From an uncultured bacterium (GTDB taxonomy: Bacteria; Chlamydiota; Chlamydiia; Chlamydiales; SM23-39), in contig CAZVHA010000004.1 in NCBI GenBank assembly GCA_964626905.1, positions 3,952 to 67,951 on the forward strand: a stretch of DNA of 64,000 nt, read 5' to 3'. Position 1 is the stretch's first letter, and every line of letters begins with the position of its first letter. This document shows, piece by piece, positions 1 through 64,000 of this stretch. Both the position numbers and the translations under genes were made by a program. Under the pieces are notes generated by a model. That model saw nothing but the letters and a program-made list of their open reading frames with translations, searched no databases and was not told the origin of the DNA.

Positions 1-100
1 AGTCAAAGAGATCGCTTCGAAAATGCAAGAATCTCTTCGGTTGAAAAATAGATCTCTTTTAGGATACCATTCTCGACGTTGAGAAAATCAAAGCATTAGG

Positions 101-1336
101 ATGACTCTTTCGATCCAGCGCAGTTTGTGGAAGGTTACTTTTGTCACTCTTGCTATTGGAACCCTTTTCTTTGCTCGAGAAAAATGGCGTTTGCGAAGGG
201 AGTATTTGCATGAAGAGACGGTCCTTCGCCACGTAAAACCAGTCCCCTTTTTAAAAAAAGAACCTGCCCCTTGGATGCTTGCGCAGATCGAAGAGGATTT
301 CCGAGGGATTGGGGCGATCTCTCCTGCCGATATTGACGCCGCTTTTGCAAAAATTGCACACCTTGTTCCTAGAGTGGTGCGCTACCGGATTGTCGATGGC
401 GAGCTCTACCGCTATTTTGTCGAACAAGAACCGATCTCGCTAGCCGATAACGGCACCGAAAAGGCGATCAAAACCATTTTGGAAAAATCGAAACTCCCCA
501 ATATGGATTTCATCATCTCTTATTTCGACGCCTACCCATTTGCCGATGTAGAGTTGAACGTTCCCATTTTCGTCTCTGCAAAATTGGACGGCACTCTCAA
601 TGCCCCATTAATTCCCGATTGGAGATCCATCGGCCATTGGTGGATGTCCGATATTAAGGCGATCCTAAAAGCGCGAACCCCTTGGGAAAAAAAACGGCCC
701 TTCGCCCTGTGGCGCGGAGGCCCCACTAAACTCTTGCGCTATACCCTTTGCCAATTATCGCTCGATCACCCAATGTGCTTGGACGCTCGCTTCAGCAGTC
801 ACCCCGAAGAGCCCTCTTTGCGAAAAACAATCGAAGCAAGAGGGTTTTTGGGACCAAGATGTTCTTGGGAAGAATTTTTGGGGTGCAAATACCTCCCTTA
901 TGTCGACGGAGTCATGTGCGCTGCCCCCGCCCTGCAGTGGAGACTTCTATCGGGTTCCCTCACATTCAAACCCGACTCAAAAGAAATCCAATGGTTCTAC
1001 CGTCCCCTTCGCCCCTACATCCATTATGTCCCCGTGAACGGTGACTTGAGCAATCTCATCGAAAAGATAGAGTGGGCAAAATCAGACGATGATGCGTGCA
1101 AAATTATTGCTGAAAATGCGCTGAAGTTTGCCGAGGAAAACCTCATGTACGCAGATGTTCTCAACTACTTTTCTTTTGTTTTGAAAAAGTACGGCTCTTG
1201 CCAAAAGTCTTTCGCAAAATCGATGAAAAAAGAGATCGAACACAACCCCCAATGGGTGAATATTCAGTCTCGTCAAACCTTGCGCAAGAAAACTCTTGGG
1301 CTTTTTGTCCCTCATTCGACTCCTGCCGATCTTTGA
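101..1336 (+). CDS. Glycosyltransferase family 90 (CAP10/KDELC-like, LPS-modifying type) with N-terminal membrane anchor
   Basis: 411-aa ORF. N-terminal TM (VTFVTLAIGTLFFA). C-terminal half matches the CAP10-domain pattern: PFALWRGG, YKYLPYVDG, LLSGSLTFKP, YIHYVPV, IEWAKSDDD. Confidence 0.7.
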   Translation: MTLSIQRSLWKVTFVTLAIGTLFFAREKWRLRREYLHEETVLRHVKPVPFLKKEPAPWMLAQIEEDFRGIGAISPADIDAAFAKIAHLVPRVVRYRIVDGELYRYFVEQEPISLADNGTEKAIKTILEKSKLPNMDFIISYFDAYPFADVELNVPIFVSAKLDGTLNAPLIPDWRSIGHWWMSDIKAILKARTPWEKKRPFALWRGGPTKLLRYTLCQLSLDHPMCLDARFSSHPEEPSLRKTIEARGFLGPRCSWEEFLGCKYLPYVDGVMCAAPALQWRLLSGSLTFKPDSKEIQWFYRPLRPYIHYVPVNGDLSNLIEKIEWAKSDDDACKIIAENALKFAEENLMYADVLNYFSFVLKKYGSCQKSFAKSMKKEIEHNPQWVNIQSRQTLRKKTLGLFVPHSTPADL

Positions 1337-1378
1337 TCTAACCATTTTCTCTCATTGCAAAGCAGAGCTTTTTTGGAT

Positions 1379-2002
1379 ATGATCTGCACCAAAACCATGG
1401 CAAAGCGCATTTTCGATATCGCATTCAGCCTCCTCATCTTAACGCTTGCTGCCCCTTTCTTCCTCCTTTGCCTCTTCGCCGTCAAATGCTCCTCAAAGGG
1501 GCCCATCTTCTACGCCCACCCAAGAGTCGGTTGCAAAGGAAAAACCTTCGGCTGTCTCAAATTCCGCACCATGTACCAAAACGCCGACTCGATCCTCAAA
1601 CCCCTCCTCGCCTCCAACCCCGCCCTCAACACCGAATGGAATACCTACTTCAAACTCAAAGTCGACCCCCGCATCACCCCCATCGGAAAATTCTTGAGAA
1701 AAACCTCCCTCGACGAACTCCCCCAGTTCTGGAATGTCCTCAAAGGCCATATGAGTATCGTCGGCCCACGCCCACTCACCGAATACGAAGTGACCCACTA
1801 CGTCAAAGAAAAAGCCCCAACCATCCTCTCCGTCAAACCCGGCCTCACCACCCTCTGGATCACCCAAGGGAGAAATAGCCTCTCCCTCGAAGAACGGATC
1901 TCCTTAGAAGAATACTACGTACACCATAGAACCTTTTGGCTCGATTGTAAGCTCATCTTTAAAACAATTGTTTTAATGTTGTTCCCGAAAGGGGCTTATT
2001 AA
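1379..2002 (+). CDS. Polyprenyl-phosphate glycosyl-1-phosphate transferase (bacterial sugar transferase, small PglC/WbaP-C type)
   Basis: KRIFDIAFSLLILTLAAPFFLL re-entrant helix, KGPIFY, and DELPQFWNVLKGHMSIVGPRP signature. Start is ambiguous (TTG 1355, ATG 1379, ATG 1397). Confidence 0.85.
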   Translation: MICTKTMAKRIFDIAFSLLILTLAAPFFLLCLFAVKCSSKGPIFYAHPRVGCKGKTFGCLKFRTMYQNADSILKPLLASNPALNTEWNTYFKLKVDPRITPIGKFLRKTSLDELPQFWNVLKGHMSIVGPRPLTEYEVTHYVKEKAPTILSVKPGLTTLWITQGRNSLSLEERISLEEYYVHHRTFWLDCKLIFKTIVLMLFPKGAY

Positions 2003-2040
2003 TATTGATTTGTTGTATTTAATTGTGTATAATTACGCAG

Positions 2041-2280
2041 ATGATTCAACAAACGCAAAACTCAAATGCCGTCTCAAAGAATGAGACCCCTCCTCCACCC
2101 CCCAAGACGAATAAGGTGATCTTAGGGGCTCTCTCCGCCATCTTCTTCTTCGGGATGCTCATCTCCTATCTCATTGGCCTCCCTTGGTTTGCAACTCTCT
2201 TCTTCTTCGTCGCCGCCCTCGTCCCTCTCTATACAATGGGTAGGGTCCGAGACCACAAAGTCGGCCGAATTCAAGTTTAA
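2041..2280 (+). CDS. Small hypothetical membrane protein with a bilobed hydrophobic domain (Inc-like)
   Basis: ATG at 2041. Polar N-terminus with PPPPP, then two adjacent hydrophobic helices (ILGALSAIFFFGMLISYLIG / FATLFFFVAALVPLY). AT-rich flanks. No recognisable family. Confidence 0.45.
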   Translation: MIQQTQNSNAVSKNETPPPPPKTNKVILGALSAIFFFGMLISYLIGLPWFATLFFFVAALVPLYTMGRVRDHKVGRIQV

Positions 2281-2414
2281 TTAAACTAAGTAGTTGTAGT
2301 TTAATGTAGTTAATTGTTTTCTTTTATAAATAATTGTAATTAAAATATTTTCTGATACAATAAGGCGTAAGAGCGCATTTGTTGCCAGCTCGCCAGGCGA
2401 AAAAGGAGAAAACA

Positions 2415-3377
2415 ATGTCTGATAGTCAAGAAATCGAGGTAAACCAAAGGGTAAAACCTGCGGCAGCCCCTCTAAAAGCGGGGGAGGTTAGCGGGGGAAA
2501 CCCAATGACACAAAACCTAAAACGTGTCGAAACAAGTATAGAGAGCCAAAGTTACTTCCTTGGGGAAGTTCCTCAGGCTCATCTAGTTGATCCAAGCGCA
2601 TTTTTGCCACTCAACTCCGATCGACTGATCGGCTCTGTCAATATGGGGGAAAAATTGCTCTACGAAGTCGGCATCTTAATTGAAGAGGAAGTCGCTTCGA
2701 TCCAAAAACAACAAAAGAGAATCACATTCTGGGAAGACCGAATTGAGAAAAATAAAGCTCTTATTCGGAAAAATGAGCTCCAAATCAAACAGAATGTCAC
2801 TGATGCTCTTTATGATAAGAAGAATCGAGACTACTGGTTCGGCAGAGCCGAAGAGGTAGAAACTGATTATACTCATGCCGAAGTCGCCAGTCGCCAGCAA
2901 GACTGGGCTTGGTTGATCAAAAAGTATGGCTTGAAAAACCCAGATGGTTCAGAGATCAATTCGAAAAACATCTGCGTCGAAGAGCTCTGCAATGGAGAGA
3001 CCAAAAATCTCACCGCTGAGTACCGATCTACCGGAAATAAGTACGAAAATGCGAGAAAAGACAAAGAAATGGAAAACAACCGCCTCGTTCAAGAAAACTC
3101 GAAGTTGTTGAATTCCAATGATGTGCTCCAAGGGTACATCGCTGAGGTCTATTCAAATGAGGTAGAGCCTCTACAGGATGGAATTTTGCTCTTGAAGGAG
3201 TTTGGTCAAAAACTAAAATCCTTAGGCCAAGATGCAGCAGCAACTTATGGTCAAATGAGAGCTTGGGCTGAACCCTTCTTGAATGAGTTCATTAAGGCGA
3301 ACCCACGCGTTCCGCAGCTCATTGTCATCCATTTCCGTAAACTGACTTCCATTCCGCTTCCGCCAGAATATTGCTAG
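2415..3377 (+). CDS. Hypothetical coiled-coil protein
   Basis: ATG 2415 is preceded by aaaaaggagaaaaca. The ORF is long and K/E/Q/N-rich with heptad-like character, and a strong terminator follows. No family recognised. Confidence 0.55.
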   Translation: MSDSQEIEVNQRVKPAAAPLKAGEVSGGNPMTQNLKRVETSIESQSYFLGEVPQAHLVDPSAFLPLNSDRLIGSVNMGEKLLYEVGILIEEEVASIQKQQKRITFWEDRIEKNKALIRKNELQIKQNVTDALYDKKNRDYWFGRAEEVETDYTHAEVASRQQDWAWLIKKYGLKNPDGSEINSKNICVEELCNGETKNLTAEYRSTGNKYENARKDKEMENNRLVQENSKLLNSNDVLQGYIAEVYSNEVEPLQDGILLLKEFGQKLKSLGQDAAATYGQMRAWAEPFLNEFIKANPRVPQLIVIHFRKLTSIPLPPEYC

Positions 3378-3395
3378 TCTTCCACTTTTGCTCTT

Positions 3396-3430
3396 GGGCC
3401 CCGTTCTCTAAAGATGGGGCCCATTTTTTT
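3396..3430 (+). terminator. Rho-independent terminator
   Basis: gggcccc (3396-3402) pairs with ggggccc (3416-3422) around a 13-nt loop, followed by ttttttt (3424-3430). Confidence 0.6.
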
Positions 3431-3467
3431 CTAAGGCAAAATCTCTATTTGTGATAGTTTTTTGCTT

Positions 3468-4118
3468 ATGCAAAAACCTGTTCTCGAAGAGATGTATCGC
3501 AAACATCACCAGAAGGGGCGCCGCTATGGCTATCTCTATTGCCATGGGAACCGGATCCCGTTTTTAAAAAAATGGATCGGAATGGGGAAAAAGGTGCTCG
3601 ATTTGGGCTGTCGCGACGGAATGCTCACGCAAGGGTTTTTGGAAGGGAATGAGGTGGTGGGTGTCGATGTCGATCGATATGCGCTCAGCCTTTGCAAAGA
3701 AAAATGGGGCATTGAAACCGCGTGGCTCGATCTCAATGTAGAGTGGCCGTGGGCTAAAGAGACATTTGATTGCATTGTCGCTTGCGAAATCGTCGAGCAT
3801 CTCTTTTTTTTACACCCGTTTTTAGAAAATGTGAAAAAAACGCTCAAACCCGGCGGACTCTTTATCGGCTCTGTCCCAAACGCCTTTCGACTCAAAAATC
3901 GGTGGAAGTTTTTGTTCGGGAATGAGTATGAGACAGACCCGACTCATGTGAGACAATTTTCCTATGATAAATTAAAAGAGGTTCTTCAGAGCTATTTTTC
4001 CCATGTTGAAATTGTCCCAATCGAGGGGAAAATTCCCCCCTTTTTCGGCGTGAGTGAAACATCTCCCAAATGGATTCAAAAACTCTTCAGTAAAGACCTT
4101 CTTTGGAAAGCAAAGTGA
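3468..4118 (+). CDS. Class I SAM-dependent methyltransferase
   Basis: Motif I VLDLGCRDG and post-I/II pattern (VVGVDVD, IVACEIVEHL, LKPGGLF). Confidence 0.75.
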   Translation: MQKPVLEEMYRKHHQKGRRYGYLYCHGNRIPFLKKWIGMGKKVLDLGCRDGMLTQGFLEGNEVVGVDVDRYALSLCKEKWGIETAWLDLNVEWPWAKETFDCIVACEIVEHLFFLHPFLENVKKTLKPGGLFIGSVPNAFRLKNRWKFLFGNEYETDPTHVRQFSYDKLKEVLQSYFSHVEIVPIEGKIPPFFGVSETSPKWIQKLFSKDLLWKAK

Positions 4119-5901
4119 GATCGGCATTGGACCCTGTTTGAGAGTCCAAAATTTGCACTTTAGATCGGTTGACGAGCCGCGCCCTTAACTTGAGTGCTCC
4201 TCTTTCTAGATAAAAATCGGTGGGAGGCTTTGCCCCATTTTGCAAAATGGCGATGCGAGAAGCGTTTTGCCTTTCACTGAAGATCGAACGGCCGTCAAAA
4301 AGGCCATTGAAATCGCTCGTCTTTGTCAAATAGTGGAGAATCGATGGGAATAGATCGATATGGGTCATCTCTTTTGTTTTTGCCGCCCATGTTTCATCGG
4401 GGATTTTGAGACAAATCGGAACGGCCGTCTGGTATTCATTGAGATGGGTGCTGTGAAAAAGAGCCCCCTCTTCATAAAACTCCTCCCCATGATCGCCCGT
4501 CACCGCGATGATCGCATTGTCAAAAAGGTTTTTCTCCTTTAGAAAGTTAAAAAAACGGCCCAGCTGATCATCGACAAAGGCCAAAGCGTTCCGATAGCGG
4601 TTTTTCACCTTCTCTAGCCCCGAATACTTTGCGCTCATCGCAATGTAGTCGATCTCTTGCGCAATCGGCTCATATCGCAATGGAAAATTTTTTGGAAAAC
4701 TGTACTCTGAATGGGGCGATTCGAGAAAAAAAAGATAGACCTGCCCAGCGGGCTCAATCTTCTTTTCGAGCGCTTCAAAACAAAGAAGATCTCGCTCACA
4801 AGTTTCAAGATTGTCTTGAAAAATAAACTCTTCCACTCGCCCCACCAGGTTGCGCTTTTCCCCAAATAGCAATTTGTCCATAGAGAAAAAACGCAAATCT
4901 GCCGACGAAAACACAGAAATCTCATACCCCATTTTCTTCAGCATCTGTAGCGGAATGCTCCCCTTTGTCCAATATTCGCGCATTTCTAACCAGTGGAAGG
5001 GGAGCCTTGCATGAAAAATCGAAAACCAAGAAAGAGCCGTGCTGCACGCATTGGCATATGTTTGAGAAAGGGCTGTGCTCTTTTGATGGAACGCCATCAG
5101 ATTTGGCGCACATGCTAAAAAATCTCTCCGAAAGGTCTCAATGACGAAAAGATAGATGTTCGGAAGCTCCTCTTTCTTCAAAGAAAAAGGGGGGAAAGCA
5201 AATTCGCCCTCCTCAGGAGCCTTAGGAAAAGGACGATGGAGCTCGATGCAATCGCAAAGCGGGGCAAGAAATGTGCTCGCAAGGGGCAACATTTTTTCAT
5301 ACCTTTCATGATCGGTGAACTTCATTTTCCCCCGCAGCGAAAGATCCAACGCCAAGAGGAGAAAAACGGCCGCCCCCATCGCCTTGCCAATCTGCACCAA
5401 AGAAAGATAAACGGCCCTCCCTCGGATGAGCTTAAATGTGAACCAGTAAAACCCAATCCCCAAGGTTGGCAAAAAAAGGAGCAATGCCAAAATAATGCCA
5501 GTCGATGTCCGATTCAGATTTAACGCCTGAAACCCAGCGATCCAATGGCCCGGCCCAGACCCCAAAAAAAATCCAAATAAATGGGCGATCGAAACGTCCA
5601 TCAACCTGACAAGACAAAAATTGACAAAATGAAAAACCATTCCGATAAATAAAAATGAAATAAATGTAAATAAAATTGGTTTGAATGTGAATCTCTTTAA
5701 AATATTGTCGATAAAAACAAAACAAATGATTTCAAAAAACGCTTGGACGACGGCATAAAAGAGGAAAACCCCCCTTAAAGGGAGGTCTGAAATCAAAAAA
5801 TGGAAAAAACTTAAAAGGGTTAAAAATGCAAATAAGAAGCTGAAATAGAGGTAGTTAAACTCTTCTTTTTGAAGGAGAAGGCGGTGAAAAAAAGGGTTCA
5901 T
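4087..5901 (-). CDS. Sulfatase-like (alkaline-phosphatase superfamily) integral membrane phosphotransferase, LtaS/EptA/OpgB-like, paralog A
   Basis: 604 aa. N-terminal multi-TM block plus a C-terminal catalytic domain (LFVIETFRRD, WFSIFH, AVTGDHGEEF). Clear paralog of 7341..9134. Confidence 0.75.
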   Translation of the reverse strand: MNPFFHRLLLQKEEFNYLYFSFLFAFLTLLSFFHFLISDLPLRGVFLFYAVVQAFFEIICFVFIDNILKRFTFKPILFTFISFLFIGMVFHFVNFCLVRLMDVSIAHLFGFFLGSGPGHWIAGFQALNLNRTSTGIILALLLFLPTLGIGFYWFTFKLIRGRAVYLSLVQIGKAMGAAVFLLLALDLSLRGKMKFTDHERYEKMLPLASTFLAPLCDCIELHRPFPKAPEEGEFAFPPFSLKKEELPNIYLFVIETFRRDFLACAPNLMAFHQKSTALSQTYANACSTALSWFSIFHARLPFHWLEMREYWTKGSIPLQMLKKMGYEISVFSSADLRFFSMDKLLFGEKRNLVGRVEEFIFQDNLETCERDLLCFEALEKKIEPAGQVYLFFLESPHSEYSFPKNFPLRYEPIAQEIDYIAMSAKYSGLEKVKNRYRNALAFVDDQLGRFFNFLKEKNLFDNAIIAVTGDHGEEFYEEGALFHSTHLNEYQTAVPICLKIPDETWAAKTKEMTHIDLFPSILHYLTKTSDFNGLFDGRSIFSERQNASRIAILQNGAKPPTDFYLERGALKLRARLVNRSKVQILDSQTGSNADLTLLSKEGLY

Positions 5902-5973
5902 AAGGGCGCTCTTCGCAAACTTGACAATAAGGGTAGAACCGGCTTTAATGTTAACTTAACTTGGGGGGTTTTT

Positions 5974-7362
5974 GTGAAGTTCATTTTTCAGTTTATTCTA
6001 TTCGCGATGGCCCTTCCCTTTGCTGAAATGAGTGCAGCGCCGCCAAAAGTGGCAGTTGAACCGGTTGTGATTTTGGGCGGCGGGGTGGGTTCGCTCACAT
6101 CGGCTCTTTATTTAGGAAGGGCTGGTTTATCGCCCCTTGTGATTGAGGGGCCGACTCCTGGAGGGCTGCTCACGCAGTCGCACACGGTGCAGAACTGGCC
6201 TGGAGTGATGGAGATCGATGGGACAGAGCTGACGGAAAAGATGCAGATCCAAGCGAAGGCGAGTGGGGCGAGATTTGCCAAAGAGGAGGTCGTTTCGATC
6301 GATTTTTCCCAATCCCCGCTGAAAATTGAGACAAGGACGCTCGATGGGAGCGGCAAAAAACGCAAAATCGAGGCGCAAAGTTGCATTATTGCCATGGGGA
6401 CGAAGCCCAATTTTCTGGGTATTCCGGGAGAGCAGGAGTATTGGGGGCGGGGGGTGACCAATTGTGCGATTTGCGACGGTTCGCTCTATAAGGGAAAAAC
6501 TGTGGGCGTTGTCGGCGGCGGCGATGCGGCGGTTTTAGAGGCCCTTTATCTTTCGAATATCGCCAAAGAGGTCCATGTTTTTGTCCGGAAAGGTGCGCTT
6601 AGGGCGATTGAGGAGAAAAGGGTGCAAGTGCTCCAAGAGAAAAAGAATGTGGTATTCCATTACAACGCGGTTGTCAAAGAGGTGCAAGGAGATGGTTCAG
6701 GGGTCACGGGAGCGCTCATTCAAACGGGAAAAAACTTAAGTCAATTTCCGCTCGAGGGTCTTTTTTTAGCGATCGGGTCGACGCCCAATAGCGCCCTTTT
6801 CAAAACGGCGTTAAAGCTCGATAAAAAAGGATATATCCTCCTTCAAAAAGACCAAGAGACTTCGATCAAAGGGGTCTATGCGATTGGAGACATTGTCGAT
6901 CCTGTTTATAAGCAGGCGGTATCGGCTGCTGGCGATGGGGCCAAAGCGGCTCTTCAAGTGCAAAGCTATTTGTCAGATCGGGCGCATAATATTGTAGCTT
7001 CTCCCGTTGAACGAGAGGAAAAGGGGCACAACGAGGTAATTGAGGTGGTTTCGCTGGAGCAGTTCAGGGCGGAGCTCGCTTCGAGTGATGTCCCTGTCGT
7101 TGTCGATTTTTACGCGACTTGGTGTGGTCCTTGCAAAAGGATTTCACCTCTACTCGAAAGTTCGGCGAGTCTCCTTGCCGGCAAAGTGAAATTTTTGAAA
7201 GTCGATGTCGATCAACTATTTGATTTGAGCGCAAATTACAATATTCGCTCCATGCCGACTGTTTTAGTTCTCGATATGAAAGGGAAAGAGTTGTCGCGCA
7301 AAGTGGGGCTCAATCAGATCCAGGAGCTGCTCGATCAACTTCACTCGGAAAATAAAGAGTGA
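5974..7362 (+). CDS. trxB: Thioredoxin reductase fused to a C-terminal thioredoxin domain (NTRC-like architecture)
   Basis: FAD GxGxxG (ILGGGVGSLTSA), redox CAICDG, NAD(P)H site VGGGDAAVLEA, AIGDIVD, then VVVDFYATWCGPCK thioredoxin. Start is uncertain: GTG 5974 with a gggggg SD gives a signal-peptide-like N-terminus, and ATG 6007/6028 are alternatives. Confidence 0.8.
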   Translation: MKFIFQFILFAMALPFAEMSAAPPKVAVEPVVILGGGVGSLTSALYLGRAGLSPLVIEGPTPGGLLTQSHTVQNWPGVMEIDGTELTEKMQIQAKASGARFAKEEVVSIDFSQSPLKIETRTLDGSGKKRKIEAQSCIIAMGTKPNFLGIPGEQEYWGRGVTNCAICDGSLYKGKTVGVVGGGDAAVLEALYLSNIAKEVHVFVRKGALRAIEEKRVQVLQEKKNVVFHYNAVVKEVQGDGSGVTGALIQTGKNLSQFPLEGLFLAIGSTPNSALFKTALKLDKKGYILLQKDQETSIKGVYAIGDIVDPVYKQAVSAAGDGAKAALQVQSYLSDRAHNIVASPVEREEKGHNEVIEVVSLEQFRAELASSDVPVVVDFYATWCGPCKRISPLLESSASLLAGKVKFLKVDVDQLFDLSANYNIRSMPTVLVLDMKGKELSRKVGLNQIQELLDQLHSENKE

Positions 7363-9134
7363 AAATCTTCGGATAGTGCCAATTTGTCGTCGCTTGTCCG
7401 AAATGAGATGATTTTGAGCTCTTTGGATTGGTAAATGTCGGATCTGTTTGAAAATTGGGCGATGCACTTGTGTTTTCCATCATCGATGCAAAATTCATAG
7501 GGCGCAAGTCCCGCATTGAAGCGGGCTGTGACGGCCTGTTCCCGCTTTAGCAAAATGGGACGAGATCTTAAATAGTCCGAAATCAAAGGAAAAATGTCGA
7601 TGTGGGAGATGATCCCGTCGATTTTTTCTTGGGGGGCTTCCTTGCCCAATTTCAGATAAAGGGGGACGTGGATTTGCTCTTTTGTGAGATGGGAGTTATG
7701 GAAGAGGTGTCCATGCTCGAAAAATTCTTCGCCGTGATCGCCTGTAAAGACAATGATCGCCTCTTCGCCACATTTTGGAATGAGCCCTCCAAGAAGGTGA
7801 TCGATATAGTGGACCGCATTGTAGTATCGATTTTTGATCGATAGGATCTGTTTTTTTGATTGGATGGTTTTTAAGAAGTCAAATTCTTTAGCAAAAGGGG
7901 TCCATTTTGGTGTCCAGCGGCTCGGCCAGTAATAGGGAAAGTGGGTTGAATCTAAAAAGACAATAAAGAGTTGCCCCTCGTTCTGATCCGGTTTTTCAGC
8001 GAGATCCCTTTGCAGTTGATGGATCATCTCCCAATCCCCATCTGCTGCGGATAGCGGAGGGGAAAAGTGGAAAATTTGTTCGGTATCGAGGAGTTGGTGT
8101 TCAGAGCCAAAGAGAACTTGGTCCATTCCGTAATAGGAGAGATCTGCAGAGCTGTAGAGATGGATTTTGTATCCCCATTTTTTCAAAAGGGTTAAAGGGG
8201 GACTCCCCATTTTCCAAGTTTTTGCAACTCTTTGCCAGTGATAGGCCATCTGCGCATGGAAAATAGAAAACCAGGAAGGGTGTGTCGCATTCCCGCCGGA
8301 TCTTGCCTCTTTGAAATGGAGCGCGGTTTTTTTAAATGCGCTCAAATAGGGCGCGATCTCAGGACAAATCACATCTTCTCTTAGGCTCTCGACGATGAAA
8401 AGAAAGATGTTTGGCCTTTTTGCTAAAACAGTTACATCTTGCCCAATTTCCTCTTTGGCTTGGCTCTCTAAGATTGGTTGGGGTGGACTTTTGAGCGCGA
8501 AAAGGGTTTTTTCAGGCTGCAAAAAAGTGCTCTTCCAAGGAAGCGATTTTCGAAAGGCGGTGTAGCCGTCAGGATGGATGGTTTTAGAGCAAAAAGCTTC
8601 CCACAAAAACAGGGCGAGGGGAACAGAGAGAAAAAGTTGAAAAAAATGCTCCGATTTTACAATCAGGGGCCGTTTTTGCGCGATTTTGTCTGTGAAAAAA
8701 TAGATCGCATTGCCGAGAAGGGGAAGAGTTGCCACAACGATAAAGAAAATGGCCCAGGAGAGTAGCGAGATGCCCGATGCATCGAGAAGGCGAGAAAAAT
8801 TTTCCCAATTTTCCTGCAATACAAAGACGTTGAGCGCCTCCCAAACAGATAAATCGAGGATCCGATCCATCAGATAATCGAAAAAATGGAGACACAAAGC
8901 AAAGAAGGAGGCGCCAATGAGGAAAAAAAATCCCACCCTTCCAAATAGTTTTTGAAAAAGCCACGCCAGAGCAATCCAAAGGGCAATTTCAACGAGGATT
9001 TGCCCAAAAGCATAAAGGGAAAAAAAAATCGGCGAGCTCCCAAACAGCTCTTTTGTAAAAATATTACTCATGTAGAAAAGGAGCAAAATGGCCAAATAGG
9101 CGCCAAAATAGAGGTAGTTGACTTGCGCTCGCAT
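7341..9134 (-). CDS. Sulfatase-like (alkaline-phosphatase superfamily) integral membrane phosphotransferase, paralog B
   Basis: 597 aa. Multi-TM N-terminus with LFIVESLRED, GGNATHPSWFSIFH and VFTGDHGEEF. Collinear similarity to 4087..5901. Confidence 0.75.
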   Translation of the reverse strand: MRAQVNYLYFGAYLAILLLFYMSNIFTKELFGSSPIFFSLYAFGQILVEIALWIALAWLFQKLFGRVGFFFLIGASFFALCLHFFDYLMDRILDLSVWEALNVFVLQENWENFSRLLDASGISLLSWAIFFIVVATLPLLGNAIYFFTDKIAQKRPLIVKSEHFFQLFLSVPLALFLWEAFCSKTIHPDGYTAFRKSLPWKSTFLQPEKTLFALKSPPQPILESQAKEEIGQDVTVLAKRPNIFLFIVESLREDVICPEIAPYLSAFKKTALHFKEARSGGNATHPSWFSIFHAQMAYHWQRVAKTWKMGSPPLTLLKKWGYKIHLYSSADLSYYGMDQVLFGSEHQLLDTEQIFHFSPPLSAADGDWEMIHQLQRDLAEKPDQNEGQLFIVFLDSTHFPYYWPSRWTPKWTPFAKEFDFLKTIQSKKQILSIKNRYYNAVHYIDHLLGGLIPKCGEEAIIVFTGDHGEEFFEHGHLFHNSHLTKEQIHVPLYLKLGKEAPQEKIDGIISHIDIFPLISDYLRSRPILLKREQAVTARFNAGLAPYEFCIDDGKHKCIAQFSNRSDIYQSKELKIISFRTSDDKLALSEDFHSLFSE

Positions 9135-9188
9135 GTTTTCCTCTATACATCAGGGGCGAATATGATATAATTAAAAAATAGTAAAATA

Positions 9189-28170: not shown

Positions 28171-28931
28171 AGCCCCGATGCCACCAGCCAGTCGGCCCCT
28201 TTTTTGAAAATCTCTGGAGGAGTGCCGTGACCCATGTGACCAATCGAAGGGTAAATTTCAAGTTCCGCTCGGACGATTTTTCCTTTTTTCTCTTTTGTGA
28301 GCGCCATCACGAATTCAAAGCATTCTCTCGTCCCGACCCTTGTGTCGTCATTGCCGATGAAGAGTTTGATCTGTCGGTCGGAAAGGGCGCTTGCTAGGTG
28401 GACGAGATCGAGTCCATTCGCGGTTGCGTTTTCTTGCATGTCGCGAAATTCGCGGATCATCCGCAAAGCGGTGAGGGGAGCAAAACCGACAATCGATCGA
28501 AACCTCGGATCGATCGCAGCGACGTGGGCTGCGATAAAAGCGCCTCGAGAAAGGCCTGAGATGGCCATTTTTTCAGGGGTTACGAATTTTTCCCGAACTG
28601 CGAAGTCAATCCCCTTTTGAACATCCTCTAAAAAAGGGCGGACCCGATCGATCCCCCTTTCCATCTCCTCTGCCCAGACTCTCATCGCATCTTTGGCGGG
28701 CAAATCGTTTTCGTGTGCCGGGAGAGTCATCGAAAATACCCGGATCATTTTTCCTTGCAAGAACTGGACCGGCTGATTGAAAGGATCGAGGGTGAGACTA
28801 TCAGGGCCCGAAATGGCAAAATAAAAAAGGGTGGGGAGGGGGCCGAGATCGAGAGGAGGCCCTACGTGATAGAGAGTGACATCGGGCGCAACGTGGAGGG
28901 CGGAGCACCTGGTTTTCACGGGGGTTTTCAC
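28167..28931 (-). CDS. Alpha/beta hydrolase (dienelactone hydrolase/esterase-like)
   Basis: Nucleophile elbow ISGLSRGA with C-terminal GHMGHG. 4-nt overlaps with both neighbours. Confidence 0.65.
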   Translation of the reverse strand: MKTPVKTRCSALHVAPDVTLYHVGPPLDLGPLPTLFYFAISGPDSLTLDPFNQPVQFLQGKMIRVFSMTLPAHENDLPAKDAMRVWAEEMERGIDRVRPFLEDVQKGIDFAVREKFVTPEKMAISGLSRGAFIAAHVAAIDPRFRSIVGFAPLTALRMIREFRDMQENATANGLDLVHLASALSDRQIKLFIGNDDTRVGTRECFEFVMALTKEKKGKIVRAELEIYPSIGHMGHGTPPEIFKKGADWLVASGL

Positions 28932-30178
28932 TGAGGTGCATCCCTTGTTCGGCGCCGCCTCCGTCTTCTTTTTCGGGCATGAGTCGTCGGTTCAGCGCTG
29001 CTGCCGCTCTCTTGGACAAATGAGGCCTCTGTCCAGACGGTGTAATTGGGCAAAAGGGCGCTATTTTGCGCGGCGCGCAGTTTGAGCAAATAGAGGGCCA
29101 TGGGAAAAAGGGGGTCTTTGGAAGGGCGAAGGCGCCTGGGAGGCCCATCCAGTGGGATCAGGCGGAATTGAGAGGCGAGGACAAAGCCCATGATTCCGCG
29201 CATTCTTCGAGGGATGCTGAAAAAGGGGTTGAAGACAAAATCGATCGTCCGGTGGGCCATTTCGGCAATTTGACCCAGATGTGGTGGCCTCTCCTCTTTT
29301 TTGGTTCGCTCTTTGACAAATGCTTCAAATAGCGGGAAAATCAGCACGCTGAGTAGGAGTGAGCGGTCGAGCGCCCCATTTTTTTTCACAGTATCGTCGA
29401 TCACTTCCAAAAGCTGCAGCGTCTCGTTATTCGGAGCTCCTAGGTGATTTGAAAGGGGAGGGGAGAGCGGTTTTAATAGCCCGTATTCGTTGAGAAGGTG
29501 GAAAAACGGCTTTGAGGCCCCCGATTCGAGCATTCGCAAGAGCTCTTCAAAAATACGGCTCGGCGAACTTTTTAAAATTTCTCCTTTGCAGTTCAAAAGG
29601 GCTTCCAAAGTGGGGCGATCAATTTCAAAATTGAACCGCGCGCAAAATTTGATCAGCCGGATCATTCGGACAGGATCTTGGATGAAGCGGACATCGGGTT
29701 TGCCGATCGCGCGCAAAACCCGCCGATCTATGTCCAGATAACCCTCGACATAATCGATCACCTTTTGGCTCTCCGGATCGTAAAAGAGGCCGTTGATCGT
29801 AAAATCCCTTCGCAAAACGTCTTGCTCTTCTGTCCCCCACTCATTGTCCCGGACAATGAGCCCCGCCTCTTCGGTCGCCCCCGCCCGAAACGTGGAGACC
29901 TCAATGACCTTTTTCCCAAAACGGATGTGGGCAAGGCGAAAACGGCGCCCAATCAAAATGGCATTCCGAAATAGCGCCTTCACCTCCTCGGGCCTCGCCG
30001 AAGTGGAAACGTCAAAATCCTTCGGCTTTTGCTTGAGGAGCAAATCGCGCACCCCCCCGCCAACCAAATAGGCGGTATGACCCGCTTGTCTCAGCTTTTG
30101 GATCACGTAGAAAGCGTGAGTATCTATTTGATCTGGAGCGATTTGGTGCTCTTGAACAGGATATATTTTTGGTTGCAA
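28928..30178 (-). CDS. pcnB: Poly(A) polymerase / tRNA nucleotidyltransferase family protein (PcnB-like)
   Basis: LVGGGVRDLLL..PKDFDV, RDFTINGL and an Arg-rich C-terminal tail. Confidence 0.8.
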   Translation of the reverse strand: MQPKIYPVQEHQIAPDQIDTHAFYVIQKLRQAGHTAYLVGGGVRDLLLKQKPKDFDVSTSARPEEVKALFRNAILIGRRFRLAHIRFGKKVIEVSTFRAGATEEAGLIVRDNEWGTEEQDVLRRDFTINGLFYDPESQKVIDYVEGYLDIDRRVLRAIGKPDVRFIQDPVRMIRLIKFCARFNFEIDRPTLEALLNCKGEILKSSPSRIFEELLRMLESGASKPFFHLLNEYGLLKPLSPPLSNHLGAPNNETLQLLEVIDDTVKKNGALDRSLLLSVLIFPLFEAFVKERTKKEERPPHLGQIAEMAHRTIDFVFNPFFSIPRRMRGIMGFVLASQFRLIPLDGPPRRLRPSKDPLFPMALYLLKLRAAQNSALLPNYTVWTEASFVQESGSSAEPTTHARKRRRRRRRTRDAPQ

Positions 30179-30270
30179 CTTTCTCCACTCTAAAACCTCG
30201 CAGACTATAGGATCACTCTTAAATAGTCAATCCTATTCACAAAATAGGGGGGCTAGTGTATGGGGAGGGT

Positions 30271-30900
30271 ATGGAGTTGAGAAAGTTCCTTCTATGGGCC
30301 ACTCTTGGCATTGCCATTGCCGTTTTTAGTGGGGCCGCTGTTTTTCAAGAGGTTCGAAGGGCCACTCCGCTTGCAATGAATATGCAAGGGTTTCCGACGA
30401 TGGGGCCATCCACCGCTCCAATAGAAGTGGTTTTGATTGAGGATTTTCAGTGCAGAAACTGCAGGGCATTTAGCCACAAAGTGCTCCCCCAGCTCCAAAA
30501 ACAGTATGTGAAGGGGGGGAAGGTCCGTTTTATTCTCGTGCCGGTCTCCTTTTTAGCGGGCTCCCAACTGATTGCGAATGCGGTTTTAGAGGTATATGTG
30601 CAAAATCCAAAGGCCTTTTTCCCCTATTTGAAAGAGGTGCTCGCCTTCGAAGGGGATCTCAGAATAGCGGATCTGATGAGACTTGCTCGGAGGGTCAACG
30701 GAATCAACTTGGCCAAGTTGCAAAGCTGTATTGAAAAAGGGTGTCATCAACCGGAGCTGCAAAAAAATCTCTCTTGGGCGCAAGGAGTGATGGGGAGTCA
30801 ATTTCGGACTCCAGCCCTCTACGTCAATGGCAATGTCGGTTCCACCTATTCATTTGAGGCAATTCAATATCAAATCGATTCGGTTTTGGGGAAACAATGA
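30271..30900 (+). CDS. dsbA: DsbA-family thiol:disulfide oxidoreductase
   Basis: ATG 30271 with a ggaggg SD. Signal/TM segment, then FQCRNCRAF (CxxC) in a thioredoxin-like context. Confidence 0.7.
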   Translation: MELRKFLLWATLGIAIAVFSGAAVFQEVRRATPLAMNMQGFPTMGPSTAPIEVVLIEDFQCRNCRAFSHKVLPQLQKQYVKGGKVRFILVPVSFLAGSQLIANAVLEVYVQNPKAFFPYLKEVLAFEGDLRIADLMRLARRVNGINLAKLQSCIEKGCHQPELQKNLSWAQGVMGSQFRTPALYVNGNVGSTYSFEAIQYQIDSVLGKQ

Positions 30901-31280
30901 AATGGGTGATCGCAAATCGGCTCTATATCGCCTGGACGATTGCTCTCGTCTCCGTTTTAGGAAGCCTCTATTTTGGCGAAGTGCTCCGCTTTGAGCCTTG
31001 CCGCCTTTGCTGGTATCAAAGAATTGCTATGTTCCCACTCGTTCTTTTTTTAGGGGTTGCCTTTTACAAAAATGAGTCGAAAGTGGCCCGCTATTGCTTG
31101 CCCTTGGTTTTTTTGGGCGCGCTTTTGGCCCTCTATCAATCGGCAAGCGCCCTCTTCCCAAGCATCCAACTCACAGCTTTTTGCAGCGAGTCATCCCCCT
31201 GTACAAGCATGGGATTTGCCCCCTACTTGAGCCTGATCGCCTTCTCTTCGATCGGTACTCTCATTTTCAAGGATTATTAA
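30897..31280 (+). CDS. dsbB: Disulfide bond formation protein B (BdbC-type)
   Basis: ATGA overlap with dsbA. CRLCWYQR motif, four TM segments and a second Cys pair (CSESSPC). The last codon and stop are contributed by the inserted MITE. Confidence 0.75.
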   Translation: MKWVIANRLYIAWTIALVSVLGSLYFGEVLRFEPCRLCWYQRIAMFPLVLFLGVAFYKNESKVARYCLPLVFLGALLALYQSASALFPSIQLTAFCSESSPCTSMGFAPYLSLIAFSSIGTLIFKDY

Positions 31281-31484
31281 CCCGGCAGGCAAATAGGTAA
31301 CAACTAGCTTGCTGCGGCCTTCTCATATCAATCCTCCTCGGGGGCCAATAGTTTTACTATTGACCCCGCTCGGTCGGACCGCTGCGCTTTGATCTGACTT
31401 TCACACCCCTTCCGACGAAGCGTCGTTGAGGACCCCGTGTTGCCTCGCTGGCGCTATTTGTCACCTATTTGCATGCCGGGTTAA
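31277..31484. mobile_element. MITE, 208 bp, with terminal inverted repeats and a TA target duplication
   Basis: The left end ttaacccggcaggcaaataggtaacaactagc matches the reverse complement of the right end (ttaacccggcatgcaaataggtgacaaatagc): 21/22 over the terminal 22 bp and about 29/32 overall. TA lies at 31275-31276 and 31485-31486. Removing the element restores a TAG stop for dsbB. Confidence 0.7.
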
Positions 31485-32652
31485 TAGCTTCTGAGTCATC
31501 AGCGATATGGTACCAATTTTCTGCTCTGATTGAATCTGTCATCTTCGTCGAATGTTTATTCAGACTGACAAGAGTCGCTTTTCTCGGCTTTAAATCTTTT
31601 GCAACCTGTTTCAATGATTCAATATGTTGCGAACCGGGTTCTTTAGTCCACTTGATTTCATAGAGATCTCTATAAATCCCCCAATCAATCACAAGATCTA
31701 CCTCTACCCCCCCTATACTCCTATAGAAATAGAGTTCAGGTCGCGGAGCCAATAAAGAGATCCGCTTGAGCGCTTCGATAATGACCATGTTTTCAAAAAT
31801 ATGACCAATAAATGGTGAATTCACTAACTGCTCAGAGGTTCGGATCCCCAATAAATAGGTAAGCAATCCTACATCCACAAAATAAATTTTTGGAGATTTA
31901 ATAAATCGTTTTGTTCGATTAGAATAATATGGACGTAATAAATAGATGACATAGGTTGCTTCCAAAATCTCCAGCCATTCTTTGATTGTAGGTTGCGTTA
32001 AACCCATCTCCTTTGAAATTTCAGAAATATTCAACAACTGTCCCGAACGGGCGGCAAGAAGTTTTATAAATCTTTGAAAATTGGCGATCTGAATTGCCGG
32101 TCTTATGAGGCGAACATCCCGATTAATGTAAGTCATCAGGTAAGAATCGATCCAGCGCGATGCATCGACATTTGTCGTTACAATTTCAGGGAAAAATCCT
32201 GAACACATTCTTTCAATGAGCTCAGAGTAATCGGGCGATTTTGATGTGATTTCTTGCCAACTCAACGGATAAATCTCAAAAATTGCAATTCGACCAGCCA
32301 AAGATTCTGATACCCCTTTCATAAGAGGGAAAATTTGCGATCCAGTCAAAAGGAACTGCCCCATTTTTTTCCGGTCTTTATCGATAAGTAATTTAATGTG
32401 GCGCAAGATTTCGGGCGCATATTGGATTTCATCGACAATTAGGGGAGGCGGATGATTTTCAAAAAACAGAGCGGCATCCTCTTTGATTTGTTCTAAGTCA
32501 CTAAAGGAATCTAGAGTTGTGAAATGGTATTCGGGAACAACATGCTGAAGAAGCGTTGTCTTTCCCGCCTGGCGACACCCCGTGATCAATATCGATGGAA
32601 AAGTTTTGATCGCTTTCCTGAGGGGGGGAGCCACTGCCCTATCTATAAACAT
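31465..32652 (-). CDS. AAA+ ATPase (AAA_14-like) with a C-terminal DUF4143-like PD-(D/E)xK nuclease-fold domain
   Basis: Walker A GCRQAGKTTLL, Walker B LIVDEIQ, and C-terminal GGVEVDLVID...LYEIKW (D...ExK). The last 6 codons lie inside the MITE. Confidence 0.8.
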   Translation of the reverse strand: MFIDRAVAPPLRKAIKTFPSILITGCRQAGKTTLLQHVVPEYHFTTLDSFSDLEQIKEDAALFFENHPPPLIVDEIQYAPEILRHIKLLIDKDRKKMGQFLLTGSQIFPLMKGVSESLAGRIAIFEIYPLSWQEITSKSPDYSELIERMCSGFFPEIVTTNVDASRWIDSYLMTYINRDVRLIRPAIQIANFQRFIKLLAARSGQLLNISEISKEMGLTQPTIKEWLEILEATYVIYLLRPYYSNRTKRFIKSPKIYFVDVGLLTYLLGIRTSEQLVNSPFIGHIFENMVIIEALKRISLLAPRPELYFYRSIGGVEVDLVIDWGIYRDLYEIKWTKEPGSQHIESLKQVAKDLKPRKATLVSLNKHSTKMTDSIRAENWYHIADDSEAINPACK

Positions 32653-32765
32653 AAGGCCATTGTCGCAGATTTAAATGGATTTTTCAAGCTCCAGGTTTAT
32701 AAAATCCATTTCTTGTTGCAACTGGTTGATTTTTAGTTAGATGTGATTTTTAAGAGATCGAGTAC

Positions 32766-32832
32766 GGGGTTTGCCCACTACTTGAGCCTGATCGCTTTCT
32801 CTTCGATTGGCACTCTCATTTTCAAAGATTAG
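32766..32832 (+). pseudogene. Orphan duplicate of the dsbB 3' end
   Basis: About 60/66 nt identical to 31211-31276. Encodes GFAHYLSLIAFSSIGTLIFKD* versus GFAPYLSLIAFSSIGTLIFKDY* in the intact gene. Confidence 0.75.
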
Positions 32833-32845
32833 GAAGAACAAACTC

Positions 32846-33241
32846 TCAAGCTTTAGGATGAACTCGCTCCCAAATTGCCCAATAGGTCTCGCCATAATAG
32901 CGATTAGTCCTATCCAAGTAAAGAGCCACCGAAAGTGGAGTTGGCTTAGAGACTCCTATACCGCACATACGTAAAACTTTCTCTGGTGCTTCATCGGAAT
33001 TTTCATTTTTTCTCAGCCTTTCATAGATCTCTTTTAAACGATCGCGCCCGGAAAATGCACCAGAGTTCGAAAGTACCTTTACTATTTCACGAAGTCTTAG
33101 ATTTAGATTTTCCTCACTGTCAAATTTATATGCTCGTAGGGAGGATATCCGATTCCAAGCAAACTTTCCCTGCCACCTAGAAAGACCGGAAGTAAGTGGT
33201 TCAAGCATATCTTTAAGGGATGGATTGATAACTGCTGCCAT
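32846..33241 (-). CDS. Hypothetical protein
   Basis: 131-aa ORF in an AT-richer patch. No motif recognised. Confidence 0.4.
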   Translation of the reverse strand: MAAVINPSLKDMLEPLTSGLSRWQGKFAWNRISSLRAYKFDSEENLNLRLREIVKVLSNSGAFSGRDRLKEIYERLRKNENSDEAPEKVLRMCGIGVSKPTPLSVALYLDRTNRYYGETYWAIWERVHPKA

Positions 33242-33449
33242 TTTTAACTCCTCTGAATTATCCTTTTCTAACTTTTTGCTATTCAGTGCGGGCGGAAGTT
33301 GTACCAGATAGTTATTTTATACGCAAATGTTAAAAATTCAGGACGCCTGCAAAGTGGGGGCATAAACTAAAAAAAAAGAATCCATTTTGGAAAAAATAAA
33401 AAAAGAGTTACCCTCTTTCCTTTGAAAGATTTACAGGGATAAGTTTTAT

Positions 33450-34061
33450 ATGGCAAAGCTCTATTTTCGCCACGGAACGGTAGGCAGTGCAAAAACGCTC
33501 AACTTGCTTGCGGTTGCCCACAATTACCGGCAGCAGGGGAAGAAAATCATCCTCATGAAACCCGACCTCGACACCCGCTTTGGAAAAGAGCGGATCAAAT
33601 CGCGCGCGGGTCTTGAAATGGAGGCGGATCTTCTGATTGTCGATGAAAATTCTTTGAAAGGGGTCGACTATTCGGGGGTGAGCTGCATTTTAGTCGATGA
33701 GGTGCAATTTTTAATTGCGAAAGTGATCGATGAATTGAGGCGCATCGCTCTCGATTTTGACATTCCAGTTCTTTGTTATGGTCTTCGCACCGATTTCAAA
33801 TCGACTCTTTTTGAGGGGTCAAGAAGACTTTTGGAACTTGCCGATTCCATTGAGGAGGTGAAAGCCACTTGCCACTATTGCAATCGGAAATCGATTATGA
33901 ATTTAAAACATGTCAACGGACTTGCCACTTCGGAAGGCCCTTCAGTCGAGCTCGGTGCGGAAGAAAAATACTTCCCCACTTGCTACAAGTGCTATCGAAG
34001 AGAAATTGATAAGGCCAAAATTGCTAGACTCCGGGCGGCGAAAGAATTGAATCCTTGTTGA
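33450..34061 (+). CDS. tdk: Thymidine kinase
   Basis: HGTVGSAKT P-loop, VDEVQF, and C-terminal zinc ribbon CHYC...CYKC. Confidence 0.9.
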   Translation: MAKLYFRHGTVGSAKTLNLLAVAHNYRQQGKKIILMKPDLDTRFGKERIKSRAGLEMEADLLIVDENSLKGVDYSGVSCILVDEVQFLIAKVIDELRRIALDFDIPVLCYGLRTDFKSTLFEGSRRLLELADSIEEVKATCHYCNRKSIMNLKHVNGLATSEGPSVELGAEEKYFPTCYKCYRREIDKAKIARLRAAKELNPC

Positions 34062-34488
34062 GCTCGAAAAAAGCTTCCTTCCAGTAGTAGTGATCGAAAA
34101 GATTTTCTGCCGATTTGCCCAAAATCAGGTGGGCGATGTAGAGCGCTTCCACAGAGGAGAGGCCCCTCTCTGGATCGGGACAGTGGGTTTGGCGGCGCGG
34201 ATAGGCCGTTTTATAGATCGGCGGCAAGGAGCGCGCCTCCAATTTTTGCGGGAGCATTTTTTCCATCACTTGGGCCAGTCGCCAGGTGCCATCGATGAGA
34301 AAAAGGCCCCGGTTGCAATCGGCAACGCTCAAGGGGGGAGCGCCCACTTTGAGAAGAAGATATTGCGTAAGATCGGGCAAAGAGTCTTTCGGATAGGTGT
34401 AGAAGGCGAGATTGGGGTGGGTTTCTAACATTCGCAAGGAGCATTTCTTTAGATTTTCCCGTTGGTGGCGCAAGATGACTGTTTTCAT
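34024..34488 (-). CDS. DTW-domain protein (tRNA-uridine aminocarboxypropyltransferase-like)
   Basis: ATG 34488 overlaps the helicase stop (ATGA). Contains LIDGTWRLA (DxTW) and LSSVEALY. The longer ORF to 34905 is a frame artefact inside the helicase gene. Confidence 0.6.
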   Translation of the reverse strand: MKTVILRHQRENLKKCSLRMLETHPNLAFYTYPKDSLPDLTQYLLLKVGAPPLSVADCNRGLFLIDGTWRLAQVMEKMLPQKLEARSLPPIYKTAYPRRQTHCPDPERGLSSVEALYIAHLILGKSAENLFDHYYWKEAFFELNKDSILSPPGV

Positions 34489-36389
34489 AGGAAAATTTTC
34501 GCTTCGGTGACTTGGAGAAGTTTTTTGGGGATTTCGTAGAGAAAGCGAGAAGGGGTTGTCGGGTGGACTTTTCCCATCTTCATTCGGGTTCTCGCCATAC
34601 TTAAAATGAGCTGTTTTTGCGCCCGGGTGATCCCGACGTAAAAGAGGCGCCTTTCCTCTTCGAGTCCCGTTTCGACCATGCTCTTTTCGTGCGGCAAAAT
34701 CCCATCTTCTAAACAGGCGAGCATGCAGATCGGAAATTCGAGTCCCTTCGCGCTGTGGAGCGTCATCAGGTGCACTTTGTTGTCGGAAAAAGATTGTTCT
34801 ACTTGCACTTTCGATCGATTCAAAGTGGAATTGGCGATAAAATCTTGAAGCGTCTCTCCTTTCGCTTCGGCGAGTGCATTGATGCACTCTTGCACGTTTT
34901 CCCATTTGAAAAGGCGCATTTTTTCCGATTTTACCTCCTCCTCAATGGCTTTTTTGTAGTTGATCTTTTCAATGAGCCACGCGAGAGCCTCATGGGAGGG
35001 CGACGTTTCAAAGCGGAGAGTGGCCTCTTCGATGAGCTCAGTAAAGGCGCGCACCGCTTTTTTCTCCTCTTTTTTTAAAAGTTCCCAAAGGGAAATTTTT
35101 TCGGAGCGGTTTTTTTGCGTCAGCTGGTCGAGATAGGCGTCGGAAATGCCCCTTCTCGGGACATTGATGATCCTCAAAAGGGCCTCTTGATCGAGCGGAT
35201 TGGCGATGACGCGCATGTAGGCAAATAGATCTTTGATCTCGGCCCTTTCTGAAAATTCGAGCCCTCCAAAAATCTCATAGGGAATTCCCCGCATCCACTT
35301 CCCTTCCCTATTTTGCCAAGAGGCTTGCATCAATTGCACTTCAAATTGTCTCGAAAGGGCATTGGATCGGTAGAGGATCGCCATGTCGCGCCATTCAAAC
35401 CCTTCCGTTTTGTAGCGGATAAGCCTTTGAACGATCGCCGCGGCCTCATCGACATCGGTCGGCGCGTTGAAAATTTCAATCGGCGTAAATTGGTTTGATG
35501 CGCTCCAAAGGCTTTTCGCATGACGCGTTCGGTTGTTTTTGATCACCGCATTGGCCGCCTCGAGAATGGTCGGAGTCGAACGGTAATTTTGCTCCAGCTT
35601 GATCACCTGATCAGCCCGAAATTGCAAAATGTTTTTCACGTCGGCCCCGCGCCAACCGTAAATCGATTGATCGTCATCGCCCACAACAAAAAGGTTTTGA
35701 TACTTTTTTGCGAGAAGTTCTGCCAGCCGAAATTGCGCCGGATTTGTATCTTGATATTCGTCGATCATCACATATTGGAATCGATCCTGCACCTTTTCGA
35801 GCACCTTTGGATGCTCTTCAAATAGCCGAATGGTCAAAGAAATAAGACTGTCAAAACTGACCGCGTTGTAAGCTCTCAAGGAGGACTGGAGGCGCAAATA
35901 GAGATTCTTGGAAAAGGTGTCGTGCCAGGTGGTGTTGTCCCCTTCTGAAAGGCCCTGATTGGCCGCATCTGCCAAGGCGGCCCGTGTCGGGGCGAGCGAC
36001 GGCAACGGCCCCTCATGGCCCAGCATTTCGCGGGTCAGCTGCTGGATCAGCCGCTCAATATCCCTCTCGTCGTAGAGGCTAAACTCCCGGGTGAACCCCA
36101 GTTTTTCGATCTCTTTGCGCAAAATTTGCATGCAAAAACTGTGGAATGTAGAGAGAGTGACCCGCTTGCCCACCTCCCGGGTCAGCCCCACCACTCGATG
36201 ACGCATTTCGGCTGCCGCCTTATTGGTAAAGGTGAGCCCTAAAATCGCCTCGGGTTCCACCCCGAGGTCGAGCAGATGGGCAATCCGATGGACGATGACC
36301 CCAGTCTTGCCGCTCCCCGCCCCCGCGAGGACGAGGATCCGCCCTCGGATCGTCTCTACAGCTTTTTTTTGATTGGGGTTTAATTGCAT
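34485..36389 (-). CDS. ATP-dependent DNA helicase, UvrD/PcrA/Rep family
   Basis: LNPNQKKAV, AGAGSGKTGV, IDEYQDTN, GDDDQSIYGWRGA, TLHSAKGLEF and YVGITRA motifs. Confidence 0.9.
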   Translation of the reverse strand: MQLNPNQKKAVETIRGRILVLAGAGSGKTGVIVHRIAHLLDLGVEPEAILGLTFTNKAAAEMRHRVVGLTREVGKRVTLSTFHSFCMQILRKEIEKLGFTREFSLYDERDIERLIQQLTREMLGHEGPLPSLAPTRAALADAANQGLSEGDNTTWHDTFSKNLYLRLQSSLRAYNAVSFDSLISLTIRLFEEHPKVLEKVQDRFQYVMIDEYQDTNPAQFRLAELLAKKYQNLFVVGDDDQSIYGWRGADVKNILQFRADQVIKLEQNYRSTPTILEAANAVIKNNRTRHAKSLWSASNQFTPIEIFNAPTDVDEAAAIVQRLIRYKTEGFEWRDMAILYRSNALSRQFEVQLMQASWQNREGKWMRGIPYEIFGGLEFSERAEIKDLFAYMRVIANPLDQEALLRIINVPRRGISDAYLDQLTQKNRSEKISLWELLKKEEKKAVRAFTELIEEATLRFETSPSHEALAWLIEKINYKKAIEEEVKSEKMRLFKWENVQECINALAEAKGETLQDFIANSTLNRSKVQVEQSFSDNKVHLMTLHSAKGLEFPICMLACLEDGILPHEKSMVETGLEEERRLFYVGITRAQKQLILSMARTRMKMGKVHPTTPSRFLYEIPKKLLQVTEAKIFL

Positions 36390-36673
36390 TGGAGCAAAGA
36401 GACAATCTCGTCTCGGATCTGATTTATATTGGCCCCCTTCGCACACTGTCTTGGGATGACATTGAGCTCAAAGTCGGGGAGTCGGGGGTACGTTTGCCGG
36501 TAGGCCTCCCTCACGAGCCGCTTAAAGCGGTTGCGCTCAGGAGATGAGCCATAACGGGTCGGCGCACTGATCCCGAGTCGCCCCTTTTTCGCAGGGCGAT
36601 AGTCGAGGCAAAGGTAGCGACCTACAAGCCGCTTTCCCTCTTTGGCTACTTTGAAAAAATCGGACCTTTTCAA
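36380..36673 (-). CDS. rnpA: Ribonuclease P protein component
   Basis: FPKGSRLLKRSDFF and RNRFKRLVREAYR motifs. The conserved PKGSRL segment lies upstream of the first canonical start (TTG 36673), so the true start is unresolved somewhere in 36673-36711. Confidence 0.7.
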   Translation of the reverse strand: MKRSDFFKVAKEGKRLVGRYLCLDYRPAKKGRLGISAPTRYGSSPERNRFKRLVREAYRQTYPRLPDFELNVIPRQCAKGANINQIRDEIVSLLQCN

Positions 36674-36696
36674 TAAACGGCTCCCTTTGGGGAAAT

Positions 36697-36831
36697 TTAA
36701 GCGGCAAGGCGCTTCCGCCCCGCCCTGCGGCGTCGGTTGATCACTTTTCGCCCCGATTGGGTCTTCATTCGGGCCCGAAAGCCAAACTTCTTCTTTCTTC
36801 TCGTCTTGCTGGGTTGATAGGTTCTTTTCAT
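36697..36831 (-). CDS. rpmH: 50S ribosomal protein L34 (not in the ORF track)
   Basis: Hand translation: [44 protein letters not shown]. Lies immediately upstream of rnpA as in most bacteria. Confidence 0.9.
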
Positions 36832-36981
36832 AGTCCATCCGCATCTTTAAAAAATGATTTTGGACTGAGTTTATCCTAGGGGGACACTTATGTTCAAGCT
36901 TGAAGAGTTTTGCGGGCTGGCTCTTGAAGATAAATGTGCTTGTGGTGTATAACGATAGCCTTTGAAGATGAGGAAAAATAG

Positions 36982-37119
36982 ATGAAATTTAGAGCTTCTA
37001 TCAAAGCTGATCCTTCCAAAGGGGACATAGTCGTCCGCAGACGAGGAAGGGTTTACGTCATTAATAAAAAAGACCCCAACCGCAAGCAGCGCCAAAAAGG
37101 GCCTGCTCGTAAGAAATAA
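36982..37119 (+). CDS. rpmJ: 50S ribosomal protein L36, Cys-free form (not in the ORF track)
   Basis: Hand translation: [45 protein letters not shown]. An aggaaaaa purine-rich tract lies upstream. Confidence 0.85.
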
Positions 37120-37127
37120 GAGGAACA

Positions 37128-37433
37128 ATGGCCAAGAAATCGCAAGTTGCAAGACAGAAAAAACGGGAACGGATGGTAAAAAATAAGTGGGATAAACGAA
37201 AAGCCCTCAAAGAGACCATTCTCGACATGACTAAAACAATCGATGAGAGGCTCGCCGCTGTCGACACCCTCAATAAAATGCCAAAAAATTCCTCTAAAAC
37301 CCGCCTGCGCAATCGATGCCAGTTCACCGGACGCTCGCGCGGCTTCCTCAGAAAGTTCAAGCTCTCTCGCCTCTGTTTTCGAGAGATGGCAAGCCAAGGG
37401 CTCATCCCCGGCATCGTCAAGGCTTCCTGGTAA
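37128..37433 (+). CDS. rpsN: 30S ribosomal protein S14 (long form)
   Basis: [14 protein letters not shown]...[38 protein letters not shown]. Confidence 0.9.
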
Positions 37434-37457
37434 AATTCATGGGCCCCTTTTCAAGTC

Positions 37458-37859
37458 TCAAAGAGTCTCTAGTTTCAGGGTCTCTTTAAGGGGTTTCCAG
37501 TCCGTTAGGTCCTCGTGCCAGACGAAGGTGGACGGTTGGATTGTCCCCGACTTCCACGCTGCGGTGAGAGCCTCTTTGCTCATGGGACCTTGCCGCTCGT
37601 GTGAGGGGTTTAGGTAGTACCAAAATTTATCGGTAGGGCCATCGATGACAAAGACCGGCTCTTTTGCGGCTACGGGTTCCTTCGCTCTTTTTCGCGGACC
37701 TGGAGCAAAAAAGATGGCAAAAATGCCAAAAATCCCAAATAGAATCCCGAGTGCAAACCAAAGATAGGGGTTTTTGCCCCTCTTATAGGCGACATAGGCC
37801 GATACGCTTCCCATCAAAAAGGCGCTGATGAGCATGAGTGGGCTAAAATTGATTGGCAT
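37458..37859 (-). CDS. Membrane protein with a C-terminal GYF_2 (DUF4339) domain
   Basis: ATG 37859 with a gagga SD. Two TM segments, then WYYL...QGPMSKEAL...G.I.P.T.VW.E.L..W.PL. Confidence 0.6.
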   Translation of the reverse strand: MPINFSPLMLISAFLMGSVSAYVAYKRGKNPYLWFALGILFGIFGIFAIFFAPGPRKRAKEPVAAKEPVFVIDGPTDKFWYYLNPSHERQGPMSKEALTAAWKSGTIQPSTFVWHEDLTDWKPLKETLKLETL

Positions 37860-37931
37860 TTCCTCAATCCTTTTTCTACAAGGATATCCGATTTGTGGAA
37901 AAGTTTCCAATAGTGATATACTGAAGATCAA

Positions 37932-38375
37932 ATGGGGCGAATACCTATGTATGACCAATTAAAAAATATGGATGCAAAAGAGATCGAGCTTCCCGAAACC
38001 GTTTTCATTCGAGATATCGATACCCGTGTTTTTCAAGCCATCGCATTGCAGTGTTTATCAAAAATCGAGGGGATTGGCCTTTTGGAAGGGAGTTTTTTCG
38101 ACAGTCTTTTGGGGCGCGAAACCGACCGGATTAAGGGGATTCACGTCGAACAAGATCAGACGAGTCATTCGGTTGAAATCAGAGTCGAAATCCGGATCCA
38201 ATACGGAGCCAACATTCCCGAAAAAGCCGAAGAAGTGCAGGAAAAGCTGGTCGAGGAGATCAGCAAATGGTCTGGCCTTCACGTCTCTTCAGTGCATGTC
38301 ATTTTCAAAGATCTGATCTTGCCTGAATTGGAGATGCCAAAACTTGTACCACCTGAATTTGAGAGGGTATTTTGA
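37932..38375 (+). CDS. Asp23/Gls24 family envelope-stress protein
   Basis: VFIRDIDTRVFQAIALQCLSKIEGI...V.V.I.I.YG.NI.E.A..VQ..L. Typical Asp23 layout. Confidence 0.6.
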   Translation: MGRIPMYDQLKNMDAKEIELPETVFIRDIDTRVFQAIALQCLSKIEGIGLLEGSFFDSLLGRETDRIKGIHVEQDQTSHSVEIRVEIRIQYGANIPEKAEEVQEKLVEEISKWSGLHVSSVHVIFKDLILPELEMPKLVPPEFERVF

Positions 38376-38869
38376 TCTCTTTTCGCGGAGCACTTTCCTC
38401 TTTTTTACACCTCTTTGTCGTGTTTTGCTTTTTCGGGATCGGCCTTTTTTTTGCCGCCCTTCCCCACTTGCCATTGACGCGGATGCAGATCGTCCAGGCC
38501 CTTTCCAACCGACCCGAGCAGTGCGTTCAAATTGGCTTTGGCTTTTTCTTCATCAGCCTCATCTTCTTTTTGGGCTTTTTCCTCCTCAACCGAGGAAAGT
38601 ATTTGGTCATTCGGATGGGCGTTTCGGCCGATCTCAAGATCATCCGCCACGCAGTGGAAGAGTGCTTTGCAAGACAATTCCCGCAAAAAATTTCTTTGAA
38701 AGGGGTCGAAGTGGGCCCTAAACAACAGCTCGGGCTCGTCGTGGGCCTCGCCCCGACAGACGAGGCCTTGAGAGAAGAGCTTTTTGTCGCAGTTGAAAAA
38801 GAGCTCAGCTTTCTCTTACAAAATCGATTCGGCTACTCGAAATCGTTCCATCTCATCGTCAAGCAGTGA
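38372..38869 (+). CDS. Hypothetical membrane protein (possible AmaP-like anchor partner of Asp23)
   Basis: 4-nt overlap with the Asp23 gene. Two N-terminal TM segments. The call rests on position only. Confidence 0.4.
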   Translation: MISFRGALSSFLHLFVVFCFFGIGLFFAALPHLPLTRMQIVQALSNRPEQCVQIGFGFFFISLIFFLGFFLLNRGKYLVIRMGVSADLKIIRHAVEECFARQFPQKISLKGVEVGPKQQLGLVVGLAPTDEALREELFVAVEKELSFLLQNRFGYSKSFHLIVKQ

Positions 38870-39092
38870 GCCCTTAAGAACTGGGTTCACTTTATCCTCC
38901 CAGACACTCGCGATTCCCTTTCGGTGTAAGGACCCACCTCGACTTTGTGCAATTTTATGACTGGCTTCGCTAGCGGGTGATAGCTACAAGATCGGAGCAG
39001 ATCAAGGGGGGGGTGACAACTATTTTCTTAGCGTTGTAAAATGCTCCTCCATGACGTAAACCCGTTTCATTTAAGCAACAAAGGAGGTTGTT

Positions 39093-39449
39093 ATGACAAT
39101 ATGGATAAGAGAGGATATCAGATTAACCGCGCCGCTAGCCTTCGAAGATCAGGCCAAAAATGTAGTTGTTTTAGGGAAATTAACTTCTGATTTTGATGTA
39201 TCTTTTAAAGTTAAGAATTTGATTGTTTTTGGTGGAATTGTCTCCACAAAAAATGTTACCTTAAACACTACAGCTGATTTTTTTAATTCTGGTTCGATCA
39301 ACGGTTATAATGTACGTATTGTGTCTGATGCTAACATATACAATGGCCTTGATGATCGGGCCATTGAGAAAATAAGAGCTTTAGGCATTGACTTAGGTTT
39401 AACTCCTCGTATACCAGATGTGATAGAACAAAAAACAGAAGACAAATAG
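39093..39449 (+). CDS. Hypothetical protein (beta-helix-like repeats)
   Basis: 118-aa ORF with an aaaggagg SD, AT-rich. Alternating V/I/N pattern (NLIVFGGIVSTKNVTLNTTADFFNSGSINGYNVRIV). Confidence 0.4.
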   Translation: MTIWIREDIRLTAPLAFEDQAKNVVVLGKLTSDFDVSFKVKNLIVFGGIVSTKNVTLNTTADFFNSGSINGYNVRIVSDANIYNGLDDRAIEKIRALGIDLGLTPRIPDVIEQKTEDK

Positions 39450-39463
39450 CCTCCAAGCTTTAG

Positions 39464-39484
39464 CTTATTTGCATGCCGAGTTAA
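39464..39484. repeat. Solo copy of the MITE terminal repeat
   Basis: tatttgcatgccgagttaa (39466-39484) matches the right end of the 31277..31484 MITE (tatttgcatgccgggttaa) at 18/19 positions. Confidence 0.45.
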
Positions 39485-39504
39485 TGGCGTAGTGACAACG
39501 ATCT

Positions 39505-40749
39505 TTAACTGCTCTCTTTTTTTCCCCTGCCTGAGGAAGTTTTAAAACAAGAGAGAATTATGCAAAAAAGGAAAATGCCGAGATAAAACCAAGCCAGGGG
39601 GACCTGTGTTGTTATCCCGAGCAAAGAGGCGATCAGGCTCATGATTGTAACTCCGCCAATTGCCCAAAACCCAAAAACTGCACTAGAGGTCCCCGCAGAT
39701 TTGGAAAATAGGCTGACGCTCAGCGCCATCATATTCGGATAGATCAGGCCGCAAAAACAAAACAAGAAAAAGATCGGAATGATAAGAATATAGAGATTGG
39801 GCTGAATGAGAAGTCCCACCAGGAGAAGCAGAAGAGAGATACAGACGGTTGTAATAAGGCTAAAAAGGATGATTTTTAGCGTGTTGAAATGGTGTACAAG
39901 CCAAAAATTCAACAGATTGCCTAGAAAATAACCAGTTCCCAGCAACAGCGCAATATGTCCATAAGCAATCGCTGAATAATGGAGCGTCCCTTGGATCAAA
40001 AAAGGGGCAATCACGTTGAAGACAACAAGGGCCGCATAGACCAAAGAGGCAATCACTCCCCACCTGATAAACTGAGGATGAATCACAATGCTCCAAACCG
40101 TTTTTGCGATCTCGCGAAGATGGATCGGTTTTAGATCAAAATGGGTTTCAGGCAGAACGATCAGAGCATAGACAAAAGTGAAAAGGGCATAGAGGAAAAA
40201 GAAAGCAAAATTGGCCTGCCAACCAAAGTATTCTTGCAAATACCCTCCAATAAAAGGACCGATAATCGGACCTATTGCCCAACTTAGCGATATAAATGTC
40301 ATCGCCTTCACACGGGGAAGTCCAGAAAAACAATCGGCGACCATTGCGCGGCAAATAACGCCGCAACCGCCAATCGAACACCCTTGCAAAAATCGATAGA
40401 AAATGAGCATCTCAATACTTGAAGAGAATATCGCAAAAAGACTGGCAAGTGTATACACAGTCCCGCCCCCTACAAAAATTTTTCTCCTCCCCAAACTATC
40501 TGACAAAGTGCCTAATAAAAGTTGGGCAATCGCATATCCCAGCATGTAAAACCCAATCGTGAATTGTACCTCATGCCTTGGGACGTGAAAAAAACGGGCA
40601 ATCGCTGGCAAAGAAGGGACATAAAGATCAATACTCGACCCCATCAAAAAGGGGACCAAGAAAAGCAGGACAAAAATATGCTTTTTTTGCCTTGAAGAAA
40701 TTGCAGTTGTCACATTTTTACAGTAAAATACTATTGTCCATTTTTTCAA
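39505..40749 (-). CDS. MFS transporter (Bcr/CflA drug-efflux-like)
   Basis: 12-TM-like hydrophobic profile with the loop 2-3 motif GTLSDSLGRRKI. Confidence 0.85.
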   Translation of the reverse strand: MKKWTIVFYCKNVTTAISSRQKKHIFVLLFLVPFLMGSSIDLYVPSLPAIARFFHVPRHEVQFTIGFYMLGYAIAQLLLGTLSDSLGRRKIFVGGGTVYTLASLFAIFSSSIEMLIFYRFLQGCSIGGCGVICRAMVADCFSGLPRVKAMTFISLSWAIGPIIGPFIGGYLQEYFGWQANFAFFFLYALFTFVYALIVLPETHFDLKPIHLREIAKTVWSIVIHPQFIRWGVIASLVYAALVVFNVIAPFLIQGTLHYSAIAYGHIALLLGTGYFLGNLLNFWLVHHFNTLKIILFSLITTVCISLLLLLVGLLIQPNLYILIIPIFFLFCFCGLIYPNMMALSVSLFSKSAGTSSAVFGFWAIGGVTIMSLIASLLGITTQVPLAWFYLGIFLFCIILSCFKTSSGRGKKESS

Positions 40750-40786
40750 GTTCGTTTACGATCCTTTGCCTTTTGAAGGAGGTTCT

Positions 40787-41317
40787 ATGGCACCACTCTC
40801 GATAAATTCTCTCGATGGCAGTCAATATCAAAGCGTCCCAGTGTGCGAGGAGGGTGAGGAGGCGCACCTTCAGCAAGAAATTGAGCGAATGAAAATTCTT
40901 TTTCCCAAAGCTATTGCAAAGCGGTTTGGGGGATATGAAAAGATTGCACAGCTTCCCGTCCTGGAGCTCCCGTACCGCTTGATCGATCGGATACTCTATG
41001 TTCAAAATGCTGATGGATCAAGGAAGGTAATTGGGGAACCATCGCAGCGTTTAAATCAAACATGGATTGTCATCCAACCCGAATGGATGTCTCACGATCA
41101 GATGCGCGGAATCGATCTATTTGGTCGGCCTTTCATTGCCAAAAAAGAGGAGATGAAAATGCGTTTTGAAGATGTCGACAACGGGAGCGTAACATACCAG
41201 CCAATACCCTATGTATCTGAGGTCCATCCCGGACAAAAAGGGGGGAAAGATCTCCGTCTTCCCGTGAACAAAGAGTGGACTGCGAAGGATTGGGGAAGTT
41301 CTTGCGCTATTCTCTAG
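40787..41317 (+). CDS. Hypothetical protein ending in a CaaX-type motif (CAIL)
   Basis: ATG 40787 with a gaaggagg SD. 176 aa, no family recognised. C-terminus is ...DWGSSCAIL*. Confidence 0.5.
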   Translation: MAPLSINSLDGSQYQSVPVCEEGEEAHLQQEIERMKILFPKAIAKRFGGYEKIAQLPVLELPYRLIDRILYVQNADGSRKVIGEPSQRLNQTWIVIQPEWMSHDQMRGIDLFGRPFIAKKEEMKMRFEDVDNGSVTYQPIPYVSEVHPGQKGGKDLRLPVNKEWTAKDWGSSCAIL

Positions 41318-41325
41318 CAGCTACG

Positions 41326-41509
41326 GTGTATACTGCTCCCGTCCAAAAAGTGTGAATCTGCCGACGTCGGACAGCCACTGAATTTGAGACCTACCTGCAT
41401 CGCTCAACTTATTCAAGTTGAGCTGCTTCGGTGTCGGCAAAGCCTGGCTCAAATTCAGGGCGCCTCCTTGGCATTTTTCACTCTTTTTGAACGGTCGCAG
41501 TGTAAATAC
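41326..41509. repeat. Long imperfect palindromic element P1 (about 184 bp)
   Basis: The arms pair (ccgtccaaaaagtgtgaa with ttcactctttttgaacgg; ctgaatttgag with ctcaaattcag) around the core cctgcatcgctcaacttattcaagttgagctgcttcgg. Confidence 0.6.
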
Positions 41510-41525
41510 AAAATTTGATAGTCCC

Positions 41526-42065
41526 TTAGACTGGGACGTCTAGTTCGGTACCATTGCCAAGATTAGGTTGAATTTCTCCTTTTACGCAAAAGGAGCACGT
41601 TGTGAAGATATTGATTGCTACGAGTCCAAGTCCCGTTGCAATACCCCATAGGGCAAGCGCCTCTTCATTGGAAAAATCCTTGTCGGAGTAAATTGCATTT
41701 ATACCAGCGCGAGCTGAGAGTGCGCTTGCAAAAAAACCAACGCCATTACTGAGGAAAGTTCCTAGATTAAAAGTTCCTGCAGGATCAAAACAGGACTTTA
41801 CTCGTTCAGAGGAACACCGATTAAAGACAGTCGATGAAAACTTTTCTATGACCATTTTTACTATTTTGTGGGAAAATCCAGCGAAAACGCCAAATAAAGC
41901 TGAGCCAGGGGATCCAATAGAACTTTTTAAAATTGCCCCTGAGGCTACGCAAACGGCTGCCGGTAGCCCTATTGATACAAGGCGCGCACCTGATAGATAT
42001 AAATTTCTTGAGGTCTCTGCTGAGATTGACATAAAAAATTCCTTTGTAATTTTGCTGATCATCAT
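41526..42065 (-). CDS. Hypothetical multi-pass membrane protein
   Basis: 179-aa ORF, AT-richer, with several G/A/S-rich hydrophobic segments. No family recognised. Confidence 0.45.
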   Translation of the reverse strand: MMISKITKEFFMSISAETSRNLYLSGARLVSIGLPAAVCVASGAILKSSIGSPGSALFGVFAGFSHKIVKMVIEKFSSTVFNRCSSERVKSCFDPAGTFNLGTFLSNGVGFFASALSARAGINAIYSDKDFSNEEALALWGIATGLGLVAINIFTTCSFCVKGEIQPNLGNGTELDVPV

Positions 42066-42152
42066 ACACTGATGTGTTTATTAATATAAATGAAACAAAA
42101 AAGAATGTTATAAAACAATTACTTTAGATTAGATGCAACTAGACCTGTTTGT

Positions 42153-42259
42153 GTTGCCAATTGAGGAGTAAATTGAGATCTTTTTCTGTGATTCCAGAAA
42201 CAGAACGGATCTCCTCTTCACTTGCTTTTTTGAGCTTTTTTACGCTCCCAAATTTTTGC
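42153..42259 (-). pseudogene. Orphan duplicate of the uvrC 3' end
   Basis: 107 bp with 105/107 identity to 44955-45061, the last 35 or so codons of uvrC. Confidence 0.8.
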
Positions 42260-42315
42260 CCCCTCCAACATCGGTTGGGGTGACATTACAACTTTGGCCT
42301 TTGCGGTTTTTGATC

Positions 42316-42343
42316 TTGACACTTCAGGCCACTATACTATATA
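42316..42343 (+). promoter_or_regulatory. Candidate sigma-70-type promoter upstream of P2 and the YVTN gene
   Basis: TTGACA (42316-42321), 16-nt spacer, TATATA (42338-42343). By-eye match only. Confidence 0.25.
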
Positions 42344-42511
42344 CCCAACATGGTTCAAAATTTGGTTTTTGACTGCGTCGGCATCCCCATCTTTGAAGTC
42401 GCCTGCATCACCCAACTTGTTCAAGTTGGGTTGCTTCGGCGGCGCTTCGCTTCTTCAAATATGTGGCGCCGACTTTGTCAAATTCCCAAATTTTGAACCA
42501 CGTTGGGTATA
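42340..42511. repeat. Long imperfect palindromic element P2 (about 172 bp)
   Basis: The outer arms tatacccaacatggttcaaaatttgg and ccaaattttgaaccacgttgggtata pair at 25/26, and inner blocks also pair. Core cctgcatcacccaacttgttcaagttgggttgcttcgg is homologous to the P1 core. Confidence 0.65.
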
Positions 42512-42544
42512 CTTCACTCATCGAGAGTTCTTCATTGGAGGGTT

Positions 42545-43579
42545 ATGCGTCTGATTTTTCTCATTCTATTCACCAGCATTACGAGGACTGTTTTATCGTC
42601 ACCTTTTATTTGGGTGGCTAATTTCACTGGTAATACTGTATCGGTCATTGATGCGGCAACGAATCAATTAGTGACTCTCATTAGTCAAAGCGAGGGAATG
42701 TTTGACGGCCCATACTCTCTCGCGTTTACTCCCGATGGAAGTTTTGCTTATGTAGGGAATAATATTGGTGATACCGTCAGTGTTATCAATACTACAACAT
42801 TCCAATTGGTGACTCTCATCCCATTGAGCGGTGCTCTAAATAATGTAGTCGATGTTGAGGTCAGCCCGGCAGGTGATCTTGTTATGACCGCAAATTCCAA
42901 CTCCGGTAGAGTGAGCGTGATCAGTACAGCAACCAATACGGAGATTGCTACTCTTACCACGCACTTGGGGAGTCCTCAATGGATTGCTTTTTCGGCTGAT
43001 GGCACTCTTGCCTATGTAACAAACGGTGGACTTGGTAATATTGCCGTAATCAACACTGCAGCATTGACCGTTTCCCAGCCATCCGGGTTAGGTCTTGGGA
43101 GTATGGTCTATCCATATTCAATTGCTATAGCTCCAAATGGTGAATATGCTTACGTGACCAGCAGCGATATCGGTTTAGTTTACATTGTGAATCTACTCAA
43201 CAATACTGTTTCGGGATCTATTCCAATCGTTACCACACCCGGGCAGGTGGTTTTTGCTTCAGATGGCGCGACCGCTTATGTAGCTGATAATATTAATATT
43301 TCAGTAATCAATACCTCGAATCAGTCTGTGACGCAAATTACAGCAGGAATTAACGCTGCACTTTTCTTGGCTATATCATCTTCGCAAAGACTTTATGCGA
43401 CCAATCAAGGAACTGATGATGTGGCCGTTTTTTCAACAGTGACATTGGGTTTACTGGATACCATTACAACTGCCGAGGGAAGCTTTAATGATCCCTTGTT
43501 TATTCGCTTCCAACCAGAACCCGCCGCTTCTACGGGACAAAGGCCTTTTCAAAGGCCTTTAAACCGCAGGCCGAGGTAA
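42545..43579 (+). CDS. Secreted YVTN-family beta-propeller repeat protein
   Basis: ATG 42545 with a ggaggg SD. Signal peptide MRLIFLILFTSITRTVLS. Repeated roughly 40-aa units (AYVGNNIGDTVSVINT, AYVTNGGLGNIAVINT, AYVTSSDIGLVYIVN, AYVADNINISVINT). Confidence 0.75.
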   Translation: MRLIFLILFTSITRTVLSSPFIWVANFTGNTVSVIDAATNQLVTLISQSEGMFDGPYSLAFTPDGSFAYVGNNIGDTVSVINTTTFQLVTLIPLSGALNNVVDVEVSPAGDLVMTANSNSGRVSVISTATNTEIATLTTHLGSPQWIAFSADGTLAYVTNGGLGNIAVINTAALTVSQPSGLGLGSMVYPYSIAIAPNGEYAYVTSSDIGLVYIVNLLNNTVSGSIPIVTTPGQVVFASDGATAYVADNINISVINTSNQSVTQITAGINAALFLAISSSQRLYATNQGTDDVAVFSTVTLGLLDTITTAEGSFNDPLFIRFQPEPAASTGQRPFQRPLNRRPR

Positions 43580-43619
43580 GGGATCGTCTACAAAGTGAGG
43601 GTCTGTCATAGAACAACTT

Positions 43620-44870
43620 CTAAAAATCAAAGCGGCCCGTTATAGTAAGCCCATGAAAATAGAGACCCGAAGATGAGGAGGACGTTCCGGCTAGGGTGTC
43701 GTCCAATAATTTGCGAATCATGTTTTGATTCCACATGTAAGTGAAATCATAGGATGCGGAAAAGTCGAGATGGTAAAGACGCTCATAAAGATAAGTCCCC
43801 CAGCCAAGCCCAAGTCCAAGTTCTGCCATTGGGCTTAGACAATCGTAATCTCTTAAGAATGTCTTATAAGGGCCCGCGTTAAAAGCTCTGGATGCGCGAT
43901 CTTCTGAATGGCTCACTTTTATGAATTGAGTGTAAAGAAGACTGGCTGCTAAATCTGCCTCAAATCTTAACCCGTAACAAAGAAGACAATAAGCATCAGC
44001 CCCAAATTTAGGTCCAATCCCCCATGAACGGCTATAGTTTCGCGAACCAATCGGTTGAGGGGGCACTCCTGCAGAAAGCGAGGAGACAAAAGCTGCAGCT
44101 GGCTGAGTCATTTTGAGAATCAGTTTCTGCCTGATAAATGCGAGACGAAGCCCTCCATAAGGATTAACAACCAAACAAGGACCTTCATAAAAAGGGCGGC
44201 TTGCACAAAGATCTGCCAGATCGAGCGCATAATGCCATTTTGATGCAATTGCTGTTGCGGAGAGAGCTTGGCCAACCGATGTCCCATTTAAAAACCAATC
44301 TGCTACTAGCAAAACAGGAGTTCCGCTCAAAGCTGTGCTGGTCCCTGCAGTGCGGTCATTTGTGGGTGCTGAAATATGAGTTGTATTTGTCCCTCTAAGC
44401 CACGTGTATTCCGCATTCATTGACCAACTGTGATTTCCAACAAATCCAAGACCCAATTTAAAGCCCGGCTTATAATCAAAATTTTGATAGTAGGTGTATG
44501 TTTGAGTTGCAAAGAATACATTGGCCGCATTCAAAACTCCATTGGAAGCAATTGCCAGTCCTTCCTCTCCGCCAAACCAGTATAAAAGTGATGCATCAGC
44601 AAAGAATGCAACTTGAAATGGGCTGCACCTGATTTGAAATTCCCTGCCGCAAACATCCCAAATTGCAGGCACATTATAAGCTGGACCATATTGGCAGCAT
44701 AAAGGCTCGCCTTGCATCCAAGAACAAGTGGTGGGATCAGGGGTGGGACACGAGATGTCTGAGGTGCAAGGCTCAGCTTCGCATGGAGTGATTTGTTCTG
44801 GGACAACGTCTTGTTCTGAAACAACATCCGCAGCCATCCCAGAAACCAGTAAGAATATAAAGAGATTCAT
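43620..44870 (-). CDS. Putative cysteine-rich beta-barrel outer-membrane porin (MOMP-like)
   Basis: Signal peptide MNLFIFLLVSGMAA. Cys-rich N-terminal module (CEAEPCTSDISCPTPDPTTCSWMQGEPLCC). Alternating hydrophobic strands and a C-terminal ...TITGRFDF aromatic end. Confidence 0.6.
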   Translation of the reverse strand: MNLFIFLLVSGMAADVVSEQDVVPEQITPCEAEPCTSDISCPTPDPTTCSWMQGEPLCCQYGPAYNVPAIWDVCGREFQIRCSPFQVAFFADASLLYWFGGEEGLAIASNGVLNAANVFFATQTYTYYQNFDYKPGFKLGLGFVGNHSWSMNAEYTWLRGTNTTHISAPTNDRTAGTSTALSGTPVLLVADWFLNGTSVGQALSATAIASKWHYALDLADLCASRPFYEGPCLVVNPYGGLRLAFIRQKLILKMTQPAAAFVSSLSAGVPPQPIGSRNYSRSWGIGPKFGADAYCLLCYGLRFEADLAASLLYTQFIKVSHSEDRASRAFNAGPYKTFLRDYDCLSPMAELGLGLGWGTYLYERLYHLDFSASYDFTYMWNQNMIRKLLDDTLAGTSSSSSGLYFHGLTITGRFDF

Positions 44871-44946
44871 CTTCACAGATACACCCGATATGTCTTTCGG
44901 GATAACAGATTTTTGATTAATCATCTATACACTTTTTCAAGTGGAG

Positions 44947-46749
44947 TTATTTTCGTTGCCAATTGAGAAGTAAATTGAGATCTTTTTCTGTGATTCCAGA
45001 AACGGAACGGATCTCCTCTTCACTTGCTTTTTTGAGCTTTTTTACGCTCCCAAATTTTTGCAAAAGTCTTTTTTTCTTGATCGGCCCAATTCCAGGAAGA
45101 TCGTCGAGTTCACTTGCAATCGTTCTTCTCGCTCTTCGTTTTCGGTGAAATTCGATCGCCTGTTTGTGCGCCTCATCGCGCACCCTTTGGAGGAGGAAGA
45201 GGAGGGGAGAGCGCGGATCGATCAGAAAGGGATCTTTTCGATAGGGGACGTAGATCTTTTCTTGCGTGAGCCCCTTATCGTGCCGCGCCTCTTCTTTTGT
45301 GAGAGCGATCACATCGATCGAGGCGATTTTTAGTTCCTCAAACACATCGAGCGCAATGTTGAGCTGCCCCCTCCCTCCATCGACAATGAGAAGATCGCAA
45401 AAATCGTTTTTCTCTTTTTGTCTTGTAAAGTGGCGCAAAAGCACCTCTCTCATCGCCGTATAGTCATCCGCTGTTTTTTGCCCCTTGATTTTGAAAAGGC
45501 GCATTTTCGATTTCTCTTTTTCTCCATCGACAAAAGAGACAAGACTTGCCACCGGATCGCTTCCCGAAATGTTCGAAGTGTCAAAACACTCGATCCGCTT
45601 CGGAAAACGGGTGAGCTGCAGCGTCTCTTGCAGATCAAGGAGTCTCTTTTCCTTTAAACTGCGCGCATCTTGCTCTTTCATAAAAAGGGCTTTTGCATTG
45701 CGCCTGGCCATTTCGATTAAATCCCTCTTCTTCCCCTTTTGCGGCGCGTGAAGTGCACATTGAATCAGCTCTTCTACATCGCCTTGTTGGGGCAAAGCGT
45801 CTGGAATCAAAATCTCTTTCGGCAACTTTTCCTTGCCCTTATAGTGCTGCAAGAGAAATGATTCGACAATTTCCTCATCCTCCGATGCAATGCGCGTAAA
45901 ACTAAAATGTTCCGATCCGATCAATTTCCCCTCTCGAAAAAATAAGAGGGCCACCATCACCGCATCTGCCTCTCGATAAAGCCCTAGTGCATCGCAGCTC
46001 ATCGCCGCAATCTGATCCACATGTTGCGCCTCTGTCACATGCTCAATTTGCTGAATCATTCGCAAGTAGCGATCTGCCTGCTCAAATTCAAGCACATCAG
46101 AGGCTGCCCTCATCTGCTGTTTGAGATGCGCCAAAACGTCTTTGTCCTGCCCGCGCAAAAGGCGAATCGCCGACTCGACATGCTCCGCATAGTTTTTTTC
46201 TGTGCATTTGCCAACGCATGGGGCAATACAGCGCTTCATGTCGTATAGAAGACAGGGCCTTGTCCTTTGCATCAATTCCGCATCGGAACAGACCCGCAGT
46301 GGAAAAAGACGAGAAATCAGATCAAAAGTGGCCCTCGCCGCAAGGGCATTCGTATAGGGGCCAAAATAGATCCCCTCATTTTTCGCCCTTCCCTTATGGC
46401 GGACCAAGCGGATCATCGGCCATTTGTGTCTCGTCAACAGAAGACTCACAAATGTCTTATCGTCTTTCAATAGGATGTTGTATTTCGGAAGGTATTGCTT
46501 GATTAGATTGTTTTCTAAAATCAGCGCATCTTTTTCGGTTAGCGCCACAATCGGATCGATCGCCTCCACTTGCGCAATCAAATAGGGGACCATTGGCCGC
46601 CCATCACCCGACTCGGCAAAATATTGCTTGAGTCGCACCCTCAAATTCTTCGCTTTCCCCACATAAAGGACCATCCCATTTGCGTCTTTCATCAAATAGA
46701 CCCCCGGCTCTTCGGGATAAAGGGCCAGCGTTTTCGGATCAAACCCCAT
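44947..46749 (-). CDS. uvrC: Excinuclease ABC subunit C
   Basis: GIY-YIG (GVYLMKD..VLYVGKAKNL), a UVR domain, and a C-terminal (HhH)2 (LDDLPGIGPIKKKRLL). Confidence 0.95.
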   Translation of the reverse strand: MGFDPKTLALYPEEPGVYLMKDANGMVLYVGKAKNLRVRLKQYFAESGDGRPMVPYLIAQVEAIDPIVALTEKDALILENNLIKQYLPKYNILLKDDKTFVSLLLTRHKWPMIRLVRHKGRAKNEGIYFGPYTNALAARATFDLISRLFPLRVCSDAELMQRTRPCLLYDMKRCIAPCVGKCTEKNYAEHVESAIRLLRGQDKDVLAHLKQQMRAASDVLEFEQADRYLRMIQQIEHVTEAQHVDQIAAMSCDALGLYREADAVMVALLFFREGKLIGSEHFSFTRIASEDEEIVESFLLQHYKGKEKLPKEILIPDALPQQGDVEELIQCALHAPQKGKKRDLIEMARRNAKALFMKEQDARSLKEKRLLDLQETLQLTRFPKRIECFDTSNISGSDPVASLVSFVDGEKEKSKMRLFKIKGQKTADDYTAMREVLLRHFTRQKEKNDFCDLLIVDGGRGQLNIALDVFEELKIASIDVIALTKEEARHDKGLTQEKIYVPYRKDPFLIDPRSPLLFLLQRVRDEAHKQAIEFHRKRRARRTIASELDDLPGIGPIKKKRLLQKFGSVKKLKKASEEEIRSVSGITEKDLNLLLNWQRK

Positions 46750-49225
46750 CGAGTTTCTCGGATAGCTCTTTTAAGAGTAAAAGTTTGTGCTGAGCCTCCA
46801 GCGGTGTGAGGTTGAGTGGATCGATCTTTTGCAGTTCCTGGAAAAGAGGATGTTTTTGCGGCTCTTCGACAAAAAGAGAGAGCTGCGAAGTTTGACTCTG
46901 TTCGAGCTCTTCGAGCATCTTTTCCGCCCTCCGAATCGCCTTCTGCGGAATGCCCGCCAGCTTTGCCACGTGGATCCCATAACTCTTGTCTGTCCCGCCC
47001 CGCACAATCTTTCTCAAAAAAACAATCCCCGAGGGGGCCTCTTCTACTGCCGTTTGGAAATTGAGCGCATGGGAAAACTCGTTCTCGAGCTTGGTCAGCT
47101 CCCAGTAGTGGGTCGCAAAAAGGGTTTTGGCCATCTTCCGAGGCGTCGTCAATAGATACTCTGCCACCGCCCACGCAATCGATATGCCGTCGTAAGTGCT
47201 CGTCCCGCGCCCAATTTCATCGAGCAGCACGAGCGAGCGCGATGTCGCATTGTTGAGGATGTTTGCCGTCTCCGACATCTCCACCATGAATGTCGATTGC
47301 CCCCGCGCCAGATCGTCGCTTGCCCCAATGCGGGAAAACACCTTGTCAATCAGCCCAATGTGGGCCGATTTCGCAGGGACAAAAGAGCCCATTTGCGCAA
47401 GGATCGCAATGAGCGCCACCTGCCGAATATAGGTCGATTTTCCCGCCATGTTCGGCCCCGTGATCAACATCAATTGCTTCTCAGCATCCAGATGAGTGTC
47501 ATTCGGAATGAACGCCGCTTTTCCAATCGCCTTCTCAATCACCGGATGGCGCCCCTCAACAATCTCAAAAACAGCCGATTCATCGACCTGCGGTCGCACC
47601 CAACCATACATCTGCGCCACCTTCGCAAACGAGAGAAAAACGTCCTGTTTGGCAATGGCTATTGCAGCTGCATGGACAGAAGGGGCCTCCCTCGCAACCT
47701 CCTTTTTAAGCTCTTCAAAACACTCGATCTCAATCGCCTTAAGCCGCTCTTCTGCCGTGAGCACTTGATGCTCAAACTCCTTTAGCTCTTGCGTGATAAA
47801 CCTTTCCGCATTGATGAGCGTTTGGCGCCTTTGAAAGGAAGGGGGGACTTTTTCACTTTGCGCCCGGCTCACCTCAATATAATACCCAAACGCCTTGGTA
47901 TAGCCCACTTTGAGCGTCTTTATTCCGCTCTCTTCTCTCAATCGGATCTGATACCCCGCCATCCAACTCATCGAGTCTCTACACAACTTGCGCAGCTCGT
48001 CGATCTCTTTTTTGTACCCCTCTTTAAAAAGATCCCCTTCCCCCACTCTCAAAGGGGGAGACTCGTTCATCGCATTCAAAATAGTTGTGGCGAGGTTTTC
48101 AGCGTCGAACAGCGAAGGGAGATCGAGCGTTTTTTTAAGGAGGGGAAGGTGCGATAGAGAAGTCCCGAGCGCATAGACGTCGCGCGGCGAGGCAAACCCG
48201 GATGAAATTCTCATCATGAGCCGCTCAATATCGCGTATTTGAGAGAGGATTTCACGCCCCCTTTTGCTCGCCTCAAAGCGATCCATGTAGGAGGAAATCT
48301 GCTCTTGTCTCTCTGCGATCTCGCGTGGACAAAGGAGCGGCGTTTGGATCCACTTTCGAATGAGCCTTCCCCCCATCGGCGTATAGGTCTCATCGAGAAG
48401 ATCGGTAAGTTCTGTGTCGATCCCTAAATTGCGCATTGTCGAACGGTCGATCGCCATCTGCTCTTTTGTCTCAGACTCAATCGAGCGAATGTGCTCGAGA
48501 TTTAACCCCAGCTCCTCCTTCAGATAAAGAAGGAGCGCGCCCGCTGCGCAAATGGCCGCTTGTCTGTTTTTTAACCCAAACCCATCCAGCGTTTCGACGT
48601 CAAAATGGCTCTTCAACACCTCTGTGCTCAAATCGAGCCCGAGCCCTTTGCGCTCATTTGCTAAAAAGCCAAAGTGAAAAGAGAGCTCCTTTAAAAAAGG
48701 AAAAGGCTCTGGGACGAGAATCTCACTCGGCTTTAAACGGCAAAGCTCGTCGATCGCCTTTGGTTCACTCACCTGTTCAAACACCCGAAATTCGCAGGTC
48801 GTCACATCGAGCGCGCCAATTCCATAAGTGGAGCCCCATTTTGCAACCGAGACAAAGTAGTTGTTTTTCTTGTCATGCAAAAGACCCGAATTGACAATCG
48901 TTCCCGGCGTCACAATCCGGACGATTTCCCTCTTGACAATCCCTTTGGCCTCCTTTGGATCTTCCATCTGCTCGGCAATCGCAATCTTAAACCCCTTCGC
49001 AATCAGCTTGTCGATATAACTCTCTGCCGTGTGAAAAGGGACGCCGCACATCGGAATTCCCTGGCGCGCCGTAAGCGTCAACCCAATCTCTTTCGAAATG
49101 AGAGTGGCATCTTCATAAAACGCCTCGTAAAAATCGCCGAGGCGAAATAAGAGAAGCGCCTCTTTCGCCTCCTCTTTGCACGCTTGCCACTGCGTCATCA
49201 TCGGTGTGTTTGTTGGGCCACTCAT
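46739..49225 (-). CDS. mutS: DNA mismatch repair protein MutS
   Basis: TPMMTQW, GDFYE, GPNMAGKST, DEIGRGTST and THYWEL motifs. Confidence 0.95.
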   Translation of the reverse strand: MSGPTNTPMMTQWQACKEEAKEALLLFRLGDFYEAFYEDATLISKEIGLTLTARQGIPMCGVPFHTAESYIDKLIAKGFKIAIAEQMEDPKEAKGIVKREIVRIVTPGTIVNSGLLHDKKNNYFVSVAKWGSTYGIGALDVTTCEFRVFEQVSEPKAIDELCRLKPSEILVPEPFPFLKELSFHFGFLANERKGLGLDLSTEVLKSHFDVETLDGFGLKNRQAAICAAGALLLYLKEELGLNLEHIRSIESETKEQMAIDRSTMRNLGIDTELTDLLDETYTPMGGRLIRKWIQTPLLCPREIAERQEQISSYMDRFEASKRGREILSQIRDIERLMMRISSGFASPRDVYALGTSLSHLPLLKKTLDLPSLFDAENLATTILNAMNESPPLRVGEGDLFKEGYKKEIDELRKLCRDSMSWMAGYQIRLREESGIKTLKVGYTKAFGYYIEVSRAQSEKVPPSFQRRQTLINAERFITQELKEFEHQVLTAEERLKAIEIECFEELKKEVAREAPSVHAAAIAIAKQDVFLSFAKVAQMYGWVRPQVDESAVFEIVEGRHPVIEKAIGKAAFIPNDTHLDAEKQLMLITGPNMAGKSTYIRQVALIAILAQMGSFVPAKSAHIGLIDKVFSRIGASDDLARGQSTFMVEMSETANILNNATSRSLVLLDEIGRGTSTYDGISIAWAVAEYLLTTPRKMAKTLFATHYWELTKLENEFSHALNFQTAVEEAPSGIVFLRKIVRGGTDKSYGIHVAKLAGIPQKAIRRAEKMLEELEQSQTSQLSLFVEEPQKHPLFQELQKIDPLNLTPLEAQHKLLLLKELSEKLDGV

Positions 49226-50607
49226 AATAGTTTTTCTTGTAAAAGGGGGATTAGCTTTGCCGTCTCGACCCGAATCTGCTTCATGCTATCTCGCTCCCGC
49301 AAGGTGACAGTGTCGTTTTCCAGCGTCTCAAAGTCGATCGTGATGCAAAAGGGGGTGCCGAGCTCGTCTTGGCGCCGATACCTTTTCCCGATGGCCCCCG
49401 ATTCATCGTATTCGCATGCAAAAACATTTTGCAAAGCCTCAAAGAGCTGTTTTGCTTTTGCCACAAGAGCCTCTTTTTTCATGAGGGGAAAGACAGCTGC
49501 AAATACCGGCGCAACAAGTGGCGAAAAATGGAGCACAGTCCTCTTTTCTCCTCCCTCCAATTCCTCTTCGTCATAGGCATCGCAAAGAAGAGCGAGAAGA
49601 GTCCTTTCTACCCCAAAAGTGGGCTCAATCACATGAGGGACAAACTTTTCCCTCGTCTCCGGATCGGTGTATTCAAGCGTTTGCTGAGAAAATTCGGCGT
49701 GTCTTTTCAAATCAAAATCGGTCCGATAAGCAAGCCCATAAAGCTCCGATGTCCCAAATGGGAAATCGTAGACGAGATCCACTGTCCTCTTCGAATAGTG
49801 GGAAAGCTGCTCCTTGGGATGCTCCTTGTGATGGATGCGCGCCCGGTTTAACCCAATCTTTTCACACCAGCTGCGCATCCATTTGAGCCACTCTTCAAAA
49901 TGGGCCTCCCAATCGCTTCCCTTAATGAAATATTCGATCTCCATTTGCTCAAATTCGATCACCCGAAAAATAAAATTGCCAGGGGTAATCTCATTGCGAA
50001 ACGCCTTTCCAATCTGTGCCACCCCAAACGGAAGTCGCACTCGCATCGTGTCCAAAATGTTTTTGAAATCGAGAAAAATCGCCTGCGCCGTCTCAGGGCG
50101 CAAATAGGCCACATCCCCCTCAGCTCCCGTCTTGCTCATGTGAGTGGAAAACATCAGATTGAAATGGCGCGCGTTTGTAAAATCAGCTGCGCCACATTTG
50201 GGACATTTCACCTTTTTCGAATGGATTAAAGAACTCATCTCCTCAAGACTTAAACCCTCACCCGTTTGAGAGAGAGCCGCCTCAATCAAATGATCGCACC
50301 GATAGCGACTCTTACACGCCTTGCAATCGATCATCGCATCGTTAAACCCCTCCAAGTGGCCCGATGCCGCCCACGTTTTCGGATGGAGTAAAATGGGGCC
50401 GTCAAGACCCACAATGTCGCGCCTTTTTTCGACGAACATCTTCCACCAGAGATCTTTCACGTTCTTTTTCAGCTGAGCGCCGTACGGTCCAAACGAATAG
50501 GTGTTCGCAAAACCGCCATAAATTTCAGAGCCGGGATAAATAAATCCACGCCTCTTGCAAAGAGCCACAACCTCTTTGAGAGAATCTTGTATTTTTTGGG
50601 CTGTCAT
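49222..50607 (-). CDS. glyQS: Glycine--tRNA ligase, homodimeric (alpha2) type
   Basis: RRGFIYPGSEIYGG, YLRPETAQ and a C-terminal anticodon-binding domain. 461 aa. Confidence 0.9.
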   Translation of the reverse strand: MTAQKIQDSLKEVVALCKRRGFIYPGSEIYGGFANTYSFGPYGAQLKKNVKDLWWKMFVEKRRDIVGLDGPILLHPKTWAASGHLEGFNDAMIDCKACKSRYRCDHLIEAALSQTGEGLSLEEMSSLIHSKKVKCPKCGAADFTNARHFNLMFSTHMSKTGAEGDVAYLRPETAQAIFLDFKNILDTMRVRLPFGVAQIGKAFRNEITPGNFIFRVIEFEQMEIEYFIKGSDWEAHFEEWLKWMRSWCEKIGLNRARIHHKEHPKEQLSHYSKRTVDLVYDFPFGTSELYGLAYRTDFDLKRHAEFSQQTLEYTDPETREKFVPHVIEPTFGVERTLLALLCDAYDEEELEGGEKRTVLHFSPLVAPVFAAVFPLMKKEALVAKAKQLFEALQNVFACEYDESGAIGKRYRRQDELGTPFCITIDFETLENDTVTLRERDSMKQIRVETAKLIPLLQEKLL

Positions 50608-50646
50608 AGAATCCAGTTTAAGAAAGGAGAACTGAAATTTTCAAGA

Positions 50647-51141
50647 TCAATATCGCGGCTGGCCGCTGATCCATCGCTTAATCAACCCATCGAGCGAAAA
50701 ACGGCCCGGCCCAAATGCCAACACCATCAGGGTGGTAATGAGAAAAGGATACGGGTTTTGCCCCACCAATACCTTCGGGTCAAGAATAAATTTGAAATTG
50801 CTCAGGTCTTGCGCATGCGCAAGACTCAGCGCCGCAAGCATAATGAAAAGAAGCGGAATCGAAATGAGCCGCGCAGCTAACCCAAAAAAAAGTAAAATCC
50901 CCCCAACCACCTCAAATGTAGCCACGAGATAGCCGTGAAAATGAGAATAGGGAATCCCTAAACTACCAAAAAAAGTGATCACCTTCGACATCTCCTTAAA
51001 TTTTTCGATTCCTATTAAAAAAAATTGATGGCCCCAGGTGAGCCTCATGTATAATAGGAAGAGCCCCTGCAGATTAGATCCAATTCTCACCACAAAGCTA
51101 TACAACTTATCCATCCAGTAAAGAAACCGATTCTGCAGCAT
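50647..51141 (-). CDS. DoxX-family membrane protein
   Basis: Four-TM 164-aa protein with R...G..F...G..K and a C-terminal PG.FSLD pattern. Confidence 0.65.
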   Translation of the reverse strand: MLQNRFLYWMDKLYSFVVRIGSNLQGLFLLYMRLTWGHQFFLIGIEKFKEMSKVITFFGSLGIPYSHFHGYLVATFEVVGGILLFFGLAARLISIPLLFIMLAALSLAHAQDLSNFKFILDPKVLVGQNPYPFLITTLMVLAFGPGRFSLDGLIKRWISGQPRY

Positions 51142-51277
51142 GTCTATCTCCTTTGAATATTCGGATCTTATCAGATGATTGATTTTATTTGAAATTTGAT
51201 GTAAGTTATTTATTGTTAATTATTTGTGTTTAGTTAGTTCAAACATTTAGGAAGTTGTGTTATACTCCCCACCCGCT

Positions 51278-52309
51278 ATGAGAGAAATTTGTTCATTTTC
51301 CTTGCAAGAGCTCAAAAGTTGGATGGAGCAAAATGGTGAAAAGGGGTTCCGGGCAACCCAGGTCGTAGATTGGATCTATGCAAAGGATGCGCCCAGTTTT
51401 GATGGGATGTCCAATCTGTCCAAGGAGCTTCAAGCTAAATTGAAGGAAAATTTTTCCTTCCCGACCCTAAAATGGCTCAAAACCCTGGAATCGGAAGATG
51501 GTGAGACGCTCAAATTCCTTTGGGAGCTCCCCGATCAAAAACGGGTCGAATCAGTCCTGATCCTCTCGGGCGATCGCCGCACTGTATGCCTCTCTGCTCA
51601 GGTGGGCTGCCCCGCCAGGTGCGCTTTCTGCGCCTCGGGCAAAGAGGGGTTATTGCGCAATTTGAGTGCGGCAGAAATTGTCGAGCAGGCCCTTTTCATC
51701 AACCGGCTCTTAAAAGCCAAAGGGGAGAGGGTCTCCCACCTCGTCTTCATGGGAATGGGCGAGCCTTTGGAAAATTACGACGCCGTCGTCAAAGCAATTG
51801 AGATTTTTCACGCCGAATATGGACTCAATATCTCGCAGCGGAGAATCACCGTCTCCACTGTGGGAGTGGTCGAGGGGATCGAGCGGCTCGGCAATGAGGC
51901 GATCAAAGTCAATTTGGTCCTCTCTTTACACGCTCCCAACCAACACATCCGAAAAAAAATCATCCCCTACGCCCGAAAATACCCCTTTGAAGAGCTCCTT
52001 TTGGCGATGGAACATTACTCCCAAAAAACCAAACGCGATATCACCTATGAGTACACGCTCATGGAAGGGATCAACGACCGCCCCGAACATGCCGAGGAGT
52101 TGGCCGTGCTCCTCTCTGGAAAGCAGTGCACCGTGAACCTCATCCCCTACAATCCGGTCGAAGGGCTAAAATTGCACAGGCCCAAACGGGAGGCGATCGA
52201 GGGATTTCGGGAAATTTTGGAAGGGGCTAAGATCAATACCACCTGGCGCTACACTAAAGGAAAGGACATTGCTGCAGCGTGTGGGCAACTAGCATTGCAA
52301 AAAAGTTGA
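51278..52309 (+). CDS. rlmN: 23S rRNA/tRNA (adenine-C2)-methyltransferase RlmN (radical SAM)
   Basis: FRATQV, CPARCAFCASG (CxxxCxxC), MGMGEP and CGQL motifs. Confidence 0.9.
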   Translation: MREICSFSLQELKSWMEQNGEKGFRATQVVDWIYAKDAPSFDGMSNLSKELQAKLKENFSFPTLKWLKTLESEDGETLKFLWELPDQKRVESVLILSGDRRTVCLSAQVGCPARCAFCASGKEGLLRNLSAAEIVEQALFINRLLKAKGERVSHLVFMGMGEPLENYDAVVKAIEIFHAEYGLNISQRRITVSTVGVVEGIERLGNEAIKVNLVLSLHAPNQHIRKKIIPYARKYPFEELLLAMEHYSQKTKRDITYEYTLMEGINDRPEHAEELAVLLSGKQCTVNLIPYNPVEGLKLHRPKREAIEGFREILEGAKINTTWRYTKGKDIAAACGQLALQKS

Positions 52310-52319
52310 CCAATCTCTT

Positions 52320-52937
52320 ATGTTCTTGAGATATATGAATCCTTCAAATACTTTGACTCTCCTCCGGATTTTTTTAAGCCCCCTCTTCCCCCTGCTCTAT
52401 CTCGGGAGGGATTTTTTCGGCATTCCCCTTTTGTGGCTCCCTTACATCCTCCTCCTCCTCCTCGTCATCTGCGAGTGTTCCGATTTTTTCGACGGGGTTT
52501 TGGCGCGCAGGCGCAATCAGGTGACCGACATCGGAAAAGTGCTCGACCCCATGGCAGATACGATCACCCACGTCTCCCTTTTCTTCTCTTTTACCCAAGG
52601 GTTTGTCTCTTTGCCCCTGTTGCCGGTATTGGTCTTTTTGTATCGGGATATTTTTGTCACGACGCTTAGAACTTTGTGCGCCCTCAAAGGAGTGGCATTG
52701 GCCGCCCGGATGAGCGGGAAAGTCAAAGCTTTTTTGCAGGCAGCTGTCGCCTTTTTGATTATCCTTTTGATGATCCCTTACTCGGTAGGATGGCTCTCGC
52801 TAGAACTCTTTCAAAAGATCAGCCTGTTTGCAACATCGATCGCCGCCCTCTACACCGCGGTTTCGATCGGGGACTACGTTTATGCGAATCGCACTTACAT
52901 CAAACGTGCGTTTCAAGAGCGATTCATAAAGCCTTAA
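52320..52937 (+). CDS. pgsA: CDP-alcohol phosphatidyltransferase (PgsA-like)
   Basis: DFFDGVLARRRNQVTDIGKVLDPMADTI matches D(x)2DG(x)2AR(x)8G(x)3D(x)3D. Confidence 0.8.
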   Translation: MFLRYMNPSNTLTLLRIFLSPLFPLLYLGRDFFGIPLLWLPYILLLLLVICECSDFFDGVLARRRNQVTDIGKVLDPMADTITHVSLFFSFTQGFVSLPLLPVLVFLYRDIFVTTLRTLCALKGVALAARMSGKVKAFLQAAVAFLIILLMIPYSVGWLSLELFQKISLFATSIAALYTAVSIGDYVYANRTYIKRAFQERFIKP

Positions 52938-54356
52938 ATACTCTTGCGCCGGCTTTTTCCAGCCAAAATCTGAGAGCATGCCATGCCTTTGGATCGTCTT
53001 GTAGGAAGCGGGATCTTCTTTGAAGAGGCGAAAGGCCCTTTTGAGGGTCTCATTCATGCACTCTTTCGTCGGATCTGTGAAGGAAAAGCCATTGCGCCTT
53101 TGGATCGGAACGGAACCATTTTCCCAATCAAAAACTGTCCCCTTCAAGCCCCCCGTCGCCCGGACGATGGGAACGGCTCCATAGCGCATCCCAATCATCT
53201 GCGTCAATCCGCAAGGTTCATAAAGAGAAGGGACGAGTAAATAATCTAGCGCCGCATAGAGTTGGTGGGCGAGCGGCTCATTGTACTCGTATTGCAAAAG
53301 GACTTGGGAATTACTGCTATATTTTTCTTTGAGTTGGGAAAACGGCTCTTTCAGCGCCGGGTCAGAGACAGAGCCGAGAAGAAGAAAACTCCCCCCCAGA
53401 TCGAGGGCAGTTTCAATCGCATTTGCCAAAAGCTCGGGCCCTTTTTGAGGGACGAGCCTTGTGATAGCGCCGATCCAGGGCCTCTTGAACGGGTTCAGCT
53501 TGAGTTTCAAACGGGCCGCCTCTTTCCCTTTGGCTGCCGATTCCACCGCATAGCGAGTAGGGAGATGGGGGTCTTTTTCTGGATCCCAGTACCCCATATC
53601 AATCCCGTTGAGGATCCCCCGAATTTTCCCTTGAATCTTATTCAAAGTGGGCTCGAGATGGGTCGTCCCAAATTGGGGGGTCAAAATTTCGGCCGCATAA
53701 TCGGGAGAGACGGCGACAATCGCATCCGCAAAAACAATCCCCCCTTTCAATAAATTGATTGTATGAGCATATTTTGGATCGTCATCTTGCATCAAATTCG
53801 GCTTCAAATAAAAATTGCCATCCAATCCGACCCGATCGAGATCCCAGGGAGCACACCTCCCCTGATATTCGACGTTGTGAATCGTCAAAACGATCGCCTT
53901 CACAGCAATTTTTTGAATCAGATTCCTCACCATCGGAGCACAAAGACTCACATGCCAGTCGTGCAGGTGGAGAATGTCGATCGGCTCGTTTTTCAAGGCC
54001 AAATAGTCGATCGCCGAGCGGGAAAACGAGATGAATCTCGCAATATCATCTTCAAAACCGTAGATCTTTCCCCTATGAAAATACCCCGAAGGATGGCGCG
54101 ATTCCAAAAGGCGCAATTGACACTCTTCATAACGGCAGACCCAAGCGATGGCCGGATGCGCTACGCTTTGATAATGAGGGATTTCAATTTGAAGATCGCG
54201 CACGGTATTGAGGTCGATCTGGTCATATTTTGGGAGAATAACGTCGACATTTTCCCCCCTTTTGGTCTGTTCCTTGACGAGGCCGAGCAGGACCTCTCCG
54301 AGGCCTCCCGCCTTGGCAATCGGAGCAAATTCTGCAGCTATATGGACAATCCTCAC
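52800..54356 (-). CDS. glgA: Glycogen synthase (ADP-glucose type)
   Basis: MRIVHIAAEFAPIAKAGGLGEV start, HDWH and EPCGLTQM motifs. The C-terminal 38 or so residues overlap pgsA. Confidence 0.9.
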   Translation of the reverse strand: MRIVHIAAEFAPIAKAGGLGEVLLGLVKEQTKRGENVDVILPKYDQIDLNTVRDLQIEIPHYQSVAHPAIAWVCRYEECQLRLLESRHPSGYFHRGKIYGFEDDIARFISFSRSAIDYLALKNEPIDILHLHDWHVSLCAPMVRNLIQKIAVKAIVLTIHNVEYQGRCAPWDLDRVGLDGNFYLKPNLMQDDDPKYAHTINLLKGGIVFADAIVAVSPDYAAEILTPQFGTTHLEPTLNKIQGKIRGILNGIDMGYWDPEKDPHLPTRYAVESAAKGKEAARLKLKLNPFKRPWIGAITRLVPQKGPELLANAIETALDLGGSFLLLGSVSDPALKEPFSQLKEKYSSNSQVLLQYEYNEPLAHQLYAALDYLLVPSLYEPCGLTQMIGMRYGAVPIVRATGGLKGTVFDWENGSVPIQRRNGFSFTDPTKECMNETLKRAFRLFKEDPASYKTIQRHGMLSDFGWKKPAQEYLRLYESLLKRTFDVSAIRINVVPDRNRGVEGGDRCCKQADLLKEF

Positions 54357-54438
54357 AAGATCCGCTTATATCGGCGAGGGTCATTTCTTGCAAAATATTT
54401 AACGATTTCGCTATGATTGCACCTTTGATTTTCGGTAG

Positions 54439-54510
54439 TGGGGCGTCGCCAAGCGGTAAGGCAGCGGTTTTTGGTACCGCCATGCGGAGGTTCGAATCCT
54501 TCCGCCCCAA
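54439..54510 (+). tRNA. tRNA-Gln (anticodon UUG)
   Basis: Hand fold: acceptor TGGGGCG/CGCCCCA (U1-A72), D arm GCC-AAGCGGTAA-GGC, anticodon stem GCGGT/ACCGC with loop TT-TTG-GT, T arm GGAGG-TTCGAAT-CCTTC. No encoded CCA. Confidence 0.9.
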
Positions 54511-54544
54511 GGCTTAATAAGACTCAAAAGACCCTGAAGGATTG

Positions 54545-64000: not shown

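Follow-up and report, generated by a model that had tools for sequence, protein, structure and literature searches.

A porin and beta-propeller cassette bracketed by a duplicated uvrC 3' end at an insertion hotspot in an environmental chlamydia

The 3' end of uvrC is duplicated in this uncultured chlamydia, and the DNA between the intact gene and its orphan fragment carries a porin gene and a secreted beta-propeller gene. We read these two genes as an accessory cassette at a hotspot between uvrC and an Asp23-family gene, lying atop an older islet and brought in by homology-anchored import with no dedicated integrase, a reading to which we assign a probability of about 50%. The uvrC/Asp23 junction is an insertion hotspot throughout the family.

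Results

A repeated uvrC 3' end and the elements beside it

Repeat finding and pairwise alignment place two copies of a 107-bp segment, identical at 105 positions, on either side of the cargo (H1 and H2; Table 1), and a whole-genome search with this segment returned exactly two copies (E = 8e-60 and 4e-48). A looser extension to 124 nt (42136–42259 and 44938–45061) is 93% identical, its extra 17 nt being only about half identical. The copy in the gene belongs to an intact uvrC, the last gene of the same-strand run glyQS–mutS–uvrC, whose product is 74–77% identical to same-genus orthologues. Identity between the copies ends 6 nt short of the uvrC stop codon, and the last codons differ (RK* in the gene, HKQV* in the orphan). 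The orphan's open frame reads ...QKFGSVKKLKKASEEEIRSVSGITEKDLNLLLNWQHKQV and ends in ...NWQHKQV at about 42136. The preliminary description had reported the 105/107 duplication, taking the second copy as the genuine end of uvrC and the first as an orphan, and both points hold. Scans for promoters and terminators matched the sequence no more often than shuffled sequence, and never inside the repeat.

Table 1. Features at and around the uvrC 3' end (positions in the window, the whole 64,000-nucleotide stretch that was analysed)
Feature	Position	Strand	Remarks
Asp23-family gene	38372–38869	plus	PF03780 in precomputed gene calls; ancestral convergent neighbour of uvrC
Older islet between orphan and ancestral neighbour	38870–42135		ORFs and Pfam
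118-aa ORF	39093–39449	plus	in older islet
MFS transporter	39505–40749	minus	in older islet
orf183	40766–41317	plus	in older islet
Related palindrome core	41394–41436		in older islet
orf179	41526–42065	minus	in older islet
H1, orphan copy of uvrC 3' end	42153–42259	minus	open frame without start codon
Solo, slightly degenerate terminal repeat of ~1.45-kb IS-like element	42279–42304	minus	22/26 match
Palindromic element P2, MITE	42340–42511		172 bp, 26-nt terminal inverted repeats
Cargo gene 2: secreted YVTN-repeat beta-propeller	42503–43579	plus	TIGR02276 and Pfam propeller families
Cargo gene 1: Lpg1974/Legionella_OMP-type (MOMP-like) porin, Cys-rich N-terminal module	43620–44924	minus	PF05150
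uvrC	44947–46749	minus	600 aa, intact; Pfam GIY-YIG, UvrC_RNaseH, HHH_5 (full UvrC set)
H2, in-gene repeat copy	44955–45061	minus	uvrC codons 564–598
mutS	46739–49225	minus	Pfam MutS_I–V; upstream of uvrC, syntenic with uvrC in relatives

Only two positions distinguish H1 from H2, and both differences are synonymous (2/2). At one of them the H2 of strain L118 has the H1 state, so the difference there probably arose later, as a synonymous change in the functional gene, and the repeat may have started out as two identical copies.

P2 forms a hairpin (z = -12.6) and occurs in 20 or more copies genome-wide, the best at 99.4%. L118 lacks it and has a clean TA-flanked empty site in its place; P2 entered the bracket separately and more recently. 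The solo terminal repeat beside H1 matches an IS end found at the ends of contigs C1 and C10, the full element being seen in L085; its 19-nt unit is the only internal copy in the assembly besides one degenerate site. Because the interior of the IS would point toward H1, the joint at 42259/42260 cuts a former IS copy. The IS family makes 15–17-bp duplications, and judging only by these it presumably resembles the IS1202 group; a Pfam search of its transposase fragment returned no family. The window holds no partner end for the solo repeat, and the older islet is therefore not a complete transposon.

The porin and beta-propeller cargo

The preliminary description had placed a palindromic element, a YVTN propeller and a Cys-rich MOMP-like porin in the bracket, and the Pfam and TIGR02276 searches agree with this content. 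The porin matches PF05150 over residues 111–429 (E = 2e-16, 60.1 bits against a cut-off of 25.4), and NCBI names its relatives "Lpg1974 family pore-forming outer membrane protein". Its true start is likely an internal ATG near 44870, given the hydrophobic N-terminus and the orthologue in G010, a sister species. It is co-oriented with uvrC and has 12 paralogues in the genome; its closest relative, 73% identical, lies at another locus in G010. The propeller, tail-to-tail with the porin, matches TIGR02276 in four stretches (E = 1.7e-29, 101.5 bits against a cut-off of 27.85), and gene calls in other assemblies give a 344-aa product starting at about 42545.

An orthologue of the propeller (50% identical) adjoins the porin orthologue in G010, where the pair has an MFS gene on one side and a Kdo-hydroxylase-like gene on the other; L119 has the porin alone at the same site, which is a 56-bp gap in the genome studied here. 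Neither flanking repeats nor a uvrC-like flank were found around the G010 copy. Cargo GC3 is atypical in both hosts, and in the present genome it falls about 2 sd below the genome mean (0.37 for the porin). With empty sites in relatives, a non-syntenic cassette and low GC3, the earlier proposal that accessory cargo was inserted at the uvrC 3' end holds. Metagenome scans returned nothing useful for the porin, only a 53% relative, and no match for orf179.

The uvrC/Asp23 junction across the family

In G011, G006, G002, G015, G027 and many other genomes the Asp23-family gene either adjoins the uvrC 3' end or overlaps it, and since uvrC abuts this convergent gene in relatives, the whole of 38870–44946 is lineage-specific. 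Fifteen relatives have uvrC followed by the Asp23-family gene at 0–2 kb; the cargo and the older islet are both missing from this interval in all of them, and no gene of the older islet has a homologue downstream of their uvrC. As read from coordinates, about 26 of the 57 family genomes have <100 bp between the two genes, and in the remainder the gap is 150 bp to 16 kb of unrelated DNA.

Orphans of the species' own uvrC 3' end also occur in G013, G113 and G090, making four genomes in three genera with the genome studied here (G000). Repeat length ranges from 107 to at least 300 bp, and the inner boundary lies at uvrC codon 564 in G000, 556 in G013, ~493 in G113 and ~490–530 in G090. The 0.5–2 kb gaps of G004, G010, G012, G001 and G003 contain no orphan uvrC remnants. 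A putative orphan in G054 (38% at the protein level) had no DNA-level similarity to that genome's own uvrC and was left uncounted.

The same architecture at other genes

A search of the genome for other duplicated gene 3' ends found them at four or more further genes. Two-copy repeats, each a gene 3' end with an orphan downstream, flank accessory genes at dsbB (66 bp), at a FecR-domain gene (106 bp), at C1:98402 and at C1:581447. The cargo at these four brackets comprises an AbiEii/DUF6088 toxin–antitoxin pair, an HTH antitoxin, AAA_14-DUF4143 ATPases and an LRR-NEL ligase. Outer repeat boundaries lie at -6, 0, 0 and +2 nt from the stop codon (0 for orphan 1 of G090), and the inner boundaries have no common motif.

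Differences between gene and orphan are predominantly synonymous in young pairs: 10/10 in G113, 5/6 at dsbB, 5/7 at the FecR-domain gene and 1/1 in G090. Pooled with the uvrC pair described here, 23 of 26 are synonymous against ~0.42 expected under neutral orphan decay (p ~1e-6). Older pairs have mixed changes, as expected for a decaying orphan.

Origin of the duplication

We infer a recombination route in which incoming DNA from a closely related strain would have carried its own uvrC 3' end with the cassette directly after it. One side would have been joined by homologous recombination within uvrC and the other by a non-homologous joint linking a truncated IS copy to codon 564 of the recipient uvrC, so that the recipient's own last 107 bp would be left as an orphan before orf179. 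Equivalent routes would be homology-facilitated illegitimate recombination or, for a circularised fragment, RecA-mediated Campbell-type integration. An inner joint running through an IS terminal repeat is typical of an illegitimate joint, and outer boundaries at or near stop codons fit, because homology between strains with different downstream content would end there. Taken over all young pairs, the mostly synonymous differences are those of two alleles that diverged under coding constraint; this allele argument is weak for the uvrC pair alone, which has just two differences. An uptake channel of ComEC type is encoded (PF03772 Competence, 136 bits, G000:C2:243953–244747), and in Chlamydia DNA is exchanged through homologous recombination that depends on ComEC (PMC6686042). 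Neither a donor-type nor a recipient-type arrangement (uvrC ending ...HKQV* directly before orf179) was present in the collections searched.

The Asp23 gene end is never duplicated and the uvrC end is duplicated in four lineages, a bias that homology-anchored import alone leaves unexplained. We assume that it reflects a longer and better conserved mutS–uvrC anchor.

The preliminary description had proposed site-specific integration into the uvrC 3' end. Such a process would involve a small element that has an attP mimicking the gene end and supplies a replacement uvrC terminus, its tyrosine or serine recombinase being lost or acting in trans. It would account for the duplication of one gene end, uvrC, in four genomes of three genera, for new cargo that always adjoins intact uvrC with older cargo pushed outward (G000, G090), for the closeness of the two same-genus inner boundaries (codons 564 and 556) and for the replaced last codons; synonymous-only divergence would likewise be expected if the element carried a gene end that was translated in the integrated state. 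The earlier observation that the window has no integrase is correct, and it extends further than the window: none of the eight brackets examined contains a recombinase, and the genome, at 95% completeness and so with room for a missing contig, encodes just two tyrosine recombinases, both 299 aa and of XerC/D size (PF00589), neither near the site, and one 194-aa resolvase (PF00239), also away from it. The uvrC repeats of other genomes differ in length and inner boundary, identical architecture occurs at unrelated genes that share no boundary motif, the cargo is unrelated every time, and the G010 copy of the cassette is free of any uvrC-like flank. The proposal is thus not supported, and we hold it to be unlikely.

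A larger tandem partial duplication acquired by lateral transfer, with donor uvrC and cassette beside the recipient's uvrC and orf179, then trimmed by a deletion from the IS to codon 563 of the second uvrC so that H1 was left, is improbable as well. There is a precedent in C. trachomatis x C. suis imports that arrived with a third rRNA operon, where a later inter-operon deletion restored the number (PMC3703283). The inner joint of H1 inside a truncated IS and the allele-like differences in other pairs would also fit. This scheme needs two steps, however, and leaves unexplained why exactly the terminal 60–340 bp up to the stop codon survive in every case; larger partial gene copies were not seen in this genome.

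The insertion itself might instead have copied a 107-bp target, by replication template switching or by the filling in of widely staggered breaks, as with IS1634-type elements, with divergence in place afterwards. The 98% identity of the copies, the L118 polarity, which makes identity at origin possible, and the IS remnant at the joint would agree with this, but the insert has neither terminal inverted repeats nor a transposase, and the IS family present makes duplications of 15–17 bp. The synonymous differences (10/10 over 300 bp in G113, 10/13 for dsbB and the FecR-domain gene together) would be unexpected for neutral orphan decay, and a random stagger would not place outer boundaries at stop codons. 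We consider in-situ copying quite unlikely.

Independent assemblies and age of the insertion

The structure recurs beyond the present assembly. A 6.4-kb k139 contig from another sample (L113) has both junctions and only two SNPs, and L118, a strain 98.4–99.3% identical, reproduces both junctions. Joining of two strain haplotypes through the repeat is very improbable: although the genome is a metagenome-assembled bin whose contigs elsewhere break at repeats, four independent assemblies (k-mers 119, 139 and 141), one of them from a distinct strain, share the junctions, one contig spans both repeat copies, and the inner joint has no more than ~10 nt in common with any other sequence. The two L113 SNPs lie in the orphan; gene conversion between the copies was considered for them and rejected, as they look derived in L113 with L118 as outgroup, and they may reflect a strain mixture in a repeat.

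Every contig with an exact UvrC, porin or orf179 has the same arrangement (five samples, a thin sampling), and among the assemblies looked up there was no contig with an empty site. The event had been called recent from the near-identity of the repeats, which needs qualifying: the insertion is older than the split of strains differing by 0.7–1.6%, and only the MITE is strain-specific.

Discussion

Comparison with known systems

In Prochlorococcus, tycheposon islands are directed at tRNA genes, and their family includes defined tyrosine recombinases. The chlamydial structures resemble them in forming hotspots, in partial target-gene copies that separate stacked cargo and in the many members without their own integrase; they differ in that the targets here are uvrC and other gene ends and no such recombinase was found.

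Tyrosine-recombinase islands at gene 3' ends, such as SGI1 at trmE (PMC8409611, PMC6531882) and GIsul2 (PMC9376610), likewise have direct repeats, a functional 3' end and an orphan, and islands of the SGI1 type also reuse one gene end and accrete beside the intact gene. Unlike those islands, the structures described here have no integrase or excisionase, their repeat is at least 107 bp rather than the 18 bp of SGI1, repeat length and boundaries vary by lineage, and several unrelated genes receive tiny cargo of one or two genes.

One homologous anchor and one non-homologous joint that introduce foreign DNA beside a conserved gene are shared with homology-facilitated illegitimate recombination in bacteria that are naturally transformable (PMC3240628, PMC3410848) and with transformation merodiploids (PMC3784515). 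The former depends on DNA uptake and the RecA machinery, and a ComEC-like gene is encoded here; in the classical process, however, recipient DNA is replaced, whereas here a gene end would have been duplicated, as read from sequence. We found no demonstration of homology-facilitated illegitimate recombination in chlamydiae. Within the same phylum, Chlamydia transfer products also carry an import between two homologous copies, and later recombination between these copies was seen to cause a pop-out (PMC3703283). In those laboratory experiments, run under antibiotic selection, the duplicated segment was an entire rRNA operon and the import tens of kilobases long; here, in nature, the sizes are ~100 bp and 2.7 kb. 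Literature searches turned up no island targeting uvrC and no description of such a pattern in chlamydiae.

Implications for accessory-gene gain in chlamydiae

Chlamydial genomes are generally portrayed as stable and syntenic, with a small number of mobile elements, and how environmental chlamydiae gain effectors, toxin–antitoxin modules and surface proteins is poorly understood. The arrangement of core gene 3' end, cargo and orphan copy provides a concrete and repeatable signature of small integrase-free insertions, one that recurs within the genome and across genera of the family and marks the uvrC/Asp23 junction as a hotspot. Such insertions suggest that accessory genes are gained by homology-anchored recombination and not through a dedicated integrase.

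More tentatively, environmental chlamydiae might use gene-3'-end handles of ~100–300 bp as an integrase-free cassette system, with cassettes travelling between strains, inserting by host recombination, stacking at hotspots such as the uvrC/Asp23 junction and popping out via the handles; or an unrecognised trans-acting enzyme might target gene ends. If the homology-anchored route is true, ordinary recombination between co-infecting strains would be enough to shuffle surface-antigen and effector cassettes, and orphan gene ends could be used in metagenome bins as markers for counting and dating these events.

A duplicated uvrC end encloses a porin–propeller cassette

The 3' end of uvrC occurs twice in the genome under study (G000), and the copies agree at 105 of 107 positions in pairwise alignment; a looser extension spans 124 nt, with the added 17 nt only about half identical. 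Whole-genome search of the 1.72-Mb, 11-contig bin returned these two copies only. The preliminary description had called one copy the genuine gene end and the other an orphan, and the gene structures agree: H2 lies inside uvrC, which terminates in ...NWQRK, and H1 is a startless fragment terminating in ...NWQHKQV. The three components described for the intervening DNA (P2, a beta-propeller, and a MOMP-like barrel with a Cys-rich N-terminus) are all present, alongside a solo IS terminal repeat.

Features of the uvrC bracket and of gene-end/orphan brackets elsewhere (plain coordinates refer to the window; C numbers are G000 contigs, other G numbers are family genomes)
Feature	Position	Strand	Description	Basis
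uvrC	44947-46749	minus	intact, full domain set	
H2	44955-45061	minus	uvrC codons 564-598	
H1	42153-42259	minus	open frame without start codon	
Porin	43620-44924	minus	PF05150/Lpg1974-type, Cys-rich N-terminus	Pfam; names of relatives
Beta-propeller	42503-43579	plus	YVTN	profile match
P2	42340-42511	none	palindrome, 172 bp	repeat and hairpin analysis
Solo IS terminal repeat	42279-42304	minus		match to IS ends
dsbB bracket	31211-31276 / 32766-32831 (G000:C4:35162/36717)		66-bp repeat; single AAA_14-DUF4143 ATPase gene, plus MITE	
FecR-domain gene bracket	G000:C1:21516-23532		106-bp repeat, 93%; AbiEii/DUF6088 type IV toxin-antitoxin pair	
C1:98402 bracket	C1:98402		60-bp repeat; HTH antitoxin	
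C1:581447 bracket	G000:C1:581447-585855		85-bp repeat; LRR-NEL (novel E3 ligase) effector-like gene and DUF4143 ATPase	
G013 uvrC 3' orphan			110 bp, 90%; brackets 6 kb with NACHT NTPase	
G113 uvrC-end copies			bound a 3.2-kb contig carrying an LRR protein	
G090 uvrC orphans			two; F-box protein and HigBA-like pair	

The porin has 12 paralogues in G000 and a single close relative within the genus (73% identical, in G010), beside which a 50% identical propeller lies tail-to-tail, as in G000. The preliminary description had named synteny of the cargo across relatives as evidence against its reading, and the pair proves non-syntenic. In G010 its neighbours are an MFS gene on one side and a Kdo-hydroxylase-like gene on the other. 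At this site a third species (L119, 67% identical) has the porin without the propeller, and in G000 the flanking orthologues are 56 bp apart (C5:79515-79571); the cassette is therefore patchily distributed and at a different locus in G000. The G010 site also contains genes for 710-aa and 121-aa proteins (regions compared: L062:9829-14805 and L119:1703-2911). Composition is likewise atypical: cargo GC3 is 0.37–0.38, ∼2 sd below the long ORFs of the genome (0.52 ± 0.075) and under that of the other porin paralogues (0.43–0.58), and the G010 copy also has atypical GC3 in its own host.

P2, a MITE, occurs at least 20 times in the genome (copies up to 99.4% identical); L118, a strain 98.4–99.3% identical to G000, lacks it and has a clean TA-flanked empty site. 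P2 is a mobile element in its own right: the cassette and H1 are older than the split of the two strains, and the MITE is younger. The inner joint of H1 (42259/42260) cuts the IS terminal repeat and has the look of an illegitimate joint or deletion endpoint; the body of that IS would have occupied the present place of H1. The assembly has collapsed an IS-like element of ∼1.45 kb, to which the solo repeat at 42279-42304 also belongs, at the starts of C1 and C10 and the ends of C6 and C7. Both termini of the element start with TGT and show two repeat units of 19 nt, 27 nt apart, and its transposase received no Pfam assignment. Target duplications of 15 bp join the C7 end to the C1 start (TTCAGAACTTTTGAC) and the C6 end to the C10 start (CGACAAAATAAATTC); a Parachlamydiales MAG has the element in full, with a ∼17-bp duplication (L085:5418-6914).

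The junction adjoining H2 is polymorphic between strains. In L118 (L118:1-100, from ERZ27247831, corresponding to window 44925-44990), uvrC carries TGG>TGA four codons ahead of the usual stop, and a longer sequence that includes a tandem duplication of 11 nt takes the place of the uvrC–porin spacer. The near-identical 6.4-kb contig L113 differs from an otherwise identical assembly only at L113:3592 and 3604 (window 42241 and 42229), both third codon positions inside the 107-bp orphan, which could reflect strain mixture in the repeat, gene conversion, or chance.

The same layout recurs at unrelated genes and in other genomes

Self-comparison of G000 did reveal further gene-3'-end duplications: in four more brackets, the last 60–110 bp of a gene are repeated as an orphan 0.5–3.5 kb downstream, with accessory genes between. 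With the MITE discounted, the dsbB repeat runs precisely to the TAG stop codon, and relatives have 50–70 bp from dsbB to the next gene. At the FecR-domain gene, the toxin gene stop overlaps the FecR gene stop (CTAA). The C1:581447 bracket lies near a contig end, and a further 283-bp, 99% repeat beyond its orphan makes this locus more complex. Farther along C4, outside the window, two direct copies of a 510-bp sequence (99.2%; G000:C4:94653-95162 and 97370-97879, 2.7 kb apart) overlap gene ends.

Orphans in G013, G113, and G090 derive from uvrC 3' ends of their own species. Repeat lengths at uvrC vary (107, 110, ≥ 300, and 192–339 bp), as do inner boundaries. In G090, tandem repeats of ∼102 bp lie beyond the uvrC end and beyond its orphan copies (L068:1-900, L067:2100-2406). 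A search with the whole 165-aa protein of the Asp23-family gene downstream of uvrC found no orphan fragments of that gene.

Origin of the gene-end copies

We classed differences between gene copy and orphan by codon position, pair by pair. Among young pairs, synonymous differences made up 10/10 in G113, 5/6 at dsbB, 5/7 at the FecR gene, 2/2 at G000 uvrC, and 1/1 in G090 orphan 2, compared with 3/11 (G013), 4/9 (G090 orphan 1), and 2/7 (C1:98402) in older pairs. Pooled, 23 of 26 young differences are synonymous, against ∼40% expected under in-place duplication with neutral orphan decay (p ∼1e-6). The young copies thus appear to have diverged while both were coding, hence either in different genomes or in an element that has its copy translated during integration into the host genome. 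Relative to the stop codon, outer repeat boundaries fall at −6, 0, 0, and +2 nt (0 in G090 orphan 1). Strains that differ in what lies downstream of the gene would lose homology at just this point. The synonymous excess and the boundaries argue against a long target-site duplication and favour the import of a gene end, together with cargo, from a related strain. For the G000 uvrC pair itself the evidence of allelic origin is thin: it has two differences only, and at one of them L118 H2 carries the H1 state, so that the functional uvrC probably acquired this synonymous difference afterwards.

We give roughly even odds (∼0.5) to homology-driven routes, taken as a family, as the explanation of the cassette insertion. 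Donor DNA from a close relative, arranged uvrC(3' part)-porin-propeller-...IS, would have recombined homologously within uvrC on one side and joined non-homologously to recipient uvrC at codon 564 on the other, leaving the recipient's terminal 107 bp behind, ahead of orf179; a circularised fragment with a single homologous crossover would give an identical product. G000 encodes a ComEC-like channel, and Chlamydia takes up DNA via ComEC before recombination (PMC6686042). In laboratory interspecies Chlamydia crosses, imports were flanked by a duplicated rRNA operon and later popped out (PMC3703283). Homology-facilitated illegitimate recombination (PMC3240628) and transformation-generated merodiploidy (PMC3784515) have a similar outcome, although these routes are not known from chlamydiae or as a regular source of gene-end orphans. 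No donor- or recipient-type strain was found in the assemblies and metagenomes searched.

Site-specific integration into the uvrC 3' end, as first proposed, finds no support in these data. The layout resembles that of islands at gene 3' ends such as trmE (PMC8409611), but the uvrC insertion lacks both a recombinase and a conserved crossover core. The bracket is free of recombinase genes, in keeping with the early remark that no integrase lies in the window, the layout recurs at unrelated genes, and the brackets share no common boundary motif. The genome does encode two XerC/D-sized tyrosine recombinases (299 aa) and a 194-aa resolvase, none near the site. An integrase-dependent element whose enzyme was lost or acts in trans is unlikely in our estimation. 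To a similar degree we doubt a larger merodiploid trimmed by deletion. Duplication in situ is improbable given the 23/26 synonymous differences of young pairs and the outer boundaries at gene ends. An assembly artefact is scarcely credible, since both junctions recur in independent assemblies of four other samples, including one distinct strain (98.4–99.3% identical), and one contig spans both copies. The species is represented in samples ERZ27284375, ERZ27284376, ERZ27284380, ERZ27247831, and SRR8863435.

The uvrC/Asp23 junction across the family

Our literature search found no paper on uvrC as an insertion target or on a gene-end/cargo/orphan pattern in chlamydiae. Downstream of mutS-uvrC, 15 relatives have the convergent 165-aa Asp23-family gene (homologue of window 38372-38869). 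Empty sites of the kind the preliminary description called for exist: the ends of the two genes abut or overlap in G011, G006, G002, G015, and G027. Other species of the genus have 0.5–2 kb of unrelated genes between them; these encode endonuclease V and Tag in G004 and a nucleotidyltransferase/HEPN-like pair in G001, and in further species small orphan proteins. Because none of the 15 carries the porin, the propeller, or the orf179, orf183, and MFS genes of the older islet at this junction, the entire 38870-44946 segment is lineage-specific. The product of orf183 (40766-41317) ends in CAIL and has no Pfam or NCBIfam match. We extended the comparison to 103 family genomes, reading spacing from coordinates in the 57 with both genes on one contig: it is <100 bp in ∼26 and 150 bp to 16 kb in 31. 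The uvrC/Asp23 junction is a family-wide insertion hotspot.
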